Notes under the pieces: generated by a model | Databases searched by the model: none | What the model saw: only the letters and a program-made list of their open reading frames with translations | Told to the model about the DNA's origin: nothing | Source: a virus | Lineage: Duplodnaviria; Heunggongvirae; Uroviricota; Caudoviricetes | Strand: one strand, 5' to 3' | DNA length: 47,465 nt | IMG/VR virus record: IMGVR_UViG_3300034196_000151 | Made by a program: the position numbers and the translations under genes | Shown here: positions 1-47,465 of the stretch, in pieces | How the letters are laid out: each line of letters starts with the position of its first letter | Position numbering within the stretch: position 1 is the first letter of the stretch

Positions 1-80
1 ACGTAGTTGTGGTTCACTTGCAACAGTGCGAGACTTTTGCCGGAGTTCATTACTGCGTGACGGAAGTAGAGCTTAGCCAT
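1..80 (-). CDS. tdk: Thymidine kinase, N-terminal 26 codons (runs off window edge)
   Basis: Read by hand: MAKLYFRHAVMNSGKSLALLQVNHNY, closely resembling the N-terminus and P-loop of enterobacterial Tdk ([21 protein letters not shown]); SD-like AGGA upstream. Confidence 0.85.
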   Translation of the reverse strand, partial: MAKLYFRHAVMNSGKSLALLQVNHNY

Positions 81-111
81 GATGGTGTTCCTAGTTCGTT
101 TCGATGGGATA

Positions 112-140
112 ATTATACCAAAAGCCCGCCACAACGGCAA
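112..140 (-). promoter_or_regulatory. Sigma70 promoter for tdk, overlapping the upstream terminator hairpin
   Basis: TTGCCG-17 nt-TATAAT on the minus strand. Confidence 0.7.
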
Positions 141-176
141 GCTTTTATTGGTCAAAAACTCCAAATCGTCCCGAAT

Positions 177-401
177 TTATTGGGCGTAATAGACTTCGTT
201 GATTTTCGCAACATCACACGAAACGACACCTTTACCATGATGTTCAAGGTATTGGCAAGCATTCCAGAAGGTGTTATCCACATCAGTAAAATCCGTATCA
301 GGATACGCCCATACAATGCAGTCTTTATCAACATACAAGCTAGCATATTGATCGTCTTCCATCTGGATATTACGAATTTCAATCCCACAAATCTGTTTCA
401 T
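177..401 (-). CDS. Hypothetical protein (74 aa)
   Basis: Minus-strand ORF with AGGT SD-like motif, followed by a hairpin at ~120-146. Confidence 0.55.
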   Translation of the reverse strand: MKQICGIEIRNIQMEDDQYASLYVDKDCIVWAYPDTDFTDVDNTFWNACQYLEHHGKGVVSCDVAKINEVYYAQ

Positions 402-429
402 AAAATCTACCTATCTAATGTGTTTCGAT

Positions 430-564
430 TCAGTCGAACCTTACAGGAACACAAGGGCCATCCCAATTTTGAACGATTGGGGTGAATTTTGGATAAGCTG
501 CAATGTCAGCGAGGGTACACCATGTAAAATCGTAAGGAATACCAAGAGTGGTCATGATTTTCAT
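430..564 (-). CDS. Small hypothetical protein (44 aa, MKIMTTLGIPYDFTW...)
   Basis: Read by hand; fills the gap in the minus-strand gene series; below ORF track cutoff. Confidence 0.35.
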   Translation of the reverse strand: MKIMTTLGIPYDFTWCTLADIAAYPKFTPIVQNWDGPCVPVRFD

Positions 565-678
565 AATATTAAAATACTCTTTTCGAAATATGGGTCTATT
601 TTACCACCAACAGCATTTAGCTACAAGCTTTAAATAAAAAGCCCAACACGGGGTTGGGCTATTGAACACAAGACAAAG

Positions 679-1020
679 TTAGGCCGACTTCGGAACCGCA
701 AAGTATTCCAGCTTGGTGCGGTCGCCTTTTTGAGCAATAAATTTACGAATAAGTGCGTTAGGATGCGGACGCATGTAGTGTTCGACTTGTTTGGTGGATG
801 CGGCTACAACAACATCAAGATTCAAACCCAGATACATGCCAGAACCCAAGCCACGGCTAGTCACTTGTTTAATACAGAACTGAATTCCACCTGCAGTTGG
901 AAAGAACATAATGCGATGGCTGCTCATAACCCCCATAGGCTTGCCGGGTTCACCGAACTCAACGGCTTCGATTTCTTCATTTTGCAGTTGAACGAGAAGT
1001 GCTTTCAGGCTAGTGCTCAT
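679..1020 (-). CDS. Hypothetical protein (113 aa)
   Basis: Start moved to MSTSLK, downstream of SD AAGGA and a TATAAT-like promoter; terminator at ~635-660. Confidence 0.65.
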   Translation of the reverse strand: MSTSLKALLVQLQNEEIEAVEFGEPGKPMGVMSSHRIMFFPTAGGIQFCIKQVTSRGLGSGMYLGLNLDVVVAASTKQVEHYMRPHPNALIRKFIAQKGDRTKLEYFAVPKSA

Positions 1021-1093
1021 GAATAAATATCCTTGTTTGGTTGTTGAGGCTATTATAACAATAATGAAAAACGAAAACAATGTTTTTTGATTA

Positions 1094-1333
1094 TTAATTC
1101 GACTGATAGGTAAAGGATTTTTTAAATTCAGACACAGTTGAATGGGAGCCTTTACGGTAGTTAGTGGAGTAATGAACAACATCACCTACAACATCAGTCA
1201 CCGTTGCTACAATAGGCGTACAATAGCGATCTACTACATCATCAAGCATAGCCCATACTTGCCCCTTCTTAGGTGCTGGCTGTTCAGGAACTGGAGTGCT
1301 GAATATTTTTTTGAGAACATTAATAAATTTCAT
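1094..1333 (-). CDS. Hypothetical protein (79 aa)
   Basis: ORF on the dominant strand; no recognised motif. Confidence 0.6.
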   Translation of the reverse strand: MKFINVLKKIFSTPVPEQPAPKKGQVWAMLDDVVDRYCTPIVATVTDVVGDVVHYSTNYRKGSHSTVSEFKKSFTYQSN

Positions 1334-1452
1334 GTAGACTCCTGATGAATAGAAAAGCAGTAGAGATCATCTAACAGGTAAGTATTTTACCAAAAACAAA
1401 GAAAAAAGGCAATAAAAAAATGGCCGAAGCCATTTTATATAACACTGAACAA

Positions 1453-1887
1453 TTAAGCAATATCCCAGTGTTCCACATAACCTTTACGAGTTGCAAAGTC
1501 AATGATAAAAATGAAAAAGGAGCTAAAAAGTCCTACCACAAGAGACATGATGATAGGGAAGTAATTTAAAGTAATGGCCGAAACATTGGCACCAAAATCA
1601 GCCGCCGACAAAGCAACAGTAATCGGTGTAGGTTTTTTATTGTTCTGGATAAATTGAACAAATTGCTCCAGAGACACTTTTTTTACAACCTGTTTTCCAT
1701 CAACCACAATGGTTCCTTCGAAAATCTCACCACCATTATAGCCATGATAGCTTTCAACATGGGTCAAAACACCACTGTAAGAAGCTGTCTGGAAAAGGTG
1801 CATATTCTCTTTATTATCCTGATGGACAAATAAAATAGCACAAATAAAGGAAATGAAAAGAACAAAAGAAATATTCGAAGTTTTCAT
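1453..1887 (-). CDS. Membrane protein with N- and C-terminal hydrophobic segments
   Basis: Two hydrophobic stretches; SD AAGGGG; own promoter and UUCG terminator. Confidence 0.65.
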   Translation of the reverse strand: MKTSNISFVLFISFICAILFVHQDNKENMHLFQTASYSGVLTHVESYHGYNGGEIFEGTIVVDGKQVVKKVSLEQFVQFIQNNKKPTPITVALSAADFGANVSAITLNYFPIIMSLVVGLFSSFFIFIIDFATRKGYVEHWDIA

Positions 1888-1943
1888 GTTAGCCCCTTGG
1901 TTTAAGATGACCTATTATACCAAAGACAAAAACAAATAGATAT

Positions 1944-1967
1944 AAAAAAAATGGGCCGAAGCCCATT
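1944..1967 (-). terminator. Intrinsic terminator with C(UUCG)G loop
   Basis: AATGGGC-TTCG-GCCCATT followed by a T-run on the minus strand. Confidence 0.85.
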
Positions 1968-1989
1968 ATTTTATACTGACCTGACTTAA

Positions 1990-2442
1990 TCAAGCGGCCA
2001 GTTGTTGTTCTTGCAAGGCTTCTTTCAGCAGGCGGTCAGAGATGAGAGCGACTTGCAAGCCCATCAACATGGTTTCGACTTTATTGACCGACTTGCGAAG
2101 GTCGATGATTTTATTGGTCAGCACCAACTCTTCCAGCGACATCGGTTGAACCTTCGACAGTTCAAGGTTGCTTTCATGACGCAAGGTGTCGAGGTCTTTT
2201 GCCGCCGGGAATTCACGGGTGTGAACTTCACCACCAGCTTCGGTCAGCAGAATGGCTTCGGAGTTGAACACCGCCACCAAACCTTTACGGGTCAGGTTGA
2301 GCACAACAGCATTCACCTGATTAGGCTTGATGGCTTCTGGGCCTTTGCTGAGGTCTTTGATCATGATTTCAGGAGCGGAAGAACGCATGGCAACAGCGAT
2401 GTTGCGGATAACAGCACGTTCGAGAGCGGTAACTTGAGTCAT
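1990..2442 (-). CDS. Hypothetical protein, possible winged-helix N-domain plus coiled coil (150 aa)
   Basis: Start MTQVTALE after SD GGAG; helix-LTRKGLV-strand-LTEAG pattern is typical of winged-helix wings (inference). Confidence 0.55.
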   Translation of the reverse strand: MTQVTALERAVIRNIAVAMRSSAPEIMIKDLSKGPEAIKPNQVNAVVLNLTRKGLVAVFNSEAILLTEAGGEVHTREFPAAKDLDTLRHESNLELSKVQPMSLEELVLTNKIIDLRKSVNKVETMLMGLQVALISDRLLKEALQEQQLAA

Positions 2443-2551
2443 GGTGTATCTCCGAGAAGGTTGGTTGCTTCGTTTTGATGTGTCTATCATATCAAAAAGC
2501 AGATTATTCGACAAGCTTTATTTTCATCATTTTGAATAAAACCCAAATAAA

Positions 2552-2647
2552 TCAAGCAGGCCAAAACCCATCATCAGACCAGTCTTCATCATTACAACCA
2601 AAAAAAGCTTCTGCGAAAAGAAGGCACAAAATAATAGATTTAATCAT
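2552..2647 (-). CDS. Possible 31-aa peptide (MIKSIILCLLFAEAFFGCNDEDWSDDGFWPA)
   Basis: Short ORF between two cassettes; hydrophobic N-half, acidic tail; weak SD. Confidence 0.25.
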   Translation of the reverse strand: MIKSIILCLLFAEAFFGCNDEDWSDDGFWPA

Positions 2648-2683
2648 ACGGATGATACTCAGTAGGTTGGGGTGATGTGGATA

Positions 2684-2910
2684 ATAAAAAAAGGCACCCT
2701 CATGGATGCCTTTCTTCTGATAGAAGTTACTCTGCGTCTTGATGACGATTACGACGCTTGTCACGCCATTGGCGGTCTTTTTTGTTGTGCTGAGCTTTCT
2801 CGCTGTCATGTTTCTTTGCACCGCTGAAACGTTCAACTGCGTCACCGAAAGAACCTTGCATGTTGTAACTCCTAACCTTGGGTTTGTGTTGTTTCGTTTT
2901 GATGTGTCTA
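2684..2910 (-). repeat. ~225-bp repeat unit 1 (promoter, leader, 44-aa ORF, terminator)
   Basis: Near-identical to 3583-3811 and 4170-4390 by direct comparison. Confidence 0.9.
2727..2861 (-). CDS. Basic microprotein copy 1 (44 aa, MQGSFGDAVERFSGAKKHDSEKAQHNKKDRQWRDKRRNRHQDAE)
   Basis: SD AGGAG; promoter TTTACT-17-TAGAAT; terminator; frame conserved across four copies. Confidence 0.85.
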   Translation of the reverse strand: MQGSFGDAVERFSGAKKHDSEKAQHNKKDRQWRDKRRNRHQDAE

Positions 2911-3017
2911 TTCTAACAAAAATGAGTTTTTTAGTAAAGCTTTATTTTGAAAATAATAAAAAAACCAAATAAAAAAGCCCCAGAAAAATGAGGGGCTATT
3001 CAATGTTTTGAAAGTTT

Positions 3018-3215
3018 TTATCGAGGATTTTTTATAATATTAATTGCATACTCCCAATCATAATCAATGCTCTGATCTTGATCTTGCAGCAAACCCCACT
3101 CTACAAGACTTTTTGAATCAGTCATGGCATCAGCCAAAGTATCTTCATCAGAAGATGAGCGACCAACATTATCCAACCAAGATTCAAGATATTCTTTTAA
3201 GACTTTTTTATTCAT
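3018..3215 (-). CDS. Hypothetical acidic protein (65 aa)
   Basis: ORF with SD and downstream hairpin. Confidence 0.55.
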   Translation of the reverse strand: MNKKVLKEYLESWLDNVGRSSSDEDTLADAMTDSKSLVEWGLLQDQDQSIDYDWEYAINIIKNPR

Positions 3216-3259
3216 AATTAATACCCTATGTATATTAATGTAGTGCAGAAATTACTAGG

Positions 3260-3502
3260 CTAGATCAAAACTCGGCAGTCGCCGCCCTGCAAGTGAATGG
3301 AATAAATCTCATCAGAGAGTGCTTCGATAGCCTCTTCATTACCTGCCACACCACAAGCAACGACTTTTTCGAACATTTCGTGATCTGCAGGAAAATCAGT
3401 TGCGTAGACAGATACCAGTCCAATGCGAACACCGCCATGTTCCAGCATGGCAATGAAATAGTCAGCACCTTTAAAAATGAAGTTGGTAATGTTTGCGGTC
3501 AT
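3260..3502 (-). CDS. Hypothetical protein (80 aa)
   Basis: ORF with TATAAT promoter upstream. Confidence 0.6.
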   Translation of the reverse strand: MTANITNFIFKGADYFIAMLEHGGVRIGLVSVYATDFPADHEMFEKVVACGVAGNEEAIEALSDEIYSIHLQGGDCRVLI

Positions 3503-3582
3503 GTCTATGCCCTGTGAGGTTTGTTGAAGTAATTATAACAAAAACAAGTTTTTTGGTCAATAAAAAGTGTAGGTTTAATAAA

Positions 3583-3811
3583 ATAAAAAAAGGCACCCTA
3601 ACGGATGCCTTTCTTGTAGAAGATGTTATTCTGCGTCTTGATGACGATTACGACGCTTGTCACGCCATTGACGGTCTTTTTTATTGTGCTGAGCTTTCTC
3701 GCTGTCACGTTTCTTGTTGCCCGAAAAACGTTCTTGTGCGTCACCGAAAGAACCTTGCATGTTGTATCTCCTAGCCTTTGGGGTTTGTGTTGTTTCGTTT
3801 TGATGTGTCTA
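3583..3811 (-). repeat. ~225-bp repeat unit 2
   Basis: Near-identical to 2684-2910. Confidence 0.9.
3626..3760 (-). CDS. Basic microprotein copy 2 (44 aa, MQGSFGDAQERFSGNKKRDSEKAQHNKKDRQWRDKRRNRHQDAE)
   Basis: SD AGGAG; own promoter and terminator; same length and frame as copy 1. Confidence 0.85.
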   Translation of the reverse strand: MQGSFGDAQERFSGNKKRDSEKAQHNKKDRQWRDKRRNRHQDAE

Positions 3812-3866
3812 TAATACCAAAAATCATATTTCTAGACAAGCATTATTTTCTTAAACTTTAAAAATA

Positions 3867-4145
3867 TTACTCAAGGTCAAAATAGAAAACAATACGAGTT
3901 TTGCCATCAGCACATTGAAACGTGTGCTTGTATTCTGGGGTTGTGCAAGCTTTCCCACAGTGTAATCGTTTATCTGTTTGAACTTTATCAATCAACCTGC
4001 ATTGGTTGTCTTTATCTTTGACAAATGAAACCTCTTCGGGCCTTGTCAAGACAGCCATTAAGATACCACCACCGAAAACAGCAAAAACTATCAGAGAGGA
4101 TGTGGTTGCTAAACTCAATTCACTTTCAATTTTGTTATTAAACAT
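3867..4145 (-). CDS. Membrane-anchored protein with four Cys (92 aa)
   Basis: N-terminal hydrophobic helix followed by a Cys-containing soluble part. Confidence 0.6.
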   Translation of the reverse strand: MFNNKIESELSLATTSSLIVFAVFGGGILMAVLTRPEEVSFVKDKDNQCRLIDKVQTDKRLHCGKACTTPEYKHTFQCADGKTRIVFYFDLE

Positions 4146-4169
4146 AAGTAAATTTCACAATAAGGATGG

Positions 4170-4390
4170 ATAAAAAAAGGCACCCTAACGGATGCCTTTC
4201 TTCTGGTAGAAGTTTATTCTGCGTCTTGATGACGGTTGCGACGCTTATCACGCCATTGACGGTCTTTTTTATTGTGCTGAGCTTTCTCGCTGTCGTGTTT
4301 CTTAGCACCACTGAAACGTTCAACTGTGTCACCGAAAGAACCTTGCATTTTGTAACTCCTAACCTTGGGTTTGTGTTGTTTCGTTTTGAT
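4170..4390 (-). repeat. ~220-bp repeat unit 3
   Basis: Near-identical to units 1 and 2. Confidence 0.9.
4214..4348 (-). CDS. Basic microprotein copy 3 (44 aa, MQGSFGDTVERFSGAKKHDSEKAQHNKKDRQWRDKRRNRHQDAE)
   Basis: SD AGGAG; promoter TTGTTT-17-TATACT; terminator. Confidence 0.85.
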   Translation of the reverse strand: MQGSFGDTVERFSGAKKHDSEKAQHNKKDRQWRDKRRNRHQDAE

Positions 4391-4438
4391 GGGATAAGTA
4401 TACCAACATCACCAAACAAAAACAACATTTTTCTCAAT

Positions 4439-4825
4439 TTATTTTGGAGAATAGACCTTGCCATAGTCTGCCATGTGTTCGGCTGCGTCCGGGTCATCGG
4501 AATAGGCAGGCAAAGCCACACCAGCACCCTGTTCGTCCAAGACGTTAGGGTTTACATCGAAAGCACCATAAATAGTCAACTCACCAGAACGTGATTCTGA
4601 ACGGTTTAGGAGCACTTTGATATTCATTTCATTGGCGAGATCCTGCACCACTTCTTTTGCTTTTGACTTAGCCAGATTTCCATAGACTTCAAACCACGGC
4701 AAACCGTCTTCAAGCTTCAAACGGGAACCAACAATGCCATTCAAGACACCAAGATTCCATTTAGACATCACACGATTAAACGCCTGTTCCAACTCAACAA
4801 TATTTTTAGTATTAATTTCAGTCAT
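4439..4825 (-). CDS. Hypothetical protein (128 aa)
   Basis: ORF with SD GAGG and promoter. Confidence 0.65.
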   Translation of the reverse strand: MTEINTKNIVELEQAFNRVMSKWNLGVLNGIVGSRLKLEDGLPWFEVYGNLAKSKAKEVVQDLANEMNIKVLLNRSESRSGELTIYGAFDVNPNVLDEQGAGVALPAYSDDPDAAEHMADYGKVYSPK

Positions 4826-4933
4826 AATCCACCTCTTAGTTGAGCGGATTATACATTATAGACGTAATAAATACAATAGTTTATTGATAAAAAAACCCGC
4901 ACTAGGCGGGTAAGGTGGGAATTTTTTTTGATG

Positions 4934-5404
4934 TTAAGCGGAGAGCGGTTTAGCACTATATTCATCATAAGGCTGATGAACATAAGCAGCGTCCAGATGA
5001 ATTGCCAACTCTGCTACATCTTTAAACATAAACGATTGGCTGGGTTTGCCTTCGGTTGCTCGGATATAGAGTTCCCAACGGTCTTCACCCTGTCCATAAC
5101 CCCCTTCGATGATGTCAGCAGTGCCCCGCAAGATCAACTGGTGTTCATCGCCGCATGGGTCTTGGTAAGGCACCTGACGGGCATCCAGAGCGGCACGGAT
5201 GTCATTGATGGTCAGTTTTTTCACCGGATAAAGATTGGCAACAAACTTAATTTCAAAAAGATGTTTAGGAGCATCTGGATAAAGGCTTTGGGCTTTCGCA
5301 AGTGCAGAAGAAGAATCTGCGGCCCAGACCTCGCCCATATAGACATTGTGAAAACGAATCTGAAAAAGTTTGGTGTCAGTTTCAAAGTTATGTTCGTTGT
5401 TCAT
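4934..5404 (-). CDS. Hypothetical protein (156 aa)
   Basis: Start moved to MNNEHN, downstream of a TATAAT promoter. Confidence 0.6.
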   Translation of the reverse strand: MNNEHNFETDTKLFQIRFHNVYMGEVWAADSSSALAKAQSLYPDAPKHLFEIKFVANLYPVKKLTINDIRAALDARQVPYQDPCGDEHQLILRGTADIIEGGYGQGEDRWELYIRATEGKPSQSFMFKDVAELAIHLDAAYVHQPYDEYSAKPLSA

Positions 5405-5487
5405 GATGTTCGCCTTGGAAGAAGTGAGTAGGGTGATTATACCAAACCACCCATTCAAAAACAACATTTTTCGGTTGAATTACCGAA

Positions 5488-5940
5488 TTAACGGCGGTAA
5501 TCGGCCATGTTGTAGATTTTGGCGGTTGGGCGTTCTGGCGTGCAAGCTTCGCCAAAAAGAAGGCCAGCCAAAGCAGATTTGATGCCGTCGATTTGTTCTT
5601 GGGAGAAAAGTTCTTTACCTTCTTCAAGCAGGTCAGCCAACGTTTCACCATTGCCAAACAGCACCTTGTCTTCAATAGGTGCCGGAGCAGCAACGACAGG
5701 TTCTACCACATCATCAGCCCGAAGGGTAGGGCACATGCTGTATACACCACGCGGATAGAAGCATTCTTTGCCATCGTAGATGAAAATACCCTTGGTGACA
5801 GGCTTAGTTTCACCTTTCATAAGGAACGTCACACGCTTGGCAGTGCGTTTGGTAATGGTCGCTGTAACCATATACGAGGAATCACCAATCGAAGGGGTAG
5901 CGTAGGTTTTGCCAGCTTCGAGTTTGAGGATAGTTTCCAT
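5488..5940 (-). CDS. Phage/plasmid-type hypothetical protein (150 aa)
   Basis: ORF with own promoter; no recognised family. Confidence 0.65.
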   Translation of the reverse strand: METILKLEAGKTYATPSIGDSSYMVTATITKRTAKRVTFLMKGETKPVTKGIFIYDGKECFYPRGVYSMCPTLRADDVVEPVVAAPAPIEDKVLFGNGETLADLLEEGKELFSQEQIDGIKSALAGLLFGEACTPERPTAKIYNMADYRR

Positions 5941-6017
5941 GACGTTTTCCCTATGGGTTTCTGTTTTGATGGGATAATTATACTAAAATACTAAAACAAA
6001 AACAAGCTTTTTCTGGA

Positions 6018-6293
6018 TTAAACGAGGATTGTTTTAGAAGGTCGCTTGTAGGCACGCCATTTTGGGCCTTTATTGAAACGCTCACGGCTGGCCGATGCTT
6101 GGTCTGAATGGTTTCCGCATTTATCTTCCATACGAAGCATTTCAGCAGCGGCAACACCAATGTCTGTTTTGCATTGAACCTGAATTTCTTGGTTCAGCAC
6201 ACCATTGGTGAAGCAACGAACACCCCAGAGTTTCGGTTTGATACGAGTTACTTTGATTTCATGAGTAACATTGCCACCGATGATAACCTTCAT
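6018..6293 (-). CDS. Hypothetical protein (91 aa)
   Basis: ORF with SD GAGG and promoter. Confidence 0.6.
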   Translation of the reverse strand: MKVIIGGNVTHEIKVTRIKPKLWGVRCFTNGVLNQEIQVQCKTDIGVAAAEMLRMEDKCGNHSDQASASRERFNKGPKWRAYKRPSKTILV

Positions 6294-6390
6294 GAAAAAC
6301 CTCGTCTGGTAAAAGGCGACATTGTGTCGTTTGTAGGATGTAAGTATACCAAAAATCAGTTTTTAGAACAAGCACTATTTCAAAGAAAAC

Positions 6391-6410
6391 AAAAAGGGGC
6401 CGAAGCCCCT
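6391..6410 (-). terminator. Intrinsic terminator with C(UUCG)G loop
   Basis: GGGGC-TTCG-GCCCC followed by T5. Confidence 0.85.
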
Positions 6411-6433
6411 AGATGTGTTCAAAGTGGTTGATT

Positions 6434-6832
6434 TTAGTGCGGAAGGCACATTTCAACATTGAAGCGGTTGAACGCATCCACCAAGATTTCACGGGCCTTT
6501 TCAGCATCTTCTTCGGAGATAACAGAGCAGGCTTCGATGTATTTGATAGCAGAAGCATCAACGCCTTCTGGCAAATCAGTGTTAGCACCACTGGTGAAGG
6601 ACGCATTGTAGGCAACCAGCGACAGCTTGTGAGGTGCGTCGTAACCCAACAGTTCCAGACCGGGAGCTGTCCGCTCAGACGACAGTGCATAGAAGTGGGT
6701 CACACCATCATGGGAAAAGCTGAACTTGACGACAGCTTCACGGATAGCACCACTGTTACGGTCAGAAACAACGATTTTTTTGGCAGCAATGGCTTTCAAC
6801 AGAGCACGGTTAAATTTTTGAATGTGATTCAT
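6434..6832 (-). CDS. Hypothetical protein (132 aa)
   Basis: SD GAGGA; terminator downstream. Confidence 0.65.
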   Translation of the reverse strand: MNHIQKFNRALLKAIAAKKIVVSDRNSGAIREAVVKFSFSHDGVTHFYALSSERTAPGLELLGYDAPHKLSLVAYNASFTSGANTDLPEGVDASAIKYIEACSVISEEDAEKAREILVDAFNRFNVEMCLPH

Positions 6833-6870
6833 TTATTTTTCCTCGGGTGTTTGTTGTTGTGGTTATTGTA

Positions 6871-7596
6871 TCAATAGAATGCCATCTTTACAAGCGATTT
6901 TAAATTTTCGCTCCATTTTGAAAGGTCAATCAATTCCCGAATCTGTTCGAAACTGGCGTCTGGCATGGCTTCTTGTATTTTGTGTTTATAGTAACGGTTA
7001 AAAAATTCCATGTCCATCTTTCTCATGCTGGCTTGTGTCGTCAGCTTGTTGTTCGTGATGTAACATTTTAAGGGTTCTTGACCTTTATTACGAAAAAGAA
7101 TTAATGCGGTTTTCGAAACAGATTCATCAATGTGATCATATTTGAAACTGAAGGTCACACTGAAGTCAACCCGATTAAAATTCTGAAATGGGGCTGAGGT
7201 ATTGCCTTGATTGATTAATTCAAGGTGCTGATTAAGCCGGTTGATAAAAATGTCGATATTTTCAGATGCTGAATCATCAAAATATTCAGAATAAACATCA
7301 GTAATTTCAGGGCTGAATTTGAAATACAACGAGTGAGGGGTATCACCTTTGTAAGCTGTAATCATTGCTACGGTTTCGGCCTTGTCTACAACACCACCAT
7401 ACATACCCAGCGTATGCGGGCAAGAAGGCATGTTTTCAATAATACGTTGACCATTCGCATCTAAAGGGTAGCGGCAAACGCCCCAGCGATCAATGCCATA
7501 TTCAAAAGCAGCATTAGTGAACTTCTTGGAAAAGAACAAAGCCACGCCAAAACTTGGAAGTTTGATATGTTCTTCGTCAAAATCGGCTGGGTTCAT
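6871..7596 (-). CDS. Hypothetical protein (241 aa)
   Basis: Long ORF on the dominant strand; no recognised motif. Confidence 0.7.
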   Translation of the reverse strand: MNPADFDEEHIKLPSFGVALFFSKKFTNAAFEYGIDRWGVCRYPLDANGQRIIENMPSCPHTLGMYGGVVDKAETVAMITAYKGDTPHSLYFKFSPEITDVYSEYFDDSASENIDIFINRLNQHLELINQGNTSAPFQNFNRVDFSVTFSFKYDHIDESVSKTALILFRNKGQEPLKCYITNNKLTTQASMRKMDMEFFNRYYKHKIQEAMPDASFEQIRELIDLSKWSENLKSLVKMAFY

Positions 7597-7706
7597 GATG
7601 GGTCGTCCTGAAAGTAAGCAGAAACAAAAGGAAAGGCTTATTGGAATGCTCGCCCTTTGCCGCTTCGAAGACTTATTTTAACAAAAAACAGGTTATACTG
7701 CAACCT

Positions 7707-8177
7707 TTATTCATTTTGATTGCCATATTTGAGGAAATAAAGAAACTTCGCTTTATACTCAACAAATTTACTAACAGCAACCCATATGAAAAACAGAGCA
7801 CCCAACAGAAAAATCAGGATACCCAGCATTTTCCAGATAGATCCATGAACATTATTGTCAAGATTTTCTTGACTGAGATTTTTTTGCATAGGAATAGGTT
7901 TATTTCCACCGACTTCAAATTCACGATAAACCTTGTCTTGAATGGCATGACGAAATTTCTGTCCCGTCAAATCATCAACAAAGAAACCAGTGGTGTTGAA
8001 AAAGGTGTTTTGCTTTTGTTTGTAGGTGGTGCTACTGGTGTCCACAAGTGTGATATTTCGGATCGTTTTTGCTTCATAATCAACGCCAAAACTATAGAGC
8101 TTAATGCCATAGGTTACAAGAAGAACGCCGAAAACAACCAGCAAAATGTGAGTGATGTTCTTTTTGATAAAGTGCAT
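7707..8177 (-). CDS. Membrane protein, two TM segments (156 aa)
   Basis: N- and C-terminal hydrophobic helices; SD AAGG before MHFIKK. Confidence 0.65.
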   Translation of the reverse strand: MHFIKKNITHILLVVFGVLLVTYGIKLYSFGVDYEAKTIRNITLVDTSSTTYKQKQNTFFNTTGFFVDDLTGQKFRHAIQDKVYREFEVGGNKPIPMQKNLSQENLDNNVHGSIWKMLGILIFLLGALFFIWVAVSKFVEYKAKFLYFLKYGNQNE

Positions 8178-8283
8178 GGATGAATACCTTGTCAAGACAA
8201 AAGGGGGTTGAAGGCGATTATATCAAAATTATCGAGCTACAGCAACAAAAACCTCAAAAATGAGGTCTTTATCGTAAAATTGA

Positions 8284-8640
8284 TTATTCGCTAATCGTCA
8301 TCAGCAATTGTTGATAAGCGTTATCATAAACGGCAATATCACAATCGGCTTTGGTCAGCAAGGCTTCGCGGAATTTTTTGAAAGCGAGATCGAGAATATT
8401 TTTCTCTTTGTTCCCGATCACCAGCGAAAAGCCTGACGGGGTTGTTGACAATTTTTCAAGCAACACATTAAAAACGGCTTCTTCTTTGACACATTCGTCA
8501 ATAATCTGCAGGTTTTTCTTACTATATTGTCGATTGTATTTATTTGACGACGAATCGAGTGCGGCAACGAATTTCGCATTCGAGCCACCAAAGTCTTTGA
8601 TTTTGGTAACAAGCTGGAAGGGAGTGATTTTATTATTCAT
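8284..8640 (-). CDS. Hypothetical protein (118 aa)
   Basis: Start MNNKIT after SD GGAG. Confidence 0.6.
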   Translation of the reverse strand: MNNKITPFQLVTKIKDFGGSNAKFVAALDSSSNKYNRQYSKKNLQIIDECVKEEAVFNVLLEKLSTTPSGFSLVIGNKEKNILDLAFKKFREALLTKADCDIAVYDNAYQQLLMTISE

Positions 8641-8713
8641 GGAAACTCTCCAAATATGTGAGGTTAGTATACCACAACTGGAAAGCTTCCACAATGATAA
8701 AACTTAAAAATGA

Positions 8714-9178
8714 TTAACGCCAGTTGTTGGACTCATACTCACCATCTTCATCCCAATCATCATCACGGTCATCACAGCAAGGGCGATCCCCTTGATGCTG
8801 ATCCATATCACTCTTTTTAGTGGCATGTGGAACACTGGTGGTCATTGAGGCAAGGTGCCAAGCGGCGATACCGTTTTCTGAGCTGTCGTAGAACGTGTCG
8901 TTGATCTCGTCCCACGTTTTAGTCACCCAGTAATCACCATCGCAACTTGTGACCTTCGATTTAGTTTGTTCAGTGATATCCGTCCAAACGCCATCAACCA
9001 ACAAGACGTGTTGAAAGGTGTCTTCGATGTCAACAGCACCGTATCCGGTATAGACACCCCGCATGATCTCAACCAGCTTACCATCCGAAATCAACTGCAG
9101 TTCGCACAAGGTGCGTTCATGCCAAGGGTTCAGCAGAGGTTCGTTGTGGTTTTTGGAAATAAACGAGAAATTACCCAT
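8714..9178 (-). CDS. Hypothetical protein with acidic tail (154 aa)
   Basis: Start MGNFSF after SD GGAG; driven by the 38-bp repeated promoter. Confidence 0.65.
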   Translation of the reverse strand: MGNFSFISKNHNEPLLNPWHERTLCELQLISDGKLVEIMRGVYTGYGAVDIEDTFQHVLLVDGVWTDITEQTKSKVTSCDGDYWVTKTWDEINDTFYDSSENGIAAWHLASMTTSVPHATKKSDMDQHQGDRPCCDDRDDDWDEDGEYESNNWR

Positions 9179-9198
9179 GATTAGATCTCCATAAATGA

Positions 9199-9236
9199 GA
9201 AAGCCAGTATAACAGTTTCCTATTAGACTGGCAATC
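9199..9236 (-). promoter_or_regulatory. 38-bp repeated promoter/operator, copy 1
   Basis: TTGCCA-17-TATACT; 37/38 identical to 10318-10355; GCCAGT/ACTGGC inverted repeat. Confidence 0.75.
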
Positions 9237-9262
9237 ATTGTTGCTCAAAAAGTGGTTTTTAA

Positions 9263-10291
9263 CTAGAAAACAAACTTCTTGTAATTTTCGGATTTTGCAA
9301 GGTAGTTTTCGATAATGGTATCAATCGGCAACGGCTTTTTGCGATTGTGCAGATTATCGTGGGAATGACGTTTCAACATCATGTCTTTGGCTTGCGTCAA
9401 GATCTCACGAATGTTTTCAACACTTTCGGTATAATTCGACCATTCCAGTTTCGATTTTATTTTGTTGACTTCATGAGCCACAATCAACAGATTGGATACA
9501 TTATAACCTTCAAAACGGTTAATACGGTCAATCGAGAAACCAAACGGGTTGTCTTCCTGTGTTTTAGTGGCCTTAACTAACGGCAAACCCGTCAATTGAC
9601 AGTGAGTGACGTTAAACAGGTGCTTAGAGTTCTCAAACGTGAGATCGCTTGTAAAACCCTTGCTTTTGGAACGCTCTTTGCACATTTCAATTTTGCGAAG
9701 AATGGCCCGGTCGGAATAGAACGATGCTTTACGAACAAAATCCGAAGGCTTAAAGACAGGCAGCGGTGTGCGTGGTGCAGCAGTCTCGATCAAACGTTGG
9801 CTGATATGCACAATGCGTTCAGGCGTCACCAAACTACGTTCTATGAGCACATCATGATTAACCGGGTCTGGTGTCAGGCTCTTTGGTTTAATCGTAGGCC
9901 GCATGGTGTCATGAATTAAGGTAAGCTGAGCCTTAATGTCATTGATATCAATAAAGTCTGGTGTGGCCTTCATCATTTTGTGAAGTTCAAACCAAAAGTT
10001 AACGGCTTGCTGGTGAACAATCAACACCTGATTAACCGATACGACATCGGCAGTGTAGGGATTAATCGGAATCAGGTACACATTACCCATGTCATTGAAT
10101 TTTGCACCTGTGACTTCACAGTAGAAGCTGCCATCGAGTTCAGTCGCTTTCAGGCGTGCTAGCACTTCTTTTTCAAGAAGATCAAAGGTCAATGTCGGGT
10201 AATACCGTTTCACACGTCCGATCATTGAACGCATGTTGGAATTCAATTTTTCCAAACCTTTTTTAGCCAAGTTTTGAGGAATGAGGCTCAT
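9263..10291 (-). CDS. His-Me finger (HNH-like) domain protein, T4 Srd-like C-terminal domain
   Basis: CQLTG...SIDRINRFEGYNVSNLLIVAHEVNKIK matches the C-x-x-TG / SIDRID-GY-N-N pattern of His-Me finger proteins. Confidence 0.65.
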   Translation of the reverse strand: MSLIPQNLAKKGLEKLNSNMRSMIGRVKRYYPTLTFDLLEKEVLARLKATELDGSFYCEVTGAKFNDMGNVYLIPINPYTADVVSVNQVLIVHQQAVNFWFELHKMMKATPDFIDINDIKAQLTLIHDTMRPTIKPKSLTPDPVNHDVLIERSLVTPERIVHISQRLIETAAPRTPLPVFKPSDFVRKASFYSDRAILRKIEMCKERSKSKGFTSDLTFENSKHLFNVTHCQLTGLPLVKATKTQEDNPFGFSIDRINRFEGYNVSNLLIVAHEVNKIKSKLEWSNYTESVENIREILTQAKDMMLKRHSHDNLHNRKKPLPIDTIIENYLAKSENYKKFVF

Positions 10292-10317
10292 AAGAAAACA
10301 CCTTAGACAATAAAACA

Positions 10318-10355
10318 GAAAGCCAGTGTAACAGTTTCCTATTAGACTGGCAATC
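10318..10355 (-). promoter_or_regulatory. 38-bp repeated promoter/operator, copy 2
   Basis: TTGCCA-17-TACACT; near-identical to 9199-9236. Confidence 0.75.
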
Positions 10356-10369
10356 GAAAAATGTAAAAT

Positions 10370-10525
10370 TTAGTAAGGCTTGTAGGTGCCGGTAAACCGT
10401 TGATACGAGAGACGTTGTTTCTTTTCGGTTTCTTTTGGATCAATGGCTGGACGCCATTTTTGTTCATAAAGCATACGACCATTGAGTTTAAACAGGTCAA
10501 AATGAAACAAACGAAATCCGAACAT
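10370..10525 (-). CDS. Small hypothetical protein (51 aa, MFGFRLFHFDLFKLNGRMLYEQKWRP...)
   Basis: Read by hand; start overlaps the upstream stop (TAATG coupling). Confidence 0.55.
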   Translation of the reverse strand: MFGFRLFHFDLFKLNGRMLYEQKWRPAIDPKETEKKQRLSYQRFTGTYKPY

Positions 10526-10800
10526 TAGTGGTTACCTCGACTATTTTGGGTGCGTTCAAAAGCTTGTTTGAAAATGGTAGAAGCTTCTTTGAAAGCCTTG
10601 AAACCGATTGATTTTTCGCCAGATTGCAAGAAGTTGCCAAACTTGGGATTTGCCAAGACTTTATCCAAGAGAGCCTGAGTTTTTACGGAAATTTTGGCTT
10701 CTGGAACAACTTGCAGGAATGAGCAATTAACATGGCTAGCCTGAAAATCAAGGATAACTTGGTCAATATCAATACGGGGCTGATTTTCGGCGGTTGACAT
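10525..10800 (-). CDS. Hypothetical protein (91 aa)
   Basis: SD GAGGTG; own promoter. Confidence 0.65.
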   Translation of the reverse strand: MSTAENQPRIDIDQVILDFQASHVNCSFLQVVPEAKISVKTQALLDKVLANPKFGNFLQSGEKSIGFKAFKEASTIFKQAFERTQNSRGNH

Positions 10801-10873
10801 ATAACACCTCTGTGAGTTAGAGCATGATTATATCAAAAACATCGAAAACAATCAAGCTCCAACCGATAAGAGG

Positions 10874-11023
10874 TTAATCGGCAACAGCAATAATGACCAG
10901 TTGACCAGCTACTTCGCTGGAAGTCGTAAAGAAGTAGCCAGTTGCCCGCGACCACAACAGAACCTGAGTGTCAGGCTTCAAGATTTCGTTGTTGTAGGCA
11001 TGAAAATTAGCAAGGTTATACAT
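10874..11023 (-). CDS. Small hypothetical protein (49 aa, MYNLANFHAYNNEILKPDTQ...)
   Basis: Read by hand; SD AAGGA directly after the upstream stop. Confidence 0.5.
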   Translation of the reverse strand: MYNLANFHAYNNEILKPDTQVLLWSRATGYFFTTSSEVAGQLVIIAVAD

Positions 11024-11032
11024 GATGTATCC

Positions 11033-11263
11033 TTATGCGGATTGTTGGGCTTTAACTTGTTGCAACATGGCAATCACGTTATCGATCTCTGAAACAGGGA
11101 TCAAGATTTGTGGATTATTGCCAAGGCCGCTACCATCGCGGGTGATGAACTCAATGACTTCGAGTTCATCTTTCTCATTCTTATAGACATTCAACTCGAC
11201 ATCAGGAACACGGCCAGACTCCGAAGCAACACCATTCAAAATAGTCATGTTGGCAAGATACAT
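11033..11263 (-). CDS. Hypothetical protein (76 aa)
   Basis: SD AAGGAG; promoter upstream. Confidence 0.6.
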   Translation of the reverse strand: MYLANMTILNGVASESGRVPDVELNVYKNEKDELEVIEFITRDGSGLGNNPQILIPVSEIDNVIAMLQQVKAQQSA

Positions 11264-11370
11264 AGTGGAAGCTCCTTTAAGTGATAACGTATTATAACGC
11301 TAAACACATGACAAGGCAAGAAAAAGAAAAAATTACCCTAATGTCAGTGGATTTAGTATAAGACGGAAAA

Positions 11371-11706
11371 TCACAACTTAATACCCAGAAGATGAGCAGC
11401 AATCGTTTTGTTCACAACCACTGAAGTTGCCAAAGACCAGCAATCACCCATATTCGTCAATAGTTGGCGAGCATCCACAGCGGTACCGATACCTTCCCAA
11501 CCGGATAATGTGATATCCGTAAGTTTTGTAGGGGCAGTCGTTGCAAGGTGTTGAAAAACAGCACTAGCCTCCACCAGATTGATACCGGCAGGTGTAATGA
11601 ATTGTTTGTAGTATTGGGCTTGACTACATTCGCCATTCAAGAATTGTTGACGCTGAAATTGAGCTACTTGAGCATGAACAGTCATGACAGTAATCCTTGA
11701 TTTCAT
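11371..11706 (-). CDS. Hypothetical protein (111 aa)
   Basis: ORF with promoter; no recognised motif. Confidence 0.55.
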   Translation of the reverse strand: MKSRITVMTVHAQVAQFQRQQFLNGECSQAQYYKQFITPAGINLVEASAVFQHLATTAPTKLTDITLSGWEGIGTAVDARQLLTNMGDCWSLATSVVVNKTIAAHLLGIKL

Positions 11707-11808
11707 TTTGATGGTTCAAGTATAGCAAAAAACACAAATGGGATCAACAGAAACAAGAATTTTGACAACAAAAAACCGCCCGAAGGCGGTCTAGTGAAGC
11801 GTATTTGA

Positions 11809-12513
11809 TTATTTCAAAGCCACTTGTGACTGAGTAGCTTGAAATTTCAGCCATTCAGCCTTGATAACATCATAAGGCACCATTACAGCCTGAGCGTTAA
11901 CACCATCAATCGAAACGCTACCAGTCAAGATACCCACAACCGAGCCATCTTTGGCATAAGCTGGGCCACCAGACATACCGCCGAGAGTTTGCGTATCAAT
12001 CAAACGAACAGTAATCGCACTGTTAGTATCGGTGCTAGTTACAGTATTCAGGTCACGGCCCGATTTGTTTTGAAGGCTGTCGTTTTGGTCAATACCCACA
12101 AAAGTGATTTTTTCCAGTGCGACAACATCACGCCAAGCAGGAACGGAACCAGTCGCTTTACGTTTTACAAATTGCAGGTCGCAACCTGTTTTGCAAAGGT
12201 AAACCGAGTTTTCTACAAAGTTGACGTGCTTAGCCGTCACCACATAATCAGCGTTCCATTGAGCACCGCTACCGTGGGAGTTAACAGTGTCTTTGAATTT
12301 TTTGCCATTTTCGACAACAACCGTTTCAGTTTTTTTCTGAAAGGCGACGAACTGCAGTTCTTTACCCTCTACTTTGAGGCTTTTTTCTTCGGCCACGTTA
12401 TAGTTTTGCAGACCATTGACTGCTGCTTTCATATCTACTGGGGCTTTCACGCCGTTTGCCGAGCAACCTACGATTAAGCTGGCAACTGCAACAAGGATAG
12501 CTTTCTTGAACAT
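11809..12513 (-). CDS. Trypsin-like serine protease lipoprotein
   Basis: Signal peptide with lipobox LIVGC; VTAKHV (His), CDLQFV (Asp) and GGMSGGP (Ser) motifs. Confidence 0.85.
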   Translation of the reverse strand: MFKKAILVAVASLIVGCSANGVKAPVDMKAAVNGLQNYNVAEEKSLKVEGKELQFVAFQKKTETVVVENGKKFKDTVNSHGSGAQWNADYVVTAKHVNFVENSVYLCKTGCDLQFVKRKATGSVPAWRDVVALEKITFVGIDQNDSLQNKSGRDLNTVTSTDTNSAITVRLIDTQTLGGMSGGPAYAKDGSVVGILTGSVSIDGVNAQAVMVPYDVIKAEWLKFQATQSQVALK

Positions 12514-12624
12514 GGTTAAATCTCTGTCTGTTTGTATGGGGTGATTATAGCAATGTTTGATGATCAAGACAAGGGAAATTTAAAAAAAATGGAGCCGAAG
12601 CCCCATTAATTAAATCCCTACAAA

Positions 12625-13680
12625 TTAGTAGGTTATAGTTGAGTAAAGTCCATTGTGATGGCCTTCTTTATGAGCTGTCATGTTATGGTCAACCGTGAAA
12701 GTTTCTTTATTCGTCGTCGCCACAGTATGTTCAATATCATCGGGATTAATCCCTTTACTGGCACACAAGTCGAGGAAAAGTTGATGATCAAGGATTGAGT
12801 ACCACCAGAGGCCCGTACACACATAGCCAAGCTCTTCATGGTCTTTAAAACGTTCGATATCCTCGTCGCTTTCTTCATCGAAGGAACTAAACAGAATTTC
12901 ATTACCTTTCTGGAAGATGTAAGGCATGCAATTACCGATAAAGAAAAAACCAACATCATGTTCAGCATAAGCTTCTGTCTCTTGAAGTTTGCCCAAGATT
13001 GAATTGATTGAAAGTTTATATCGGTTTTCTCGTTCAATGTTCAAGAAACTTCGTGGATCATTAAGAAATACCAACTTACCAGAAGGCGATGGAAGTTCAA
13101 CTACCACATTATCAGGGACAGTGGATAAAGGGCAGTCAGATTTATTAATAAATGAAACCACAGCCATTTTATCATAATCAATCATCATGGTTATGTGTTC
13201 GTTACATGATGGGCAACTCCGAGAGCTTTGAAATTCAATTTTATTCTTGCTGTAAGCAAACATGAAATAATTGATTTTAGTATTATCTCGAATGCCCAAG
13301 AAAGCTGAGAAGACATCAAGTAATATCTTGAATTCAACATCAAAACGAATAATATCCATATTGTAAGAAGGGACATGTTCTATGACATAAGCAACAGAGT
13401 GGCCGTTCAATTCAGGAAAGTGACCTTGCAATTGAAGAGTAATCGTATCCAGATTAATAAACGTAGCTATGAAGGTGTCAAGCAATGCTTCAAATTGTGG
13501 AGTATCACGAATAAAACCGGGATCAGGTTGTTGATTGTGTTCTGGCACATAATGAAGGCTGTATTCTTCTTCGCCTTCGGCTGGGGTTTTATAGCGTCTA
13601 CTGGCAAGTAAATTGGTCATGTTGTCGGCTACAAACTGTTTCAGTAAAGCATCGTATTTATCTTGCATGGTGATTGACAT
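12625..13680 (-). CDS. Hypothetical protein, family A copy 1 (351 aa, CxxC motifs)
   Basis: Clear paralog of 15898-16980 (shared PSGKLVFLN, GFFFIGN, VCTGxWWY..LDH, HKEGHH). Confidence 0.8.
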   Translation of the reverse strand: MSITMQDKYDALLKQFVADNMTNLLASRRYKTPAEGEEEYSLHYVPEHNQQPDPGFIRDTPQFEALLDTFIATFINLDTITLQLQGHFPELNGHSVAYVIEHVPSYNMDIIRFDVEFKILLDVFSAFLGIRDNTKINYFMFAYSKNKIEFQSSRSCPSCNEHITMMIDYDKMAVVSFINKSDCPLSTVPDNVVVELPSPSGKLVFLNDPRSFLNIERENRYKLSINSILGKLQETEAYAEHDVGFFFIGNCMPYIFQKGNEILFSSFDEESDEDIERFKDHEELGYVCTGLWWYSILDHQLFLDLCASKGINPDDIEHTVATTNKETFTVDHNMTAHKEGHHNGLYSTITY

Positions 13681-13837
13681 GAAATGAGTCCTCTAAGATG
13701 TCGTGAGTATAAAGCAATAACATTGAAATTGCAACAATATTGTGTCTATTTCTAAAAATAGTTTTTTAATAAATGATGGACATGATCTATATTTATTGAT
13801 AAAATGGGCCATCATTAATAGAGCGGTGGACATCGAA

Positions 13838-14734
13838 ATGAAAGGCATTAAACTGGGGTTGTTGATGGGTGCTGTATTGGTGTCATCTATGGCATTCGCC
13901 ACCGATCCAAATGAACTCATGCAAGAGTCAGCAGAAATTGCTGTGGGCAACCTCGAACTGTTTCAAGAGGTCACTGATACTGACGGATTGAAAGACTACG
14001 ATTATGACAAAAATGTGCCACCATCGTTTGATGTGTTGACTAAACAGGTCGGCAAAAAAGATGAACTTGAAATTTTCGTCCCCAAAACGAACTTGCGATA
14101 CATCAGCTATTTCATTGTGGATCACAAAGATGCACGGGAACACCGCACGAAATATTATCACGGGCTTGGTAATGGGATAGAAGATACCACTGAGGATAAA
14201 ATCTCAGCTTGGAAAAGGGGCTTCGCCAACCCAGCGACAATTAACAAGATGACTTTTTACAAAAATGGTGTGTTGGTCAAAATCAATGTAAAAGACAGTC
14301 CGCTGACGGTGTTTTCAGTGAACGACTACGGTGATAAATTCGATGTTCGTTACACCTATGGTCATGGTTATGTGACAAAAGCTGAACTGATAACACAAAC
14401 AGATACCAACATATATGGCAGCAACAATGGTCAGGCAGACTATGTGGTTAACGAATATAAAACAGCCTTGAAAAATAAAGGCTTCTCATATGAAAGTCTG
14501 TTTGGGTATTTTGAAGAAAGCCCATTGTATGAAAACGATGACACTATTGTTGCTATCAATGTGAATAAAACAACACTGGCTGAGCGTATTCTACTAAGTT
14601 ACAAATATGATTCCGTTGTGATGGTGGTTGTCAATAAAGACATCTATAACAATTACGAAAAGATTGAAGCTGAACTGAAAAAGAAGGATTATGACATTGA
14701 ATTCTCAAAGTTGAATCGAATTCTAACGAAATAA
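13838..14734 (+). CDS. Secreted hypothetical protein, family B copy 1 (298 aa)
   Basis: Signal peptide MKGIKLGLLMGAVLVSSMAFA; paralog of 14859-15752. Confidence 0.75.
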   Translation: MKGIKLGLLMGAVLVSSMAFATDPNELMQESAEIAVGNLELFQEVTDTDGLKDYDYDKNVPPSFDVLTKQVGKKDELEIFVPKTNLRYISYFIVDHKDAREHRTKYYHGLGNGIEDTTEDKISAWKRGFANPATINKMTFYKNGVLVKINVKDSPLTVFSVNDYGDKFDVRYTYGHGYVTKAELITQTDTNIYGSNNGQADYVVNEYKTALKNKGFSYESLFGYFEESPLYENDDTIVAINVNKTTLAERILLSYKYDSVVMVVVNKDIYNNYEKIEAELKKKDYDIEFSKLNRILTK

Positions 14735-14858
14735 CCTGAAGCATCGCAAAAGAAAGGTTGCCTAATCAGCAGCCTTTTTTATTTAACTCGAAAAATAGAT
14801 AGACGGTTTTCAATGTTTTTGGTATAATTAACGCATTAATAAAAGTCGGAGATTTACA

Positions 14859-15752
14859 ATGCTGAAGCGTAAAATTTTACAAATCGTTGGTTGCGTAGGT
14901 TTGACAGTGATGGCAATGGCCCCGGCGATGGCTCTAGATGCCGAACGCATTGAAGGGATGACTAAAATTTTGGATATGTCCACCCCTGATAATGCCAAGT
15001 TTTCAAATATTTTGAAAGATTATGATTATGACAACAATGTGCCACCAACACTGGAAACACTGAAGGGAAAGGTGGGTCTGAAAGATGAACTGCAGGTGTT
15101 TATTCCTGAAAGCAGCCCACAATATTTCTATTATTTTGACATCGATCATAAAATCGCCAATGAATTTCGTAAGAGATTCTTTGGTGATGTTGGGAATAAC
15201 CGCGATTTTGGAAAACTAAAAAGCAACCCTGCTGAAAGTAAATTAGAAGCTTCAGTCATTAAGGACATGGACTTTTATAGCAACGGTGTAATGTTAACGA
15301 TTGATATCAAAAACAGCCCGTTGAGTGTCATTATGAATGATTCCCGTCATTCAACTTATAATGTTGAATACACATTTGCTTATGGTCAGGTATTGAAGGC
15401 TGAAATCATTACAAAGATTAAAAATAAAAGCGATGACAGATTTGACAAAGAAGGCATGAACTATGTATTGAACACTTACAAAACAGCATTAAAGAACAAT
15501 GGTTACAACAATTCAACTCTCTTTGGTTGGGGTAAAGAAAACATATTTAAGAAAGATAATGTTGTCATTGAAATTGGTTCCAATGAAAAAGATGTATCAG
15601 CCGTCTATCTTGGTTATCTGATTCCAGCCGTGGCTAAAATGACGGTCTATGACAAAGCCATTTATGACAATTACAGTAAGATTCAAGATGAGATTAAAAA
15701 CAAGAGTTTTGAAAAAAACTACACCCGTTTAAATCGAATCCTCAACAACTAA
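14859..15752 (+). CDS. Secreted hypothetical protein, family B copy 2 (297 aa)
   Basis: Signal peptide; shared LKDYDYDxNVPP, YNxxYTxxYG and LNRIL motifs; similar terminator to copy 1. Confidence 0.75.
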   Translation: MLKRKILQIVGCVGLTVMAMAPAMALDAERIEGMTKILDMSTPDNAKFSNILKDYDYDNNVPPTLETLKGKVGLKDELQVFIPESSPQYFYYFDIDHKIANEFRKRFFGDVGNNRDFGKLKSNPAESKLEASVIKDMDFYSNGVMLTIDIKNSPLSVIMNDSRHSTYNVEYTFAYGQVLKAEIITKIKNKSDDRFDKEGMNYVLNTYKTALKNNGYNNSTLFGWGKENIFKKDNVVIEIGSNEKDVSAVYLGYLIPAVAKMTVYDKAIYDNYSKIQDEIKNKSFEKNYTRLNRILNN

Positions 15753-15897
15753 GCCAAACCAACAAATAAAAGGTTGCCTAACTAGCAGCCTTTTTTTCGT
15801 CTTTAATTTAACAACTAACGAATACTATTCCAAATAGTAAATATAACAGGCAATAAAAAAGAGCCGAAGCTCTTAGTTATATAAACAAACTAGCGTA

Positions 15898-16980
15898 TCA
15901 GTAAGTTATTTTTGAATATACACCAACATGATGTCCCTTAGTGTGAGCCGCCAAACTATGGCTAACTTTATACTTCAATGCCTTCGTTTTAACAACAGTG
16001 TGTTCAATTGACGAGGGGTCAACATTTTGTTCGGCACACATGGAAAGATAGAGATCATGATCTAAGACGGTATACCACCAAACGCCTGTACAAACATCAC
16101 CACGCAGCTTGTAGTCTTTGTATTTATTGGCTTCTTTCTCATCGTCTTCATCAAACAACGTAGCTAAGATCTCACCTTCTTTTTGCATGATGTAAGCCGT
16201 AGTGTTACCGATAAAGAAGTATCCAATATTATGTTTGGCATAAAACTTCGTTTCTTCAATACAACCTAATGTCGAGTTAATTGAAACATCATACTGATCG
16301 TCTCTTTGAAGTTTAAAGAACTGACCCGGATGATTAAGAAACACCAACTTACCAGAAGGGCTTTTTAAAGATACATTAACCTTAGTTGGCTTTTTAGGTA
16401 GTTTACAAGGTTCAACATCTTCATCAACAAAGACTTCATTTTTTGTATAATCAATTTCTAGATACATATAACTATCACAGGTTGAACAACTAGAACCACA
16501 TTTCAATTCAATGATATTATCGTCATAACTAAAAACGAAATAACTAGTGGGCCTAGTTTCGTTATCACGAACATCAATAAAAGCCTTAAAAACATCCATC
16601 AAGATCTTTAAGTTAAACCGCTCTACCAGCCTTTTACGAGCAAAGTAATGCTGATTATGATCAACAGCTTCAGTTGTGCCATCAATCAAAGCTGTAAGCG
16701 ATTTGCCATGCAGTGTAGGAAAGTGGGATTTAAGATTAAAGACCATGCCTTCAATATATAAGAATTCTTCAACGAAGGTTTTAACCAGTTCATTAAATTG
16801 TGGTGTAGACCGAATATAACCCGGTTCCGCTGGTTTATTATGTTCTGGAATGTAGTCCAAGCAGCTTTCTTTGTTTTCGTTCATTTGTCGATATTTTTTA
16901 CTTGCCAAAAGTAGCTCAAAATTGTCCTTCACAAACGTTTTTAGCAACTGATCATATTTATTTCTCATATTTATTGACAT
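15898..16980 (-). CDS. Hypothetical protein, family A copy 2 (360 aa)
   Basis: Paralog of 12625-13680. Confidence 0.8.
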   Translation of the reverse strand: MSINMRNKYDQLLKTFVKDNFELLLASKKYRQMNENKESCLDYIPEHNKPAEPGYIRSTPQFNELVKTFVEEFLYIEGMVFNLKSHFPTLHGKSLTALIDGTTEAVDHNQHYFARKRLVERFNLKILMDVFKAFIDVRDNETRPTSYFVFSYDDNIIELKCGSSCSTCDSYMYLEIDYTKNEVFVDEDVEPCKLPKKPTKVNVSLKSPSGKLVFLNHPGQFFKLQRDDQYDVSINSTLGCIEETKFYAKHNIGYFFIGNTTAYIMQKEGEILATLFDEDDEKEANKYKDYKLRGDVCTGVWWYTVLDHDLYLSMCAEQNVDPSSIEHTVVKTKALKYKVSHSLAAHTKGHHVGVYSKITY

Positions 16981-17083
16981 AATTAGCCCTCGAAGATTTT
17001 GGGATTATATAACAAATAAAAGAAAATATCAAGAATAATAATCGTTGTTTTAATTGGATAAGGGGGGATAAAAGAAGTACAAC

Positions 17084-17103
17084 AAAAAAGGGCCGAAGCC
17101 CTT
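17084..17103 (-). terminator. Intrinsic terminator with C(UUCG)G loop
   Basis: AGGGC-TTCG-GCCCT followed by a T-run. Confidence 0.85.
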
Positions 17104-17136
17104 AGTGATGTAAGTAAAATCGTCTATCAGTGAGCG

Positions 17137-17322
17137 TTAGACGGTTTTGGGAAGGTTCTCGCTTTTACGCCACGCTTTGACGTTAGCCCGAAAGGCAGGG
17201 TTTTTGGTGGTCAAAAACAAATGCAGAACCAGCGACTTAAGTTGTGCTGCGTCAAGATCAGCCACCAGATCATCCAGTGGGCCAGTTGGGGAAACAAGGT
17301 TTTCTGAATTGTTTGCGTTCAT
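17137..17322 (-). CDS. Small hypothetical protein (61 aa)
   Basis: ORF ending before a UUCG terminator. Confidence 0.5.
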   Translation of the reverse strand: MNANNSENLVSPTGPLDDLVADLDAAQLKSLVLHLFLTTKNPAFRANVKAWRKSENLPKTV

Positions 17323-17369
17323 TTTCAAGCTCTCACAATATTGGTAATGTTTGAGTTTTTTGACAGCGA

Positions 17370-17531
17370 CTAACGAGAAAGGTTTTCAATGAGCGAGATG
17401 TAAAAGAAGGCAATTGACCGCTGTTTAACGTTAGCGACTTCTTTCCAACTGACCCCTGCAGCATCTTCTATTTTTTGAGAAATAGCATAATGTTTAGGGG
17501 CTTTACTGAACTCGGTAATGACAAAATTCAT
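17370..17531 (-). CDS. Small hypothetical protein (53 aa, MNFVITEFSKAPKHYAIS...)
   Basis: Read by hand; TATAAT promoter upstream. Confidence 0.4.
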   Translation of the reverse strand: MNFVITEFSKAPKHYAISQKIEDAAGVSWKEVANVKQRSIAFFYISLIENLSR

Positions 17532-17619
17532 GACATTCACCCATTCTATTTCTGTTTTGGATGTCTTGATTATACGCTATTTTCAAAGTGGAGACAAGAT
17601 AAAACTTAATTAACAAAAA

Positions 17620-17834
17620 TTAGTTCATTAAAATTAAAATCGGAATTCCAAATCCTAAAATAAGTAATATTGCCATCAAGGTATTAATTGGAAGCAAAGA
17701 AGGTAGTATCTTTATACCAATAAAGAATGAAAAGCCTATAATTGAGGTTAAATAGCTAATATTAAAAAATTGTTTATTTATAAATGCAAAAAAGACAAGA
17801 AACAGTAAAAATACGGCTATTTTAAAAAAAACAT
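17620..17834 (-). pseudogene. Small membrane protein gene frameshifted in a T8 tract directly after ATG
   Basis: SD AGGAG, then ATG-T8-AAAA-TAG; one extra T opens a 71-aa hydrophobic ORF ending at 17620. Confidence 0.55.
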
Positions 17835-17949
17835 TACTCTCTCTCCTATATTTAAATTGGTTAATCCAATATAAAATATAACATTTTTAAAATCAACAGC
17901 AAGTATACTCTTAACTTGCTGTTAATTTTATCAAAAAGTAATGAACATA

Positions 17950-18504
17950 TTACTTAATAGGAACAAGCTCAATGTAGCGAGCCGGGACATTATCCGTCAA
18001 CCAGACATCGTTTTCAGAGCAATAGAACAGAAAGCCATCCTTTTGCATTTGAGCCGAGTTAACTTTGAGCATAGCGACCTTGCCATGACGGCTACCCACG
18101 CTGACAGCCGTTTCAAGGCTCAACGACAGGTGAACATGATGACGGTTCATCTTTTTAAGCCCTTCGGCCATGATGACATCAAGAAAGGCCACTGTGGTGC
18201 CGTGGAACAGCGATTCTGGCGGTTCTTTCGGTTGGAAGGCAATATCGACGCTCTCACTGGAATGCCCTTGGCTAGCACGGATAGAAAGGCCATCTTCCGA
18301 AAAGGCGAAACGTTTCTTGTTGTTGTTTTCAACAATGAAATCGAGTTCTTCACGGGTAAAGGCTTTCTTGTCGCGTGCAGCAACCGCCATCAGGTCAGCC
18401 ACCAACACCCAACCTTGGCTATCAATGGCTACGCCCACTTCTTTGGCCCCATGTCGCAAGACGAAGGAAATGTATTTACTTTTTTCAGTTACTGATTTGT
18501 TCAT
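17950..18504 (-). CDS. kptA: RNA 2'-phosphotransferase (KptA/Tpt1)
   Basis: SKYISFVLRH, GWV, KKRF, IRASQGHS, LFHGT, RHHVHLS and WLTDNVP motifs of the Tpt1/KptA family. Confidence 0.95.
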   Translation of the reverse strand: MNKSVTEKSKYISFVLRHGAKEVGVAIDSQGWVLVADLMAVAARDKKAFTREELDFIVENNNKKRFAFSEDGLSIRASQGHSSESVDIAFQPKEPPESLFHGTTVAFLDVIMAEGLKKMNRHHVHLSLSLETAVSVGSRHGKVAMLKVNSAQMQKDGFLFYCSENDVWLTDNVPARYIELVPIK

Positions 18505-18623
18505 TTTTATAATCTCTAATTAATTTCATGGCGGTATAGTATCATAAACGAATAAAACAAACAATCTATATTTTAAAATACAAAAACCCAACACTAGGTT
18601 GGGCTTTTCAATAGGTATCAATT

Positions 18624-18983
18624 TTACAGGTGACGGTAGCTCAACAGTCTGCGAGCTTCTTGACGCAAGCTTTCGATTTGTTCCAACATCTTTTCTTCTG
18701 TGCCGGGAATCTCACGGTTCATGTCTTTGAAGTCATTGGTTTGCATATGAAGCTGAATGCGGCCAATTCTATCAAAGATTCGCTCAATTTTTTGTTGATT
18801 TTTTGTATGAAACTCTATCCGTTTCACCTTGTCAACAATGCGATCAGCAGTCAGGTGCATGCTGTCAAATTGATGAGAGATCGGAGCATAACGATCTGGC
18901 TGTGGGTATTCTTGTGGTCGTGCAGAACCATTATCAGCACCCAGCAAACGAGCAACGAAACCACCAAAGGCGAGAAAACTCAT
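18624..18983 (-). CDS. Hypothetical protein (119 aa)
   Basis: SD GAGGA; terminator downstream. Confidence 0.6.
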   Translation of the reverse strand: MSFLAFGGFVARLLGADNGSARPQEYPQPDRYAPISHQFDSMHLTADRIVDKVKRIEFHTKNQQKIERIFDRIGRIQLHMQTNDFKDMNREIPGTEEKMLEQIESLRQEARRLLSYRHL

Positions 18984-19014
18984 CAGTTAAATCCTCAGTA
19001 GAAACCAGTCTGGT

Positions 19015-19350
19015 TTAAATTTTATTGACTTGTTCAATGATATAATCGAGTTCGTCACGAAGCTTTTGAGCAAACTCAGGATTTTGACGAACCATCTCAG
19101 GATATTCAGGCAAGGCCATAATGCCGTTGATATGGTCGATACTTCCACGATACGTTTTCAACATGTCGAGTTTAGCATTTTTAATGTAAGTAATCGAGTC
19201 GCTAATGTCACCAATAGAAGCTCGAACGTCAACAAAATTTTCTTGAACCTGTTTCAAATCTTGATGAATTTTAGAATCTTCGACAACAGCAGTCACCGTC
19301 TTTTTAGAAAAGATGGTTTTTAAAAAGGCTGTCACTGTCTCTTTGTTCAT
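19015..19350 (-). CDS. Hypothetical helical protein (111 aa)
   Basis: Start MNKETV after SD AGGGG. Confidence 0.6.
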   Translation of the reverse strand: MNKETVTAFLKTIFSKKTVTAVVEDSKIHQDLKQVQENFVDVRASIGDISDSITYIKNAKLDMLKTYRGSIDHINGIMALPEYPEMVRQNPEFAQKLRDELDYIIEQVNKI

Positions 19351-19457
19351 CGTAAATCCCCTTTTTGATGAGGCTATTATAACACTTAATGAAATAAAGG
19401 ACAATAAAAAACCCAACACTAGGCTGGGTTTTTATGATGAAAATTGAATTACTTCAT

Positions 19458-19757
19458 TCAAATCTCAACTTCTTGATTTGGAACGTATTGATTTTGGGTG
19501 CCGTCACACAAGGCCACGGTGCCATTTTTTGTGAAAACAGGGGCGAAATAGGTATTGTGAACATACTCAGCCGAGTAATACCAAACGCCATTCAGGCAGC
19601 GAGTTGGGAGAGTCCTTTCGCTGAACAGATAACCTTGGCCGCTATCGCCTGTAATAACGTGATAAGTAGATCCATCAGCCGATTTAACCGAATTTTCACA
19701 GCCGGATATTTGCGTAATCGCCATGAAACCAATGGCAATGGTGAGCAATTGTTTCAT
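19458..19757 (-). CDS. Putative lipoprotein (99 aa)
   Basis: MKQLL signal peptide with ISGC lipobox; CLNGVWYY...APVFTKNGTVALC. Confidence 0.65.
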   Translation of the reverse strand: MKQLLTIAIGFMAITQISGCENSVKSADGSTYHVITGDSGQGYLFSERTLPTRCLNGVWYYSAEYVHNTYFAPVFTKNGTVALCDGTQNQYVPNQEVEI

Positions 19758-19823
19758 AGTTAGTTCTTTATCAAGCCACATCGTAAATACTCCAACAAAT
19801 GAATAAAAAGTTGAAAGCCGCAG

Positions 19824-20063
19824 TTAAGCGGCCAGAGTCGAAACCATATTATGCAGCGGATGGTCTTCGTCAATCATTTGAGTTTCGGAGTAGAAGCGGG
19901 CACGCTGTTCAACCATCTGCTCTGCTGGGTATTGACGGATGCCTTCACGAACCATAACTTCAACCAAAGTGGCATCACTGATAGCCGGTTCGGAAGTGGT
20001 CAGCAAAACAGCAGCGAGCTTGTATTGTTTATCGGTCAAGTGCAGGGTGTTTTGAGTGTGCAT
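19824..20063 (-). CDS. Hypothetical protein (79 aa)
   Basis: Start MHTQNT after SD AAGGA. Confidence 0.55.
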   Translation of the reverse strand: MHTQNTLHLTDKQYKLAAVLLTTSEPAISDATLVEVMVREGIRQYPAEQMVEQRARFYSETQMIDEDHPLHNMVSTLAA

Positions 20064-20132
20064 TTTGTAATCCTTGGCGTGTTTGGTTGATGGGTCTATT
20101 ATACCGCGATAACAGACCAAAAACAAGCTTTT

Positions 20133-20417
20133 TCAGCCCCAGTTTTCGATTTGACGAATGTAAACATGCAGGGGCATACATTCCAGTTTAATTTCTTTAC
20201 CATGATCTTCTTTGATAATTTTGGAAATTTTAATTGCCTCGGCACCAGCATATTCAGCAGTGCTGAAAATACGAATGGATGCTGCTTTTTCGTTCTGTTC
20301 GAAACTCACGACAGCAACGTCATTAAAACTATCACTGATCGAGTGGGCAGCACCAAAACCAGACCAGACAGTAAAACCCAACACTTTGGTAGCATCTTCA
20401 CGGATCAAAATATACAT
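20133..20417 (-). CDS. Hypothetical protein (94 aa)
   Basis: SD AAGGGG; promoter upstream. Confidence 0.6.
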   Translation of the reverse strand: MYILIREDATKVLGFTVWSGFGAAHSISDSFNDVAVVSFEQNEKAASIRIFSTAEYAGAEAIKISKIIKEDHGKEIKLECMPLHVYIRQIENWG

Positions 20418-20491
20418 GAACTGATTCCCCTTAAATAATGAAGGCCCATTATATCGCTATAATAGGCCCAAAACAAGCTTTTTCGATGGGT

Positions 20492-20959
20492 TTAGTCAGC
20501 CAATCGAAGGTAAGCGATGTTGGCAACCACAAAAATTTCATCCGGGGTCAATTGCACCCGACCATCAGGCATACGGACTGTGTTTTTAGTCAAGTAGTCT
20601 TCGATTTCGTAAGGCTTAACATTAAAACCACGAACGTCATTACCACCCGCTACGATGCGGTCAGTCGCCACAAACGTTACTACGGTGCAGGAGTCACGCA
20701 AATCAGCTTCGTTGAACTTAGCCGAAGGCAACTCAGGGATGTTTTTCAGAGCAGTAGCCAGAGCTTCCAGTTGCTGATCGGTACCACCCATCAAAACCAC
20801 TTCAGTTTCGGATTGGCTCCATGCCTCAAGCAGTGCCTGAGCTTCTGGAGACATTTTCGATTTGGTTGCCCACAGGCGGTTCAAGCCATGAAAACCTTGT
20901 GGCAGGCGATTGCTACCACCAATGTGCTTGTTAAAAATGGTATAACGCTTTGGAATCAT
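20492..20959 (-). CDS. Peptidyl-tRNA hydrolase type 2 (Pth2)-like protein
   Basis: YTIFNKHIGG..PQGFH, W...VVLMGG, KFNEADL...TVVTF follow the layout of phage-type Pth2-like proteins; activity unproven. Confidence 0.65.
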   Translation of the reverse strand: MIPKRYTIFNKHIGGSNRLPQGFHGLNRLWATKSKMSPEAQALLEAWSQSETEVVLMGGTDQQLEALATALKNIPELPSAKFNEADLRDSCTVVTFVATDRIVAGGNDVRGFNVKPYEIEDYLTKNTVRMPDGRVQLTPDEIFVVANIAYLRLAD

Positions 20960-21032
20960 GTGTAAATATCCTTTGATTGAATGGGACTATGATATCATAA
21001 ATCCCAAAATAATGTCTATTTTTTTGTGAAAA

Positions 21033-21494
21033 TCAAGAATTGTAGAATTCAAGTTTTCCGTGAACATTGTCGAAACCGTTGACATAACCATTTTTTACAA
21101 AACGATTAGCCTCAAATTCAGTTTTGAATCGACGGCCATAGCTGTGATTGTCACGGCCATGATACAAAACAACCCAAGGAATTGCTTGCATATCAATATT
21201 TTTGCAAATGTCACTATCAAAGATCGCGTCATCGCAGTGAAAAACAAAAACAGGCAGGTAGCTCAAACCATCTTTGGCAACAAAGCTGATAGTCGAAAAC
21301 TGACAATGCTTGAACAACCGCCCATGTGATTCATCAGGGATTTGGATATAACCAACCAGATTATCAAGGAAACCAGCAAACACATCAGCTTCCATTGGGT
21401 TCAATTTAACCGAACTGGCTGGAATCAACGATTGTGGAATTTTCAAGTCGGTGACAAGAAAATCAAGGTCAACAGGTGAGATAGGCTTAGCCAT
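21033..21494 (-). CDS. Hypothetical protein (153 aa)
   Basis: SD AGGT; no recognised motif. Confidence 0.65.
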   Translation of the reverse strand: MAKPISPVDLDFLVTDLKIPQSLIPASSVKLNPMEADVFAGFLDNLVGYIQIPDESHGRLFKHCQFSTISFVAKDGLSYLPVFVFHCDDAIFDSDICKNIDMQAIPWVVLYHGRDNHSYGRRFKTEFEANRFVKNGYVNGFDNVHGKLEFYNS

Positions 21495-21632
21495 GATAAA
21501 TTACCTAGATGATTGCGGTTTGATAAATGTATTTTATCATAACACGGTGAAAAATGTCTAGCATTTATTAACTTTTTAAAGAATAGTTAATGTGAAAAAA
21601 CCCGCCGAAGCGGGTCTTTGTGGACTGGTCTA

Positions 21633-22268
21633 TTATTGCTTGGACTTGATAACTTTCACCAAGTCGCTGGTGAAACCTTGAATGTTCGCACCATGAACGT
21701 AGTTATCAAACTTCAACGAACTTACCAGTCCAGATTCTGCAAGAACAACATGGTATTCCGCTACAATGGCTTTCTGCAATTCTGGCGATTGGTCGTAGGT
21801 GTAATACACAGAATGTTTGTGAATTTCACGATTGATATGGGTCAACTTGAAATTTTTGTAAACTTTTTCAAGGATTTGAATTTCGTCATAGCTCATGTGT
21901 TTAGTGCCGATGACGATGGCCCGATCCATTTGACTTTCTGGAACACCCGCCAACTGAACATCCAGTGCTTCACGCAGATCACCAATTTCTTCATCGAGAA
22001 TATCGTTTCGTTCGACAATCAGCGAATTGCTATCCGAAATCATTTCATGCAGTTGGGCAAGGTCAGCGACTACGCGAGCAGCAATCACGCTGAAATCTTC
22101 TGGCAGTTTTTCTTTGAGTTCGTTGATAGCTTCAATGATGTAAGCCGTATCCATGAACTGAGCGTCATCACCACACAAGCTCAACGTTGGCAACACCGCT
22201 TGTTTTTGATCATTCAACTGATTGACGGAAGTTTCGTAGGTAGAAATGATGTCAATTACAGAATTCAT
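21633..22268 (-). CDS. Hypothetical protein with coiled coil (211 aa)
   Basis: Start MNSVID downstream of a TATAAT promoter; UUCG terminator. Confidence 0.65.
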   Translation of the reverse strand: MNSVIDIISTYETSVNQLNDQKQAVLPTLSLCGDDAQFMDTAYIIEAINELKEKLPEDFSVIAARVVADLAQLHEMISDSNSLIVERNDILDEEIGDLREALDVQLAGVPESQMDRAIVIGTKHMSYDEIQILEKVYKNFKLTHINREIHKHSVYYTYDQSPELQKAIVAEYHVVLAESGLVSSLKFDNYVHGANIQGFTSDLVKVIKSKQ

Positions 22269-22428
22269 GGCGTAAATCTCATTGGTTTCGATGGAATGAT
22301 TATACCAAAAACGAGTTTTTATGTCAAACAATTAATAATAGATGAGTTAGATAGTTTGAGTTAAATGTTTTTTTTGACTTTTCTAGTATTATGATATACT
22401 GAATCAATACAATTATAAAAATAATAAC

Positions 22429-22791
22429 ATGATAAAATATCTATTATGCCTTACAACACTTTGTTTTATGGGCATCGCACAAGCTGAGTACTCAGTTATT
22501 TACAATAAATTAGAAAAGAATTCTATATCGTTCAAGGCAGGAGCGGGTACACCACCAGTCGAGCCATCAAACCCAACATGTGATGACGACACAGTAAGAT
22601 CTTTATGGACTTCTGGATCGGATTCTTATCGAACTCACACTATCCAATGGAATAATGAAATTATTACTACGGGTGGAAACTACACAATGAATGAATACAC
22701 AGCGGGTGGTTATCATTATACAAAAGGTGATGTTGTTGCAGTTGACCCAATTTACAAACAATATAAAGTCTGTCGTGTCGCAGTAAATTAA
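22429..22791 (+). CDS. Secreted hypothetical protein (120 aa)
   Basis: Signal peptide ending IAQA/EYSV; AT-rich; opposite strand; bidirectional terminator at ~22797-22821. Confidence 0.7.
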   Translation: MIKYLLCLTTLCFMGIAQAEYSVIYNKLEKNSISFKAGAGTPPVEPSNPTCDDDTVRSLWTSGSDSYRTHTIQWNNEIITTGGNYTMNEYTAGGYHYTKGDVVAVDPIYKQYKVCRVAVN

Positions 22792-22864
22792 TAACAAAAA
22801 AAGCAGCCTAGGCTGCTTTTTGTTTACATGAGATTTGTGTAAACCTTTTAACTAGGTCAACAGA

Positions 22865-23056
22865 TTATTCCGAAGGAACACAATGCGAAGGCCACTGTTC
22901 GTTCACTTGTTGAATATCTGCAGTTGGGTGATCGTCTTTACTCACCATACTCAACCGAAGCTGACCTGTTTCATCCACTTGATAGTGGAACATATCAAGA
23001 AACGAGATGTTTTTTTCGCTGAGTTTAATCGCTTCTAATGATTTCAACATAATCAA
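22865..23056 (-). CDS. Small hypothetical protein (63 aa)
   Basis: SD AAGGT; co-oriented with neighbours. Confidence 0.5.
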   Translation of the reverse strand: MIMLKSLEAIKLSEKNISFLDMFHYQVDETGQLRLSMVSKDDHPTADIQQVNEQWPSHCVPSE

Positions 23057-23070
23057 GACCTTCTTTTCAA

Positions 23071-23364
23071 TTAACCGATTTTTTTAAGACCAAACCCGCC
23101 ACCAGTGACATAAATCCCCATATCCATGAATGACATGCAATGAGGATGTTTCACAATGCAATCAACTGAAAACCGTTTATTGTCATCTGTAATCCAAGAC
23201 ACTTGATAACGAATGTCATCAGGTTTTGCATGCGGATTAACGATTTTAACAATTGCATCACTTTCAAGGTCAACGCCTTTGATGGCTTTCGCCAACATCT
23301 GCCCTTTCGCATACTGCAGCAATGCGACTTCAAGATCGGCTGAAATGGTTGGGGTATTGGACAT
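23071..23364 (-). CDS. Hypothetical protein (97 aa)
   Basis: Start MSNTPT downstream of a TATAAT promoter. Confidence 0.55.
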   Translation of the reverse strand: MSNTPTISADLEVALLQYAKGQMLAKAIKGVDLESDAIVKIVNPHAKPDDIRYQVSWITDDNKRFSVDCIVKHPHCMSFMDMGIYVTGGGFGLKKIG

Positions 23365-23452
23365 AATGATTGACCTGAATGCGTTTAGATGGCCTATTAT
23401 AACAAACAAAGTAAACAAAAGACAGTTTTTTGTTCACTTTGATAGGCGATTT

Positions 23453-23746
23453 TCAGATGTTGATAAGCTTGATTTCGGCATCATATTCAGCAATTTGCTT
23501 CTTGAAAATATCGGTGTGAAGGCTGTCTTCAATGAAAGACGGACAGGCAAAACCTTCGCAAGACGGGCCTTGACTTCGCCCGTTGACATTAACTTCTTTC
23601 GGACACTTGCTCGACTTCATCCAGTTGTTGCAGTTACCACAACGAGGCTTCGCACGCTGAATAGCATGGGAACGCTTGGACTTCAAGTCAACCAACCGGC
23701 TGGCGGTGGTCATGGCGTTAATGAAACCATCAAGTTCTTTCATCAT
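23453..23746 (-). CDS. Cys-rich putative Zn-binding protein (97 aa)
   Basis: CGNC...C...C...C arrangement; SD GAGG. Confidence 0.6.
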   Translation of the reverse strand: MMKELDGFINAMTTASRLVDLKSKRSHAIQRAKPRCGNCNNWMKSSKCPKEVNVNGRSQGPSCEGFACPSFIEDSLHTDIFKKQIAEYDAEIKLINI

Positions 23747-23810
23747 GGCGGTAATGCCTCGTTATGTTTGATGGCTCATTATAAAACAAAAAACAGATTA
23801 ATACAACCAT

Positions 23811-24287
23811 TCAAATGTTGGTTATCCTTGAAGTGTTACGTGATATACAATCAACATAGCGAGCAAACCAAGGCCGCGTTGAAAGCTCAGGATCTATCGA
23901 GAAAGGGTATCGTGTGTAAGTGATGAAAGACTTCGCCAGAACCGTTTTATCAGCTCGTCCGGTCTTCAATGCAAATCGACTGGCAAATGCCTCAGATTCA
24001 AGGAGTTTGTGAAAGTCTTGATCAACATCATAGATGACGCCTTTAACACTGTCAGGTTTTAAATCAAAAAATGTGTGGTAATTGACAATTTTATTATGAA
24101 TATGATGGCCGACTTCATGAAACAACACACTTTCAAACTCTGGATTAAAGGGGCTTATTTGGATAAAGTTGTGGATGTAGTTGTATTCACCAAAGTTTAA
24201 GCCACAGAAAGGCTTATACCGCAAACGATACTTTCGGCAAATAGCTTTGACCAGAATAAAGTTTTTGATGGCTTGAACAATAGTCAT
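23811..24287 (-). CDS. HEXXH zinc metallopeptidase-like protein
   Basis: VLFHEVGH motif with downstream ESEAFA (ImmA/IrrE-like spacing). Confidence 0.65.
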   Translation of the reverse strand: MTIVQAIKNFILVKAICRKYRLRYKPFCGLNFGEYNYIHNFIQISPFNPEFESVLFHEVGHHIHNKIVNYHTFFDLKPDSVKGVIYDVDQDFHKLLESEAFASRFALKTGRADKTVLAKSFITYTRYPFSIDPELSTRPWFARYVDCISRNTSRITNI

Positions 24288-24391
24288 GAACACCTCGACT
24301 AACAAGCCTCAATGATAACACAACGGTCAAAAAGTATCTATGACAGAAACAAAAAAGCCTGAAATCAATCAGGCTCGGTCAGCAATAATGG

Positions 24392-24622
24392 TTAGGCTAC
24401 TGGAATGAGTTTGGGTGTTTCATGAAAATTTGACATTGGTTTAAATTCAAACCATACGGATGGTTCATCAAACCAGAAGCTGTGTGGATCAGACAGACAG
24501 AATTCAAAATCAAACGGGTGCCTGTTGTCGTCCATTCGATCAAAAAGTTCCTGAACGTTTTTTACGCCGATACATCCGCTGATAGCTTTGTCTTTTCTGT
24601 TGCGAATGATATAAGTATTCAT
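24392..24622 (-). CDS. Hypothetical protein (76 aa), paralog of the N-domain of 24634-25062
   Basis: MxTYxxRxRKD...LFDxxD...P..xEx...W shared. Confidence 0.6.
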   Translation of the reverse strand: MNTYIIRNRKDKAISGCIGVKNVQELFDRMDDNRHPFDFEFCLSDPHSFWFDEPSVWFEFKPMSNFHETPKLIPVA

Positions 24623-24633
24623 TTTCACTTTCC

Positions 24634-25062
24634 TTATCGTGTCGCTTCAAGAATGTAACGAACATAGTCATAAAGGTCTTTATCAAGCAAGATAAGCTTG
24701 TCTATATCGACCAGAATACGTTCAATCGCTTCCGCCAAATAGCCTTTGGCTAAGTCTTGGCGAGCCATCACAAAGCAGGTGTAATCATCGAACATCGGAT
24801 CGGCCAACTGCCTTTGCAGTGAAAGTGTAAACTCTTTCATCAAGCACACAGCGGGTTCCAACGTATACGAATCATCATCTTTAAACGTCAGCCAGACGTG
24901 CTTGTCTTCAAACCAATGAGTCGATTCACCAACTTTGGAATATTCAATCAATGTGGGTTCTGTGTCTTCATCAATTTTATCGAATAAAGTTTTATCTGAA
25001 TCCGCCATCACCACGCCCAAAACAATGTGATCTTTACGGGTGCGGCAAACATAAGTGGTCAT
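24634..25062 (-). CDS. Hypothetical protein (142 aa)
   Basis: SD GAGG; N-domain similar to the downstream gene. Confidence 0.65.
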   Translation of the reverse strand: MTTYVCRTRKDHIVLGVVMADSDKTLFDKIDEDTEPTLIEYSKVGESTHWFEDKHVWLTFKDDDSYTLEPAVCLMKEFTLSLQRQLADPMFDDYTCFVMARQDLAKGYLAEAIERILVDIDKLILLDKDLYDYVRYILEATR

Positions 25063-25131
25063 GACAAAGCCTCTTCGATATTGTTATCAACAGGTTGATT
25101 ATAACAAAATTCAATTAAAATGACAACAACT

Positions 25132-25185
25132 TGTATGCCTATAGGCTAACAAAAAATAGATTTCTGTATGCCTACAGGCTAACAA
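25132..25185. repeat. 21-bp tandem direct repeat with palindromic core
   Basis: TGTATGCCTA(T/C)AGGCTAACAA at 25132-25152 and 25165-25185. Confidence 0.75.
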
Positions 25186-25187
25186 GA

Positions 25188-25586
25188 TTACAGCGATTTC
25201 ACTTGACCATCATGATCTTTATAACGACCAAGGCGGGATTCAAAACCTGAAATGAATTGGGTATTTTTACGATGATTGTAGGTGGATTTCAACGATTCAT
25301 CAAAAATATCATCCACGCTTTTTTTGTTGGCATACATCTTGATCATTTTTGCCACAACTTCGGCGTCATCAAGATATTCTTCACGCAAACTGAAATAGAC
25401 AGCCGCACCAAAATGGCCGTTAAACTCAAGTTCTTCGGCATGAGTGACACCTTTCAAAATCGAATCGAGGTCAAAATAACTGCTAGCATCTTGCTCCCGT
25501 TCATCACGTTTTTCAAGGGCAATGAACTGCTTATGAGTAAGCTCCACTCGGTAGCTAACGCAAGTCACTTCGGCTAATTTTTTCAT
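25188..25586 (-). CDS. Hypothetical protein (132 aa)
   Basis: SD AGGTG; promoter upstream. Confidence 0.65.
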   Translation of the reverse strand: MKKLAEVTCVSYRVELTHKQFIALEKRDEREQDASSYFDLDSILKGVTHAEELEFNGHFGAAVYFSLREEYLDDAEVVAKMIKMYANKKSVDDIFDESLKSTYNHRKNTQFISGFESRLGRYKDHDGQVKSL

Positions 25587-25684
25587 GGTATCACCTATAT
25601 GTTTGATGACTAATTATACTATAATTTTAAATATTAAACAACAAAAAAGCCACCGAATTGACCTTTTTTGCACTACTGAGAATG

Positions 25685-26068
25685 TTATGGGACTTGAATA
25701 ATCACAACGTCCATTTTTTGAGCCAACGCTTTCTTAATAATACGATCATAACGGGAATAATTACCAGTATGCAGCACCAGAAGAACGTTATTACAGGCCC
25801 AGCGTTTTGCTCTCTCAAAAATCAGGCTCATCGGAGAAATGGGGAAAGAGAAAAATTTTCGTTTAGGTACATTAATACTGGCGTCGAAAACAACAAGATC
25901 TTGATGGTTAGCAAAAAGATGAGCTTGACGCTCGACAGAAGTCAAAATATCCTTTTCAGACCCAACGCAAATTGAAGTCACATCATGTTCCATTGAAACT
26001 CGTTTGATAACTTGATAAGTCATGTCTACATCATTACATTCATGCCCAACAACAATAAGATTTTTCAT
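25685..26068 (-). CDS. Degenerate SLOG (YspA/DUF2493-like) protein
   Basis: MKNLIVVG..., ICVG, closing LVLHTG...IIKKALAQKMDVVIIQV follows SLOG strand/helix order; Gly motifs eroded. Confidence 0.45.
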   Translation of the reverse strand: MKNLIVVGHECNDVDMTYQVIKRVSMEHDVTSICVGSEKDILTSVERQAHLFANHQDLVVFDASINVPKRKFFSFPISPMSLIFERAKRWACNNVLLVLHTGNYSRYDRIIKKALAQKMDVVIIQVP

Positions 26069-26165
26069 GATGTGCTTCCTGATTTGATGTGTTAATTATA
26101 CTATAAAACAAGAAATTTATCAATAAAAAGGCCACCGAAGTGGCCTTTTCAATTAACGTTATACA

Positions 26166-26606
26166 TCATTTTTTAGTAACGTTCAAGCTATCAAGGTAAG
26201 CTTGCCGATGTTCAAACTCGACCAGAATATAGTGAGATTTCACAATCATTTGACGGCGTTCTTTATAATCTTCAACACCGTGAACTTCTTTAATGTGCTG
26301 CATTGCCATACTGTGTTGTTGATGTTCGTCCATCACTTTGTTTTTTGAAGACAAACCAAAGCTTTGCTTGCAGACAGAACAAGAAGCCGCTTGATACACT
26401 TGCTCAAAGTGCGGGCCAACCAAGTCTTGTTTTTTACGCATCCGCCGAAGGAGTTCCTGAGCACTGGAATCACCATTGCATTGGGAATAATAAGGCGACA
26501 TCATGCCCATGACGCTCTCCAGCTCATTGAGCAAATCATCAACTTCATCATTCGTCCAAAACTGCTTTGTTTCCTGAACGATTTGTTCTTGGTTGACTTC
26601 GGACAT
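26166..26606 (-). CDS. Hypothetical protein with CxxC...HxxxxH (C2H2-like) segment
   Basis: CSVC...HIKEVH. Confidence 0.6.
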   Translation of the reverse strand: MSEVNQEQIVQETKQFWTNDEVDDLLNELESVMGMMSPYYSQCNGDSSAQELLRRMRKKQDLVGPHFEQVYQAASCSVCKQSFGLSSKNKVMDEHQQHSMAMQHIKEVHGVEDYKERRQMIVKSHYILVEFEHRQAYLDSLNVTKK

Positions 26607-26679
26607 GACCTACACCCTATTCGTTTGTGATGAAGCATTATACCATAGGTTGAGCCAAACAAAAACAAGTTTTTTGAAA

Positions 26680-26982
26680 TCAAACGATAAAACCACCCAG
26701 TTGATAGAGACGTTTTCTGAATTCTTTATCAGTCGTTTTGCTGAAAAAACCAAGCTGTTGTTTTCTGATGGTGGATTGAGCCGTCATGTAATGGTGATAG
26801 GGTTCAAACCGGCAAGGTTCCAGAGGCCCAACAAAATGGATAGTATGAGGCCACTTCGTCTTATAGGGAGCTTTGATCAATTCATAATCGACCCTTGAAA
26901 AATGAATAGGCACATAAAGAACCAACAATATTGAACCGCCAAAAACAAACAGTAAAAACAGAACGGTTACAATGTTTTGCAT
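26680..26982 (-). CDS. Membrane-anchored hypothetical protein (100 aa)
   Basis: N-terminal TM; FVGPLEPC motif shared with 27712-28038. Confidence 0.65.
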   Translation of the reverse strand: MQNIVTVLFLLFVFGGSILLVLYVPIHFSRVDYELIKAPYKTKWPHTIHFVGPLEPCRFEPYHHYMTAQSTIRKQQLGFFSKTTDKEFRKRLYQLGGFIV

Positions 26983-27075
26983 GGTGATTTCTCCAAGATT
27001 TTATAGATTTTATCACAATCCTAAAATAAACTCAACAAAAAAGCCCCATCTGGGGCTTTTTTAAGAAACAAAACA

Positions 27076-27411
27076 TTAAGCAGGCATATGGTCTTCTTCA
27101 TTAACTTGAAGGGCCGCAATTTGTGCTTTCAAACGTTCGATTTCATCGACCAGTCCAACAACAACTTCAAGGGAATAAGTCGGAAGGACATTTCGGGGTT
27201 CACCATATTCGTGGCAACTACCTGTAACACGACCAAAATCACGACGAGTATAGCGATTGACACCCGATTCATCTTCAAAGCATTCAGCGTCTTGACCTTT
27301 GTTATGAACCTTTACAAAACGAACCAAACCACCACCCTGAGTGTGGTAGAAGTTACCCAGCACATAAGGAACCGGCTGGATGTTGTTCAGGACTTTATTA
27401 ACATCGACCAT
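27076..27411 (-). CDS. Hypothetical protein (111 aa)
   Basis: ORF with SD GAGAG and terminator. Confidence 0.6.
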   Translation of the reverse strand: MVDVNKVLNNIQPVPYVLGNFYHTQGGGLVRFVKVHNKGQDAECFEDESGVNRYTRRDFGRVTGSCHEYGEPRNVLPTYSLEVVVGLVDEIERLKAQIAALQVNEEDHMPA

Positions 27412-27467
27412 GATTGATTACTCTCGTTAATTTGATAAACCATGATATCATGACTGAATGGTGTTTT

Positions 27468-27719
27468 TCAATCTTTTTTTCGATATCCTTGCGAATCTGA
27501 TCCCGGTTGGCCCCACGTTGGACAATGTTTGGCATTAAAGCTATCAAATTGACTCATAGGTAGCCATTTTGTTTTTTGTCCACAACGATCACAGGTGTAG
27601 CAAAAATAACTTTTCCGATAACGGGAATATTTACCAGACAAAATGGACTTGGACTGATAAGAGGGGCGATAGAAATGCCCCCTAATCATGCAAATGAGAG
27701 CCTTAATAAGCTTAGACAT
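27468..27719 (-). CDS. Putative Zn-ribbon protein (83 aa)
   Basis: C...H...CYTCDRC; start overlaps the upstream stop. Confidence 0.55.
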   Translation of the reverse strand: MSKLIKALICMIRGHFYRPSYQSKSILSGKYSRYRKSYFCYTCDRCGQKTKWLPMSQFDSFNAKHCPTWGQPGSDSQGYRKKD

Positions 27720-28038
27720 GGAAATATCCAAACTTATTCAACCAAGCATTCATTTCGGCTGTATTGAACTCAGCACCAAACCATTTGATGTCTTCATTTC
27801 TGATTTTTGAAGACGCAATGGTAAAGGAACCTGCTGGACTTTCTGAGTAGAAGAAATAGCAAGGCTCTAATGGGCCTACAAAGTCTTCCCGAGTTGTCCA
27901 ATGAGGTTCTTTGGGATAAGGTGTGCCATCCGCTTGCAAACGCTCGACCGGGCCACGCAGCATAGCCCACGTCATAAAAGCGAACAAAGCTAAGATAAGC
28001 AAGCCCACAACAGTAACAAAAATTTCATTGTTCGACAT
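27712..28038 (-). CDS. Membrane-anchored hypothetical protein (108 aa)
   Basis: N-terminal TM; FVGPLEPC motif. Confidence 0.65.
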   Translation of the reverse strand: MSNNEIFVTVVGLLILALFAFMTWAMLRGPVERLQADGTPYPKEPHWTTREDFVGPLEPCYFFYSESPAGSFTIASSKIRNEDIKWFGAEFNTAEMNAWLNKFGYFHV

Positions 28039-28097
28039 GCTTTTTAGCTCCTATTTTAGACAATCTTGCTAAACAACAAATGCCCCGAAGGGCACTG

Positions 28098-28502
28098 TTA
28101 GATGGATGGCGTGTTTTTAATCGACAGGTATTGCCCCAAGTAGCTGTAAATTCGTTCTTTCGCAATCGGATTTTGAGAGTGAACGAAAAAATTGAAGTCT
28201 TTGGGTATAAACGTTGGGTCATCCATATCTTTTTCAACCAACCACTTTGCCAGATCAACGCCTTCTAGCTCACGCATAAGGTCATTATCGAAGGAAATGA
28301 AGTCGGGACACCCATTACGTTCAATGTAGTCCTGAGCACCTTCTACCGTTGCAAATTTGATAATTTCAGTGTCTGGTGAATAAGCGATCTTCTCGATCTC
28401 ATCAGCACCGATCAACGGGTAGTAATAACGCGGGTGGCGGATCTTGTCGGGATGAAAAGCGTCGTCATCCAAGAACAAGAAAATCTTTTTCTTTTCTGTC
28501 AT
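28098..28502 (-). CDS. Cyclic-phosphate processing receiver (cREC) domain protein
   Basis: LFLDD, ISFDNDL, GVDLAKWL and VHSQNP motifs characteristic of this receiver-like family linked to RNA repair. Confidence 0.8.
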   Translation of the reverse strand: MTEKKKIFLFLDDDAFHPDKIRHPRYYYPLIGADEIEKIAYSPDTEIIKFATVEGAQDYIERNGCPDFISFDNDLMRELEGVDLAKWLVEKDMDDPTFIPKDFNFFVHSQNPIAKERIYSYLGQYLSIKNTPSI

Positions 28503-28589
28503 GATGAATTCCTAATATACCTTTAGTTAAGGGATATAGTATATCAAATAACCACATTAATAGCAACTCGAAAGTTGCTAGCACATAGG

Positions 28590-28946
28590 TTAATCTGCAA
28601 TATGAATATGATTTTTCCAGATTTCAAAGGATTGATCATAAGCACTAACCGTAGATTGCAACATCAGGTGATCCACTTCTGATTCAGGTGTGAGTGCTTC
28701 GATTTCCTCTTTCATGGCCTCATAGGCATTTGCCAGAATATCAAACTCATGGCGACTGAGAATAATAACATTCTGAGTGTCGAGGTTGTAGAACTTGACC
28801 GAAATATCAGTCAGCGTCAACATACCATTGGTGAATTCTTCTGCAGTCATTTTGCCTGTAAAGAAACGAGAACGCAATTCTTTCACAATGAAATCAAACA
28901 TTTTTTGGTAAAACGAAAAACTGGGGTATTTAAATGAACTGTGCAT
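28590..28946 (-). CDS. Hypothetical protein (118 aa)
   Basis: Start MHSSFK after SD GGAG. Confidence 0.6.
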   Translation of the reverse strand: MHSSFKYPSFSFYQKMFDFIVKELRSRFFTGKMTAEEFTNGMLTLTDISVKFYNLDTQNVIILSRHEFDILANAYEAMKEEIEALTPESEVDHLMLQSTVSAYDQSFEIWKNHIHIAD

Positions 28947-29039
28947 GATACCACTCCTATAAATTACCATTAGAATAACATAATTAATAATTTTACACAA
29001 TAAAAAACCCACCGAAGTGGGCTTTTTGTAATCATCAAA

Positions 29040-29627
29040 TCAAGCGGTTTCAACAGTTTTCATGTAGCGATCTGGAAGAACGGCATTGATGCTCAGTTTG
29101 ATGTATTTTTGCGTCAATTCTTCTTTTTCGATACGACCGCAATCCCAATGCTTATTGCGAGTGATAATATCCATGAAGCTTTTCTTTTTAGGCTTTTCAA
29201 AAAGTTCAATGATGGGCTTGATGAAAAAGTGAGTAGTGTCTTCAGCCACAATCAAAAAAGGAATATCAAACAACTTTTCAGATTGTTGATAGATATCAAC
29301 CGAAGTGATGTCACCGACCACAAAAGAGTTGGTGTGAACGATTTCATAAAAACCAGCATGTGGATTTTCAGACTTCGCCATAACACTACGAAGATCGGAC
29401 TGATAGAAATTCTCGTTAGGACTGCCCAAGTAATGGTTTCCAACCAAACCGATTTTATAGTTCTCTGCGAGCTTGTAGCGGTCTTCTGTGATAGAATAGC
29501 AAGCAGAATAGCCATTATCAAGGCTACGTGCAAGTCCAATTGGAAGATTAAACAAACGCGAAGTATGATCGAGACGACTGTGAGAGTCAAGAATCATGCG
29601 AACGTTGGACAGATTCATATCATTCAT
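29040..29627 (-). CDS. Hypothetical protein (195 aa)
   Basis: ORF with UUCG terminator. Confidence 0.65.
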   Translation of the reverse strand: MNDMNLSNVRMILDSHSRLDHTSRLFNLPIGLARSLDNGYSACYSITEDRYKLAENYKIGLVGNHYLGSPNENFYQSDLRSVMAKSENPHAGFYEIVHTNSFVVGDITSVDIYQQSEKLFDIPFLIVAEDTTHFFIKPIIELFEKPKKKSFMDIITRNKHWDCGRIEKEELTQKYIKLSINAVLPDRYMKTVETA

Positions 29628-29698
29628 TTCGATAGTCTCATGTGGTGGTTGATATGTTAATTATATAGAAAAATTGGTTCTGCTACAACGATTATTTG

Positions 29699-29998
29699 TT
29701 AATCGAAGTTAACTTCTTTACACTGATAAACTTGTTTTACACGGGTAACGGATTCTTTGGTTGGATTGAACGAACCTTGATACCAGCGAGATTCCGTGGA
29801 AATTTGACGGCCTACAATCGCTTCTTCTTTGGGCACAATGACATCAGCACACGATTCACCGATGCTATCACGAATATGCGACATAGGGTTAAGCGAGAAA
29901 CGCTCAATCTTGTTGCACACTTGAACTTTACAAATTTCACCGGCTTGAACTTGAGCCGAAAGAGCAACAACAAAGAGAGCCGCGATAATCTTTTTCAA
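29699..29998 (-). CDS. Secreted Cys-containing protein (99 aa)
   Basis: TTG start after SD GAGG; signal peptide KKIIAALFVVALSAQVQA. Confidence 0.6.
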   Translation of the reverse strand: MKKIIAALFVVALSAQVQAGEICKVQVCNKIERFSLNPMSHIRDSIGESCADVIVPKEEAIVGRQISTESRWYQGSFNPTKESVTRVKQVYQCKEVNFD

Positions 29999-30105
29999 AG
30001 GGTTTGCCTCAACTGGATTAGGTTCATATGATAACATAAAAATGAGTTTATCCCTAAAACAATATAAGAATTAACCCATTTTTTTACTGAGATGTAGAGC
30101 AGTGC

Positions 30106-30300
30106 TTAGAAATGAGCGTCTTCGGCCAAGTCCCAATCACTAACTTCCCGGCTAACGATACAGAATTCAGTTTGACTGCCCTGACTGGCTAAGTGAGACA
30201 GCATCCAGTCCTCTGCAGCTTCTTTTGTTAAGCCAGAACAAATCATGCCAGCCGGATCTGCAAGATTTCGAGTGTTTCGTGCAATACCATATTCAGTCAT
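30106..30300 (-). CDS. Small hypothetical protein (64 aa)
   Basis: SD AGGTG; TATAAT promoter. Confidence 0.55.
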   Translation of the reverse strand: MTEYGIARNTRNLADPAGMICSGLTKEAAEDWMLSHLASQGSQTEFCIVSREVSDWDLAEDAHF

Positions 30301-30360
30301 ACGTTCACCTATTATTCTGTGGATTGGAGAATTATACCAAAAATCTGAAAAATGATCAAC

Positions 30361-30384
30361 AAAAAAGGAGCCGAAGCTCCTTTT
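30361..30384. terminator. Bidirectional-looking terminator with C(UUCG)G loop on the minus strand
   Basis: A6-GGAGC-CGAA-GCTCC-T4. Confidence 0.85.
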
Positions 30385-30403
30385 CTTTTTTGTGTTGAAA
30401 GTC

Positions 30404-30646
30404 TTAACTTTGCATCAACTTCCTGAAACCTTCACGAATTTCTTCTTTGCCCTGTTCACGACCATGCTCAAACATAGCCTTCAGAGCGGTTTTCATGATG
30501 GACGCTTCATCACAGGCAATAGCCGAAAAGTCAAAAAGATGACCATTGAAACTGACGCGGGAGTCTTCATGTTCAATCTCAAAACCGAGACTTTCAAGAA
30601 GTTCACATTTTTTATTGATTTCTTCATAATTGCGACGACGAATCAT
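30404..30646 (-). CDS. Hypothetical protein (80 aa)
   Basis: SD AAGGA. Confidence 0.6.
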   Translation of the reverse strand: MIRRRNYEEINKKCELLESLGFEIEHEDSRVSFNGHLFDFSAIACDEASIMKTALKAMFEHGREQGKEEIREGFRKLMQS

Positions 30647-30715
30647 GGGAATATCCTTTTTGTTGAGATGGTTTATTATACCAATATGAACAGGTTAAAT
30701 CAACATTTTCGTCAA

Positions 30716-31426
30716 TTAAAGGCTGCGAAACTGAACCTGTTCGGTTTCTTTGTTGAAATAATCCCTCACAACGTATGGCATGTCTTTGGTGTCTTCTTTA
30801 AACACCTTGCGAAGTGCTTCCTGAATACCTTTTACTTGTTCATGAAGTTTAACCACTTCTTTTTGAATTTCCGCCGATTTACCCTTACCTTTCAACGCAT
30901 AGTAATGGTTGGTTTTCGTCCGCAAAGCGTCATTGAGCACATCCAGTTCAGCTTTAAGTTTGTTCACCTTGTCGAGATGTGGTGCTTTAAATTGACGAAT
31001 AGCCGCGTCATTAAGTTTAGCACTTTGAAGAATGCTGAACGTCTTGACAAAGTGTTCAATTGTCGGGTTTTCCAAAAACAATTTAATCAGGTTTTTAGCC
31101 GTTTCCACATCAAATTCGGCTGAGTAGTCTACTTTGTTGCGGATACCCACACCAGCCCGAACAACAGGCGTTTCACGACCAGTGTAACTGAACGCCAGCG
31201 AAATGGTGTTCACAAAACGTTTTGGACTGCCAAGGTCATGGTAGATACCACCAGAACCCAAGATGACGACATAATCAAAGGTTACAGGGCGAGAATAATA
31301 GGTATTACGACCCACAAAGGTATAACCACCTTTTTTTCCATTCAATTCAACGCATGAAAAGCCTTGAAGATTCTTGAACTGAGTCAACAATGGCTTTAAG
31401 ACTTGCATTGGCGTGGTGTTTTTCAT
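30716..31426 (-). CDS. Hypothetical protein with coiled coil (236 aa)
   Basis: SD GAGG; TATAAT promoter. Confidence 0.7.
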   Translation of the reverse strand: MKNTTPMQVLKPLLTQFKNLQGFSCVELNGKKGGYTFVGRNTYYSRPVTFDYVVILGSGGIYHDLGSPKRFVNTISLAFSYTGRETPVVRAGVGIRNKVDYSAEFDVETAKNLIKLFLENPTIEHFVKTFSILQSAKLNDAAIRQFKAPHLDKVNKLKAELDVLNDALRTKTNHYYALKGKGKSAEIQKEVVKLHEQVKGIQEALRKVFKEDTKDMPYVVRDYFNKETEQVQFRSL

Positions 31427-31536
31427 GGTAATGCCTCTGTGTGTAATGTTTGTATTATACCAAAATGCAGCAGAAAAAGAAACTTTTTTAAACTAAAAAA
31501 GGGGCCGAAGCCCCTAAAATTAATGTTTTTGTCTGG

Positions 31537-31866
31537 TTAAGAGAACGTGTAAGACGCCTCATAACTTTCGTTGTAACCCGGTTTGTCAAAAGTAACTTTC
31601 CAGCCCGCCTTACGGTAATGGTCTTCAACGTCCAGCCAATGTTCATCAAAGACTTTTTGACTCTTGCGGATGTTACCCAGCTTCATGATGCGTTTTAACA
31701 CATCTTTCTGCATAACAACGCCAGAGTTTTTAACTTGTGATTCAGCAATACATTCGTTGAATGCCTGAATAACAAAGTCTGGAAAAATTCGTGAAGCTTT
31801 TTGTTCTTGGGCTTGTTGTTTAGTAATCGGTTGAACAGGTTCTTTCTCTGGAGTCATAGGAGCCAT
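31537..31866 (-). CDS. Phage-type hypothetical protein (109 aa)
   Basis: SD GAGGA; UUCG terminator at 31495-31515. Confidence 0.65.
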   Translation of the reverse strand: MAPMTPEKEPVQPITKQQAQEQKASRIFPDFVIQAFNECIAESQVKNSGVVMQKDVLKRIMKLGNIRKSQKVFDEHWLDVEDHYRKAGWKVTFDKPGYNESYEASYTFS

Positions 31867-31983
31867 TATTATTCCTCACTGTTGGAGAAATATTATATCA
31901 AACGAAAATGAAGTTGTAAAGAATTAATGTGATTTTTACACCAACTAATCAAACATAACAAAAAAGAGGCCGAAGCCCCTTTT

Positions 31984-32505
31984 TTAAACCATAATTAGAT
32001 CAGGTTTAGTCTCAAGTTTTGTTGCCAAGTCGGTCAATGGTTGGCTGAACTGCTTTTTCTTAATCAACGCACAGCAATCTTTGATTTTTTGTTCAAGTCG
32101 TTGGTTTTCAAGTTCCATGCCAACAAACCGATTAACAAAATCTTCCTGTTGCATAAGCACAGAAGCCGATTGAATTTGAAGACGAATCATTGGCACACAG
32201 TATGAGTTTGAATTCGGGATATAAGAAAAATCGCCCACTACTCGCTCAATCAAGTAAGCAAGCTTGGGATTATTTTCTTTCTTAACTTCGTTAATCAACT
32301 GCATCAAATTAAGGCTAATATGATGCCGTCTGGTATGGAATCCGAAGATGGTTTCCCGATATTCAAGAACCGATTGAACAAAGGGTTTGTAAGGAGCATT
32401 CAAACCCGTCAGGATATGACTACGAAAATCCTGTTTAACACGTTGTTCTTTTCCACGGCGAGCCAAGTTGGAGAGGTTATCACGAACCCTTTGAAGTATA
32501 GTCAT
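31984..32505 (-). CDS. Hypothetical protein (173 aa)
   Basis: SD GGAGGA; UUCG terminator. Confidence 0.7.
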   Translation of the reverse strand: MTILQRVRDNLSNLARRGKEQRVKQDFRSHILTGLNAPYKPFVQSVLEYRETIFGFHTRRHHISLNLMQLINEVKKENNPKLAYLIERVVGDFSYIPNSNSYCVPMIRLQIQSASVLMQQEDFVNRFVGMELENQRLEQKIKDCCALIKKKQFSQPLTDLATKLETKPDLIMV

Positions 32506-32557
32506 AAATCCTCCAATATAATAAATAATGAAGGATTATAACACAAAAAGAAATGAA

Positions 32558-32833
32558 TTACCAAATTATTTTAATGGAACAATCCATTCTAACTTCGGCC
32601 TTAGAATAACCATTCTTCATCATCCATTCTTCAACCTCTATCGTCTGGAAGCTGGAAGGGAATACCGTGTCTTTGCCTGTAAGGATGGAGCGAGCAATAA
32701 TGCGGTAATTATCCACGGCTGGCCCTTGAAAGACTTCACAAGGCTGATAAGGCCCGTGAAACAAGTGAGTTTTGAAGGGTCTAGGTTCTGTTTTTTTACG
32801 ACCTTTACGAGCGTTTCCAAAAATAGAGAGCAT
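32558..32833 (-). CDS. Hypothetical protein (91 aa)
   Basis: Start MLSIFG after SD AAGGGG. Confidence 0.55.
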   Translation of the reverse strand: MLSIFGNARKGRKKTEPRPFKTHLFHGPYQPCEVFQGPAVDNYRIIARSILTGKDTVFPSSFQTIEVEEWMMKNGYSKAEVRMDCSIKIIW

Positions 32834-32840
32834 ATTGATT

Positions 32841-33053
32841 TCACCCCTTAAAGTCAGTGTTCTTGTAGCAGTAGAGCTGAAATTTTGACAGATCACGAAT
32901 TTCTTCGTTTTTTTCTGCAATCGTTTCACGCAATCGTTTGATTTCAGCCAACCAACGAGCATTGTCAGCTTCGACCGATTGAAGACGAATGCGGTCATCT
33001 TCAAGCGACTTGATATAAGCTGGAGTTTTGATGTATGGCACTTCTTTGATCAT
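32841..33053 (-). CDS. Small coiled-coil protein (70 aa)
   Basis: Start MIKEVP after SD AAGGAG. Confidence 0.55.
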   Translation of the reverse strand: MIKEVPYIKTPAYIKSLEDDRIRLQSVEADNARWLAEIKRLRETIAEKNEEIRDLSKFQLYCYKNTDFKG

Positions 33054-33066
33054 GTCGAAAGGCTCC

Positions 33067-33321
33067 TTATTCGTTGGCCGGTTGTTGATGTTTTTCACAC
33101 GTTTTAAAAGGTAGACCAGTTGTGTAAAGATAACGACCTTCCTTGTCACCATACCCCTGACAAGCAATATCACACAAAAAGAACTTACCCACACAACCAC
33201 AATCAAGAGCCACAATGCGATAATAATTCATCACAGAGTTACTGACACGACCAGTTTCCAGATAATGCACACTGGTTTTGTCAATGACCTGAACTTTATC
33301 AAGCAAATGTGGGTAGTTCAT
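33067..33321 (-). CDS. Cys-rich hypothetical protein (84 aa)
   Basis: First gene of a three-gene unit; SD AAGG. Confidence 0.55.
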   Translation of the reverse strand: MNYPHLLDKVQVIDKTSVHYLETGRVSNSVMNYYRIVALDCGCVGKFFLCDIACQGYGDKEGRYLYTTGLPFKTCEKHQQPANE

Positions 33322-33410
33322 TAATTGTGGCCTTAATGGGTTTTGATAAGGCTATTTTATCAAAAATTGAGAACTTTTACAAGGTTTTTAATGAATATGG
33401 ATTTTAAATG

Positions 33411-33438
33411 AAAAAAAAGCCCACCGAAGTGAGCTTTT
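33411..33438 (-). terminator. Terminator of the tRNA/ncRNA operon (C(UUCG)G loop)
   Basis: AAAAGCTCAC-TTCG-GTGGGCTTTT followed by a T-run. Confidence 0.85.
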
Positions 33439-33439
33439 C

Positions 33440-33645
33440 ATGAATGAGAATGACAAGGCGACGGATGAACATTGTCGATTAAAACCTTGCCCGCTTTCGC
33501 TAAACGGTGATATTCTGGCTTTTAAATTTCGCCATACCATTCTTACACTAGCAATCCCCGTTCTAAAATATCGCTAGCCGCAGATCCATTCTTTAGAGCA
33601 TTGAACCCGTCAGATCTGCTATCCAACTCACCGGCATTCAACTCA
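33440..33645 (-). ncRNA. Candidate structured ncRNA of unknown class (~200 nt)
   Basis: No ORF of 60 aa or more; helices CGGUGA/UCACCG, GCAGAUC/GAUCUGC, CUAGCGAU/AUUGCUAG, GGCAAGG/CCUUGUC, CGAC/GUCG; T-loop-like G-UUCAAUG-C; lies between tRNAs and the terminator. Confidence 0.55.
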
Positions 33646-33672
33646 GCTCAAGTTTAATTAATCATCATATAT

Positions 33673-33713
33673 AATTAGTAGTTAGTTCTGCATCGGTAGC
33701 TCACCTCTGGCAC
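33673..33713 (-). repeat. 41-bp repeat copy A, containing SD plus minigene ATG CAG AAC TAA
   Basis: GTGCCAGAGGTGAGC-12 variable nt-ACTAACTACTAATT. Confidence 0.85.
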
Positions 33714-33774
33714 TTCGTTTAATATGAACTAAGGGTTAGTCGGCATTCATTATACTAGATTCAATTATAGATTA

Positions 33775-33815
33775 AATTAGTAGTTAGTGCGGCATTATTG
33801 GCTCACCTCTGGCAC
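33775..33815 (-). repeat. 41-bp repeat copy B, containing SD plus minigene ATG CCG CAC TAA
   Basis: Identical 15-nt and 14-nt flanks to copy A; different 12-nt core. Confidence 0.85.
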
Positions 33816-33854
33816 ACTGATTAGTTATCAAGTGGTTAATGTTTTAATTCAATT

Positions 33855-33939
33855 TGGTGCCCGGTGCCAGACTCGAACTGGCATGACTTTCGCCGGAAGA
33901 TTTTAAGTCTTCTGTGTCTACCGATTTCACCAACCGGGC
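33855..33939 (-). tRNA. tRNA-Leu (UAA)
   Basis: GCCCGGT/ACCGGGC acceptor; anticodon loop CT-TAA-AA; long variable arm; GTTCGA; encoded CCA. Confidence 0.95.
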
Positions 33940-33945
33940 ATAATT

Positions 33946-34022
33946 TGGTCCGTGCGGCAGGACTTGAACCTGCGACCATCCGCTTAGAAGGCGGATGCTC
34001 TATCCAACTGAGCTACGCACGG
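33946..34022 (-). tRNA. tRNA-Arg (UCU)
   Basis: CCGTGCG/CGCACGG acceptor; AGCTCAGTTGGATAGAGC D arm; loop CT-TCT-AA; GGTTCAA; CCA. Confidence 0.95.
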
Positions 34023-34031
34023 GTGTTTGTT

Positions 34032-34163
34032 TTATTCAGCGTCTTGATGACGTTGACGACGATTATCACGCATTTGACGGCTGGCTTTGTTATCGCCACG
34101 TTTGGAGTTGTCTTTCTGCTTGCCTGCAAACTTTTCCATCATGTCGCGGTGAGAACCTTGCAT
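34032..34163 (-). CDS. Basic microprotein copy 4, diverged (43 aa, MQGSHRDMMEKFAGKQKDNSKRGDNKASRQMRDNRRQRHQDAE)
   Basis: Conserved MQGS start, RQxRDxRRxRHQDAE end and same leader; SD AAGGA; ends 9 nt before tRNA-Arg. Confidence 0.85.
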   Translation of the reverse strand: MQGSHRDMMEKFAGKQKDNSKRGDNKASRQMRDNRRQRHQDAE

Positions 34164-34200
34164 TTTGTATTTCCTTGTGTTGTTTCGTTTCGATGGGTTC

Positions 34201-34229
34201 ATTATATGGAAAAGAGGGTTGGGTGTAAA
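34201..34229 (-). promoter_or_regulatory. Sigma70 promoter of the microprotein-tRNA-ncRNA operon
   Basis: TTTACA-17-TATAAT. Confidence 0.8.
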
Positions 34230-34340
34230 GCATTATTTTCGTTTTTTTATCAAAAAAATCACAATTTTAAGACTTCATCTTGTTGATTTTTAAGAGGAAA
34301 CAAAAAAGGGGAACTCGGCCCCTTTCTTTACATGTATAGC

Positions 34341-34928
34341 TTAGTCGTCGCCACCATCTTCATCATCGTAGCAAGAGCGGTTCGCAACATAGTAAGCAAA
34401 CAACTCTTCCAGAGTAGAAAAATCGTGGCGAGAGCGACCATTACCGCTACGCAATGAAAAAGTTCCATCAGCGTGGGCAAAAATCACAGGGTCTTTGCAG
34501 AAGACTTTAAAATGTTTATTACCTTCCGCATCCATCGGTTTCAACAAATTAGAGAGCTTTTTGATAGAAGCAATGATTTGCTCATTACGAGCTTCATCAA
34601 ACTTGAAAACAAAAACATGAACTGCCTTCTGCTGGCTAAACTGGCAGTATCCCGACATGTAAAGGCCCATGTCATGGATTAGAAGATTTGCTGCATTGTA
34701 ACGAACATGATCCAAACCTGAGCCAGATTCAGCCATCAGGAAATCAAAGCGGTCTTGTTCCGATTGCTCAGTTTTCAGAGTTTCTACGGTGATGGCTTCG
34801 GTAAGATCCGTAATCTTTTTGGAGAGCGAAGACACTTTTTCTTGCAGAGGCTTAATTTGCTCAAAGATTTTATCACGCTGGCCGTGAGTTTCTTTAAGTT
34901 TGGCGTGGAGTTGTTCAAGAGAAGTCAT
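34341..34928 (-). CDS. Hypothetical protein with N-terminal coiled coil (195 aa)
   Basis: SD GAGG; promoter and terminator. Confidence 0.7.
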   Translation of the reverse strand: MTSLEQLHAKLKETHGQRDKIFEQIKPLQEKVSSLSKKITDLTEAITVETLKTEQSEQDRFDFLMAESGSGLDHVRYNAANLLIHDMGLYMSGYCQFSQQKAVHVFVFKFDEARNEQIIASIKKLSNLLKPMDAEGNKHFKVFCKDPVIFAHADGTFSLRSGNGRSRHDFSTLEELFAYYVANRSCYDDEDGGDD

Positions 34929-35009
34929 GGTATAGCCTCGTTTGATTTGAGTTAATTATACATCAAATGCAGCGTTGAGAAAACTCTTTTTTAACCATAA
35001 TTGAGTTTT

Positions 35010-35204
35010 TTAAGGCTCACCGGCTAAAAAGTCTCGAATGCGTTCTTCGGCATACTCTCTTTTTGAATAACCATCGCGGCAAGAACCTCTTGGAAAATGG
35101 GTGATATAGGTATTACATGGACGCCACCAGAAAAGCCATTTGTACTGACAAATATAAGCCTTTTGGCCGTTATTACGCTCAACTTCTAGAATGCGTGTTT
35201 TCAT
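35010..35204 (-). CDS. Small phage-type hypothetical protein (64 aa)
   Basis: SD GAGG; QYKWLFWW aromatic motif. Confidence 0.6.
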   Translation of the reverse strand: MKTRILEVERNNGQKAYICQYKWLFWWRPCNTYITHFPRGSCRDGYSKREYAEERIRDFLAGEP

Positions 35205-35268
35205 TGGAACCTCTTATGTAATTTGAAATAACGATGAACAGTTTTTATAAAAATTTGAAAAATATAAA

Positions 35269-35568
35269 TTAATTAGCAGTAACATCACTTTCATTAATGA
35301 AATGGAAAACGCCTGATTGTGGATAGAAAGTCCATTTCCAAAGATCCCCATGCGTATTACCACCATCAAAGATTATCAAGTCATAAAGAGATTGATTATC
35401 AACAAGATTAACATTTTCATCGTAACAATTAACAGGTTCCATAATAAGATTTGCAACAACTCTTTTAACTCCATATACCTTACCTACGGCACCATCAGCC
35501 AGCATTGAATTAATAGCAACACCAAGACTTTGCTTATACTCTTCTGAATAATTAATTGATTTAGACAT
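35269..35568 (-). CDS. Hypothetical protein (99 aa)
   Basis: Start MSKSIN after SD AGGGG; AT-rich. Confidence 0.55.
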   Translation of the reverse strand: MSKSINYSEEYKQSLGVAINSMLADGAVGKVYGVKRVVANLIMEPVNCYDENVNLVDNQSLYDLIIFDGGNTHGDLWKWTFYPQSGVFHFINESDVTAN

Positions 35569-35655
35569 TTTTTTTACCCCTTGTTGTTTTAAAATAGAAA
35601 TTATCATCTGTTAATTAATTTTTTTTAATATTTATTTTTGAATACAAATACAAAA

Positions 35656-36264
35656 TTAGATTTTTTGAGTAGTATCTACATATTTCAAATAAGCGTCCAC
35701 TTTCTTTTGAACTGTGGCAATCGACTGGGTGACATCTTTGTGGTGTTCATCCCGTTGCAAGCAATGTTTAGGGAAGGTCATGGTAACGTTCAAGCCAATA
35801 GCTTCACCAGCAATACCACCAGCCCAGTCAGCTCCTGTTTGACCACCAGAGATAAGGTTTGTCAGCGGCCAAAACTCATGAACCTTAGCGATAACCATGT
35901 AAACCCACTGGTTCAAGGAAACTTGAAATTCATTAACAAACTTCGCTTCGTCCAACCGATCAAACTTTTGAGGCTCCGACAATTGTCCCGGTGCCCAAGC
36001 ACCAGAGAGAGAATAGATTCCATTACCGGCGACGTTCAAGGTCACAACATTGTGTTTTTTGCAGGCGGCATACAACATACGAGCCGCAACAAGAGGGTCT
36101 GTGCTCAAATGGATGGCGACATAACGATTACCGGCTTCACGTTTAGTAAGGCGTTCACCTGCAGAGGTAAAGTCTTCTGCGAAAGCGACAGTAAGATCTG
36201 CTGTGTGAGCATTGTGTACAGTTCTTGGCTTATACTGTGCTGACTCATGTTCGATAATTTTCAT
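35656..36264 (-). CDS. Circularly permuted putative molybdenum-carrier (SLOG) family protein
   Basis: RTVHNA..ADLTV, AGERLT and LNVAG motifs precede ISGGQTGAD, which is normally N-terminal. Confidence 0.7.
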   Translation of the reverse strand: MKIIEHESAQYKPRTVHNAHTADLTVAFAEDFTSAGERLTKREAGNRYVAIHLSTDPLVAARMLYAACKKHNVVTLNVAGNGIYSLSGAWAPGQLSEPQKFDRLDEAKFVNEFQVSLNQWVYMVIAKVHEFWPLTNLISGGQTGADWAGGIAGEAIGLNVTMTFPKHCLQRDEHHKDVTQSIATVQKKVDAYLKYVDTTQKI

Positions 36265-36331
36265 AAAGACACCCCTTTTTGAATAAAGATATTATACCAC
36301 AAAGGGTTTCAAATGGGAAATAAAAGGCATG

Positions 36332-36354
36332 AAAAAACCACCCGAAGGTGGTTT
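36332..36354 (-). terminator. Terminator of the tRNA-Leu/tmRNA-like operon
   Basis: AAACCACC-TTCG-GGTGGTTT followed by a T-run. Confidence 0.85.
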
Positions 36355-36361
36355 CTGTGTT

Positions 36362-36528
36362 TGGTAGCTGTTGATGGGGTCGAACCACCAAGTTAGGACT
36401 ATTTCATAAGCCTCAGAGTACGTGCGGCCTCGTCTGACTTACTATTTCATCTTCACTCTGCCTCCACATCCACGGTTTTTGATGTTTGCACGTATAACAC
36501 CGCCAACCGATCCAGTTTAGCAACAGCC
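36362..36528 (-). ncRNA. 167-nt tRNA-mimic RNA, candidate miniature tmRNA-like RNA
   Basis: Acceptor GGCUGUU/AACAGCU-A-CCA; T arm GGUGG-UUCGACC-CCAUC; 13-nt stemless D-loop with CUGGAU; P2-like GGUUGG/CUAACU; UAUACGU-GCA-AAC resume-like motif; 15-codon frame ending UAG UAA. Confidence 0.7.
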
Positions 36529-36542
36529 AGAAATCTTAAATT

Positions 36543-36627
36543 TGGTGCCCAAGGTCGGACTCGAACCGACACTCCTTTCGGAAGCGGATTTTGAATCCGC
36601 CGCGTCTACCAATTTCACCACATGGGC
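36543..36627 (-). tRNA. tRNA-Leu (CAA)
   Basis: GCCCATG/CTTGGGC acceptor; loop TT-CAA-AA; long variable arm; GGTTCGA; CCA. Confidence 0.95.
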
Positions 36628-36657
36628 GTGGTTGTTTCTCTACTCTTTATGCATTGC

Positions 36658-36686
36658 AGTATATCAAGGTTTAGACAAAACTGCAA
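36658..36686 (-). promoter_or_regulatory. Sigma70 promoter of the tRNA-Leu(CAA)/tmRNA-like operon
   Basis: TTGCAG-17-TATACT. Confidence 0.75.
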
Positions 36687-36713
36687 CACTTTTTTCGATA
36701 TTTTCAATAAAAT

Positions 36714-36908
36714 TCATTCCATCAAATCTTTCGCAGCCGACTTATATCCACGATTCCATGCATATTGCAGCATAGCATCCAAAGATTTCAACTGTTCATC
36801 AGTCCAACCTTCGGTAGATGGCAAAGACATAGAACCACCTGCCAGACGTTTGTTTCCTGCAGCGTCTTTCATAATTTCTTTGATGTCATCATGAATATAA
36901 CCAGCCAT
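36714..36908 (-). CDS. Small hypothetical protein (64 aa)
   Basis: SD GAGGTG before MAGYI. Confidence 0.55.
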   Translation of the reverse strand: MAGYIHDDIKEIMKDAAGNKRLAGGSMSLPSTEGWTDEQLKSLDAMLQYAWNRGYKSAAKDLME

Positions 36909-36977
36909 ACGCACCTCAATATTAAAAGTATAGAGATTATCTCAACAGCCGTATTATATCAAAGAAATGGGGCTAAA

Positions 36978-37316
36978 TCAAACCCTATCTGGATAGTTTT
37001 CAAATGAAAAACCTTTATCAATAATATGACGCATAAGATCAAGGGGATGACAAGATTTTGTAACTTCAATCAAATAAGCACTGATTGCAAGGTCAAACTG
37101 TTCAAACGCGAGTCTGTCTTTGTCAGGGCACTCATGCCATTGTGTGCCAAAAACAGAAATAATTTCAATCGGCCCATCAGAATCAATAGTTGCATTCCTG
37201 ATGCTAATTCTTTTGATAATATTGGTGTCAACGACTGTAGCCGTGATGATGTAAACAGAATCATTGTTAACATAAGACCCAATGTCAACAAAATATTTTT
37301 CTACCGTAGGCGTCAT
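36978..37316 (-). CDS. Hypothetical protein (112 aa)
   Basis: SD GAGGT; promoter. Confidence 0.6.
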   Translation of the reverse strand: MTPTVEKYFVDIGSYVNNDSVYIITATVVDTNIIKRISIRNATIDSDGPIEIISVFGTQWHECPDKDRLAFEQFDLAISAYLIEVTKSCHPLDLMRHIIDKGFSFENYPDRV

Positions 37317-37381
37317 GGTGATGACCTCAAAATTGATAAAACAATTATAGCAAAACTCAAAGGTGAAGACAACGCTTTTAA

Positions 37382-37654
37382 TTATTCAACAAGTTCCTTC
37401 AAAAAAAAGCTAACTGGACTTTCTCTGCGATTTACCATCGACTGAGTGTGAACGTCAGTCGGACTTTTCAACATAAGTCGCATAAGATCATCGACATGTT
37501 CAATGTCGTCTCCGGCTTTATCCAGATAAAAGCATTCAAGATGATCATTCCAAACACACAGGACACGACGCCATGCGTTAATGTCAGCCATATTTTTACC
37601 ATTATCAAAAGTAAACAGCTCATTATTACAAAGCAAAATGTATTTTTTGGTCAT
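37382..37654 (-). CDS. Hypothetical protein (90 aa)
   Basis: ORF on the dominant strand. Confidence 0.6.
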   Translation of the reverse strand: MTKKYILLCNNELFTFDNGKNMADINAWRRVLCVWNDHLECFYLDKAGDDIEHVDDLMRLMLKSPTDVHTQSMVNRRESPVSFFLKELVE

Positions 37655-37726
37655 GTTTTTCTCAACAATTGCGTTTTTAATAGAAAAAGACCGTATAACG
37701 GCCTTTTAGTTTAATTTAAGGGTTTC

Positions 37727-38005
37727 TTACATCGGGCCGAAAGGGTTTTTTTGAGTGCCGTTCAAACTGCGAGCTTCGACAGGCGGTTCGTAGTCATAAG
37801 CAGCCTGAATACATTTACGCGGTGTGCCACATTTCAGGTTGCGAACACATTTACCGGCATGGCCTTCACTGGCATCGCCACGGTATTCATCAAGACCTGT
37901 GTAGCCATTTCGGCTTTGTGCGGCCAAGTAGTAGCCGGAACCAGCCAAGTTTTTGTTAACTTCGTTGAGTTCAGCGTAAAGGTCTTTGCGAGTATAACGG
38001 GACAT
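37727..38005 (-). CDS. Phage-type hypothetical protein (92 aa)
   Basis: SD GAGG; TATAAT promoter. Confidence 0.6.
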   Translation of the reverse strand: MSRYTRKDLYAELNEVNKNLAGSGYYLAAQSRNGYTGLDEYRGDASEGHAGKCVRNLKCGTPRKCIQAAYDYEPPVEARSLNGTQKNPFGPM

Positions 38006-38078
38006 GGTATAGCCTCACTGGGTTGGTGTGGTAATTATATCAATGTTGCCCAACGAAAACAACATTTTTCTCCGTTTT

Positions 38079-38339
38079 TTATTTAAAAATCAAAAAGTCC
38101 AAAGCGTGTGGGTGATTGGACAGGTAAACAAAGGCGAAAAAGCCAAACGGGACAAGCGAAAAACCTACAATCATAATACGAAGACCCCATATAAAACCTT
38201 GAGCTAAATAATCTTCTTTATTTTCTTCGGCCTCGGGTCGCATAACTTTTACGCCAAGATTATGTACAACAATCATAAGAACAACAAACAAAACACAAGC
38301 TGTAAGACCAGTCACATCACCTATGGTCATCTGATACAT
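38079..38339 (-). CDS. Small two-TM membrane protein (86 aa)
   Basis: Two hydrophobic helices; SD GAGGG. Confidence 0.65.
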   Translation of the reverse strand: MYQMTIGDVTGLTACVLFVVLMIVVHNLGVKVMRPEAEENKEDYLAQGFIWGLRIMIVGFSLVPFGFFAFVYLSNHPHALDFLIFK

Positions 38340-38362
38340 GTTGTAAACCCTCAGTTAAAAGA

Positions 38363-38866
38363 TTAAAGACCCAGACTGGTCAAAATGAACTTTTCACGGT
38401 TCTGCAAGAACTCATGCTGTGGAACCTTACCAGAAATGGCGGGACGCCCACCGGATTTAATGGTGTCAATGCGAGCTTGTAGGCTGCGAATTTGAGCTTC
38501 CAAAGATGCGACTTCTTTGGCATCTTCTTCATTGGCTTTCGCAAAAGCTTCGGCAATCTTATTTTTAACGAACGCAACAACCCGATCATGGTCATGAACA
38601 AAATGATAAAGGCTATTGTCAATGTTGTAAGTATAATCTCGGCACTTACCATCTTTCTGGTTAAAGATGAATCGGTCATTGTGAGCATCGTAGTTCATAG
38701 GTTTCGTCACATCGTAACGAGTTACCGAAAAATGCTCAGCCGTTGCACTGGTGACGGTTTGGATAAATTGAGATTCAAACTGAGAAAAGTGAAAGGAGTT
38801 GTCCCACAAAGACAGGTCGGACAAGTTGATAACCTTATCACCTACGTTGTATTTGAATTCTGACAT
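38363..38866 (-). CDS. Hypothetical protein with C-terminal coiled coil (167 aa)
   Basis: Start MSEFKY after SD GGAG. Confidence 0.65.
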   Translation of the reverse strand: MSEFKYNVGDKVINLSDLSLWDNSFHFSQFESQFIQTVTSATAEHFSVTRYDVTKPMNYDAHNDRFIFNQKDGKCRDYTYNIDNSLYHFVHDHDRVVAFVKNKIAEAFAKANEEDAKEVASLEAQIRSLQARIDTIKSGGRPAISGKVPQHEFLQNREKFILTSLGL

Positions 38867-38960
38867 GTCACTCTCCCATTCGTTTAGAAATTGATTATAC
38901 AACAAAAAAAAGATTTTATCAAACAAAATTAATTAAAAGACTTCGATTAGATAGACAATC

Positions 38961-39410
38961 TCAACCAATAGGGCTAGAAAATGAAGCATGCACAGCCAAT
39001 ACCCGCTTCAAGGCTTCTTCCACTTGATGAACTTTATCTTCTGGAATTAAAAGCATTAGATTTTTAATTTCGGCGTCTAATTGTTCTTGCTTTAAGAGAT
39101 GGGGGTTTGATTGCGTCTTTAATGCGTTAGTTTCTTCTGGGGTGTGATGATGTTGAATGGCTTTTGAATAGCTAATCCAACTATCATGAAGGCACTGTTT
39201 ATTGCCCAACGAATTTAAAATTTCAAACTCGCTGGTATCAATAATCAGTTTTTTTGAAAGCGTCAAACTTTCTGTAGAATGCCAAAAAAAGTCAGCCAAC
39301 GGTTTAATTTGAGCTGCAGTGAAACCAAAGTCTTTACGGACTTCTTGAATCCAAATAAGCTTTGATTTAGTGCCCGAATCCAACCAATCAGCATTCAATT
39401 TAACTTTCAT
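38961..39410 (-). CDS. Hypothetical protein (149 aa)
   Basis: Start MKVKLN; promoter upstream. Confidence 0.6.
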   Translation of the reverse strand: MKVKLNADWLDSGTKSKLIWIQEVRKDFGFTAAQIKPLADFFWHSTESLTLSKKLIIDTSEFEILNSLGNKQCLHDSWISYSKAIQHHHTPEETNALKTQSNPHLLKQEQLDAEIKNLMLLIPEDKVHQVEEALKRVLAVHASFSSPIG

Positions 39411-39486
39411 AAAAAAGCTCCATAATTTGAGCAATTATAGAGCCTTTGTGTTGTTAAGTCAATGTTATTGAATCCATTAACCGGAG

Positions 39487-39708
39487 TTAGGAGATGAAGC
39501 CATGCTCTTTCAATTGAACAGCAATTTCAGCGTGAGCATAAGTGGTTTGCTCATCCATATCATTGCCATACAGAGCCGCTTTTTCTACACGGTCGCCATC
39601 AATCGAATCAAACAGATTATTCAACTCGTCTTCCGAAGCTTGAACAGCACCATGCTTTGCCAGAACAGCGGCTACATCATCAACGCTGATACCAAATGCC
39701 ATGCCCAT
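39487..39708 (-). CDS. Small acidic hypothetical protein (73 aa)
   Basis: SD GGGAG. Confidence 0.55.
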   Translation of the reverse strand: MGMAFGISVDDVAAVLAKHGAVQASEDELNNLFDSIDGDRVEKAALYGNDMDEQTTYAHAEIAVQLKEHGFIS

Positions 39709-39777
39709 AACTATTGCTCCCATTATCAAATATTGAAGCCATTATAACAGACATTATTCAAGCTGTATAGAAAAACT

Positions 39778-40005
39778 TCATTTTGATCGGCGGTAATTTT
39801 TACCGTAAGGTCTGTCAAACCGCTGGTAATACAAACGAGTATTAGGATTGATAACAATCGGCTCGACGTAATCCACAAACCCATTAGGGTGAACCAAGAA
39901 ATCACCAGTCGTAATAGGGATATTTGAGTCGATACGCATGGCTCGACCTAATCCGATGTGCCGCCCACCGCCACCACCAATAATAATAATCTCTTTGCTA
40001 TACAT
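39778..40005 (-). CDS. Small hypothetical protein (75 aa), paralog of 40023-40241
   Basis: Shared C-terminal R(F/N)D(R/K)PYGKxYR motif. Confidence 0.6.
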   Translation of the reverse strand: MYSKEIIIIGGGGGRHIGLGRAMRIDSNIPITTGDFLVHPNGFVDYVEPIVINPNTRLYYQRFDRPYGKNYRRSK

Positions 40006-40022
40006 GAAATAAGAACTCCTGA

Positions 40023-40241
40023 TTATTTGGATTTTCCAAGAAACGAGTTACGGTATTTTTTACCGTAGGGTTTATCATTACGTTCATAGCGAACACCCTT
40101 ATCGTTCTTAAATTCAGCCAGCAATTTACTGGAAACTAAAACAAGGGGCGTCAACCGAGATACAAAGATACCGACACCGGAGCGACCATTGCTCAAACCA
40201 TGAACGATGATGTTATGACCGTAACTACGTTGAGTTGTCAT
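40023..40241 (-). CDS. Small hypothetical protein (72 aa)
   Basis: Start MTTQRS; paralog of the downstream gene. Confidence 0.6.
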   Translation of the reverse strand: MTTQRSYGHNIIVHGLSNGRSGVGIFVSRLTPLVLVSSKLLAEFKNDKGVRYERNDKPYGKKYRNSFLGKSK

Positions 40242-40379
40242 GTTAACTACACTCTTGTTAAGAATGTTGATTATACATGAATAACAGCAATTTTTCAATC
40301 AATCAAACCAACAAAAAACCCCTAATGACCGAAATCAAAAGGGGCTTTCAAAAGGGGCTTTGAGGGTTACTAAGCAGGC

Positions 40380-40877
40380 TTAGGAGTCTGTTTCACGGGT
40401 GGAGTCGTAAAACATGTGGCTTCCGATAGAGTTAACGTGTGTCATGTTCTTAGACCAACTAGGAGCTTCGATAGACGTGTTAAAGAAATGGTCAGCACCT
40501 TTGGCATAATCTGGATATTTGTTGTCCAGCAAACCTTGGGCGATAACTTTCAACTTGTCATTTTTGATTTGTTTTGGCTTCCCGCCAAGAAGCTCACACA
40601 CATATGAAAACTGACAAATGATCTTGTTTTTGATAGTCACTTTCTTATCGACAACTGCGACAATCGTGTCACCAGCCCGAGCAGTTCGATTTAGAACCAC
40701 TTGACCAACAGCAATAATACCTTCTTTGGTTTCACCCCGAGCTTCAAAGTAAAGAACCTCGGCCAACTTCAAGCATTCATCATTCGAGTCGCAACGGCTA
40801 ACAGCCTCTTTTTCAGCAGCGAAAACAGTCGAGGCACTAAGGGCCAGTAGAATTGTAAGGTTTTTCAAAATCATCAT
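40380..40877 (-). CDS. Cell-wall hydrolase, SleB/Hydrolase_2 family (lytic transglycosylase), secreted
   Basis: Signal peptide; CL..LAEVLYFEARGE, AVGQVVLNR, CQFSY, ADHFFN and IGSHMFY motifs. Confidence 0.9.
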   Translation of the reverse strand: MMILKNLTILLALSASTVFAAEKEAVSRCDSNDECLKLAEVLYFEARGETKEGIIAVGQVVLNRTARAGDTIVAVVDKKVTIKNKIICQFSYVCELLGGKPKQIKNDKLKVIAQGLLDNKYPDYAKGADHFFNTSIEAPSWSKNMTHVNSIGSHMFYDSTRETDS

Positions 40878-40986
40878 AACTTACTATCTCCTTCAAAGGA
40901 CCGATATTATAATGCTATGGACTTTGAAGGTCAACCCAAGATAAAGAACGAAAAATCATATAAAACTGGGTTTTAATAGCTAAAAC

Positions 40987-41601
40987 TTATGGTTGGTAGT
41001 AGCCCCACTGATAAGAGTCATGAATGCCTGCAAATGAGACGCTGCCCACATCCAGAAAGTCACCTTTAAAATGAATATCGAATAATTCGTCAGCACAACA
41101 GCCCCCGATTTCACCACCCACCAGAATAGGTTTTTCAGTGCCCCATGCCTTGATAATCTCGAAAGCGGCATTGGTCATAGGAGGCCAGCAAAGAATGAGA
41201 ACGTCCATCTGGTCATAATACTGACGAACAGCGTCTAAACCTGACATTTGCGTCACATTAAGGTAATTAAGTGACCAAGAGTTATCATCGGTTGCCAAAA
41301 CAGACACACCAGCTTGGTTCAAATGATGGGCCAAACGTCCACGACCGGCCATGACTTCAAGGCAGCGTTTACCTTTCAGCAGATCAGCCAAGTTATTAAC
41401 GAGTGTTTTGGTAACGAGTGCATAAATGCCGGATTTAATGCACGCTTCGTGAAAAGCAGAATTTTGATAATAACTGTAATCAAAATTATCAGAACAAACA
41501 TCGTATTCAAGCATGGTCAAGTCAGCCAGTTGATTGTTTTTTACCGCGTCAAGGTATTCAACATAAGAAGGATGAACAAGTGGATGCAGTTTCTGAATCA
41601 T
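40987..41601 (-). CDS. SAM-dependent methyltransferase-like protein
   Basis: CLEVMAGRG motif I; ATDD; LILCWPP. Confidence 0.7.
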   Translation of the reverse strand: MIQKLHPLVHPSYVEYLDAVKNNQLADLTMLEYDVCSDNFDYSYYQNSAFHEACIKSGIYALVTKTLVNNLADLLKGKRCLEVMAGRGRLAHHLNQAGVSVLATDDNSWSLNYLNVTQMSGLDAVRQYYDQMDVLILCWPPMTNAAFEIIKAWGTEKPILVGGEIGGCCADELFDIHFKGDFLDVGSVSFAGIHDSYQWGYYQP

Positions 41602-41712
41602 GGCCGGTGCCTAAATGGTTTCAATGACCCATTATACCATAATTAGAATCAAAAAAACCTAAATTTAGCAATTTAGGCTTCTTATTTTGAGGTTTTTCGA
41701 GATTTGTGTGAG

Positions 41713-41934
41713 TTAATACAACTCACTAATTTTATCGATCAGCCGAAGTTTTTGTTCATCAGACAGCAAATTATCGTCCATAACAATGTTTTTCAGTGTT
41801 AAAAATGTCGGTACCGCTTTGGCACTTGATCGCAATGGTGGCGGTGCGGCTGAGGCTGCAGGTCGGCTCACTGGAGCGTGCTCCCCGTTTCTTTTAAAAA
41901 TTTCCGGCATCGGTTGGGCGGCTTTGGCGGTCAT
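41713..41934 (-). CDS. Small hypothetical protein (73 aa)
   Basis: SD GGAG; terminator downstream. Confidence 0.55.
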   Translation of the reverse strand: MTAKAAQPMPEIFKRNGEHAPVSRPAASAAPPPLRSSAKAVPTFLTLKNIVMDDNLLSDEQKLRLIDKISELY

Positions 41935-41963
41935 AATACTATCTCCACTTGTTGTATTAATTC

Positions 41964-42440
41964 TTATTTTTTGACAAATTCATTTTTTTCACGATATATC
42001 GCATTTTCTTTCAAATAATGCGTTGCAACTTCCACGACTTGGCTTAATGTGATGATTTTAGCATTAAAATCAATCCGTGTATACCAGTCAGAAGAGCAAG
42101 AGTGGTGACATTCCTTCATGGCAGGTTTCACCAGTGCAGCAATAGCCGCCACATGTTGTTTTTTCAAAAAAGGAACCACCAAGCCAACATAAAAGCGAAC
42201 AACCCGGTCAAACTCTTCCTTGTAAAATTTGTTGTCATGGGTCAAAACATCGGAATTAGACCAAGAAGATTGAAAGTGACTAGACACTTCATAAACATAA
42301 GCCAACCGGCCATCTTTATCTATTTCTGCATAGGTTTCCGCACCGCCACAGCCTTTATATTTTGAAAAAATATGAGTTGCAAACGCCATGAATGCTTTAT
42401 TGATAGCAATTTGATTAGTGTTGACCCAATACTTTTTCAT
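41964..42440 (-). CDS. Hypothetical protein (158 aa)
   Basis: Start MKKYWV after SD AAGGA. Confidence 0.65.
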   Translation of the reverse strand: MKKYWVNTNQIAINKAFMAFATHIFSKYKGCGGAETYAEIDKDGRLAYVYEVSSHFQSSWSNSDVLTHDNKFYKEEFDRVVRFYVGLVVPFLKKQHVAAIAALVKPAMKECHHSCSSDWYTRIDFNAKIITLSQVVEVATHYLKENAIYREKNEFVKK

Positions 42441-42563
42441 GATAAAAGTCCTTATGGTTGAATGGCTATTATAGAACAAAAATGATTCAAATACCATATT
42501 TTTTTTTGAGAATAAAAAAACCTAAATTTCGCAATTTAGGCTTGTTTGTGATACCGCTGAGAC

Positions 42564-42683
42564 TTAGCGTTTTACTGGTGCCTTGTCGTGTCGAGCAAAG
42601 AACATGTGGTATCCGATGTAAGCTGGAAAGATAAAAGGCAGGCAACTTGCTGAAACAACCAGTGAAACAAGTTCATTTTTCAT
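42564..42683 (-). CDS. Small membrane peptide (39 aa, MKNELVSLVVSASCLPFIFPAYIGYHMFFARHDKAPVKR)
   Basis: Read by hand; SD GAGGA; terminator similar to 41653-41680 follows. Confidence 0.5.
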   Translation of the reverse strand: MKNELVSLVVSASCLPFIFPAYIGYHMFFARHDKAPVKR

Positions 42684-42751
42684 GATTTGAATCCTCTTGG
42701 GTTATATTCACAGTTTAACACTACAATCAACTTACATTCAATACCCGTCTG

Positions 42752-43015
42752 TCAGCGAAACAGTTTTTTCAGGCTGCGATTGATATTGTTATTCAACTTC
42801 TTGTCCAGCTCACGGAAAGACTGACGAACTTGTTTTTTAGGCAGGTTCTCGTAGTAACGAACTTTCGATTTGGCCTGACTGGTAGTCGAGCGGTACATAG
42901 GGGAAGAAACATCCCAACCACGACTACCATTGTATTTGATGCGAATTGGATCACTAGCCGCCGAAGCCAAGGTGGTGAACAAGCAAAGAACAACAGCGAT
43001 AATGAATTTGTTCAT
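42752..43015 (-). CDS. Secreted basic hypothetical protein (87 aa)
   Basis: Signal peptide; SD AAGGGG. Confidence 0.65.
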   Translation of the reverse strand: MNKFIIAVVLCLFTTLASAASDPIRIKYNGSRGWDVSSPMYRSTTSQAKSKVRYYENLPKKQVRQSFRELDKKLNNNINRSLKKLFR

Positions 43016-43094
43016 GATAAACCCCTTTTCTCTTGATGGGATAATTATACCACTCTACACCATTAACCGCAATCAATTTCATGAAAAGTTACAT

Positions 43095-43586
43095 TTAGTA
43101 ATCGGGGTAAGGAAAGGTGGTGTCTTTCTTTTTAACACTAAAATAGCTGTTAGCTACGCCAAAGAAGTGAAATATCAAAGCACCCAACATAACCATAGTA
43201 ATTGATATATTAAAAACGGCTGCAAACATGAAAGTATTTCGCCAGCCCGTTTGAAGTTTATGGCTACGAGCAAAAAGATAAACGTCACCAATTGCCGCAT
43301 TGGAGTGGGTGGTTTCTTGAATCTCTACTTGTTTATTTGCATTGATTTCAGCAAAATAAAACGTCCCATAGTAGCGATATTCCACTCGTTGTTTATATTT
43401 ATGTGGGTAAGCTTTTGGATCTTTCCAGATCAGCTTGGCCGGAACCTCTTCATGATACCAAGACAAAAACGCAAAGCTTACTGGTGTCATTGCCATAATA
43501 AGGACAATAATGGTTGACATGACAATGTTTTCAAAGAACATTTGCTTAAATTGAGCAGTGTACGTTGACCAAAATGTGCGTTTCAT
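43095..43586 (-). CDS. Two-TM membrane protein (163 aa)
   Basis: Hydrophobic helices flanking a soluble domain. Confidence 0.65.
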   Translation of the reverse strand: MKRTFWSTYTAQFKQMFFENIVMSTIIVLIMAMTPVSFAFLSWYHEEVPAKLIWKDPKAYPHKYKQRVEYRYYGTFYFAEINANKQVEIQETTHSNAAIGDVYLFARSHKLQTGWRNTFMFAAVFNISITMVMLGALIFHFFGVANSYFSVKKKDTTFPYPDY

Positions 43587-43681
43587 GAGCAATTCACCTA
43601 TAATTTAGATGGCTTAGTATAACAAATAATCAAACAAAAAGAAAGGGCCGAAGCCCTTGTCTAAGTGATTAATAACAATGT

Positions 43682-44071
43682 TTAGCTCTTTTTACTCATC
43701 ATGTCTCTCAAAAGCTTTTTCCGGCGAGACTTGTGTTCATCGAACTTATTACCATGAAGACGATGAAAACCATACAGTTTTTTCTGTTCTGGTGTTGCTA
43801 GTTTGGCTTCAACAATCTGTTGGAGAGCATCAGCTTCCAACGTAGAGAGTTCACGGGCGTTCAGGATATTCATATTGTAATCAAACATTTCACGAGGGCA
43901 AGAATATGCTTTACCAGCCACCTCAAACCAGCATTCATTACCTTGAAGAAACCAACCAGTAACATTAAGTTTTGGTTCGATTTCAGTGTATGGACCCATA
44001 CGAACTGTATCGGCAAACCCACGTTTTTTCGGGTTCATCCAACCGTCAAGTTCCAAACATTTAATGGTCAT
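43682..44071 (-). CDS. Hypothetical protein (129 aa)
   Basis: ORF with UUCG terminator. Confidence 0.6.
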   Translation of the reverse strand: MTIKCLELDGWMNPKKRGFADTVRMGPYTEIEPKLNVTGWFLQGNECWFEVAGKAYSCPREMFDYNMNILNARELSTLEADALQQIVEAKLATPEQKKLYGFHRLHGNKFDEHKSRRKKLLRDMMSKKS

Positions 44072-44104
44072 TGAGAAATTCTCTATCTCTTGAATATGGG
44101 AGTA

Positions 44105-44479
44105 TTATACCATAGGTTGATAAGAAACACCAATACCGTTTTTACGCCAAAAAGCTTTACTGTGTTTGCTACCCGAAAGAGTTCTGCATTTTTGCTGAGT
44201 GTGAGCTTTAATGATTTCGGAACCAATACCTTTACGTCTATAGGCGGCACGAATAAAACATTGAAGAGTAGTGCGGTATTTAAAGGCAATTCCAACAGGT
44301 TTTTCACCATCATAAGCAAGGCTGATTTCAATCTCAACTGGATCGGTGTAGCCATTCACCACTGAGTTCAAATCACAAATAAGGTTCCAACCGGGAATGC
44401 ACAGGCGGTGGGTTTTTGCAATCTGGCAAAATTCGATAGTTTGAGATTTACCTGCAGCAGTCTTGTAAGTAATATCCAT
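44105..44479 (-). CDS. GNAT-family N-acetyltransferase-like protein
   Basis: FIRAAYRRKGIGSEII acetyl-CoA motif A; AFWRKNG. Confidence 0.7.
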   Translation of the reverse strand: MDITYKTAAGKSQTIEFCQIAKTHRLCIPGWNLICDLNSVVNGYTDPVEIEISLAYDGEKPVGIAFKYRTTLQCFIRAAYRRKGIGSEIIKAHTQQKCRTLSGSKHSKAFWRKNGIGVSYQPMV

Positions 44480-44545
44480 GACAAAACACCTTTGTTTGTC
44501 TTTGTGATGGGTGTATTTTACCAAAAAAAGAAGACTTTAACAACA

Positions 44546-45778
44546 TCATAAAGTGACATTAACAACTATTTCTTTCGAGTCGGAAATTCCGTTGTAGTCA
44601 TGGCTTTCAAGTCGCATAGTATAAGTACCTACGGAGCCAAAATAATAATTAATGTTTCGAGTCGATGGAGTTAACTCTGATGGCGATGAAAAAAGACCAG
44701 AAATAACATATTTAACTATGGGGTCATTACCAGACCAGACAAGAGATTGATATCCTCTTTTAACGGTGATTTCATTCGATACACCATTAATGGTCAATGC
44801 GTTTATTTTTGAAGGATTATAAATTTTTATAGTGGCATTCATATTTTTTTGAAGCACTGCGGAATCAAATCCTGTGCCTTCTAGAGAAGGCAATACCCAT
44901 GTTGTGACCTTTGTCATAGGTATTTTATAGCGGTTGGCGTCAGGATTAGGGATAGTTGCTCGTTCTATGTCAGGTGCAGATGGATTGGGGTCTGATGCAT
45001 CTCTTGCTAACAATCGTAAGTCTTTAATGTTTGTACCCTCCCATTCAACATCAAGCGTTCCACCAACAGGAATAGCAATACCATTGCCCAAAGAGCCACC
45101 AGTATAAAATTGAAGTGGATTCGTAATTTTTGCAGACGTTAATGTCATTCGACCACGAACAGGCACTGAAACAGTCGCTGTTTTAATATTTTCATTATCA
45201 AGAGAATAGGCTGTCATTAAATAACTGACAATATCACCTGTTACAATACCACCAGTATTGGCAGAGAAACTACCAGTAGTTGGCTGTTTACCAGCAGGGA
45301 TAGACGCACTACCTGATAACAATTTAAATTCTACATAATCGGCATTATCAACTTGCCAAGAAAGATTGATTTTTTGACCGATTGTAATGCCGCGTTCGGC
45401 TGAAATAAAAGAGAGTATTTCAACAGGCGGAAAGATGACTGTTATTGGAAAGCTTTCTGTCAAAGAGTTGCTTTTATTGTTGACTTTTACATCAATGGAA
45501 CCTGATTTAGTAGGTTTAACATTGGCAGATCCTGAATGACTGTAAAAAGTACCAGAATAAGGGATAACAATAGAGGTGAGCTTATCATATTTCCATTCAA
45601 TAGTGAGACTTTCGCCTAGTGTGACAGTGTTCTTATTCGCAGTCACATTGCCTGTCAAAGATAAGTCTTCTGGCTCTATAAACATAGCCGGATCAAGCGG
45701 AATTCTAACTGAATAATCAGCAAAAACAGTGGGAGTAATGATGAAGTTAGCTATTATTAGTGGTAGATACTTATTCAT
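44546..45778 (-). CDS. Secreted beta-rich (Ig/PKD-like repeat) protein (410 aa)
   Basis: Signal peptide ending VFA/DYSVRIPL; repeated I/L-x-W segments and Ser/Thr-rich strands; AT-rich. Confidence 0.7.
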   Translation of the reverse strand: MNKYLPLIIANFIITPTVFADYSVRIPLDPAMFIEPEDLSLTGNVTANKNTVTLGESLTIEWKYDKLTSIVIPYSGTFYSHSGSANVKPTKSGSIDVKVNNKSNSLTESFPITVIFPPVEILSFISAERGITIGQKINLSWQVDNADYVEFKLLSGSASIPAGKQPTTGSFSANTGGIVTGDIVSYLMTAYSLDNENIKTATVSVPVRGRMTLTSAKITNPLQFYTGGSLGNGIAIPVGGTLDVEWEGTNIKDLRLLARDASDPNPSAPDIERATIPNPDANRYKIPMTKVTTWVLPSLEGTGFDSAVLQKNMNATIKIYNPSKINALTINGVSNEITVKRGYQSLVWSGNDPIVKYVISGLFSSPSELTPSTRNINYYFGSVGTYTMRLESHDYNGISDSKEIVVNVTL

Positions 45779-45851
45779 ATGTTATCTCTTTATTATAATA
45801 AAAATATAACATATAAAATATAATATAAAAGACCCACCTGTCAAAACAAAC

Positions 45852-45873
45852 AAAAAAGCAGCCGAAGCTGCTT
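45852..45873 (-). terminator. Intrinsic terminator with C(UUCG)G loop
   Basis: AGCAGC-TTCG-GCTGCT followed by a T-run. Confidence 0.85.
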
Positions 45874-45947
45874 AATGTTCTATTACACTTGTTATTATTC
45901 AATCATTAACTGAACAATGACACTAAATTTAATGACAACTCCTGACT

Positions 45948-46208
45948 TTAAGGTGTAATGATGTCGATAATTTGCGAAAAGTGCTTCCAGTAGGCAAGGC
46001 ATTCCGCAACAAATTCCATGCGTTCTACACAATCGTTCAATGTAGCAGACATCATCAATTCGCCATCTTTGTCATAGATATCGGCGTAAATGAAGAAGTT
46101 GTTTGGATTGTGTTTAGGAGCTTTACACACGATGTTCTTGATAGACGCACCAACATAGCGTTCGGCCATCTTCAGTTGTTCTTCAGTAAAGGTTTTAGAA
46201 AGTGTCAT
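45948..46208 (-). CDS. Hypothetical protein (86 aa)
   Basis: SD AAGGA; divergent from the Nudix gene. Confidence 0.6.
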   Translation of the reverse strand: MTLSKTFTEEQLKMAERYVGASIKNIVCKAPKHNPNNFFIYADIYDKDGELMMSATLNDCVERMEFVAECLAYWKHFSQIIDIITP

Positions 46209-46335
46209 GATTGGCTTCCTTTTGAATGTGGTGATATTTTAGCAAAAATAAGGATAAAAAACAACTATTTTCTTATTTAAAAAACATATGATTAGTTGTG
46301 AATTTGTGCTAAAATGGCTAAAAATGGAGACAAAT

Positions 46336-46947
46336 ATGAATAGACCTTACAAATTATTGGATGAAAAAATTCAAATCAATTATCCCTTCATGCAAGTGGG
46401 TTTCCGACATTTTGAATTTGAAAAGTTCAAAGGTGATCGTGGCGAGCTGAATTTTATTATTGTCAAAAAAGCGGATGCTGTCTGCCTAACGTTATATGAC
46501 AAAGACAAAGATTCGTTTTTGCTCATTCGCCAGTTCAGGCCGGGTGCAGCGATCAATGATTATGACACCAATCCTTATATCTGGAGTGTGGTTGCCGGTC
46601 ATATTGACATCGTAAATGGTGTTCGTGAAAATCCCCGAGATGCTGCAGCCCGAGAAGCAAACGAAGAAGCGGGCGTCATCGTCAACGAATTCAATTTGAT
46701 CGATCTGGGGTCTGGGTATACCAGTGCTGGCTCATCCAGTGAAAAGCATTATCATTACCTGTGTGCCTTCAATTCAGTAGACGTTGATAAAACGAAAGCG
46801 TATGGCATTGATGATGAAGATATCGAGGTCGGTATCTTTACCAGTGATGAAGCCTTAAAGATGATTGATAATGGTCAGATTGCTTGTAATGAGGCTATTC
46901 TGGGGATTAGAAGCACGTTGTTATTGAAATATACGGGAAAGCTCTAA
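46336..46947 (+). CDS. Nudix hydrolase, ADP-ribose pyrophosphatase (NudF)-like
   Basis: LLIRQFRP; Nudix box G...E-x7-REANEEAG; YTSAGSSSE; EDIEV. Confidence 0.85.
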   Translation: MNRPYKLLDEKIQINYPFMQVGFRHFEFEKFKGDRGELNFIIVKKADAVCLTLYDKDKDSFLLIRQFRPGAAINDYDTNPYIWSVVAGHIDIVNGVRENPRDAAAREANEEAGVIVNEFNLIDLGSGYTSAGSSSEKHYHYLCAFNSVDVDKTKAYGIDDEDIEVGIFTSDEALKMIDNGQIACNEAILGIRSTLLLKYTGKL

Positions 46948-46976
46948 TCGCTTCGATATTGCACAAATAAAAGCCC

Positions 46977-47450
46977 TTATTGGGCTTTTTTGTTGTCTGC
47001 AAGTTGTGGATTAACAGGATTATTCTTATATTCCAAAACACTAGTACAGTTTTTTTCTGGGCATGAACTATCAAATAAGATCGCTCGGTTACTATCTTGT
47101 ATATTATAAATCGAAAAATTCTCAAACATTGTTGTTAATTCGACAATTGAAGGATTCATGTCTTTATTATTTTTTTGCTCTCGTTGAATTAACTTTACTT
47201 GATCTTGTTGAAAATCATCATAAGATCTTTCTGAAATCCATTCGTTATAAGGCGTGTTATTAAACTTAAATATAGAACTATCTTCTTTTGTATAAAGTTT
47301 AAATGAATCAAAATTAGAATTTTTATAATGGATGGTCAAGTAAGTATTATATGGATAGTTTACTAAATCAAAAGGCTTACAGATAAACTTAACACAATCT
47401 AGCTTGCTGAATAAAGCAGTTTGAAAAGGAACTATTTCATTATAACGCAA
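46977..47450 (-). CDS. AT-rich hypothetical protein (157 aa)
   Basis: ORF convergent with the Nudix gene; overlaps a hairpin at ~46968-46991; start uncertain near window edge. Confidence 0.45.
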   Translation of the reverse strand: MRYNEIVPFQTALFSKLDCVKFICKPFDLVNYPYNTYLTIHYKNSNFDSFKLYTKEDSSIFKFNNTPYNEWISERSYDDFQQDQVKLIQREQKNNKDMNPSIVELTTMFENFSIYNIQDSNRAILFDSSCPEKNCTSVLEYKNNPVNPQLADNKKAQ

Positions 47451-47465
47451 CGTAATAATTTCTTT

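Follow-up and report, generated by a model that had tools for sequence, protein, structure and literature searches.

Architecture of the cassettes

The window analyzed here comprises the whole 47,465 nt of the IMG/VR virus record IMGVR_UViG_3300034196_000151. On its minus strand, three cassettes with coding sequences at 2727-2861 (copy A), 3626-3760 (copy B) and 4214-4348 (copy C) were found. Each contains a sigma-70-type promoter, a CA-rich leader, an AGGAG motif, an ORF of 44 codons and a terminator, which are the parts that a sequence-only reading of this region had listed. The repeat units are 207 nt long (2683-2889, 3582-3788 and 4170-4376), and the two other units are 86% and 82% identical to the unit at 2683-2889. 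A promoter/leader extension of 84 nt is likewise repeated. The elements of the three cassettes are located as follows.

2685-2715, minus strand: intrinsic terminator of copy A, stem GGCATCC/GGGTGCC, loop ATGA, T-run
2727-2861, minus strand: coding sequence of copy A, 44 aa plus stop (dN/dS, family searches)
2862-2904, minus strand: leader of copy A, CATCAAAACGAAACAACACAA, then ACCCAAGGTT, AGGAG at 2869-2873, 7-nt spacer
2910-2938, minus strand: promoter of copy A, early sigma-70-type, TTTACT-17 nt-TG-n-TAGAAT (consensus scan, alignment)
3586-3615, minus strand: terminator of copy B, loop GTTA
3626-3760, minus strand: coding sequence of copy B, 44 aa plus stop
3761-3805, minus strand: leader of copy B, 2 nt longer than those of A and C through an insertion
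3811-3839, minus strand: promoter of copy B, TTGTCT-17 nt-TG-n-TATTAT
4172-4202, minus strand: terminator of copy C, loop GTTA
4214-4348, minus strand: coding sequence of copy C, 44 aa plus stop
4349-4391, minus strand: leader of copy C
4397-4425, minus strand: promoter of copy C, TTGTTT-17 nt-TG-n-TATACT

The -35 hexamers (TTTACT, TTGTCT and TTGTTT) are thus followed, after 17 nt, by TG-n and TAGAAT, TATTAT or TATACT, respectively. The leader sequence CATCAAAACGAAACAACACAAACCC is present in each unit, the AGGAG Shine-Dalgarno motif lies 7 nt upstream of the ATG, and the terminator has the form AAGAAAGGCATCC-N4-GGGTGCC, followed by a T-run. The leader had been described as shared by the cassettes, and it does occur in all of them, but at least 13 genes in the window have the promoter and the initial 9 nt of the leader (CATCAAAAC) in common, which makes these parts generic. 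Only GAAACAACACAA is specific to the microprotein gene. In one public gene call, copy C is wrongly lengthened to 74 aa through its leader.

All differences among copies A, B and C keep the length and the reading frame, and the C-terminal 26 residues are invariant although synonymous sites differ; both points had been noted before and were verified for all three copies. We regard it as practically certain that the gene is real and that the cassettes are built as described.

The microprotein family

The sequence-only reading had proposed dN/dS among the copies as a check, and the values obtained, 0.02-0.25 for the window copies with a family median of 0.23, indicate purifying selection. The ORF is a genuine protein gene under purifying selection. 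A search of 1.84 billion proteins yielded 31 cluster representatives at E<=1e-3. The relatives are nearly all 41-46 aa long, and all of them are found in uncultured phage-like contigs. A few are longer (56-74 aa) and carry the domain at the C-terminus, as would result from start codons called too far upstream; multiple partial matches were also seen in two long proteins. The number of copies per element is four in the window, six in a 290-kb IMG/VR record, and at least five in one contig of 1.86 Mb. Length and frame are intact in all copies recovered, and every one of them has an in-frame stop codon 7-32 nt before a terminator or a tRNA.

The family is characterized by the motif MQGS[FYH]..[DE]..E[KR]F ... 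R.[KR]R[RQ]NRH and by an unusual composition, with 16% Arg, 15% Lys and 10% Asp, and less than 1% each of L, I, V, P, C and Y. The net charge amounts to no more than about +4, with acidic ends and with Asp and Glu also inside the helix. AGA and AGG were absent from the Arg codons counted (0 of 175), compared to 11% in 52 background ORFs of the window. With AlphaFold2 and 49 sequences, helices were predicted for residues 5-11 and 20-37, with block-mean pLDDT values above 90 for residues 21-40. The predicted helix 20-37 is short, Arg-rich and without a hydrophobic core, as expected of an arginine-rich motif.

A match to a characterized family, which would have spoken against a new microprotein, was found in none of the collections searched. 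Pfam, PHROGs, NCBIfam and PDB sequence searches with single sequences or profiles yielded nothing meaningful, Pfam not even at E<=10. Specifically, family models in Pfam and NCBIfam and sequences in the PDB revealed no match to L34, L36, S21, Sra, RMF or Thx. At the structural level, the ESM Atlas yielded no usable match, Foldseek against the PDB returned nothing, and VIA-align against 48,161 chains found only generic long helices (best Z 3.6). No DNA or protein match was found in the cultured collections, i.e. 50,697 phage records and a plasmid collection. A pattern-based scan of the GTDB species genomes, which may miss copies, found no cellular genome with the family; its one match, of 17 residues in a Clostridia MAG, was spurious and lay outside any ORF of the family. 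Most ORFs of the window are also without a family match. T4_baseplate was matched only weakly, and related IMG/VR records contained no match to Gp23 or Terminase_6N.

A fourth copy and the linkage to tRNA genes

The sequence-only reading had counted three near-identical copies. The three 207-nt units are indeed present, but a fourth, diverged copy had been overlooked.

34032-34163, minus strand: fourth copy, 43 aa plus stop
about 34201-34229, minus strand: promoter of the fourth copy, TTTACA-17-TATAAT
34195, minus strand: start of the leader of the fourth copy, beginning with CATCGAAACGAAACAACACAA
33855-34022, minus strand: tRNA-Arg(UCU) and tRNA-Leu(UAA)

The fourth copy is 57% identical, has a promoter and a leader of the same type, and is without a terminator. 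The tRNA genes start 9 nt past its stop codon, and because no terminator intervenes, we read them as co-transcribed with the microprotein gene. The same gene-to-tRNA junction is present in three further loci (L006, L007 and L025). In the family, a tRNA lies within 7-32 nt downstream of 11 of 29 copies, or about 8 of 25 when duplicates are removed. The tRNAs are mostly Arg(UCU) or Leu(UAA), and at least five different junction types were found. Duplicated gene-plus-tRNA units inflate the tRNA-linked count. This linkage could merely reflect the use of a handy strong promoter/leader cassette for driving tRNAs.

Conservation of the leader and the terminator

Conservation was compared across 25 between-genome pairs of cassettes. 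Identity was 100% for a leader 21-mer and 98% for the terminator stem, compared to 76%, 85% and 54% at codon positions 1, 2 and 3, 50% for the terminator loop, and 57% for the promoter region. By this sequence comparison, constraint on the leader 21-mer and on the terminator stem exceeds that on the protein. The stem is conserved including a U-G pair, whereas the loop and the synonymous sites drift. In the window and the loci searched, the leader 21-mer and the terminator hairpin adjoin the microprotein gene only. The 21-mer had no match in IMG/VR, and the matches of a leader 15-mer were mostly due to chance. Conservation of untranslated elements beyond that of the protein had not been foreseen in the sequence-only reading.

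RNA structure had been named as a possible cause of the ORF conservation. Because codon position 3 is the most variable, it can be ruled out as the source. The whole transcript folds better than shuffled sequences (z -3.3), and most of this signal comes from the terminator. A structured leader was also ruled out: the leader plus start region of copy A folds more poorly than shuffles (z +1.5), and the leader plus start regions are less structured than 183-200 of 200 shuffles. A pairing between the Shine-Dalgarno region and the 3' UTR was seen when copy A was folded, and copy B carries what looks like a compensatory change. Family-wide, the pairing was no better than shuffles and was rejected.

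Cargo genes and probable stacking of modules

The copies had been described as separated by unrelated cargo genes, and this was borne out: ORFs of 65 and 80 aa lie between copies A and B, and one of 92 aa lies between B and C. None of the three matches any Pfam or PHROG family.

2456-2539, minus strand: homologous promoter/leader that drives the adjoining 150-aa gene (1990-2442) and is the third member of its repeat family
3018-3215, minus strand: cargo ORF of 65 aa without family match, followed by a terminator-like hairpin at 2978-2993
3260-3502, minus strand: cargo ORF of 80 aa, with its own promoter TTGACC-17-TATAAT at 3532-3560
3867-4145, minus strand: cargo ORF of 92 aa, with a hydrophobic N-terminal segment and without its own promoter

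Three syntenic relatives, L009, L011 and L024, have one copy each at this site, with different cargo behind it. In L009, the copy is followed by the 92-aa gene and the 150-aa gene. In L011, it is followed by the 80-aa gene, a remnant of the 65-aa gene, an unrelated ORF of 134 aa, and the 150-aa gene, and in L024 directly by the 150-aa gene. The window combines all three arrangements serially (copy C, 92-aa, copy B, 80-aa, 65-aa, copy A, 150-aa gene). The homologs in the relatives are 65% identical for the 92-aa ORF (L009, in the same place after the single copy), 81% identical for the 80-aa ORF (L011, downstream of the single copy), and partial for the 65-aa ORF (also L011, downstream of the single copy). 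The 92-aa ORF lacks its own promoter and begins about 25 nt past the terminator of copy C, so that its expression, in the window as well as in L009, needs read-through.

The breaks in homology are located in the shared promoter/leader, and the promoter/leader at 2456-2539 is likely to be a recombination joint. The sequence-only reading had suggested that the repeats serve as recombination substrates, and the three single-copy relatives speak for this suggestion; we think that the modules were probably stacked by recombination. The window copies are 82-86% identical to each other at the DNA level, but only 70-77% identical to any relative's copy, so that the arrangement may stem from stacking or from differential loss from a multi-copy ancestor. 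Gene conversion among the copies may also have taken place. Two results are new here, namely that the three single-copy arrangements of the relatives are combined in the window, and that the untranslated elements are conserved above the level of the protein.

Proposed function and alternative explanations

The explanation that we favor, at slightly less than an even chance, is that the cassettes are self-contained burst-expression units for a highly charged protein of 41-46 residues, which is encoded only by very large uncultured phage-like elements and would act stoichiometrically through its Arg-rich helix, and that module stacking has shaped the locus. Each cassette combines a strong early promoter of the host type with an extended -10 element, an unstructured CA-rich leader, a canonical Shine-Dalgarno motif, an ORF without the rare codons AGA and AGG, and a tight terminator or a tRNA gene replacing it. 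The product would be made in large amounts early in infection, and the Arg-rich helix (R-x-K-R-R-N-R-H) would act on an abundant polyanionic host target. The target would most likely be the ribosome, rRNA or tRNA, because the gene repeatedly heads tRNA operons and sits among translation-directed RNAs. Each of the three copies at 2.7-4.4 kb belongs to a promoter-bounded module, one with the 92-aa gene, one with the 80-aa and 65-aa genes, and one without cargo, and this series is what homologous exchange at the shared promoter/leader is expected to produce, as in the PeSL cassettes discussed below.

The individual parts of this explanation differ in strength. Binding to RNA or the ribosome, which had been proposed from the sequence, is plausible and stays somewhat below an even chance in our view; it rests on the predicted Arg-rich helix, the near-absence of hydrophobic residues, and the roughly one third of the members that head tRNA operons. 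Selection for dosage is plausible as well, with all copies intact and under purifying selection and with relatives that have 5-6 copies; the tripling at 2.7-4.4 kb can equally be a by-product of promoter-mediated stacking. In a more extended and rather unlikely version, the microprotein would be a stoichiometric factor that binds the ribosome or tRNA and is supplied from many copies in a burst as infection begins. It would form a dedicated module that reprograms host translation, jointly with the element's own tRNAs and with a tRNA-like RNA and Shine-Dalgarno-plus-minigene RNAs of the same operons, and the invariant leader and terminator might be part of the control of this module.

Several alternatives were considered. 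First, the peptide might serve host takeover by binding DNA or RNA polymerase instead of RNA, for example to condense the nucleoid or modulate transcription. It is an early gene among small orphan ORFs typical of takeover genes, the helix is basic, and many copies fit an abundant target. However, no known DNA-binding fold or family match was found, the net charge is modest, and the recurrent siting before tRNA genes would be left unexplained. We consider this explanation decidedly unlikely.

Next in rank, and also improbable, is a sequence-specific RNA-binding regulator of its own terminator hairpin or leader, similar to lambda N on boxB in antitermination or to an autoregulator, that would set the amount of transcription or translation reaching the downstream cargo. 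The variable loop of the hairpin argues against it, because the loop is the usual contact for arginine-rich peptides, and so do the unrelated terminators or tRNAs of the more distant copies and the lack of family-wide conservation of the Shine-Dalgarno/3' UTR pairing of the window copies. Several highly expressed copies would also not be needed for regulation. The predicted Arg-rich helix, the 98% conserved stem of a hairpin that is found after the microprotein gene alone, and the read-through to the 92-aa cargo would nevertheless fit such a regulator.

Phage tRNAs can offset tRNA-cleaving defenses. Co-transcription with tRNA-Arg(UCU) and tRNA-Leu(UAA) would therefore also suit a counter-defense factor that blocks a host nuclease directed against tRNAs or ribosomes and is co-expressed with replacement tRNAs. 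Most copies are not tRNA-linked, though, and no defense or counter-defense family was matched in the libraries searched, making this possibility still more doubtful.

It is very improbable that the product is irrelevant and that the short ORF is a translated leader or expression platform that stabilizes or drives transcripts of tRNAs and cargo. That it heads tRNA operons and has a highly conserved leader would be expected for a platform, but the amino acids are under strong purifying selection, the N- and C-terminal motifs are fixed over about 30 diverged clusters, and most copies are closed by a terminator of their own and have no element downstream that depends on them. A structured RNA or chance ORFs instead of a protein gene can practically be dismissed: the folding signal of the whole transcript stems mostly from the terminator, whereas the variation follows the codon positions, dN/dS is far below 1, and length and frame are kept in every recovered copy.

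Should binding to ribosomes or tRNA prove true, the peptide would represent a new and very small viral factor for the takeover of translation, present in unusually many copies in some of the largest phage-like elements known. Whatever its function, the locus is a natural example of promoter-mediated module stacking outside the cultured T4-type phages. It shows the gain, loss and multiplication of orphan genes, with untranslated elements that are more strictly conserved than the protein expressed from them. The cassette is also a compact natural high-expression unit, comprising a promoter, an unstructured CA-rich leader, AGGAG, a short ORF and a tight terminator.

Comparison with known systems

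Basic tails that fill the empty mRNA channel of the ribosome are known from SmpB (C-terminal tail), ArfA, ArfB, BrfA and ArfT (reviewed in PMC8012679). The microprotein resembles them in size and composition, and their positively charged segments are helical on the ribosome. Homology to two of these factors was tried and rejected. When residues 14-42 were aligned pairwise with the complete E. coli SmpB tail, the score was better than that of all shuffles except 14 of 1000. However, hhalign against E. coli SmpB (PF01668) gave a probability of 0.1%, and the score of 8.4 against 32 SmpB tails equaled the mean of 100 column-shuffled controls, and therefore the pairwise match is treated as chance. 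For ArfA (PF03889), there was no Pfam match at E<=10, hhalign gave a probability of 0.3%, and the pairwise alignment was no better than 789 of 1000 shuffles. In contrast to the rescue factors, the microprotein gene has a normal stop codon and not a non-stop message; all copies recovered have in-frame stop codons, which does not fit a product from a truncated non-stop message.

The arginine-rich helices of lambda/P22 N and HIV-1 Rev are similar in being short, Arg-rich and without a hydrophobic core. Arginine-rich RNA-binding helices of this kind would fold on their nucleic-acid partner. With N, the microprotein further shares that it is encoded by a phage early gene and that a conserved RNA hairpin is close by; the terminator hairpin and the leader are candidate RNA partners. 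There is no sequence relationship to N or Rev, the hairpin loop is variable, the RNA partner is only a candidate, and, unlike these peptides, the family has strictly conserved motifs at the N-terminus (MQGS) and the C-terminus and a constant length.

In the tRNA regions of T4 and T5, small ORFs are likewise co-transcribed with phage tRNA-Arg(UCU) and tRNA-Leu(UAA). In contrast to these ORFs, the microprotein family is multi-copy, conserved across many elements, and mostly encoded in stand-alone cassettes away from tRNAs.

The closest parallel for the organization of the locus are the PeSL (promoter-early stem-loop) cassettes of T4-type phages, for which a modular shuffling mechanism has been described (Arbiol et al. 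2010, PMC2839356; see also Comeau et al. 2014, PMC4122927). In both cases, small orphan genes of a plastic early region lie between repeated sigma-70-like early promoters and stem-loop terminators, relatives differ in the presence or absence of the flanked genes, and the joints lie in the repeated regulatory sequence. A promoter plus stem-loop between genes of an orphan-rich plastic region was found in the window, including terminator-plus-promoter composites, e.g. at about 19370-19436 and about 26089. Insertion, deletion and replacement with joints in the cassette are evident from L009, L011 and L024 versus the window. There are also differences. PeSL belong to T4-type phages, whereas the element studied here is phage-like, with a weak T4_baseplate match and no Gp23 in the related records. 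Excised mini-circles are detectable for PeSL, whereas the probable shuffling described here was deduced from comparing sequences. Conservation is highest in the transcribed leader and the terminator stem, and not in the promoter hexamer region. Lastly, one of the shuffled modules is the conserved protein gene itself, which is present many times.

Anatomy of the repeated cassettes

A repeat search revealed three units on the minus strand of the window. Over 207 nt, the two other units were 86% and 82% identical to the unit at 2683-2889, and an 84-nt promoter/leader extension was likewise repeated beyond the units. Their anatomy was established by reading and alignment, combined with a consensus-site scan. 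Each unit contained a sigma-70-type promoter (17-nt spacer, extended -10 element), the leader CATCAAAACGAAACAACACAAACCC, an AGGAG motif 7 nt ahead of the ATG, a 44-codon ORF and, about 16 nt past the ORF, the terminator AAGAAAGGCATCC-N4-GGGTGCC with a T-run. The cassettes described in the sequence-only reading were thereby confirmed, and the C-terminal 26 residues, said to be invariant, were indeed identical in all three copies. The genes between the copies, which had been called unrelated, comprised two ORFs, of 65 and 80 aa, separating A from B and one of 92 aa separating B from C; the family search yielded no match for any of them. The copy number of three had to be corrected, as tblastn of the window with low-complexity masking switched off uncovered an overlooked fourth copy.

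Microprotein genes of the window
2683-2889, minus: repeat unit; 44-codon ORF (copy A) at 2727-2861
3582-3788, minus: repeat unit; 44-codon ORF (copy B) at 3626-3760
4170-4376, minus: repeat unit; 44-codon ORF (copy C) at 4214-4348
34032-34163, minus: copy 4, 43 aa, 57% identical
33673-34229, minus: copy 4 operon, with promoter, 43-aa gene, tRNA-Arg(UCU), tRNA-Leu(UAA), Shine-Dalgarno sequence and minigene

The 92-aa ORF (window 3867-4145, minus; 6207-6470 in the related locus L009) has a hydrophobic N-terminal segment. In both genomes it starts about 25-30 nt past the microprotein terminator and has neither its own promoter nor a clear Shine-Dalgarno sequence, so its expression seems to depend on terminator read-through. 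The 3' side of the copy A terminator is a non-coding stretch of about 145 nt (2540-2685, minus) with a second terminator-like hairpin (GCCTTCTTTTCGCAGAAGC plus T-run), of which a further example lies at 5544-5583 (repeat family D5).

An uncatalogued family of protein genes

The microprotein ORF is a protein gene. The dN/dS values among copies A-C were 0.02-0.25, with a median of 0.23 over 15 unique 44-codon relatives, and the differences were concentrated at codon position 3. A word-indexed protein search found 9 relatives, and a profile search run exhaustively against 1.84 billion representatives returned 31 (E<=1e-3). Apart from two long proteins showing several partial matches, nearly all were 41-46 aa long; in relatives of 56-74 aa the domain was C-terminal, consistent with over-long start calls. 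The public 74-aa gene call for copy C is such a case, reading through the leader. The family follows the pattern MQGS[FYH]..[DE]..E[KR]F...K.[KR]D...K.D[RK]..R.[KR]R[RQ]NRH. Searches of Pfam, PHROGs, NCBIfam and PDB sequences, with single sequences and with profiles, retrieved nothing, and the ESM Atlas gave no usable match to the microprotein. The family is real and uncatalogued.

Expression signals and constraint on the untranslated regions

The promoter and the first nine transcribed bases, CATCAAAAC, were common to at least 13 window genes (examples from the motif comparison, all minus strand: 106, 2480, 5971, 11713, 19370, 22293, 23391, 26089 and 34195). The shared arrangement comprises a -35 region of the AAAGCTT type upstream, then TG-n-TATAAT, 5 nt and CATCAAAAC at the transcript start, and is a generic early-promoter module. 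The conserved 9-mer of the transcript could act either as a signal in the initial transcribed sequence or as an operator through which early expression is shut off. The next segment, GAAACAACACAA, is particular to the microprotein gene.

The leader and start region folded more weakly than 183-200 of 200 shuffles. Across 25 unique genes of the family, AGA and AGG accounted for 0 of 175 Arg codons, versus 11% in 52 background ORFs; the microprotein gene is therefore independent of the element's own tRNA-Arg(UCU). This codon choice is of the kind expected for a highly expressed gene.

The three window copies were then compared with the orthologous cassettes of five fetched loci (L008, L009, L011, L023 and L024). 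Over the 25 between-genome pairs, the leader 21-mer was 100% identical and the terminator stem 98%, compared with 50% for the terminator loop, 57% for the promoter region and 76%, 85% and 54% for codon positions 1, 2 and 3. The leader 21-mer and the terminator stem are thus under tighter constraint than the protein. Elsewhere in the window and in the fetched loci searched, the terminator hairpin was absent outside microprotein cassettes; more distant family copies had other terminators. The leader is a candidate translational enhancer, of the type that is CA-rich and lacks structure.

Linkage to tRNA genes

Copy 4 shares promoter type and leader with copies A-C and lacks the terminator. Its stop codon is followed after 9 nt by tRNA-Arg(UCU) and, after a further 6 nt, by tRNA-Leu(UAA); directly 3' of the tRNAs lies a strong Shine-Dalgarno sequence with the three-codon minigene ATG CCG CAC TAA. 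In the window and fetched loci together, 11 of 29 copies had a same-strand tRNA 7-32 nt downstream (about 8 of 25 after removal of duplicates). Arg(UCU) predominated, with Leu(UAA) or an odd tRNA-like gene in some cases, and the junctions and peptide subtypes involved were of at least five kinds. This context lends circumstantial support to a putative role of the microprotein in translation.

Two odd tRNA-like genes, L006:5359-5435 and L010:6148-6218, lie immediately 3' of family copies and have an abnormal anticodon loop (ARAGORN 'tRNA-???').

Occurrence of the family

No family match was found in a cultured-phage collection (50,697 records) or a plasmid collection, and 185,579 species genomes gave a single, spurious partial match. 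Real copies resided on IMG/VR records of 64-290 kb and metagenome contigs of 0.06-1.86 Mb, with six copies on one 290-kb record and at least five within about 290 kb of a 1.86-Mb contig.

Large contigs carrying family loci
Ga0308158_10000001, 1.86 Mb: L008-L010, L017, L021
1.54-Mb contig: L025
678-kb contig: L014, L019, L023, L024
498-kb contig: L011, L018

To our knowledge, these contigs far exceed any known phage in size; they may represent giant elements, chimeric assemblies or proviruses residing in small genomes. The related 290-kb record is labelled a provirus by IMG/VR, and its peptide and tRNA loci were found again on the 1.54-Mb contig. Small orphan ORFs make up the window itself, together with three tRNA genes, a protease, an HNH endonuclease and one weak match to T4-baseplate. 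Because Gp23 and Terminase_6N had no match in the related records, we name the element phage-like rather than a proven phage.

A 342-aa protein (9263-10291, minus) matches, in its C-terminal part, PHROG families annotated as HNH endonuclease, endonuclease VII, 'decoy of host sigma70' and 'Srd anti-sigma factor'.

Predicted structure and possible function

AlphaFold2, using a 49-sequence alignment, placed one short helix at residues 5-11 and another, predicted with confidence, at 20-37 (pLDDT averaged 79, and block means exceeded 90 across residues 21-40). Matches in the fold searches were limited to long helices of a generic kind (Z <=3.6). The composition is rich in Arg (16%), Lys (15%) and Asp (10%), with Leu, Ile, Val, Pro, Cys and Tyr almost absent. 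The microprotein is probably a charged helix that folds on a partner rather than a globular protein.

The burst-expression design, the many intact copies, the charged Arg-rich helix and the tRNA-operon context together point to stoichiometric action on a putative abundant polyanionic target. The most likely candidate would be the ribosome, rRNA or tRNA, which we propose tentatively, at slightly less than even confidence. The sequence-only reading had proposed a dosage-selected RNA- or ribosome-binding peptide; its observations held, and its interpretation is partly supported, the favoured candidate activity being binding to RNA or the ribosome. Alternatively, the microprotein could regulate its own hairpin or leader, be directed at DNA or RNA polymerase, or serve in counter-defence. 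A leader ORF with an irrelevant product is disfavoured by the selection on the amino-acid sequence.

An appealing idea, that the microprotein mimics the basic tails that occlude a vacant mRNA channel, was put to the test. Aligned pairwise with the SmpB tail of E. coli, it outscored all except 14 of 1000 shuffles; profile comparisons (SmpB, ArfA and 32 SmpB tails) were no better than column-shuffled controls, and homology was rejected. The microprotein may nevertheless have a mode of action similar to that of such tails.

Probable module stacking and comparison with T4-type phages

Three relatives were syntenic with window positions 1-8000, and each had a single copy at the site.

Gene order 3' of the upstream neighbour
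L024: copy, 150-aa gene
L009: copy, 92-aa gene, 150-aa gene
L011: copy, 80-aa gene, 65-aa gene remnant, unrelated 134-aa ORF, 150-aa gene
Window: copy C, 92-aa, copy B, 80-aa, 65-aa, copy A, 150-aa gene

Homology broke within the promoter/leader segment common to the copies and the 150-aa gene (repeat family D2). The window copies were 82-86% identical to each other versus 70-77% to the relatives' copies, a pattern that would fit within-lineage duplication, gene conversion or a multi-copy ancestor whose copies were differentially lost.

The 150-aa orphan family (window 1990-2442, minus; L002, L009 with two copies, L010, L011, L019, L021 and L024) is itself multi-copy, has a leader related to that of the microprotein and, at most loci, is no more than a few kb away from a microprotein copy. 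Its product could be a functional partner or merely another shuffled module.

In T4-type phages, insertions, deletions and replacements of orphan genes arise by recombination at repeated early-promoter and stem-loop motifs, the PeSL cassettes (PMC2839356). The pattern seen between the window and L009, L011 and L024, with breaks in the promoter/leader and differing cargo, matches that description and thus supports the earlier suggestion that the repeats serve as recombination substrates. The microprotein cassettes are PeSL-like expression cassettes.

Follow-up and report, generated by a model that had tools for sequence, protein, structure and literature searches.

Does a microprotein gene that shares an operon with two tRNA genes, a pair of short repeats and a non-coding RNA form a translation-control module with them, as a first-pass annotation of this locus had proposed, or is the operon assembled from separable parts? 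The window, i.e., the whole 47,465-nt stretch of viral DNA that was analyzed, has a GC content of 40% and carries dense, short ORFs, mainly on the minus strand, where all of the features described below are also located. Few of its proteins have family matches, and these are phage-type, including an HNH/Srd-like domain and several PHROGs of unknown function. Searches by megablast and blastn against 50,697 phage records returned DNA-level matches to tRNAs only. Relatives were found only in IMG/VR contigs of 152–437 kb and in metagenome contigs of 0.06–1.86 Mb, and no relative of the microprotein was found in GTDB species genomes; the window is therefore treated here as part of an uncultured giant phage-like element.

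Every feature listed by the first-pass annotation is present where it had been placed, and the unit runs in the order promoter, leader, microprotein, tRNA-Arg, tRNA-Leu, two 41-bp repeats, non-coding tail, and terminator. At the 5′ boundary, the intrinsic terminator of an upstream gene for a 195-aa protein (34302–34328) insulates the unit. The early promoter, together with its GAAAATAATGC upstream element (34201–34240), was identified by a consensus scan and by comparison with orthologs, and consists of a −35 hexamer TTTACA (34229–34224), a 17-nt spacer, and a −10 hexamer TATAAT (34206–34201). This is the single promoter that had been proposed; it matches 11 of the 12 consensus positions and is the top site in the 1.3 kb scanned. 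Orthologous units retain both hexamers and the upstream GAAAATAATGC but differ in the 17-nt spacer, which is the footprint expected of a working promoter, and the GCTTTACA −35 region resembles that of T4 early promoters. Downstream, sequence comparison identified a CA-rich leader (34164–34195) with the motif CATCGAAACGAAAC and a Shine-Dalgarno (SD) sequence AAGGAA (34176–34171); this leader is common to three other microprotein cassettes and one other gene. The sole terminator of the unit is intrinsic, with a UUCG loop (33439–33414; 33406–33439 with the U8 tail). Between 34201 and 33439, the consensus scan, which covers sigma-70-type promoters only and may have passed over a phage-specific one, detected neither a terminator-like nor a sigma-70-like promoter site, in keeping with the earlier statement that no internal terminator is evident. 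The ORF and the tRNAs, separated by gaps of 9 nt and 6 nt, have one promoter ahead of them and one terminator behind. Given these gaps and the lack of internal signals in the scan, the only simple reading of the sequence is an early transcript of ~785 nt in which all parts are co-transcribed from one promoter.

The ORF of this unit (34032–34163, with the stop codon TAA at 34034–34032) encodes a 43-aa basic microprotein, which alignment and phylogeny assign to a tRNA-linked paralog clade. It is indeed the fourth copy in the window and ends 9 nt before tRNA-Arg; the other three (CDS starts at 2861, 3760, and 4348) are monocistronic cassettes located between 2727 and 4391, each of which combines the same leader with a promoter and a terminator of its own. 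An alignment of 23 distinct sequences from the window and its relatives contains 14 invariant positions (M1, Q2, G3, S4, D7, E10, F12, K15, D18, R32, R35, R36, R38, and H39). Two motifs had been singled out as kept in this copy, of which MQGS is invariant family-wide, whereas only the RH of RHQDAE is invariant across the family. Pairwise dN/dS values range from 0.02 to 0.40, and two of the window copies differ by nine synonymous changes versus one non-synonymous change. The low dN/dS confirms the selection at the protein level that had been proposed and identifies the microprotein ORF as a genuine protein-coding gene. When 1.84 billion representative proteins were searched with a profile, 31 clusters were retrieved, none of which contains a fusion to another domain; the family members are 40–46 aa long except for three longer records, in which the extra residues are all N-terminal. 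The microprotein has no match in Pfam or the ESM Atlas. AlphaFold2, run with the family alignment, predicted helices at residues 5–11 and 19–42 with a mean pLDDT of 75, the latter being long and basic and harboring the Arg-rich motif R32..R35 R36..R38 H39. The microprotein most likely binds RNA or ribosomes, and any link to translation that we infer for it comes from the position of its gene only.

A tRNA directly follows the microprotein gene in 10 of the 24 distinct genes at a distance of 7–89 nt (9 nt in six genes and 8, 7, 32, and 89 nt in one each). The 9-nt gap in the window, from the microprotein stop to the 5′ end of tRNA-Arg (34023–34031), has the same length in five other operons of the relatives and is kept with both Arg and Leu tRNAs. 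The other 14 genes are monocistronic with no tRNA directly after, and most of them have a terminator-like T-run ~30–36 nt downstream. In the maximum-likelihood tree, eight of the tRNA-linked genes form one exclusive clade (UFboot 96, SH-aLRT 89) drawn from five contigs, the window and four others, so the linkage is conserved; the two other tRNA-linked genes fall outside this main clade. Members of the clade have a signature of their own (MQGS[HY]RDM.EKF), which is one residue shorter, and their synonymous divergence ranges from 0.3 to ~2. Together, the exclusive clade, the signature, and the degree of divergence argue that the linkage between microprotein and tRNA is old and has been retained. 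The absence of such linkage from relatives, which the first-pass annotation had named as grounds for refutation, is thus not what is observed. The tie may be a coupling at the level of expression rather than a shared mechanism.

The two tRNAs were identified by ARAGORN and by the Rfam family RF00005 as tRNA-Arg(UCU) (33946–34022; 73.2 bits) and, 6 nt further on, tRNA-Leu(UAA) (33855–33939; 55.8 bits), each with an encoded CCA. Both appear to match well-used codons: TTG and TTA make up 42% of the Leu codons and AGA 14% of the Arg codons in the ORFs of the window.

The two 41-bp repeats behind tRNA-Leu share 85% identity at a distance of 102 nt, and nothing else repeat-like beyond such units was found between 33.0 and 37.5 kb. 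Each repeat has the form of a minigene, with GUGCCA-GAGGUGA, a spacer of 7 nt, AUG, two codons, and UAA. In the first unit (33775–33815), GUGCCA-GAGGUGA (33809–33803) is followed after 7 nt by AUG CCG CAC UAA (33795–33784), which would encode MPH-stop, and in the second (33673–33713), GAGGUGA (33707–33701) is followed after 7 nt by AUG CAG AAC UAA (33693–33682), which would encode MQN-stop. A survey for further units used the upstream motif GYGC-N1-4-GAGGTGA alone and was therefore blind to any ORF; a 15-nt pattern, GTGCCAGAGGTGAGC, was too unspecific, as most of its 77 matches were in unrelated contigs. The ATG is located exactly 7 nt after GAGGTGA in all 32 distinct units, and an in-frame stop follows after 0–2 sense codons in 31 of them and after four in the remaining one, while the first stop in the other two frames is typically reached at 4–8 codons. 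The stop is UAA in 29 of the 32 units. The second codon is CAG in 22 units, CCG in six, AAG in two, GAG in one, and the stop itself in one, and the last sense codon specifies His, Asn, Gln, Pro, Phe, Ile, Leu, Ser, Tyr, Lys, Arg, or is absent. Selection acts on the start-and-stop design and not on any particular peptide. A conserved hairpin was ruled out, as no consensus secondary structure emerged when the ~130-nt units were aligned (alifold energy of 0); since the RNA is also AU-rich, the SD should be accessible. Minigene pairs in the relatives are located directly behind tRNA-Leu(UAA), and units also occur behind a tRNA-like gene in the relative L108 and in stand-alone promoter-to-terminator arrays of three to five units. 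The tRNAs of the operon itself were considered as decoders of the minigenes and rejected, given that a Leu or Arg codon occurs in 3 of the 32 units and UUA, UUG, and AGA in none. Five relatives contained no gene for peptidyl-tRNA hydrolase (Pth) and no anti-Pth lead, and three of the five encode RRF. From their design, we infer that the minigenes are ribosome-loading sites.

The last part of the unit is a non-coding tail of ~230 nt (33440–33672), which has a homolog behind the minigene pair in L108. The two sequences are 71% identical over ~330 nt and have helices in common, including CCGUUUAGCGAAAGCGG and GCAAGG...CCUUGU; six compensatory pairs were counted between them, and as this is the only full homolog, the count is based on the only two full-length sequences that exist. 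The 3′ hairpin GCAAGG...CCUUGU, the inner stem of which covaries, was found again in the relative G001, where it follows an array of five units, and is also common to L011. Folding energies were no better than those of shuffled sequences for the tail (z = −0.40) or the whole trailer (z = −0.33), with a further z of −1.09, and the tail has no Rfam match. Beyond terminators, blastn found no further tail homologs in seven related records, and of two pattern scans, one returned four chance matches in coding DNA of viral contigs and the other none. L096 and L098 lack the tail at the orthologous site, where the terminator comes directly after the second minigene. The structured region of ~200 nt that had been noted at this site therefore exists and is conserved in one relative with shared helices, while its description as structured is only partly supported, since there is one clear homolog and no signal in folding energy. 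Two other identities were rejected: the tail is not a protein gene because neither its 50-aa nor its 32-aa ORF is kept in L108 and one of them crosses the terminator, and it is not a tRNA-like RNA of the T4 RNA C/D type because neither a tRNA nor a tmRNA was called in it and Rfam gave no match to the tRNA clan. Its predicted folds have no acceptor-type closure and no acceptor stem, T arm, or CCA end. From its distribution, the tail appears to be a conserved yet optional module.

In the relatives, there are units with their own promoters that do not include the microprotein, consisting of tRNA-Leu and minigenes or of a tRNA-like gene, minigenes, and tail, and there are also operons without the tail. 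The parts of the operon are therefore separable modules that recombine freely within the lineage. Of the translation-control module that had been envisaged, co-transcription and conserved linkage stand, whereas a single functional unit is at most a candidate, since 14 of the 24 microprotein genes are monocistronic, the minigene arrays stand alone, and the tail is optional. The locus is probably a composite early unit built from four independently shuffled modules, the transcript of which would be cut into an mRNA, tRNAs, and a minigene trailer. The first module would comprise the strong T4-style promoter, the CA-rich leader, and the 43-aa basic, largely helical microprotein, and the second the tRNA-Arg(UCU) and tRNA-Leu(UAA). 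The third would be the minigene pair that trails a tRNA in this lineage, with an accessible SD (GAGGUGA), 7 nt, AUG, two codons, and UAA, and the fourth the optional RNA tail of ~230 nt that ends in the sole terminator. RNase P cuts at the 5′ ends of tRNAs, and the removal of tRNA trailers by RNase E is established biology of tRNA operons (PMC5291269). Cleavage of the primary transcript by both host enzymes would yield three products, namely a short microprotein mRNA ending 9 nt past the stop codon, both tRNAs as extra decoders for AGA and UUA/UUG, and a trailer RNA of ~440 nt. Ribosomes would load efficiently on the minigenes of the trailer, form one or two peptide bonds, and come off again without a useful product, and this loading may protect or mark the trailer RNA or tie up ribosomes.

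Several other explanations have to be weighed against this composite unit. The promoter, leader, and microprotein could be a portable early expression cassette that was recombined ahead of the tRNAs, with the microprotein being functionally unrelated to tRNAs or translation. This is a real though doubtful possibility: the monocistronic majority of the microprotein genes carry the same promoter and leader, a related CA-rich leader heads minigene arrays and the same leader heads one unrelated gene, and the two linked genes outside the main clade indicate that the linkage arose more than once. On the other hand, the linked genes form an old and exclusive paralog clade with its own signature, the gap stays at 9 nt whether an Arg or a Leu tRNA follows, and a mere promoter donor would need no purifying selection on its ORF. 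It is highly unlikely that the parts are transcribed independently, either from unrecognized internal promoters, e.g., around CTAGTATAAT at 33757–33748, or from processing-independent starts. True promoters do precede tRNA-Leu in L096 and the tRNA-like gene of L108, and −10-like TATAAT boxes in the spacer between the minigenes are conserved in L096. However, no legally spaced −35/−10 pair was detected inside the unit by the sigma-70-type scan, and the 9-nt and 6-nt gaps are too small for promoters between the microprotein, tRNA-Arg, and tRNA-Leu.

The role of the minigenes is likewise subject to competing explanations. Bound ribosomes may simply shield the AU-rich trailer and tail from RNase E or Rho, with the tail or a tRNA as the functional product. 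Such protection would fit the location of the units, which are in AU-rich RNA without structure, with tRNAs directly before them and the tail or a terminator after them, and functional RNAs derived from tRNA trailers are known, e.g., the 3′ETS-leuZ sponge (bioRxiv 10.1101/2021.04.25.441314). It is unlikely to be the explanation, as many units in the relatives have a terminator immediately after them and no cargo RNA, and a shielding role alone hardly accounts for stand-alone arrays of three to five units. Alternatively, the minigenes may sequester tRNAs in the manner of lambda bar or CreT, so that drop-off of peptidyl-tRNA depletes host decoders, e.g., of CAG and CCG, while the phage prefers CAA and CCA/CCU, and host translation is shut off. 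A strong SD with an ORF of one to three codons is the most inhibitory design in minigene work (PMC2490762), CreT RNAs act in this way in nature (PMC8501985), and the second codons CAG, CCG, AAG, and GAG are all minority synonyms in the genes of the window (31%, 16%, 27%, and 18%, respectively). Nonetheless, G-ending codons are minor in any genome with 40% GC, and the toxicity of bar requires a Pth defect (PMC2490762), for which the five relatives offer neither a Pth gene nor an anti-Pth lead. The last sense codon, which sets the tRNA that is dropped, varies widely, and pairs of AGA, AGG, or AUA, the tandem rare codons of CreT, are absent from every minigene unit; both observations argue against a single tRNA target. 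Sequestration is distinctly unlikely. Least credible, with only a very slight chance of being correct, is that the microprotein, tRNAs, and minigene trailer co-evolved as a single device to take over host ribosomes. The trailer would capture ribosomes or deplete the decoders of the G-ending codons avoided by the phage, and the co-transcribed tRNAs and microprotein would then re-tune the captured translation apparatus toward phage messages. If true, a codon-selective host shut-off would be encoded in a single early transcript.

The mixed layout of tRNA, mRNA, and non-coding RNA in the composite unit is already known from the phage T4 tRNA cluster and the E. coli tyrT operon. Early or middle transcripts of phage T4 contain tRNAs, small ORFs, and the additional stable RNAs C and D (species 1 and 2), which are released by host RNase P and RNase E. 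Unlike the operon in the window, the T4 transcripts have no minigene repeats and no microprotein of this family, and RNAs C and D differ from the tail, which lacks an acceptor stem, T arm, and CCA end. The E. coli tyrT operon (tyrT-tyrV), with trailer repeats of 178 bp, likewise has tRNAs on one transcript with a small basic ‘protamine-like’ protein, Tpr, and with a trailer whose repeats give rise to a non-coding RNA, rtT. The analogy is of layout only. Tpr is encoded inside the trailer repeats, while the microprotein of the window precedes the tRNAs, and the tyrT repeats are not SD-AUG-stop units. Both rttR and tpr are listed as parts of the tyrT transcript (PMC3141248 Table 2). The 3′ETS-leuZ RNA of glyW-cysT-leuZ similarly occupies the stretch from the last tRNA, a tRNA-Leu, to the operon terminator and thus ends in a hairpin with a U tail (bioRxiv 10.1101/2021.04.25.441314), yet it is ~50 nt long, binds Hfq, and pairs with sRNAs, in contrast to the ~440-nt trailer with minigenes.

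The minigene units themselves share with lambda bar and engineered minigenes an SD and an AUG that is followed by very few codons before the stop, and all 32 units conform to the bar-type layout (SD, AUG, few sense codons, and stop). Among engineered minigenes of 2–8 codons, the shortest ORFs had the strongest effect, via peptidyl-tRNA drop-off (PMC2490762). Lambda bar acts on one specific tRNA (last sense codon AUA) and is toxic only when Pth is limiting, whereas the last codons in the window family specify at least 11 different amino acids or are absent, and unlike bar, the units are arranged in pairs or arrays, with the pairs inside tRNA trailers. CreT is a natural small RNA that is active via translation of a short ORF behind an efficient start site (PMC8501985), and the window minigenes, the translation of which is predicted from sequence, have a comparable short ORF behind an efficient start. 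They differ from CreT in the absence of tandem rare codons (AGA AGA or AUA AUA), and the partner of CreT is the CreA antitoxin of CRISPR-associated CreTA modules. For the microprotein, the closest parallels are the RNA-binding arginine-rich motif peptides of lambda N, HK022 Nun, and HIV Rev/Tat, which are also short and basic with an Arg-rich helix such as the one predicted here. There is no homology to these peptides, and the invariant acidic/aromatic N-terminal half of the microprotein (MQGS..D..E.F) has no counterpart in them.

The microprotein family, the minigene pairs trailing tRNAs, and the tail were not found described in the literature searched, and three of the four modules thus appear to be undescribed: a family of 40–46-aa basic proteins restricted to giant phage-like DNA, SD-AUG-stop pairs systematically placed behind phage tRNAs, and a conserved trailer RNA. 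If the minigenes load ribosomes, they would represent a natural, repeatedly amplified RNA device acting on the translation machinery during infection, which would also explain the many copies of the same tRNA modules in such elements. With a size of ~0.8 kb, the unit is small enough for direct testing.

A second RNA operon had also been reported nearby, and it is located ~2 kb upstream (36330–36980), consisting of a 66-aa ORF, tRNA-Leu(CAA) (36627–36543), an RNA with a tRNA-type end, and a terminator. Rfam searches of both operons, at the gathering threshold and at E ≤ 10, identified tRNAs only; weak matches to istR, isrB, and rsmX were dismissed as terminator look-alikes. The tRNA-type acceptor end of the RNA of this neighboring operon (36.3–36.6 kb), recognized by eye from its closure and in the predicted fold, is a further point of similarity to the T4 tRNA cluster. 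The operon is syntenic in L096 and L098, as are the genes between both operons.

Eight tRNA genes are packed into a 3-kb stretch of the related element G001 (L018 8681-11604; L099), and this set includes repeat copies of tRNA-Leu(UAA), tRNA-Arg(UCU), and tRNA-Met, which indicates that the same isoacceptor modules have been amplified many times. Two other loci from relatives harbor tRNA-like genes with a 6-nt anticodon loop, located at 538-614 (-) in L007 and at 4200-4279 (+) in L108, and reported by ARAGORN as "tRNA-?(ga)" and "tRNA-?(tc)," respectively. The L108 gene is preceded by its own promoter, and a minigene pair and a homolog of the non-coding tail found in the window are located downstream in the same unit. 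A second tail type, unrelated to that of the window, comes after stand-alone minigene arrays. Its sequence, GGTGYGG-TTTTTTTAAGTGRCAATTTAACG-YCCTCCACC followed by a terminator, is conserved in four contigs (L008 1690-1830; L065 ~3540-3420 (-); L094 ~1110-1230; L077 ~1160-1270).

Full-length ribosome recycling factor genes are encoded by three related elements (G002, G005, and G007; loci L127, L128, and L129), each matching PF01765 with an E-value of 1e-50 or better. Among the five relatives searched, this gene was not found in the two most complete elements, and a Pth gene was not found in any. The relatives sit within very long metagenome contigs, namely Ga0308158_10000001 (1.86 Mb), Ga0247725_1000001 (1.54 Mb), and Ga0308157_10000028 (0.68 Mb). 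A 290-kb part is labelled as a provirus by IMG/VR, and microprotein copies span ~275 kb of the 1.86-Mb contig.

The tRNA-Arg(UCU) gene of the window (33946-34022) shares 95-97% identity with tRNA-Arg genes of Acinetobacter phages, and, taken jointly with the tRNA-Leu gene, with those of the Pseudomonas jumbo phage PA5oct. The match hints weakly at a gammaproteobacterial host.

Between the two RNA operons of the window lies a gene (35656-36264 (-)) whose 202-aa product belongs to the circularly permuted YpsA SLOG family (PF12694, E-value 1e-8; phrog_10774), and its synteny is kept in the related locus L096. The microprotein leader motif CATCAAAACGAAGC also occurs at 2467-2480 (-), in the leader of an unrelated gene whose start lies at 2441 (-) and whose sequence begins ATGACTCAAGTT. 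Elsewhere in the window, a 342-aa protein (9263-10291 (-); phrog_3118, phrog_4592, and phrog_1400) has a C-terminal HNH-endonuclease/Srd anti-sigma-like domain.

What the first reader, a model, noticed from the sequence alone, without database searches (positions are those of the whole stretch)
33673..33815. Twin 41-bp repeats with fixed flanks and a variable 12-nt core, each forming an SD plus three-codon minigene
Seen on the transcribed strand: GUGCCAGAGGUGAGC-[CAAUAAUGCCGC or UACCGAUGCAGA]-ACUAACUACUAAUU. The cores differ at most positions, yet both keep AUG exactly 7 nt after GAGGUGA (complementary to the 16S anti-SD UCACCUC) and read M-P-H-stop or M-Q-N-stop. A partial third unit (AAUGCCGACUAAC, ~33735-33750) lies between them. 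Inference: conserved ribosome-loading sites, such as ribosome traps, stabilisers of the downstream RNA or codon/tRNA sensors. Alternatively the cores are variable guide sequences in a small-RNA scaffold.
Basis: partly seen in the sequence, partly recalled or inferred. Interest (0 to 1): 0.7.

Follow-up and report, generated by a model that had tools for sequence, protein, structure and literature searches.

The report
Ribosome-docking minigene repeat RNA
The two repeats are real: each is a very strong ribosome-binding site followed by a start codon and a stop codon two codons later, and they belong to a conserved, apparently undescribed family of non-coding RNAs on giant (up to 1.9 Mb) uncultured mobile elements that seem built to hold ribosomes rather than make a peptide.

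Summary
The repeats are real (35/41 identical; the cores differ at 6 of 12 positions, not most). I collected 45 distinct units from giant AT-rich contigs. All have AUG/GUG 7 nt after the SD, and 44 stop in frame by codon 4 (other frames: 5 and 2 of 45). Searches blind to start and stop found no family unit lacking them. The stop shifts between codons 2, 3 and 4 and uses all three stop codons; codon 3 varies freely. Selection therefore acts on ribosome engagement, not on a peptide. Units form arrays of 1-5 at about 100-118 nt, behind tRNAs or as stand-alone transcripts, and about half end directly at a terminator. Best reading: a ribosome-docking RNA that holds ribosomes by repeated re-initiation; purpose and expression are untested. 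Rejected: guide cores, a third unit, codon sensing, extended 16S pairing, a stable fold, ToxI mimicry. Not found in Rfam, GTDB, INPHARED, PLSDB or searchable papers. This scan noted the same family on other DNA before.

The parts
33775..33815 (-). Unit 1: 5' GUGCC, SD GAGGUGA (33809-33803), 7-nt spacer, minigene M-P-H-stop (33795-33784); belongs to the first-position class with spacer CAAUA
   Evidence: SD duplex with the 16S 3' end -11.7 kcal/mol, joint strongest SD-AUG in the window
33673..33713 (-). Unit 2: same SD (33707-33701), minigene M-Q-N-stop (33693-33682); spacer class UACCG
33714..33774 (-).
   Evidence: linker alignment, mean 74% AT, periods 98-118 nt in 18 of 20 neighbouring pairs; not hit by the unit profile
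34201..34229 (-). Sigma-70-type promoter (11/12 match) that probably drives the whole unit
   Evidence: consensus match only
34032..34163 (-). 43-aa basic microprotein (starts MQGS, ends RHQDAE) at the head of the transcript; four copies in the window
   Evidence: no known family
33946..34022 (-). tRNA-Arg(UCU)
33855..33939 (-). tRNA-Leu(UAA), directly upstream of the array
33441..33650 (-). Putative ~200-nt non-coding RNA after the array (optional cargo)
   Evidence: 96% identical over 216 nt in L307/L308; loose likeness to RNAs after arrays in L171 and L118; no Rfam match, folding z not significant
33414..33439 (-). Intrinsic terminator hairpin

Best explanation
Each repeat is a ribosome-docking cassette in a non-coding transcript: a strong Shine-Dalgarno, a fixed long spacer, a start codon and a stop within one to three codons, set in single-stranded AU-rich linkers at about one unit per 100 nt. 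SHOWN (sequence): the start, an early in-frame stop, SD strength and spacing are conserved while the peptide is not, and arrays are often the whole transcript. INFERRED from known minigene biochemistry: a host ribosome initiates, terminates almost at once and re-initiates on the same site without leaving, so each RNA holds several ribosomes. INFERRED, weakest step: the RNA acts mainly in trans as a ribosome rack or sink within the element's translation-control module (extra tRNAs, basic microprotein), and occupancy also shields the tRNA trailer and any cargo RNA from RNase E. I put the docking step at about 0.85-0.9 and the trans role at about 0.55 given docking.
For: Start-blind search: 15 of 16 GAGGTGARC sites in 906 kb have ATG 5 nt later, the 16th is an isolated site outside any array. 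A profile with start and stop masked finds no family unit without them. 45 units: 44 ATG + 1 GTG; first stop at codon 2 (2), 3 (11), 4 (31), 6 (1); TAA, TGA and TAG all occur; other frames stop by codon 4 in 5 and 2 of 45; shuffles give 24%. A codon-4 stop is kept in 16/17 haplotypes without an earlier stop and in 0/11 with one (Fisher p 6e-7); the flank tree needs 5-6 changes for codon-3 stops and 2 for codon-2 stops. Codon 3 takes 12 sense codons. SD median -11.7 against -5.8 kcal/mol for window genes; 10 of the 20 strongest SD-AUG sites in 290 kb of G001 are units. Stand-alone promoter-array-terminator transcripts without tRNA (L171, L024, L105, L118, L291). ORFs of 2-8 codons are translated repeatedly without ribosome release in vitro (PMC6495379).
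Against: No transcript, toeprint or ribosome-profiling data. Units are related by descent and the tree is poorly resolved (3 starred branches of 30), so p-values overstate independence. The 5' GUGCC and the invariant G at codon 2 position 3 (43/43 sense codons, against the element's A/U-ending codon bias) are not explained by docking alone. A ribosome sink would also compete with the element's own mRNAs, whose SDs are weaker. The host is unknown; E. coli 16S was used.
Confidence: 0.5

Rival explanations
1. Cis-acting RNA stabiliser only: ribosomes on the minigenes block 5'-end-dependent RNase E scanning and so protect the tRNA trailer and the cargo RNA behind it; no effect on other mRNAs.
For: About ten arrays, this one included, are followed by a further RNA or tRNA. 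Short uORFs with strong SDs impede RNase E scanning, and protection rises with ribosome persistence (PMC9943677); a two-codon mini-ORF acts in cis in axe-txe (PMC8708949).
Against: About twelve arrays end in a terminator within about 60 nt with nothing to protect; five tandem units (L171) seem more than a barrier needs.
Confidence: 0.25
2. Decoy substrate for ribosome-dependent mRNA-cutting toxins of the host (RelE family): the RNA offers many ribosomes with a favoured codon or a stop codon in the A site.
For: Codon 2 is CAG in 34, CCG 6, AAG 2, GAG 1, TAA 2: always A/C then G. RelE prefers CAG and codons ending in G and disfavours G before the cut (PMC2807027, PMC5224514). CAG is second codon in 1 of 380 ordinary genes of G001. 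Neighbouring tRNA copies fit an anti-defence setting.
Against: RelE specificity is loose in vivo and its favoured stop is UAG, here 1 of 45; a catalytic toxin would destroy the decoy. A weak 3-bp pairing with the 5' UGC could explain part of the codon pattern.
Confidence: 0.1
3. A protein-binding or small structured RNA motif (or DNA site) in which SD, AUG and stop are conserved for other reasons.
For: GUGCC and G3 of codon 2 are nucleotide-level constraints; every codon-2/3 haplotype can form a 3-bp clamp between the 5' UGC and a downstream GYR in one of two registers (8/8 against 3/12, p 0.001; 0.02 without early stops).
Against: No consensus fold and no cognate-flank covariation; frame-specific stops that move by whole codons, use three stop codons and decay behind an earlier stop are hard to explain without translation.
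Confidence: 0.07
4. Toxic-minigene or tRNA-sensor mechanism as in lambda bar: peptidyl-tRNA drop-off sequesters a specific tRNA.
For: Same length class as bar-type minigenes (PMC2490762); G001 encodes a Pth2-family hydrolase.
Against: Last sense codon takes 17 values and M-stop units carry no elongator codon; no match to the co-transcribed tRNAs except TTA in 2 of 45.
Confidence: 0.05
5. Mimic of the type III antitoxin RNA ToxI (as phage phiTE pseudo-ToxI).
For: The core shares three short blocks with a fetched E. coli ToxI repeat; single-comparison p 0.005-0.012 against shuffles.
Against: Pseudoknot stem 1 complete in 0/45, stem 2 complete in 0/45, the essential C27-U28 kept in 1/45; period about 100 nt rather than 36-nt head-to-tail; the p-value does not survive the many families one could have compared.
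Confidence: 0.03

Closest known systems
Toxic minigenes: lambda barI/barII and synthetic 2-8-codon minigenes (PMC2490762; reiterative translation, PMC6495379)
   Same: SD, start, one to three sense codons, stop; expected repeated initiation-termination on one site.
   Different: Here tandem arrays at a fixed period in a dedicated non-coding transcript, conserved across many genomes; last codon free, M-stop versions exist, so no specific tRNA is targeted.
Stabilising leader mini-ORFs: EHEC LEE mini-ORF (Lodato et al. 2012, seen only as a reference title in PMC9943677), axe-txe mg2 (PMC8708949), uORF obstacles to RNase E scanning (PMC9943677); STAB-SD of Bacillus (own knowledge)
   Same: Ribosome bound to a tiny ORF, peptide irrelevant, protection of RNA 3' of it.
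   Different: Those are single elements in the leader of a protein-coding mRNA; these are multiple, lie in tRNA trailers or stand alone, and often have nothing downstream but a terminator.
Microcin C precursor gene mccA (PMC6495379)
   Same: Very short ORF with a strong SD, translated about 70 times per binding in vitro.
   Different: mccA makes a conserved peptide with a modifying enzyme next door; here the peptide is not conserved and no such enzyme is adjacent.
ToxI and phiTE pseudo-ToxI (PMC3475682)
   Same: Short repeated RNA on a mobile element; three short shared sequence blocks.
   Different: No pseudoknot, no conserved toxin-contact bases, different period, no toxN behind the terminator.
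tRNA 3' external transcribed spacer sponges such as E. coli 3'ETS-leuZ (own knowledge, not tested)
   Same: Functional RNA released from the trailer of a tRNA-Leu(UAA) transcript.
   Different: That RNA pairs with sRNAs and has no SD-start-stop repeats; many arrays here have no tRNA.

Membership tests
Translated minigene (general) | SD complementary to the 16S 3' end at workable distance from a start codon | tested here: met
   median -11.7 kcal/mol; GAGGT-to-start 9 nt in all units against 4-7 in most genes
Translated minigene (general) | Start codon and in-frame stop within 8 codons, conserved in homologues | tested here: met
   45/45 start, 44/45 stop by codon 4, the other at codon 6
Translated minigene (general) | Transcribed and ribosome-bound | not testable with these tools
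   promoter and terminator consensus only
bar-type toxic minigene | Last sense codon fixed to a drop-off-prone or scarce tRNA | tested here: not met
   17 different last sense codons plus M-stop units
bar-type toxic minigene | Peptidyl-tRNA accumulation, Pth-dependent toxicity | not testable with these tools
   needs experiment
Stabilising leader mini-ORF / STAB-SD | Lies 5' of a coding region on the same transcript | tested here: not met
   a terminator separates arrays from the next gene; about half have a non-coding cargo only
Stabilising leader mini-ORF / STAB-SD | SD-dependent protection of downstream RNA | not testable with these tools
   needs half-life assay
ToxI / pseudo-ToxI | H-type pseudoknot (two stems) | tested here: not met
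   stem 1 at most 3/4 pairs, stem 2 at most 2/3 in all 45 units
ToxI / pseudo-ToxI | C27-U28 toxin contacts; 34-37-nt head-to-tail repeats | tested here: not met
   1/45 keeps CU; period 98-118 nt
Guide-RNA scaffold (CRISPR-like or bridge-like) | Freely variable core between fixed flanks | tested here: not met
   core holds an invariant start codon; two spacer types make 27/45; 3' flank not fixed
Any Rfam family | Match at gathering score | tested here: not met
   only tRNAs

The most novel reading that the evidence does not exclude
A new class of trans-acting non-coding RNA, a 'ribosome rack': a mobile element makes RNAs whose only job is to load and hold several host ribosomes in idle start-stop cycles, to throttle competing translation or to shield ribosomes from, or decoy, defence toxins. 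Earlier notes of this scan report a similar architecture in unrelated gut Clostridia (not tested here), which would make it a convergent and widespread design.
Probability: 0.3. Interest if true: 0.85.

Novelty: new variant of a known kind. Interest (0 to 1): 0.6.

Why it matters
Natural minigenes are known as single toxic or leader elements. A conserved, multi-copy array that forms its own transcript would be a natural RNA device for controlling ribosome availability, testable at once by toeprinting and reporter competition in E. coli, and usable as a synthetic ribosome sink or RNA stabiliser. It is also a marker for an uncharacterised group of giant elements (contigs up to 1.9 Mb) with a large translation toolkit. 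If the role is only cis-stabilisation, it is a modest extension of known mini-ORF biology.

Tried and rejected
Rfam at gathering and E<=10: only tRNAs. INPHARED and PLSDB blastn/tblastn of the region and the microprotein: tRNA or terminator matches only. GTDB pattern scan: five hits in unrelated organisms, none a family unit. T4, JC221, a Klebsiella T-even phage and two Pseudomonas megaplasmids (pMPPla107, pPL1) carry no unit. T4 rnaC/rnaD show no visible likeness. Pairing with 16S beyond the SD into helix 45: not better than shuffled spacers on average (mean p 0.3-0.4). ToxI mimicry: rejected; the ToxN search in G001-3 had no positive control and shows nothing. Scan for relatives of the downstream RNA hairpin: chance hits only. 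Nature of the carrier: no terminase (control rang) and no Gp23 (control silent) in G001-3; link to the Enterobacteriaceae pMEGA megaplasmids (10.1101/2025.09.30.679422) not shown. My first productive pattern required ATG and was not used as evidence; the counts rest on start-blind searches. Ten literature searches found no description of such arrays; two key papers (PMC212743, PMC3537511) were not held.

Full report
Observation. The two 41-bp repeats are at the stated coordinates, 102 nt apart and 35/41 identical. On the minus strand they lie behind a strong sigma-70-type promoter, a 43-aa microprotein, tRNA-Arg(UCU) and tRNA-Leu(UAA), and before a further 200 nt and a terminator. Each has GAGGUGA, 7 nt, AUG, two codons and UAA. 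They are the two strongest SD-AUG sites of the window. Three details need correcting: the cores differ at half their positions, the 3' flank is shared only by these two copies, and the 'third unit' is linker sequence whose AUG is lost in most homologues.

Family. Pattern scans of viral and metagenome contigs, whole-record searches and loci reached through the neighbouring microprotein gave 45 distinct units. All lie in AT-rich giant contigs; three IMG/VR records of 179-437 kb are identical at these loci to metagenome contigs of 0.44-1.86 Mb, and the microprotein occurs on contigs up to 1.9 Mb. None was found in GTDB genomes, INPHARED phages or PLSDB plasmids. Whether the carriers are giant phages or megaplasmids is open: no terminase was found in the three fragments held, a neighbouring protein has its best hits in Pseudomonas megaplasmids (48%) and Vibrio phages (42%), and promoters and terminators look gammaproteobacterial (inference).

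Test of the minigene reading. A search for the SD part alone found 16 sites in 906 kb; 15 have ATG five bases later and are the units. A profile with codons 1-4 masked found no unit without start and stop. In 45 units the start is ATG (44) or GTG (1); the first in-frame stop is codon 2 in 2, codon 3 in 11, codon 4 in 31 and codon 6 in 1; TAA, TGA and TAG all occur; the other frames stop by codon 4 in only 5 and 2 units, and shuffles give 24%. Where an earlier stop has arisen, the codon-4 stop has decayed (0/11 haplotypes against 16/17), with the downstream AU motif at about the same offset, so by substitution rather than deletion. A tree on flanks suggests several origins of early stops but is weakly resolved. 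Codon 3 takes 12 sense codons and the last sense codon 17. This is the pattern expected if initiation and quick termination are selected and the peptide is not.

Architecture. Arrays hold 1-5 units at 98-118 nt with 74% AT linkers. They follow tRNA-Leu(UAA) in many loci, but in L171, L024/L294, L105, L110, L118 and L291/L293 a promoter-like site runs straight into the array. About twelve arrays end at a terminator within about 60 nt; about ten carry a further small RNA or tRNA. The units have no stable fold. The GAGGT-to-start distance is always 9 nt, longer than the 4-7 nt of most ordinary genes of these elements.

Mechanism. ORFs of 2-8 codons can be translated repeatedly without the ribosome leaving the mRNA (PMC6495379), and ribosomes on short uORFs block RNase E scanning in proportion to SD strength and persistence (PMC9943677). 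I infer that each unit holds a ribosome in start-stop cycles and that the 100-nt period lets all units be occupied together. Because arrays are often the entire transcript, I favour a role in trans, as a ribosome rack or sink (overall 0.5), over cis-stabilisation of cargo alone (0.25). A decoy for RelE-type toxins (0.1) would explain why codon 2 always ends in G and is mostly CAG, which is rare in the element's genes; a weak 3-bp clamp with the 5' UGC could also explain part of this. tRNA sequestration as in lambda bar (0.05) is contradicted by the free last codon and by M-stop units. None of these steps has been observed; expression is not shown.

Leads rejected. Extended pairing with 16S helix 45 is not significant. 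A recalled likeness to ToxI is real at face value, but neither pseudoknot stem nor the essential toxin-contact bases are kept. The cores are not guides.

Known versus new. It works like a strong-SD minigene. It is not a member of the bar-type toxic, leader-stabiliser or ToxI families on the features that could be tested. No Rfam family and no paper in ten searches describes such arrays, though most subscription papers were not searchable. Earlier notes of this scan describe the same family in other genomes and a similar design in gut Clostridia; they gave the lead, are not independent evidence, and the Clostridial claim was not checked here. Verdict: real and conserved, a new variant of a known kind, interest 0.6.

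Noticed in passing
window 33441-33650 (-); L307 3435-3649; L171 about 1320-1500 (-); L118 about 2560-2760 (-): A ~200-nt putative RNA after some arrays, 96% conserved in an orthologous locus and sharing a 3' hairpin motif with two diverged versions; no Rfam match, folding not significant.
   Followed up: partly
L024, L105, L291, L293, L294, just after the last unit: A second, ~70-80-nt conserved hairpin RNA ending in a C-rich, anti-SD-like stretch (CCUCCACC) between array and terminator.
   Followed up: no
window 34163, 4348, 3760, 2861 (all -): Four copies of a 43-44-aa basic microprotein (MQGS...RHQDAE); six copies in G001; often at the head of tRNA transcripts; no known family.
   Followed up: partly
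L110 between its two units; downstream of the arrays in L024 and L294; G001:153491: Other SD-led short ORFs: a tandem pair of 8-codon acidic peptides between two units, and a conserved six-codon ORF (M-S-G/S-D-A-S) behind a strong SD.
   Followed up: no
G001 (290 kb) and metagenome contigs Ga0308158_10000001, Ga0247725_1000001: The carriers reach 1.5-1.9 Mb; G001 has 35 tRNA calls with many tRNA-Leu(UAA) copies, two with CUA anticodon, and a Pth2-family hydrolase, but no terminase was found. Giant phage or megaplasmid is unresolved.
   Followed up: partly
L105 about 1610-1630: A degenerate unit with a shortened SD that still reads start-stop (ATG TAA); not counted among the 45.
   Followed up: no
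window 33855-33939 versus the units: The 5' part of the unit resembles two short stretches of the adjacent tRNA-Leu (T-arm and 5' end); possible origin by partial duplication, no covariation seen by eye.
   Followed up: no

What the first reader, a model, noticed from the sequence alone, without database searches (positions are those of the whole stretch)
36362..36528. Candidate miniature tmRNA-like RNA (167 nt) co-transcribed with tRNA-Leu(CAA)
Seen: a 7-bp acceptor stem (G1.U72 then six Watson-Crick pairs), A73-CCA, a canonical T arm, a 13-nt stemless D-loop (GCUAAACUGGAUC; compare AUUCUGGAUUCGA in E. coli tmRNA) and a P2-like helix GGUUGG/CUAACU. In place of an anticodon arm there are ~105 nt. 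These contain UAUACGU-GCA-AAC, one mismatch from the tmRNA resume consensus WAUARNYGCNAAN, which opens the frame ANIKNRGCGGRVKMK ending in UAG UAA (36489-36439). Also seen: UACGUGC/GCACGUA plus CAGAG/CUCUG (a pseudoknot) and an ACAUC/GAUGU hairpin. The RNA lies 14 nt downstream of tRNA-Leu, between a sigma70 promoter and a UUCG terminator. Known: E. coli tmRNA is 363 nt with pseudoknots before and after the tag. Inference: a half-size tmRNA derivative or a new class of tRNA-mRNA hybrid. Caveat: the predicted 7-bp helix would mask the resume codon and there is no room for PK1.
Basis: partly seen in the sequence, partly recalled or inferred. Interest (0 to 1): 0.92.

Follow-up and report, generated by a model that had tools for sequence, protein, structure and literature searches.

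The report
tRNA-ended folded phage RNA, not tmRNA
This is a real, conserved and expressed 167-base RNA gene of giant phage-like genomes that has the amino-acid-accepting end of a tRNA but two folded arms that pair with each other in place of the decoding half. It is built like phage T4's still unexplained "species 1" RNA, and not like the ribosome-rescue RNA tmRNA.

Summary
The sequence features are there: a 7-bp acceptor stem, A73-CCA, a canonical T arm, 14 nt after tRNA-Leu(CAA), between a conserved promoter and a UUCG terminator.

I collected six distinct copies (84-95% identical). Five come from other metagenomic contigs, four of them between 0.68 and 1.85 Mb long.

**What the copies support**
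- The tRNA-like ends are nearly invariant.
- Compensatory changes support a hairpin at 28-33/43-48.
- They also support a 6-bp pairing of that hairpin's loop with 104-109 (C37-G108 becomes U-A).

**What they refute in the tmRNA reading**
- No ARAGORN or Rfam hit.
- The acceptor stem has C3-G70, not G3.U70.
- The proposed P2 helix and the ACAUC/GAUGU hairpin are broken in homologs.
- Substitutions show no codon pattern.
- One homolog has a 1-nt insertion that removes the stop, so the frame reads 25 codons instead of 15.
- The "resume codon" sits inside the pairing loop.

**Expression**
- A tRNA-seq-type library holds a 177-nt contig covering just this RNA, at tRNA-like depth.
- A groundwater metatranscriptome holds it as a closed 166-nt cycle (...ACC joined to G1). 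No assembled DNA copy encodes that junction.

The closest known thing is T4 species 1 RNA (rnaC), by design and not by sequence. The function is unknown.

This scan had already found the same RNA on other DNA (e1-5372268), with the same verdict.

The parts
36658..36686 (-). Sigma70-type promoter of the tRNA-Leu/element operon: -35 TTGCAG (36686-36681), a 17-nt spacer, and an extended -10 TGaTATACT (36666-36658).
   Evidence: Coordinates. The promoter and the first transcribed bases are conserved in three genomes. The consensus scan did not flag it because only 3 of 6 bases match in the -35. Promoter function is inferred.
36543..36627 (-). tRNA-Leu(CAA), with encoded CCA.
   Evidence: ARAGORN. 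Rfam tRNA, 52.7 bits.
36529..36542 (-). 14-nt A/U-rich spacer AAUUUAAGAUUUCU between the tRNA and the element.
   Evidence: Length and nearly the whole sequence are conserved in all six loci. In Ga0247725 the same spacer follows tRNA-Leu(UAG) instead.
36362..36528 (-). The 167-nt tRNA-ended RNA (index 1 = 36528, index 167 = 36362).
   Evidence: RNA-library contigs end at or near these coordinates.
36522..36528 (-). Acceptor stem, 5' strand GGCUGUU (index 1-7). It pairs with index 157-163.
   Evidence: All 7 pairs are invariant in the 6 copies.
36510..36521 (-). D-loop-like single strand GCUAAACUGGAU (index 8-19), with the GG expected to dock on the T loop.
   Evidence: Index 11-22 is invariant in all six; positions 9-10 change in L069. 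The candidate D stem CUAA/UUGG is broken in homologs. The elbow contact is inferred from general tRNA structure.
36473..36509 (-). Arm 1 (index 20-56). It has a basal stem CGG/CCG, a hairpin 28-33/43-48, and a 9-nt apical loop AUACGUGCA (36495-36487).
   Evidence: Pair 33-43 switches U-A to C-G; 29-47 switches G.U to G-C; 28-48 switches G-C to G.U. Basal pairs 23-53 and 24-52 are only partly kept.
36390..36463 (-). Arm 2 region (index 66-139). It contains GCACGU (index 104-109, 36425-36420), which pairs with the arm-1 loop. There are two mutually exclusive pairings of GAG(71-73): CAGAG/CUCUG (69-73/111-115), or GAGU/ACUU (71-74/136-139) together with 87-93/117-123.
   Evidence: Loop pairing 36-41/104-109: C37-G108 becomes U37-A108 in L069, with no breaks. 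Pair 70-114 is A-U, G.U or G-C, with one break at 71-113. Pair 74-136 switches U-A to C-G and 71-139 switches G.U to A-U, with no breaks. Stem 87-93/117-123 has 2 covarying pairs and 4 breaks. The inner fold is unresolved.
36373..36389 (-). T arm GGUGG-UUCGACC-CCAUC (index 140-156).
   Evidence: It has the canonical T-loop letters and the closing G-C pair. Pair 140-156 switches G-C to G.U in L069, and loop position 150 is C or U.
36362..36372 (-). Acceptor 3' strand AACAGCU (36372-36366), discriminator A, and encoded CCA (36365-36362).
   Evidence: Invariant in the 6 copies.
36329..36354 (-). Intrinsic terminator: an 8-bp stem with a UUCG loop, followed by a U run.
   Evidence: One search found the stem. 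It is conserved after the element in all six loci. It is also kept in relatives that lack the element (L065).

Best explanation
This is a gene for a stable non-coding RNA.

**How it is made.** It is transcribed with tRNA-Leu from a host-type promoter and ends at an intrinsic terminator. It is released the way tRNAs are. RNase P would cut at G1 (36528), because the acceptor stem, T arm and elbow make a tRNA 'top half'. 3' trimming and CCA repair would give ...ACCA (36362).

**Shape.** In place of the D stem, anticodon arm and variable arm it has two arms.
- Arm 1 is index 20-56.
- Arm 2 lies within index 66-139.
- The apical parts of the two arms pair with each other over 6-7 bp (ACGUGC with GCACGU), locking the insert into a compact body.

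**Function.** It is not a tmRNA and carries no message. I commit to it acting as a non-decoding tRNA mimic. The nearly invariant tRNA-like end gives it tRNA-type maturation, stability and access to proteins that read the acceptor/T-arm/CCA end. The kissing-arm body is the specific part.

**Shown:** the gene, its conservation, the hairpin and the loop pairing, its accumulation as a discrete RNA, and the failure of the tmRNA features.

**Inferred:** RNase P and CCA processing, the elbow contact, and the mimic or decoy role.

**Confidence.** The figure of 0.7 is for the gene, the fold class and 'not tmRNA'. The mimic or decoy role on its own is about 0.3.
For: **Sequence anatomy**

**Conservation**
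- Six distinct copies, 84-95% identical, come from independent assemblies (JGI, ENA, Logan).
- The ends are nearly invariant and the interior is variable.

**Covariation**
- 33-43: U-A switches to C-G.
- 37-108: C-G becomes U-A, in the loop pairing.
- 70-114: A-U, G.U or G-C.
- 74-136: U-A becomes C-G.

**Fold energy**
- The nested part of the model plus the kiss is energetically on a par with the MFE.

**Expression**
- Run X25 has Illumina adapters abutting tRNA CCA ends, so I infer it is a tRNA- or small-RNA-type library. It holds a 177-nt contig covering 36363-36528 only, at depth 96. tRNA contigs in the same run are at 66-80.
- Metatranscriptome X16 holds the RNA at depth about 50.
- Words of the element are held in runs from at least 16 studies.

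**Same design in T4 rnaC**
- A 7-position acceptor-like stem abuts a canonical T arm. One pair covaries (A-U to G-C) across 5 T-even relatives.
- The two arms have loops UUGACG and CGUCAA, which stay invariant while the arm stems diverge.
- It is the last gene before the terminator of the tRNA transcript (PMC2330249).
Against: - No function has been shown for this RNA or for T4 rnaC (PMC3014915), so the mimic or decoy role is inference only.
- The acceptor stem and T arm are almost invariant, so covariation cannot test them.
- Only six sequences are available. Each supported pair rests on one or two substitution events.
- Two pairings of GAG(71-73) exclude each other, and each has one compensatory change. 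Stem 87-93/117-123 has four breaks.
- The element is dispensable in relatives. In L061-L064 it is deleted or decayed, and in L065 and L073-L075 an ORF takes its place.
- Whole-molecule MFE z = +0.38.
- RNA evidence comes from assembled contigs, not raw reads. The X25 contig carries 9 extra 5' letters that match no assembled leader.
Confidence: 0.7

Rival explanations
1. Miniature tmRNA or tRNA-mRNA hybrid. The RNA would be charged, enter stalled ribosomes, and add the peptide that starts at GCA (index 40).
For: - It has a tRNA-like domain with a stemless D-loop and CCA.
- An open frame from GCA exists in every copy.
- A long-range pairing is present.
Against: - ARAGORN finds no tmRNA even at 50% thresholds.
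- No Rfam tmRNA-clan hit at E<=10.
- The acceptor stem has C3-G70, not G3.U70.
- P2 is broken in 4 of 6 copies.
- G40 and C41 of the 'resume codon' pair with C105 and G104.
- The frame is 15 codons in five copies and 25 in L069.
- Among the four sequences, 8 of 15 residues vary, with no third-position excess.
- The tail ...VKMK is not a hydrophobic degron (general knowledge of ssrA tags).
- The related 290-kb record has no SmpB gene.
Confidence: 0.03
2. A cis-acting 3' cap of the tRNA-Leu transcript. The tRNA-like fold would serve only as a processing and stability handle: it gives an RNase P entry site and protects tRNA-Leu's 3' side. The released RNA would have no role of its own.
For: - It always lies 14 nt behind a tRNA-Leu (CAA or UAG) and directly before the terminator.
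- Where the element is missing from this site, tRNA-Leu(CAA) is missing there too.
Against: - The released RNA accumulates to tRNA-like depth.
- The interior keeps covarying long-range pairs and long invariant single strands that a mere handle would not need.
- Other tRNAs of these genomes do without such a cap.
Confidence: 0.15
3. A degenerate or intron-bearing tRNA gene. It would be a tRNA interrupted by an insert, either spliced to a working tRNA or decaying.
For: With introns allowed and thresholds at 70%, ARAGORN can force a 'tRNA-His with a 72-nt intron' on exactly these 167 nt.
Against: - That reading is below ARAGORN's normal threshold.
- It needs the D stem CUAA/UUGG, which is broken in homologs.
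- It leaves a 23-nt unpaired variable region.
- Its 'intron' borders cut through the covarying hairpin and loop pairing.
- The RNA-library contigs hold the full 166 nt and no spliced form.
- No Rfam intron or tRNA hit.
Confidence: 0.03
4. A bar-type minigene RNA. The two AUG-AAA-UAG units (index 79-87 and 122-130) would be translated and trap peptidyl-tRNA. This lead comes from scan note e1-5372824.
For: - Both units are present in the window.
- In Ga0247725 and Ga0308157 the changes keep a start and a stop (AUG to GUG, UAG to UAA).
- GGAG lies 5 nt upstream of the first AUG in those copies.
Against: - In L069 the first unit loses its stop through a 1-nt insertion, and the second becomes ACU-CAA-UAG.
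- In L059 the second unit is AUG-CAA-UAG.
- The start and stop changes in the other copies are the two sides of covarying pairs 87-123 and 88-122.
- The purine-rich box pairs with 111-115.
Confidence: 0.02

Closest known systems
Bacteriophage T4 species 1 RNA (rnaC, 'RNA C'; NC_000866 70908-71046, 139 nt) and its T-even relatives
   Same: - It is the last gene of a phage tRNA transcript, just before the terminator (PMC2330249).
- Its 5' and 3' ends form a 7-position acceptor-like stem directly abutting a canonical T arm.
- About 105 nt replace the D, anticodon and variable region, as two arms whose apical sequences are complementary. These are UUGACG/CGUCAA in T4 and ACGUGC/GCACGU here.
- Its function is unknown (PMC3014915).
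   Different: - There is no detectable sequence similarity. blastn of the element against 50,697 phage records, which hold 748 rnaC copies, finds nothing at E<=1.
- T4's stem has two conserved U.U mismatches and no encoded CCA. This RNA has a perfect stem (G.U plus 6 Watson-Crick pairs), A73 and an encoded CCA.
- This RNA has a 12-nt D-loop-like strand with GG.
- It is 167 nt rather than 139 nt.
- The second kissing partner sits in a larger, unresolved arm.
tmRNA (SsrA; Rfam RF00023 and the two-piece and mitochondrial variants)
   Same: - A tRNA-like domain made of acceptor stem, T arm and a D-loop without a stem, with a 3' CCA.
- A large insert in place of the anticodon arm, with at least one pseudoknot-type pairing.
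   Different: - No G3.U70.
- No P2 helix.
- No conserved tag frame or degron.
- The supposed resume codon is base-paired.
- No model hit.
- Less than half the size of E. coli tmRNA.
Other tRNA-like non-coding modules matured by tRNA enzymes (bacterial YrlA/Y RNA tRNA-like domain, PMC4201824; viral 3' tRNA-like structures; mascRNA). Named from general knowledge apart from the cited paper.
   Same: They use a tRNA top half or elbow, without decoding, to recruit tRNA-processing or tRNA-binding proteins.
   Different: - In YrlA the tRNA-like module is internal, and the ends form the Ro-binding stem.
- Plant-virus tRNA-like structures are the 3' ends of genomes.
- None has the two kissing arms or sits in a phage tRNA operon.

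Membership tests
tmRNA | Recognised by tmRNA detectors (ARAGORN tmRNA search; the Rfam tmRNA clan models). | tested here: not met
   ARAGORN finds 0 tmRNA at default, 80% and 50% thresholds. Rfam gives no hit on the element at the gathering score or at E<=10. As a control, a different 106-nt tRNA-like RNA in the related record did draw a weak RF00023 hit (14.6 bits).
tmRNA | G3.U70 alanine identity pair in the acceptor stem. | tested here: not met
   Pair 3-161 is C-G in all six copies.
tmRNA | A tRNA-like domain: a 7-bp acceptor stem, a T arm, a D-loop without a stem, and NCCA. | tested here: met
tmRNA | Helix P2 joining the strand after the D-loop to the strand before the T arm. | tested here: not met
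   21-26/133-138 is broken in 4 of 6 copies. The ACUU before the T arm may instead pair with GAGU at 71-74.
tmRNA | A conserved tag reading frame with a single-stranded resume codon and a C-terminal degron. | tested here: not met
   The frame is 15 codons in five copies and 25 in L069. Substitutions fall 5:3:3 by codon position. G40 and C41 pair in the loop pairing. The tail is VKMK.
tmRNA | Works with SmpB. | not testable with these tools
   No SmpB gene in the related 290-kb record. A host SmpB cannot be excluded.
T4 species 1 (rnaC)-type tRNA-ended phage RNAs | Encoded at the distal end of a phage tRNA transcription unit, before its terminator. | tested here: met
   Window. T4: and PMC2330249.
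T4 species 1 (rnaC)-type tRNA-ended phage RNAs | The termini form an acceptor-like stem that abuts a canonical T arm. | tested here: met
   Here. T4 family: stem CGAUUCG/CGUUUCG, with an A-U to G-C switch in 4 relatives.
T4 species 1 (rnaC)-type tRNA-ended phage RNAs | Two internal arms whose apical loops are mutually complementary (a kissing pair). | tested here: met
   Here: 36-41/104-109, 6 bp, one compensatory double change and no breaks. Whether 104-109 lies in a simple hairpin loop is unresolved. T4 family: UUGACG and CGUCAA stay invariant while the arm stems diverge.
T4 species 1 (rnaC)-type tRNA-ended phage RNAs | Sequence homology to rnaC. | tested here: not met
   No blastn match of the element to any phage record at E<=1. 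The resemblance is one of design, so I do not file this as an rnaC homolog.
canonical or intron-bearing tRNA | D arm and anticodon arm with a 7-nt loop (cloverleaf). | tested here: not met
   No call from ARAGORN or Rfam tRNA. The forced intron model needs a D stem that homologs break.

The most novel reading that the evidence does not exclude
The RNA may be covalently circularised in vivo, making it a tRNA-shaped circular RNA of a phage.

**For**
- In a groundwater metatranscriptome it assembles as a closed 166-nt cycle. The 3' ...CUACC (36363, terminal A missing) is joined directly to the 5' G (36528).
- That junction is not encoded in any of the six assembled DNA copies. Each is single-copy, with the spacer before it and the terminator after it.
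- The related 290-kb record encodes a T4 Rnl1-type RNA ligase, the enzyme class that seals 3'-OH to 5'-phosphate ends in tRNA.

**Consequence.** A circle would resist exonucleases and could not be aminoacylated.

**Not excluded**
- Intermolecular head-to-tail joining.
- Ligation or template switching during library preparation.
- Only one run shows it, and I could lay reads only once.
Probability: 0.2. Interest if true: 0.8.

Novelty: new variant of a known kind. Interest (0 to 1): 0.5.

Why it matters
Phage T4's species 1 RNA has had no known function for about fifty years. This scan keeps finding RNAs of the same design in unrelated phages: a tRNA top half plus two arms that kiss.

This family carries the design into giant phage-like genomes, in its most tRNA-like form so far: a perfect acceptor stem, A73 and an encoded CCA. 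It also has direct evidence of abundant accumulation in RNA libraries and a possible circular form.

A design that recurs without sequence homology argues for a common, selectable job at the tRNA-handling machinery of the host. That job could be processing, CCA repair, charging, or anti-phage enzymes that attack tRNA ends.

The result also removes a false lead. Small size plus tRNA-like ends plus an open frame does not make a mini-tmRNA.

Tried and rejected
**Searches that found nothing**
- blastn of the element against phages (E<=1) and plasmids (E<=0.01): no match. The earlier 401-nt query hit only tRNA-Leu.
- IMG/VR scan for D-loop plus T-loop with a gap: 11 of 12 hits were chance (a coding end plus a tRNA).
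- IMG/VR scan for the internal 17-mer: 16 of 17 hits were chance.
- GTDB genome scan with a 23-mer: 0 hits.
- The metagenome records behind L020 and L021 could not be searched as whole records. No whole genome is held for the window.
- The tRNA-Leu neighbourhood of a PA5oct-like Pseudomonas jumbo phage (MIJ3), whose tRNAs resemble the window's, has no such element.
- Literature searches found no description of this RNA, of phage mini-tmRNAs of this kind, or of a function for T4 RNA C.

**Structure predictions I did not rely on**
- RNAalifold's nested consensus pairs 57-80 into the T arm. I did not adopt this, because it destroys a canonical T arm. Its one compensatory pair (74-136) is kept in my alternative arm-2 model.

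**Ideas from memory, dropped**
- CsrA-type GGA sites: G59U in two variants removes the best one.
- A hammerhead-like CUGANGA...GAAA motif: it does not fit, and there is no Rfam hit.

**Read-laying details used only as context**
- Runs that hold small shares of the element's words, and parts without cover.
- The 188-nt X18 contig runs past the terminator at depth about 5, so it may be DNA.

**Not done**
- I built no covariance model. Six near-identical sequences would not reach T4 rnaC.
- I chose not to type a 168-character structure string into a call.

Full report
**1. What is in the window**

On the minus strand, tRNA-Leu(CAA) lies at 36627-36543 (ARAGORN; Rfam tRNA 52.7 bits). A 14-nt A/U-rich spacer follows, and then the 167-nt element at 36528-36362. 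Index 1 is 36528.
- Index 1-7 (GGCUGUU) pairs with 157-163 (AACAGCU): one G.U pair and six Watson-Crick pairs.
- Index 140-156 is a canonical T arm, GGUGG-UUCGACC-CCAUC. It abuts the acceptor strand.
- A164 and CCA end the element.
- Index 8-19 is a D-loop-like strand with GG.
- Upstream is TTGCAG-17 nt-TGaTATACT (36686-36658). The consensus scan did not flag it, but it is conserved with its first transcribed bases in three genomes.
- Downstream is an 8-bp UUCG-loop terminator (36354-36329).

**2. No known family matches**
- ARAGORN calls no tmRNA or tRNA on the element, even at 50% tmRNA thresholds.
- Rfam 15 gives nothing at gathering scores, or at E<=10 in a 551-nt search.
- The whole-molecule MFE is ordinary (z = +0.38).
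- With introns allowed and thresholds lowered, ARAGORN can force a 'tRNA-His with a 72-nt intron'. This needs a D stem that homologs break, and it cuts through covarying pairs.

**3. Homologs**

Cultured-phage and plasmid collections hold nothing similar.

An exact 3' 28-mer found one IMG/VR record: a 290-kb 'provirus', 32% G+C, with 35 tRNAs. It is a piece of a 1.54-Mb JGI contig. A 23-mer found a second copy in a 678-kb contig.

A small 59-66-residue protein gene lies just upstream in all loci. I used it as a handle (25 clusters) and fetched its contigs. That gave three more distinct copies:
- L059.
- L081, from a 1.85-Mb contig.
- L069 to L072, which are identical to each other, from a 1.28-Mb contig and three Logan runs.

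In all there are six distinct sequences, 84-95% identical to the window.

The element always follows a tRNA-Leu by the same 14-nt spacer and precedes the same terminator. The tRNA is CAA in five copies and UAG in Ga0247725.

Relatives can lack it:
- L061-L064 keep only a roughly 70-nt 3' remnant. It is cut in the T loop next to a TnpB gene, and tRNA-Leu is gone.
- L065 and L073-L075 have an 80-residue ORF at the site.

**4. Structure from comparison**

Index 11-22 and 137-149 are identical in all six copies. The rest of the two ends (1-22 and 126-167) differs at only five positions (9, 10, 136, 150, 156). About 30 interior columns vary.

Supported helices:
- **Hairpin 28-33/43-48.** Pair 33-43 switches U-A to C-G, 29-47 switches G.U to G-C, and 28-48 switches G-C to G.U. 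There is one A.C break.
- **Loop pairing 36-41 with 104-109.** C37-G108 becomes U37-A108 in L069, with no breaks. This pairing crosses the hairpin, so it is a kissing or pseudoknot contact.
- **CAGAG/CUCUG (69-73/111-115).** Pair 70-114 is A-U, G.U or G-C. There is one break in L081.
- **GAGU/ACUU (71-74/136-139).** Pair 74-136 switches U-A to C-G, and 71-139 switches G.U to A-U. There are no breaks.

The last two exclude each other, so the inside of arm 2 is unresolved. There may be two conformers, or there may simply be too few data. Stem 87-93/117-123 has two covarying pairs and four breaks.

In an unbiased list of 120 candidate stems, eight carried a double-sided change. Six of them are the helices above and the arm-1 basal stem (20-23/53-56). 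The other two, 6-10/67-71 and 7-10/28-31, overlap the acceptor stem and arm 1, and I did not adopt them.

The nested part of this model plus the kiss is energetically comparable to the MFE.

The ACAUC/GAUGU hairpin is broken in 3 copies and competes with the supported hairpin.

**5. The tmRNA test**

Membership fails on every specific feature:
- No detector hit.
- C3-G70 instead of G3.U70.
- No P2.
- The 'resume' GCA (index 40-42) lies in the kissing loop, with G40 and C41 paired.
- Among the four sequences compared, substitutions in the frame fall 5:3:3 on codon positions 1:2:3, and 8 of 15 residues vary.
- L069 has a 1-nt insertion after AUG(79-81). This removes the UAG/UAA stop and gives a 25-codon frame.
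- The related 290-kb record has no SmpB.

The 'two AUG-AAA-UAG minigenes' lead from another scan note fails too. L069 and L059 lose them. The start and stop changes in other copies are the two sides of pairs 87-123 and 88-122.

**6. Expression (Logan contigs only)**

*Run X25.* It has Illumina adapter sequence directly abutting tRNA CCA and 5' ends. I therefore infer a small-RNA or tRNA-type library.
- It holds a 177-nt contig at depth 96 that covers 36363-36528 only.
- The contig carries 9 foreign letters at the 5' side and 2 at the 3' side.
- The 9 letters match no assembled leader exactly.
- tRNA contigs in that run have depth 66-80.

*Run X16.* This is a groundwater metatranscriptome.
- It holds a 196-nt contig at depth about 50 that is a closed 166-nt cycle (166 + 30).
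- The 3' ...CUACC at 36363 is joined to G36528, with no ambiguous letters. The terminal A is missing.
- No assembled DNA copy encodes that junction. The join was therefore made at the RNA or cDNA level.
- The possibilities are a circular RNA, head-to-tail ligation, or a library artefact.

The related record encodes a T4 Rnl1-type RNA ligase (E = 4e-27). It has no RtcB and no Rnl2.

*Other runs.*
- A wastewater contig spans 36276-36572 at 98% identity.
- Another wastewater contig reproduces the decayed 3' remnant arrangement.
- Words of the element occur in runs from at least 16 studies, covering peat, food, leaf, indoor, freshwater, wastewater and groundwater samples. I have laid only four runs.

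**7. Closest known**

T4 rnaC (species 1 RNA) was read from NC_000866 and compared with four T-even relatives.
- Its termini form a 7-position stem, CGAUUCG/CGUUUCG, with two conserved U.U pairs and an A-U to G-C switch.
- The stem abuts a canonical T arm.
- Its two arms carry UUGACG and CGUCAA, which stay invariant while the arm stems diverge.
- It is the last gene before the terminator of the tRNA transcript (PMC2330249).
- Its role is unknown (PMC3014915).

The design is the same. The sequence is unrelated. The present RNA is also more tRNA-like, with a perfect stem, A73, an encoded CCA and a D-loop strand.

This scan reached the same verdict for this RNA on other DNA (e1-5372268), and for similar RNAs elsewhere. 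I re-tested those claims here rather than relying on them.

**8. Mechanism and verdict**

*Shown:* a conserved, expressed, structured RNA gene that is not a tmRNA.

*Inferred:*
- Release by RNase P and 3' trimming or CCA repair.
- An elbow contact between the D-loop GG and the T loop.
- A role as a non-decoding tRNA mimic, whose nearly invariant acceptor/T-arm/CCA end engages tRNA-reading proteins while the kissing-arm body provides specificity.

A role as a mere cis-acting processing cap for tRNA-Leu is the main rival, at about 0.15.

The most novel reading still open is in vivo circularisation, at about 0.2.

Noticed in passing
G001 (IMGVR_UViG_3300024308_000302) 130182-129987(-), 114651-114546(-), 129837-129761(-): Three further tRNA-like genes that ARAGORN does not call. 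All have a 7-bp acceptor stem, a T arm and ACCA. The first is a 196-nt RNA with no Rfam hit. The second is a 106-nt RNA with a D arm and a long extra hairpin, and draws a weak RF00023 hit of 14.6 bits. The third is a 77-nt odd tRNA (Rfam tRNA 29.5 bits) followed by the same kind of UUCG terminator.
   Followed up: partly
L066:3253-3374 and L067:3253-3374 (Logan contigs): In a more distant relative (small protein 69% identical), the same syntenic site holds a different 122-nt tRNA-like RNA. It has acceptor GCCCGAU/AUCGGGC, T arm CUUGG-UUCGAAU-CCAAG, ACCA and two internal arms. It has its own promoter and no ARAGORN or Rfam hit. MFE z = -2.1.
   Followed up: partly
G001 179840-179914(-) and 180849-180923(-): Two tRNAs with anticodon CUA, which ARAGORN labels 'Pyl'. 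They are candidate amber suppressors in a 32% G+C, 35-tRNA record, so TAG recoding is possible.
   Followed up: no
L061-L064, about 3213-3290, with TnpB at 3357-4505(-): A decayed copy of the element. Only about 70 nt of the 3' part remain. It is cut inside the T loop (…GGUUCGACC|…) next to an IS605-type TnpB gene. tRNA-Leu and the 5' half are deleted. The same arrangement appears as a 'joint' in wastewater run X24.
   Followed up: partly
G001 66576-67160(-) (L038): A T4 Rnl1-type RNA ligase gene (PF09511, E = 4e-27, 380-residue frame), about 27 kb from the element. The record has no RtcB, Rnl2 or SmpB.
   Followed up: partly
window 36714-36914(-): A 59-66-residue protein with no family match. 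It is conserved in 25 clusters and sits next to tRNA genes or tRNA-like RNAs in most loci fetched (window, L001, L021, L059, L066, L069, L076-L082).
   Followed up: partly
window 35656-36264(-): The gene downstream of the terminator encodes a 202-residue cpYpsA (SLOG-fold) protein (Pfam E = 1e-8; phrog_10774). It has its own strong promoter. In Ga0247725 it lies upstream of the tRNA unit instead.
   Followed up: no
L001:4000-4065 and L021:3830-3888: Between the promoter and tRNA-Leu(CAA), two relatives carry a roughly 40-nt G+C-rich hairpin-forming leader that the window lacks.
   Followed up: no
contigs behind L020, L069 and L081: The region sits in contigs of 1.54, 1.28 and 1.85 Mb, while IMG/VR calls only 290 kb of one of them a provirus. 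Whether the replicon is a giant phage, a prophage in a small genome or a mis-assembly is open.
   Followed up: no

Follow-up and report, generated by a model that had tools for sequence, protein, structure and literature searches.

The question raised by this locus is what a 167-nt RNA with the ends of a tRNA is made for, and whether it is a transfer-messenger RNA (tmRNA), as was assumed in the original prediction. In the window (the whole stretch of DNA that was analysed, 47,465 nt), the gene lies on the minus strand at 36528-36362, starting 14 nt 3' of a tRNA-Leu(CAA) and followed by a terminator hairpin. The gene and its setting are composed of the following features.

36362..36528, minus strand: whole tRNA-ended RNA gene (n=10 distinct full-length copies)
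36543..36627, minus strand: tRNA-Leu(CAA), called by ARAGORN and Rfam, probably upstream on a shared transcript
36658..36686, minus strand: candidate sigma-70-like promoter TTGCAG-17-TATACT, 5' of the tRNA-Leu, from reading of the sequence and below the scan threshold
36330..36354, minus strand: intrinsic terminator hairpin and U run; the scan found the hairpin on the plus strand

The promoter site homologous to 36658..36686 reads TTGACA and TATACT in one relative (L287). The terminator was kept 3' of every RNA copy inspected, and the end of the tRNA-Leu lay 14 nt upstream in the copies inspected. No tmRNA match was obtained at the RNA with Rfam and ARAGORN, relaxed thresholds included, and a blastn search against annotated phages matched it by T-arm fragments alone. 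As judged from sequence comparison, the 167-nt RNA is a real gene, and it stands for a real RNA family absent from Rfam. The downstream gene (35656-36264, minus strand, 202 aa) has a weak match to Pfam PF12694 (cpYpsA, SLOG family) and its own promoter at 36319-36291; since its placement relative to the RNA varies, it is probably not the partner of the RNA.

This SLOG-family gene, together with DNA patterns, led to copies of the RNA on contigs of viral and metagenomic origin, the longest measuring 1.54 Mb. Ten distinct full-length copies were obtained, each of 167 nt, with an identity of 88-99%; they belong to close relatives, and double-sided changes among them may represent few events. The window copy was 93-98% identical to the RNA in three elements, while the pS of the neighbouring gene was 0.57, and on this comparison the RNA is under selection. 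The carrier is a giant phage-like element. The copy on a 290-kb IMG/VR contig was identical to that on a 1.54-Mb contig, so the 290-kb contig, which by itself gave 37 tRNA matches, is probably a fragment; the relatives L094, L112 and L129 sit on contigs of 1.54, 1.92 and 1.84 Mb. A covariance model of the RNA found no match in 100 tRNA-rich viral loci, further DNA patterns over viral contigs found a copy in the 290-kb contig only, and a DNA pattern over genome contigs gave 22 chance matches and no copy.

The RNA cassette was missing at this locus in several relatives, which fits the expectation for an accessory gene. Beside the SLOG-family gene it was absent in L132, L112, L114, L117, L128, L131, L285 and L286, and such relatives may carry it elsewhere in the genome. 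L132 (positions 1-180) retains the terminator and an apparent scrap of the RNA 3' end. An odd 77-nt tRNA with G3•U70 and A73 (alanine identity) was observed in L121 (1501-1577, minus strand; G001 129761-129837); it shares its T stem with the 167-nt RNA, has a non-standard anticodon loop with central UGU and no U33, was missed by ARAGORN and scored 29.5 bits with Rfam. One tRNA that ARAGORN cannot assign occurs in three relatives (L004:11816-11892, L080:1669-1746, L115:14918-14994) and is another possible non-decoding tRNA; its L115 version has C3-G70 in the acceptor and an anticodon loop of 6 nt. Short CCA-ended tRNA-like stretches that the tools did not call were also seen amid tRNA genes (L121:1727-1960, minus strand, and L115:11283-11340).

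The tRNA-like part of the RNA is made up of an acceptor stem, a T arm and a D-loop-like segment.

36522..36528, minus strand: acceptor stem 5' strand (G1, G2, C3, U4, G5, U6, U7), invariant in 10/10 copies
36362..36372, minus strand: acceptor stem 3' strand, discriminator A73 and CCA, a Leu-type end, invariant in 10/10 copies
36373..36389, minus strand: T arm of 5 bp with canonical loop, variation at positions 59 and 60 only
36510..36521, minus strand: D-loop-like segment, GG then A, U, nearly invariant

The acceptor pairs are G1•U72, G2-C71, C3-G70, U4-A69, G5-C68, U6-A67 and U7-A66, followed by A73 and an encoded CCA. The bases reported in the original prediction were thus read correctly, namely C3-G70 in place of G3•U70, the wobble G1•U72, A73 and a supposed tag ending in RVKMK. 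C3-G70 was found in 10/10 copies and G3•U70 in 0/10, which makes C3-G70 the family state among the sequences compared; G1-C72 was likewise absent, G1•U72 being present in 10/10. Homologs with G3•U70 had been named as the finding that would make this copy a decayed variant, and the variant turned out to be conserved: all ten distinct copies keep the acceptor, and therefore the window RNA is not a decayed copy. None of the 18 acceptor and CCA columns varied, compared with 45/167 over the whole RNA (p ~0.002, which is indicative, the copies being related), and the T-stem bases were invariant in 10/10 copies. An alternative 8/4 acceptor/T register is possible, as G8 can pair with C65. A 3-bp D-like stem is tentative, with its 5' strand in 36510..36521 and its partner at 36460-36462, and one U-G/U-A exchange preserves it. 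The D-loop word is of Arg type (15 of the 17 viral tRNAs bearing it were tRNA-Arg, among the matches listed). The RNA has no U8 for U8:A14 and no U8/R9 connector.

The tmRNA assumption depended on an open reading frame inside the RNA.

36439..36489, minus strand: supposed tag frame, 15 codons and two stops, judged non-coding

From GCA at 36489 the frame reads ANIKNRGCGGRVKMK, then TAG TAA (36444-36439). Its pN/pS was 0.85 (1.03 in a three-element subset), a small sample, against 0.15 in the neighbouring gene. Eight of the 15 tag residues varied, and the variable columns were distributed over the codon positions as 6:4:5. The frame ends in KMK, KMKQ or KME among copies; the first stop was lost in one copy (L115) and the second in three, and some in-frame stop remained in all. 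The match to a resume-like consensus was 10/12 in the window (shuffle p ~0.05) and 7-8/12 in divergent copies. Nothing in these comparisons suggests selection at the protein level, and the frame was judged not to be a coding feature.

The same region is better described by two hairpins, which stand where a tRNA has its D and anticodon half and whose loops form a candidate tertiary contact.

36473..36509, minus strand: hairpin 1, with a 9-nt loop, holding the supposed resume codon and the first 'tag' codons; covariation
36391..36457, minus strand: hairpin 2, a long irregular arm adjoining the T arm on its 5' side; covariation
36488..36493, minus strand: hairpin 1 loop hexamer, candidate kissing partner by a putative 6-bp helix; invariant
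36420..36425, minus strand: hairpin 2 loop hexamer, candidate kissing partner; invariant, while the neighbours 99, 101-103 and 110 vary

In the fold overall, 94.6% of cells were paired, compared with 36-43% in slid controls, and four double-sided changes were found. Hairpin 1 (RNA positions 20-56) has a compensatory U-A/C-G change at 33:43 in four copies, by which the second 'tag' codon is changed from Asn to Asp. In hairpin 2 (RNA positions 72-138), the pairs 88:122 and 91:119 have changed on both sides with pairing kept, and 87:123 and 80:130 alternate between G•U and A-U; what reads as a TAG/TAA 'stop' change or an AUG/GUG 'minigene start' change is a base-pair exchange of this hairpin. It also contains a symmetric 6x6 internal loop (36443-36448 opposite 36400-36405), and AUG-AAA-UAG is present twice because the repeat faces itself across this loop. 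The GA/UA ends of the loop presumably resemble a loop E submotif. The two loop hexamers are complementary (RNA positions 36-41 with 104-109) and invariant, so that the kissing helix showed no covariation in the ten copies, and a 7-bp complement alone is at chance level (462/1000 shuffles); the loops of hairpins 1 and 2 probably kiss. Folding of the single sequence was no better than that of shuffles (z 0.38) and misfolded the T arm. RNA positions 117-133 could be taken for the remnant of a Phe-type anticodon arm, a reading that was set aside because it conflicts with the covariation at 88:122 and 91:119. Comparison of the copies shows a conserved, structured, tRNA-ended gene with neither an anticodon arm nor a selected reading frame.

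Some other readings have to be weighed against this structure, in which the RNA would be a decayed tRNA or tmRNA, a tRNA with an intron, or a carrier of two AUG-AAA-UAG minigenes. The loss of the RNA at the locus in several relatives, a relaxed ARAGORN call of a tRNA with an intron and a 10-mer present twice are in their favour. However, the RNA is strongly conserved, the intron calls differ among copies (His, Asp, Cys, Leu), and the minigene repeat is the symmetric internal loop, where AUG/GUG, Lys/Glu and stop/Gln changes follow base pairing. The decay, intron and minigene readings are already largely refuted and were given very little weight.

To judge the tmRNA assumption, nine one-piece viral tmRNAs found by ARAGORN in the viral loci examined were taken as controls. 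All nine had G1-C72, G3•U70, a UCGA D-loop, GAC 5' of the T stem, a length of 309-401 nt and tags ending in AA. G3•U70 has been reported in all ssrA genes (PMC3968760), and a single Carsonella lineage is the exception to a G-C closing pair in tmRNA (PMC4131195). Neither the UCGA D-loop nor the GAC connector occurs in the 167-nt RNA. A tmRNA-type helix 2a, which would link the exit of the D-loop with the strand 5' of the T arm, would be 87% paired, with no double-sided change and with its middle pair broken in 4/9, and the local stems competing with it carry compensatory changes. No pk1 was supported in the RNA. The Rfam tmRNA model gave weak scores for ordinary tRNAs of the 290-kb relative and none for the RNA, and no SmpB gene was found in that relative, which is a fragment. 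The RNA does resemble tmRNA (RF00023; phage tmRNAs, the DS6A TLD-only RNA included) in its acceptor stem, A73-CCA, T arm, GG D-loop with little or no stem and long helix beside the T arm; it differs in having no selected tag frame and in being roughly half as long as the one-piece controls. We consider that the 167-nt RNA is very probably not a tmRNA. The premise of the original prediction was therefore given up except for the likeness of the tRNA ends, as the 'tag' is unselected and coincides with covarying stems, and the RNA lacks the motifs of the SmpB side. Its point about the degron holds in so far as the frame ends are of KMK type, but the frame was not shown to be a tag; being unselected and within covarying stems, it makes the missing degron mean little. 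There is little ground for the proposal that the RNA frees ribosomes and spares the product from degradation, since the tmRNA premise is unsupported. As a caution, an Ala-starting frame in a tRNA-ended phage RNA need not mean a tmRNA.

A miniature tmRNA of non-alanine identity, which rescues ribosomes with a stable, degron-free tag, would be the closest form of that premise. It could draw on the resume-like stretch (10/12) and on an open frame of 15-16 codons that starts with Ala and has an in-frame stop in all copies, and an identity-switched tmRNA was reportedly made in vitro by Nameki in 1999. This reading is very improbable, as the frame has a pN/pS of 0.85-1.03 vs 0.15, its resume codon falls within the putative loop-loop helix and a covarying stem takes up the codons that follow, the TAG/TAA variation is a G•U/A-U pair, pk1 is lacking, the length is 167 nt vs 309-401 nt in controls, the 290-kb relative (a fragment) has no SmpB, and all ssrA genes are reported with G3•U70 (PMC3968760). 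Still fainter is the chance that a leucylated or arginylated RNA binds SmpB, leaves the kissing fold on the ribosome and carries out a 167-nt rescue with a degron-free tag; if true, it would be the first natural non-alanine tmRNA.

Competition with host tmRNA for SmpB had also been proposed, and the RNA might act as a tag-less antagonist titrating SmpB, as the TLD-only RNA of mycobacteriophage DS6A does. It has been reported that DS6A-type RNA inhibits tmRNA whether it is alanine-chargeable or not (PMC4131195), and the largely stemless GG D-loop of the present RNA, like the long helix adjoining its T arm, would suit such a role. Yet the motifs expected for SmpB competition, the UCGA D-loop and GAC connector present in 9/9 control tmRNAs, are both lacking; a tmRNA-type helix 2a has no compensatory change and a middle pair broken in 4/9, and the Rfam tmRNA model scores the ordinary tRNAs of the relative and not this RNA. 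SmpB titration is thus improbable.

Which amino acid, if any, the RNA could carry was approached through its acceptor. Viral contigs were scanned for tRNA 3' ends with A69, G70, C71, U72, A73 and CCA, which gave at least 120 stretches; the viral tRNAs are not phylogenetically independent, and sequence kinship overstates significance. Among the matches listed, 65 of the 88 tRNAs with the full G1•U72/G2-C71/C3-G70/U4-A69/A73 end were tRNA-Leu and the remainder were 8 Met, 8 Glu, 4 Ile, 2 Arg and 1 Phe, whereas for the remaining A73 tRNAs of these loci the share of Leu was 86/600 (14%; odds ratio 17). Met was not enriched (8/88 with the end vs 59/600 of the other A73 tRNAs, among the matches listed), and viral tRNAs often had G1•U72 (170 of 1015 that the pattern had not selected, among the matches listed). 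From the enrichment of Leu and the frequency of G1•U72, we infer a normal working end, mostly that of tRNA-Leu, and not a damaged alanine end. The viral tRNA-Leu with this end are identical to the 167-nt RNA in the first four pairs, discriminator and CCA, whereas the RNA is without the U8/R9 connector, A20a and anticodon arm and has an Arg-type D-loop word. Of the 65 viral tRNA-Leu ending in this way, 30 had no long variable arm (L165-L284, among the matches listed).

It has been reported that E. coli LeuRS requires A73, A15-U48, G18G19, A20a and D/T-loop contacts, and that it charges tRNA-Leu truncated of the anticodon and variable arms (PMC9976931). In the 167-nt RNA, the candidate bases A73, G18/G19, U54:A58 and A15-U48 are present and invariant, their tertiary contacts being only presumed; position 20a is U in the first register and A in 2/10 copies in the second. 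LeuRS is the best synthetase candidate, as had been suggested, given that Leu accounts for 65/88 of the viral tRNAs with such an acceptor end (among the matches listed). For ArgRS, the elements A20, G2-C71, C3-G70 and A73 are present; ArgRS also reads C35, and ACG occurs in both hairpin loops, which are apparently paired with each other and not at tRNA distance. MetRS depends on the CAU anticodon (PMC9976931), which is in neither hairpin loop. The proposed resemblance to the elongator tRNA-Met acceptor is accordingly real for the bases, which match the MetRS acceptor set, and fails at the need for CAU and the lack of Met enrichment. Mimicry of an initiator tRNA was set aside; G2-C71, C3-G70 and A73 fit the minor set of the formylase, but the major determinant, a C1xA72 mismatch, is absent. 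We place the chance that the RNA is uncharged or weakly charged a little below even. Charging with leucine is possible, with a lower chance, and leucine is the likeliest amino acid if the RNA is charged at all; arginine is unlikely, methionine or another amino acid more so, and alanine extremely unlikely, in agreement with the doubt about AlaRS in the original prediction, G3•U70 being present in 0/10 copies.

We propose that the 167-nt RNA is a non-decoding tRNA mimic acting as a decoy or ligand for tRNA-binding proteins. The tRNA-Leu and the RNA would be co-transcribed, and the RNA released by RNase P and 3' trimming. The kissing hairpin loops would lock the lower half, so that no decoding takes place, and the top half and elbow would be displayed to host readers such as a synthetase, EF-Tu or defence enzymes that target tRNA ends. 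Such a decoy or ligand would have no part in ribosome rescue. As a whole, this mechanism has in our estimate an even chance of being right. Phage tRNAs have been reported to counter tRNA-targeting defences (PMC11555353), which makes a decoy plausible.

The main alternative to a decoy is that the tRNA ends are only a frame for processing and stability and that the function lies in the kissing-hairpin body, for example in protein binding at the symmetric internal loop or at a conserved single-stranded linker. This agrees with the conserved structured body of 120 nt, with its invariant loop-loop complement and conserved symmetric internal loop, and with T4 RNA C, which has the same layout despite a different, mismatched acceptor. 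For a mere frame, pair swaps would be expected, yet no acceptor or T-stem base varies among the ten copies. The invariance of the acceptor, T stem and D-loop-like bases suggests that a protein reads them, which favours the decoy or ligand over the processing frame, and the latter was considered rather unlikely.

The RNA could also be efficiently leucylated, either to carry its amino acid into a process other than decoding or to sequester EF-Tu or LeuRS. It has the Leu-type end, A73 and candidate A15-U48 and G18G19, a class II-like long arm beside the T arm and a constant linkage to tRNA-Leu, and removal of the anticodon and variable arms leaves E. coli tRNA-Leu chargeable (PMC9976931). On the other hand, A20a and U8 are absent, no acceptor enzyme was seen nearby, and no class I Ile/Leu/Met/Val synthetase was found in the 290-kb relative (a fragment). 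Efficient leucylation with such a role is thus unlikely, and the preferred reading remains the non-decoding decoy or ligand.

Among known systems, the closest in layout is RNA C of phage T4 (rnaC, species 1 RNA; AF158101 70908-71046), which was compared together with five Tevenvirinae relatives. Papers on RNA C report late expression and still call its role unknown (PMC9697503, PMC3014915, PMC12685909). RNA C and the five relatives have a weak 1:72 pair (a U·U mismatch), U72, no G3•U70 and a T arm, with A73 in five of the six members; a strongly covarying hairpin lies beside the T arm, and the loop-loop helix has one compensatory change. Like RNA C, the 167-nt RNA presumably belongs to a phage tRNA transcript and has an acceptor and T arm and no anticodon; both RNAs also have a pair of hairpins whose loops are complementary, with hairpin 2 abutting the T arm on its 5' side, the kissing being putative in the 167-nt RNA. 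They differ in length (167 nt vs 139 nt in RNA C) and in the acceptor, which in the 167-nt RNA is of 7 bp, fully paired and Leu-type with an encoded CCA, and in RNA C is of 8 bp with mismatches and a CCA that is not encoded; the second arm of the 167-nt RNA is longer and has the symmetric internal loop in addition. The covariance models of the two families miss each other; the likeness of the 167-nt RNA to RNA C is therefore one of layout and not of demonstrated kinship. Y RNA identity was set aside, since the ends of the 167-nt RNA are a CCA acceptor. The Lak megaphage tRNAs with 'enigmatic introns' (PMC6784885) and the allo-tRNAs (PMC5389517) are likewise oversized or irregular tRNA-ended RNAs of large phages. 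In contrast to the former, the 167-nt RNA has no insert-free allele and no consistent anticodon after removal of an insert, and unlike it, the latter retain a decoding arm. RNA C is an abundant RNA of T4, and an unrelated giant element is here seen to keep the same layout under strong selection. With its clean, CCA-encoded leucine-type acceptor, the 167-nt RNA makes the charging of anticodon-less phage RNAs, and the host protein that they catch, testable.

What the first reader, a model, noticed from the sequence alone, without database searches (positions are those of the whole stretch)
36362..36528. Candidate miniature tmRNA-like RNA (167 nt) co-transcribed with tRNA-Leu(CAA)
Seen: a 7-bp acceptor stem (G1.U72 then six Watson-Crick pairs), A73-CCA, a canonical T arm, a 13-nt stemless D-loop (GCUAAACUGGAUC; compare AUUCUGGAUUCGA in E. 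coli tmRNA) and a P2-like helix GGUUGG/CUAACU. In place of an anticodon arm there are ~105 nt. These contain UAUACGU-GCA-AAC, one mismatch from the tmRNA resume consensus WAUARNYGCNAAN, which opens the frame ANIKNRGCGGRVKMK ending in UAG UAA (36489-36439). Also seen: UACGUGC/GCACGUA plus CAGAG/CUCUG (a pseudoknot) and an ACAUC/GAUGU hairpin. The RNA lies 14 nt downstream of tRNA-Leu, between a sigma70 promoter and a UUCG terminator. Known: E. coli tmRNA is 363 nt with pseudoknots before and after the tag. Inference: a half-size tmRNA derivative or a new class of tRNA-mRNA hybrid. Caveat: the predicted 7-bp helix would mask the resume codon and there is no room for PK1.
Basis: partly seen in the sequence, partly recalled or inferred. 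Interest (0 to 1): 0.92.

Follow-up and report, generated by a model that had tools for sequence, protein, structure and literature searches.

The report
tRNA-shaped kissing-loop phage small RNA
This is a real, conserved 167-nt non-coding RNA gene of a group of jumbo phages: it has the ends of a tRNA but a large folded body, it resembles phage T4's still unexplained "species 1" RNA far more than a tmRNA, and its function is unknown.

Summary

I found 14 distinct homologues in metagenome contigs of related jumbo phages. All lie 13-14 nt after a tRNA-Leu. None was found in GenBank phages, Rfam or reference genomes.

Covariation supports a tRNA-like four-way junction. The arms in the D and anticodon positions are greatly enlarged, and their apical loops pair with each other (UACGUGC/GCACGUA, with a compensatory C-G to U-A change).

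The tmRNA reading fails on most tests:
- There is no G3.U70.
- The proposed P2 helix and the ACAUC/GAUGU hairpin break in homologues.
- ARAGORN and Rfam RF00023 give no match.
- The "tag" frame has no codon-position bias. In four homologues a 1-nt insertion removes its stop, so the frame ends ...VKMK* in some and ...TRLHIL* in others.
- Most of the frame lies inside covarying helices.

The closest analogue is T4 RNA C (species 1 RNA). It also has tRNA-like ends and two internal hairpins, and across T4-like genera their loops are invariant and complementary (UUGACG/CGUCAA).

The most likely role is a stable tRNA mimic matured by the tRNA pathway. That role is inferred, not shown.

The parts
36658..36686 (-). 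Probable promoter of the tRNA-Leu / small-RNA unit: TTGCAG, 17 nt, TG-n-TATACT (extended -10)
   Evidence: Read. The -10 element is conserved in L173. The consensus scan did not call it because the -35 matches only 3 of 6.
36543..36627 (-). tRNA-Leu(CAA), first gene of the unit
   Evidence: ARAGORN and Rfam RF00005 at 52.7 bits.
36529..36542 (-). 14-nt spacer (AAAUUUAAGAUUUCU type), with U at -1 before the predicted RNase P site
   Evidence: Conserved in all homologues. The same spacer start precedes the terminator in the allele that lacks the RNA, L221.
36362..36528 (-). The 167-nt tRNA-like small RNA (whole gene)
   Evidence: There are 14 distinct homologues at 158-207 bits to model R1.
36522..36528 (-). 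Acceptor stem, 5' strand (RNA positions 1-7); pairs with 157-163
   Evidence: Invariant in 14 sequences and 100% paired.
36362..36372 (-). Acceptor stem 3' strand (157-163), discriminator A164 (tRNA position 73) and encoded CCA (165-167)
   Evidence: Invariant.
36373..36389 (-). T arm (140-156): stem GGUGG/CCAUC, loop UUCGACC
   Evidence: Only loop positions equivalent to tRNA 59/60 and one G-C to G.U stem change vary. This is the conservation pattern of real T loops.
36510..36518 (-). Single-stranded D-loop-like stretch (11-19), part of the invariant ACUGGAUCGG; its GG is a candidate partner of the T loop
   Evidence: Invariant in 14 sequences. The tertiary contact is inferred.
36519..36521 (-). 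Junction helix J1, 5' strand (8-10); pairs with 67-69 (window 36460-36462)
   Evidence: 100% paired. Pair 9:68 is CG/UG/UA and pair 10:67 is UG/CG/UA. RNAalifold predicts it independently.
36473..36509 (-). Arm in the D position: helix Pa (20-24/52-56), internal loop, helix Pb (28-33/43-48) and a 9-nt apical loop
   Evidence: Compensatory changes at 23:53 (UA/CG/GU) and 33:43 (CG/UA).
36488..36494 (-).
   Evidence: It pairs with 104-110. C37-G108 (alignment columns 37:109) becomes U-A in four homologues.
36419..36425 (-). GCACGUA (104-110), 3' partner of the kissing helix, in the apical loop of the second long arm
   Evidence: The duplex is worth -9.0 kcal/mol.
36455..36458 (-). Junction helix J2, 5' strand (71-74); pairs with 136-139 (window 36390-36393), directly before the T arm
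   Evidence: 100% paired. Alignment pair 74:137 is UA, UG or CG, and the G71A change in L220 turns a G.U into A-U.
36406..36442 (-). Long hairpin of the arm in the anticodon position: 87-93/117-123 plus 94-96/112-114
   Evidence: Best-supported helix. Alignment pairs: 89:123 UA/CG, 92:120 GC/AU, 88:124 GU/GC/AU, 93:119 UG/UA.
36439..36489 (-).
36332..36354 (-). Intrinsic terminator (stem AAACCACC/GGUGGUUU, UUCG loop, then a U run)
   Evidence: It is conserved, with a compensatory A-U to G-C change in L171. The scan listed only its + strand mirror.

Best explanation
It is the gene of a structured, non-coding, tRNA-shaped small RNA carried by a clade of jumbo phages related to Pseudomonas phage PA5oct in their tRNA genes.

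It is transcribed by the host RNA polymerase together with a tRNA-Leu, and transcription ends at an intrinsic terminator.

The ends are a complete tRNA minihelix: a 7-bp acceptor stem, a T arm and an encoded ACCA. The RNA is therefore most likely released like a tRNA, with RNase P cutting before G1 and the 3' end trimmed back to CCA. This step is inferred.

Between the ends, two short junction helices (8-10/67-69 and 71-74/136-139) give a four-way junction with tRNA topology. The arms in the D and anticodon positions are 56 and 61 nt long. Their apical loops pair with each other over 6-7 bp, which locks the molecule. This fold is shown by covariation.

No anticodon-like loop and no coding frame is conserved. 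The most likely mode of action is therefore as a stable tRNA mimic that binds, titrates or recruits a factor recognising the acceptor / T-arm / elbow end of tRNAs. Candidates are a tRNA-directed host defence nuclease, or a repair, CCA-adding or charging enzyme. The folded body would supply specificity. This function is inferred; I put it at about 0.35-0.4 on its own. The confidence given below refers to the identity of the element: a tRNA-like non-coding RNA of the T4 RNA C kind, not a tmRNA.
For: - Sequence features were read directly.
- 14 distinct homologues were found, always 13-14 nt after a tRNA-Leu(CAA or UAG) and before a conserved terminator.
- The RNA is far better conserved than its flanks.
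- The acceptor stem, ACCA and ACUGGAUCGG are invariant; the T arm varies only at loop positions 59/60 and by one G-C to G.U stem change. All other variation lies inside positions 9-137.
- The cloverleaf-with-kissing-loops model has 47 pairs, 96.4% of cells paired and 7 pairs with changes on both sides. Its covariation score is 0.158, against 0.116 +/- 0.007 in shuffles (0 of 500 reach it) and 0.03-0.06 for slid controls.
- RNAalifold finds both junction helices independently.
- The kissing helix has a compensatory CG to UA change.
- There is no Rfam, ARAGORN, GenBank-phage or reference-genome match.
- T4 RNA C shows the same design. It has an acceptor-like stem, a T arm and two hairpins. Their loops UUGACG and CGUCAA are invariant and complementary in five T4-like genera, while the stems covary or are replaced.
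- The relatives carry dozens of tRNA genes, and one carries an RNA 2'-phosphotransferase (Tpt1-like) gene. This fits phages that invest in tRNA supply and repair.
Against: - There are no expression or end-mapping data.
- The single-sequence fold is not unusually stable (z = +0.38).
- The 14 sequences are closely related (about 80-99% identical), so each compensatory change is one or two evolutionary events. No R-scape-type statistic could be run.
- An alternative pairing, CAGAG/CUCUG, competes with junction helix J2 and has one compensatory change of its own.
- The partner and function are guesses. No conserved neighbouring protein gene points to a partner.
- At least one relative keeps the tRNA-Leu, spacer and terminator but lacks the RNA, so it is dispensable in some genomes.
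- A frame starting at GCA stays open in all 14 sequences, so translation is not strictly excluded.
Confidence: 0.8

Rival explanations
1. Miniature tmRNA. The RNA is charged, enters stalled ribosomes and adds the peptide encoded from GCA (position 40) up to the first stop.
For: - It has tRNA-like ends with a stemless GG loop that resembles the tmRNA D loop.
- UAUACGU-GCA-AAC resembles the resume context. The GCN first codon and the A at -4 are kept in all 14 sequences, and the frame is open in all 14.
- Huge phages are known to carry tmRNAs (PMC7162821, PMC12484599).
Against: - C3-G70 replaces G3.U70 and is invariant.
- The proposed P2 and ACAUC/GAUGU helices fail in homologues, and there is no PK1.
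- The resume codon is inside the covarying kissing helix. About 10 of the 15 codons lie partly or wholly in supported helices.
- Codon-position variation is 6:6:6. An indel removes the stop in four homologues, giving C-termini VKMK versus TRLHIL. The U at -5 is not conserved.
- The G/A at the stop's third base is explained by pairing.
- ARAGORN and RF00023 are negative, even on the 181-nt region alone.
- G001 has no SmpB.
- Known phage tmRNAs are about 300 nt and are found by ARAGORN (PMC12484599).
Confidence: 0.03
2. A working elongator tRNA with huge insertions, or one carrying an intron. The hairpin at 116-134 would be an anticodon arm with loop AUGAAAU (GAA, Phe) and A73.
For: - When positions about 9-30 to 95-120 are deleted in silico, ARAGORN calls tRNA-Phe(GAA), but only at a relaxed threshold.
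- U33, A37 and A73 are present in 10 of 14 sequences.
- G001 has no tRNA-Phe.
Against: - In four homologues the loop is ACUCAAU, with C at position 33.
- The lower stem of this hairpin is broken in 5 sequences. Its 5' strand instead covaries with 87-93.
- ARAGORN at its default threshold called tRNA in only 1 of the 598 in-silico deletion variants (a tRNA-His(ATG), not Phe), and RF00005 does not match the native RNA.
- There is no D stem.
- 105 nt is too small for a group I intron, and no ribozyme family matches.
- G001 lacks tRNAs for many other amino acids too, so the missing Phe says little.
Confidence: 0.03
3. A regulatory RNA that works by base pairing or as a protein sponge through its purine-rich single strands (UGGAUGUGGAGG, which is Shine-Dalgarno-like, and its GGA motifs). 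The tRNA-like ends would serve only for processing and stability.
For: - Positions 60-66 (AUGUGGA) are invariant and GGAGG at 64-68 is kept in most sequences.
- The tRNA-like ends would give defined, protected termini.
- tRNA operons are known sources of small RNAs (general knowledge).
Against: - The GGAGG partly lies in junction helix J1 (67-69).
- One GGA is lost in several homologues, where GUGGAU becomes GUGUAU.
- The SD + AUG two-codon mini-ORF idea fails: the AUG is AUA in L224, and the ORF is 12 codons long in four homologues.
- No target could be searched for because the host is unknown.
Confidence: 0.1
4. A decaying tRNA pseudogene, or merely a cis-acting 3' trailer of tRNA-Leu with no role of its own.
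For: The RNA is absent from some relatives that keep the tRNA-Leu, spacer and terminator. It is always physically tied to a tRNA-Leu.
Against: - It is 88-92% identical where the flanks are 65-77% identical.
- It has invariant ends and compensatory changes in six helices.
- It has its own acceptor stem and encoded CCA.
- It is kept behind two different tRNA-Leu genes (CAA and UAG) and in rearranged gene neighbourhoods.
Confidence: 0.04

Closest known systems
Bacteriophage T4 RNA C (species 1 RNA, rnaC) and its homologues in T4-like phages
   Same: - Both are small stable-RNA genes (139 versus 167 nt) lying in or at the end of a phage tRNA gene cluster and co-oriented with the tRNAs.
- In both, the ends form an acceptor-like 7-bp stem next to a canonical T arm.
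- In both, the body is two long hairpins in the D and anticodon positions.
- In both, the two apical loops are complementary. In T4 they are UUGACG/CGUCAA, invariant in five genera while the stems change. Here they are UACGUGC/GCACGUA, with covariation.
- Neither is in Rfam.
- The function of T4 RNA C is unknown (PMC3014915).
   Different: - There is no detectable sequence or covariance-model similarity.
- T4 RNA C has two U.U mismatches in its acceptor stem and no encoded CCA. This RNA has a fully paired stem that starts with G.U and an encoded ACCA.
- The arms differ in length and sequence.
- The hosts and phage families differ: Straboviridae versus unclassified jumbo phages.
- The kissing-loop reading of T4 RNA C is my inference, not a published result that I could cite.
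tmRNA (SsrA; Rfam RF00023)
   Same: It has an acceptor stem, a T arm and CCA with a stemless GG-containing D loop. It has a pseudoknotted body. A GCA codon is preceded by an A at -4.
   Different: - No G3.U70, no helix 2, no PK1-PK4 layout and no conserved tag or stop.
- It is half the size.
- No model match.
- The pseudoknot is a loop-loop contact between two arms of a four-way junction, not a series of H-type knots around a message.
Canonical tRNA, including class II tRNA-Leu (RF00005)
   Same: It has four-way junction topology, a 7-bp acceptor stem, a discriminator A, CCA and a T loop with the tRNA conservation pattern. It is co-transcribed with tRNAs.
   Different: The D and anticodon arms are replaced by 56- and 61-nt domains locked together. 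There is no conserved anticodon loop. It scores below every threshold of RF00005 and ARAGORN.
Other tRNA-like modules in non-coding RNAs (bacterial Y-RNA-like YrlA, plant-virus 3' tRNA-like structures, mascRNA)
   Same: They use tRNA mimicry to engage tRNA-processing or tRNA-binding factors (general knowledge, not tested here).
   Different: In YrlA the tRNA-like part is internal and the ends form the Ro-binding stem. Viral tRNA-like structures are 3' ends of genomes. None matched in Rfam.

Membership tests
tmRNA | tRNA-like domain: acceptor stem, T arm, 3' CCA and a D loop without a stem | tested here: met
   Read. Invariant in 14 homologues.
tmRNA | G3.U70 wobble pair (alanine identity) | tested here: not met
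   Pair 3:70 is C-G in all 14 sequences. The only wobble pair is G1.U72.
tmRNA | Long helix 2 joining the strand after the D loop to the strand before the T arm | tested here: not met
   The proposed GGUUGG/CUAACU is 77% paired with no compensatory change. The strand before the T arm instead pairs with 71-74.
tmRNA | Pseudoknot PK1 upstream of a single-stranded resume codon | tested here: not met
   Only 39 nt precede the GCA. G40 and C41 of that codon are paired in the covarying kissing helix.
tmRNA | Conserved tag reading frame with a conserved stop and C-terminal degron | tested here: not met
   The frame is open in all 14, but it is 15 codons (...VKMK/VKIK/VKME) in 10 and 25 codons (...TRLHIL) in 4. 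Variable sites fall 6:6:6 by codon position.
tmRNA | Recognition by the family models (Rfam RF00023, ARAGORN tmRNA search) | tested here: not met
   No hit at the gathering score or at E <= 10, even on the 181-nt region alone. ARAGORN -m is negative even at 80% threshold.
tmRNA | Works with SmpB | not testable with these tools
   The 96%-complete relative G001 encodes no SmpB. The host is unknown and binding cannot be tested here.
tRNA (RF00005) | 7-bp acceptor stem, discriminator, CCA, and a T arm with T-loop consensus | tested here: met
tRNA (RF00005) | D arm (3-4 bp stem, 7-11 nt loop) and a 5-bp anticodon stem with a 7-nt loop carrying U33 and a purine at 37 | tested here: not met
   The 3-bp helix 8-10/67-69 encloses 56 nt. 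The anticodon-like hairpin 116-134 is not supported, and its loop has C33 in 4 homologues.
tRNA (RF00005) | Score above the model thresholds | tested here: not met
   There is no RF00005 or ARAGORN call on the native sequence. tRNA-Phe is called only after in-silico deletion and at a relaxed threshold.
T4 RNA C-type phage stable RNA | Gene within or at the end of a phage tRNA transcription unit, on the same strand | tested here: met
T4 RNA C-type phage stable RNA | Ends form an acceptor-like stem stacked on a canonical T arm | tested here: met
T4 RNA C-type phage stable RNA | Two internal hairpins whose apical loops are complementary (my own criterion, derived) | tested here: met
   This RNA. 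The T4 family: UUGACG/CGUCAA is invariant in T4, IME523, KM16, KaAlpha and NM4.3.
T4 RNA C-type phage stable RNA | Detectable homology (sequence or covariance model) | tested here: not met
   Model R1 does not hit T4 rnaC. BLAST of the RNA finds nothing in 50,697 phage records. The likeness is architectural, so I do not file the RNA as a homologue.

The most novel reading that the evidence does not exclude
The RNA is charged at its encoded CCA end and acts on the ribosome. It would be either a minimal tagging or rescue RNA that works without the canonical tmRNA layout, or a non-decoding A-site mimic. In that case T4 RNA C-type RNAs would be a long-overlooked class of phage-encoded translation modulators.
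Probability: 0.05. Interest if true: 0.9.

Novelty: new variant of a known kind. Interest (0 to 1): 0.55.

Why it matters
Phage tRNA clusters have been known since the 1970s to encode extra stable RNAs, T4 species 1 and 2, whose roles are still unknown.

This element is a second, unrelated-in-sequence example of that kind. It comes from uncultured jumbo phages, and there is enough natural variation to define its fold: a tRNA-topology junction whose two enlarged arms are locked by a loop-loop helix.

The same design seems to hold for T4 RNA C. This suggests a recurrent phage solution, a closed tRNA mimic that keeps only the acceptor / T-arm face. It also gives concrete, testable features for working out what such RNAs do: the kissing loops, the invariant acceptor stem starting with G.U, and the encoded CCA. 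One example would be tests against tRNA-directed bacterial defences.

The result also removes a false lead. This is not a new minimal tmRNA.

Tried and rejected
1. Exact 16-mer scans of IMG/VR with internal blocks returned almost only chance hits. L002-L004, L170, L180 and L200-L208 were inspected or scanned and rejected.
2. BLAST against GenBank phages found only the neighbouring tRNA-Leu or 24-30-nt chance matches.
3. Pfam families for terminase and capsid found nothing in G001, so the phage could not be classified that way. The search for related loci with the neighbouring protein found only G001 in IMG/VR. The route that worked was search for homologous proteins followed by the look-up of encoding contigs.
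4. Alternative genetic codes for the small-ORF genome gave no sign of recoding.
5. A hairpin at 116-134 read as an anticodon arm (Phe GAA) was rejected.
6. A Shine-Dalgarno + AUG-AAA-stop mini-ORF, like the lambda bar minigenes, was rejected: AUG is AUA in L224 and the ORF is extended in four homologues.
7. Weak C/D-box snoRNA matches (E 6-10) were taken as chance.
8. A triple-crossing pseudoknot model that uses CAGAG/CUCUG fits nearly as well as the cloverleaf model. I kept it only as an alternative because it is broken in L220 and is topologically harder.
9. CsrA-sponge idea: the GGA motifs are not all conserved.
10. No complex or structure prediction was run, because no protein partner is indicated.

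Full report
**What is there**

There is a 7-bp acceptor stem (G1.U72 plus six Watson-Crick pairs), then A and CCA. There is a T arm, GGUGG-UUCGACC-CCAUC. About 130 nt lie between them. tRNA-Leu(CAA) lies 14 nt upstream (36627-36543). A CCACC-UUCG-GGUGG hairpin with a U run follows 7 nt downstream. A plausible extended -10 promoter (TG-n-TATACT) precedes the tRNA. The consensus scan did not call it, but the -10 element is conserved in a relative. ARAGORN and Rfam, at gathering scores and at E <= 10 even on the 181-nt region alone, find no tmRNA, tRNA or any other family. The single-sequence fold is no more stable than shuffled sequence (z = +0.38).

**Context**

No whole genome is held for the window. 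The window is a run of small, mostly unannotated ORFs plus an HNH endonuclease, a cell-wall hydrolase and a cpYpsA/SLOG protein. Its tRNA-Arg(UCU)/tRNA-Leu(UAA) pair is 94-95% identical to that of the Pseudomonas jumbo phage PA5oct group.

One relative in IMG/VR, G001, is 290 kb. IMG/VR labels it a provirus, and CheckV estimates it at 96% complete. It carries 37 tRNA genes, all on one strand. It has no SmpB and no tmRNA above the cut-off. [quoted passage not shown]

**Homologues**

DNA-pattern scans gave four distinct copies: the window, L001 (identical to L172 and G001), L171 and L173. None was found in GenBank phages or in one genome per prokaryotic species (a chance hit only).

Searching with the neighbouring 195-aa protein found 27 protein clusters. 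Fetching their contigs and scanning them with covariance model R1 raised the set to 17 full-length copies, 14 of them distinct (alignment A5).

In every case the RNA starts 13-14 nt after a tRNA-Leu, either CAA or UAG, and ends before the same terminator. The terminator itself shows a compensatory A-U to G-C change in L171. The RNA is 88-92% identical among the first four copies. The surrounding genes are 65-77% identical at the DNA level and have been rearranged. One relative, L221, has the tRNA-Leu(CAA), the start of the spacer and a terminator but no RNA. Others lack the whole module in that interval. The element is therefore accessory.

**Structure**

All variation lies between positions 9 and 137, apart from T-loop positions 59/60 and one G-C to G.U change in the T stem. 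The acceptor stem, ACCA and ACUGGAUCGG are invariant.

P2 (GGUUGG/CUAACU) is 77% paired and ACAUC/GAUGU is 84% paired. Neither has a compensatory change.

The model that fits best has these elements, numbered by RNA position in the window copy:
- Acceptor stem, 1-7/157-163.
- Junction helix 8-10/67-69.
- A long arm with Pa (20-24/52-56) and Pb (28-33/43-48).
- Junction helix 71-74/136-139.
- A second long arm, 87-93/117-123 plus 94-96/112-114.
- T arm, 140-156.
- A loop-loop helix, 35-41/104-110, between the apical loops of the two long arms.

The model has 47 pairs, and 96.4% of cells are paired. Seven pairs have changes on both sides. Among them are 33:43, 37:109, 89:123 and 92:120; 74:137 goes through a G.U intermediate (these five are alignment columns). 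The covariation score is 0.158, against 0.116 +/- 0.007 in shuffles (0 of 500 reach it) and 0.03-0.06 for slid controls. RNAalifold found both junction helices on its own.

It has one compensatory change (L173) and one break (L220), so I keep it as an alternative conformer.

The sequences are close relatives, so each covariation is one or two events. The fold is well supported but not proven.

**Why it is not a tmRNA**

- The alanine identity pair G3.U70 is absent; it is C-G in all 14 sequences.
- There is no helix 2 and no PK1.
- The proposed resume codon sits in the kissing helix, and about 10 of the 15 codons lie partly or wholly in supported helices.
- The frame stays open in all 14 sequences, but the variable sites are spread 6:6:6 over the codon positions.
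- Ten sequences end ...VK(M/I)(K/E) after 15 codons. In the four most divergent, a 1-nt insertion plus a U-to-C change removes the stop, and the frame runs 25 codons to ...TRLHIL.
- The G/A alternation at the third base of the stop codon is explained by its pairing partner.
- Frame 1 of the whole RNA has few stops anyway.
- The U at -5 of the resume context is not conserved.
- Known phage tmRNAs are about 300 nt and are found by ARAGORN (PMC7162821, PMC12484599).

**Other readings tested**

The hairpin at 116-134 looks like a Phe(GAA) anticodon arm. ARAGORN calls tRNA-Phe when the insert is deleted in silico, but only at a relaxed threshold. In four homologues the loop becomes ACUCAAU, the lower stem breaks in five sequences, and its 5' strand covaries with 87-93 instead.

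An SD-like GGAGG followed by AUG-AAA-stop is not conserved either. The weak C/D-box matches are at chance level.

**Closest known**

T4 RNA C (species 1 RNA) lies at the end of the T4 tRNA cluster. It has a T arm next to an acceptor-like stem and two internal hairpins. Its role is unknown (PMC3014915), and it has no Rfam family.

I aligned homologues from five T4-like genera. The apical loops of its two hairpins, UUGACG and CGUCAA, are invariant and perfectly complementary, while the stems covary or are replaced. The T4 RNA therefore seems to share the design found here. There is no sequence or model similarity between the two, so I treat this as the same kind of RNA, not as the same family.

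**Mechanism**

- Shown: a conserved, separately bounded gene with tRNA-like ends, and a covarying, closed fold.
- Inferred: maturation by RNase P and 3' trimming to the encoded CCA, giving a stable RNA.
- Inferred with lower confidence (about 0.35-0.4): action as a tRNA mimic that binds a factor recognising the acceptor / T-arm / elbow face. Examples are a tRNA-directed defence nuclease or a repair, CCA-adding or charging enzyme. The complete invariance of the acceptor stem, while other helices covary, suggests sequence-specific recognition of that end.

Ribosome-acting roles remain possible at a few per cent.

**Verdict**

This is a real and previously undescribed RNA family: a new variant of the phage tRNA-like stable-RNA kind. 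It is not a tmRNA. Interest is moderate to good, 0.55.

Noticed in passing
L174:1409-1547 (T4 rnaC) and L239-L242: In T4 RNA C homologues from five T4-like genera, the apical loops of the two internal hairpins (UUGACG and CGUCAA) are invariant and complementary. The stems covary or are replaced. In Klebsiella phage KaAlpha the complementarity extends to about 13 nt. This suggests a kissing-loop fold for this 50-year-old orphan RNA.
   Followed up: partly
L177 (G001:C1:114546-114651, minus strand): A 106-nt tRNA-like gene follows a tRNA-Met. It has an acceptor stem, D arm, T arm and CCA, but an oversized anticodon region. ARAGORN does not call it. It gives a weak RF00023 hit at 14.6 bits.
   Followed up: partly
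L185-L199 (G001, whole 290-kb record): There are 37 tRNA genes, all on one strand. Leu(UAA), Met(CAU) and Arg(UCU) occur in many copies. Two CUA-anticodon (amber-suppressor-type) tRNAs are present, and ARAGORN gives two tRNA-like genes 2-nt or 4-nt 'anticodons'. ORF statistics show no sign of stop-codon recoding.
   Followed up: partly
window 33855-34022: The tRNA-Arg(UCU)/tRNA-Leu(UAA) pair is 94-95% identical to that of the Pseudomonas jumbo phage PA5oct group, and the tRNA-Arg alone is 95-97% identical to that of Acinetobacter phages. This points to a shared or exchanged tRNA cassette. PA5oct's tRNA repertoire resembles G001's (PMC7318152).
   Followed up: no
window 2734-2783, 3633-3682, 4221-4270: Three copies of a sequence of about 50 nt are 82-90% identical to the stretch just upstream of tRNA-Arg in relatives (L172:657-706, L173:5895-5943). 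This may be a repeated promoter or regulatory element.
   Followed up: no
L221:2197-2330: This is an allele without the small RNA. tRNA-Leu(CAA) is followed by the same spacer start (AAAUUUAAGAU) and then directly by a terminator hairpin. The RNA has therefore been precisely gained or lost between the spacer and the terminator.
   Followed up: yes
L172, L173, L210, L216 (source contigs): The phage-like regions lie in contigs of 1.54 Mb, 0.68 Mb, 1.07 Mb and 0.32 Mb. IMG/VR treats the 290-kb G001 as a provirus cut out of the 1.54-Mb contig. This could be a jumbo prophage, a chimeric assembly or a much larger element. The flanks could not be fetched.
   Followed up: no
L238 (CAKLQF020000003.1): A record filed as 'Acinetobacter phage MD-2021a' carries queA and rcsC next to a tRNA-Leu that is 87% identical to the window's. 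It looks like bacterial chromosome. Together with the window's 40% G+C, this is a weak hint of an Acinetobacter-like host.
   Followed up: no
L221:1413-1958: A relative encodes an RNA 2'-phosphotransferase (Tpt1/KptA, PF01885) near the tRNA region. This suggests the clade has RNA or tRNA repair functions.
   Followed up: no
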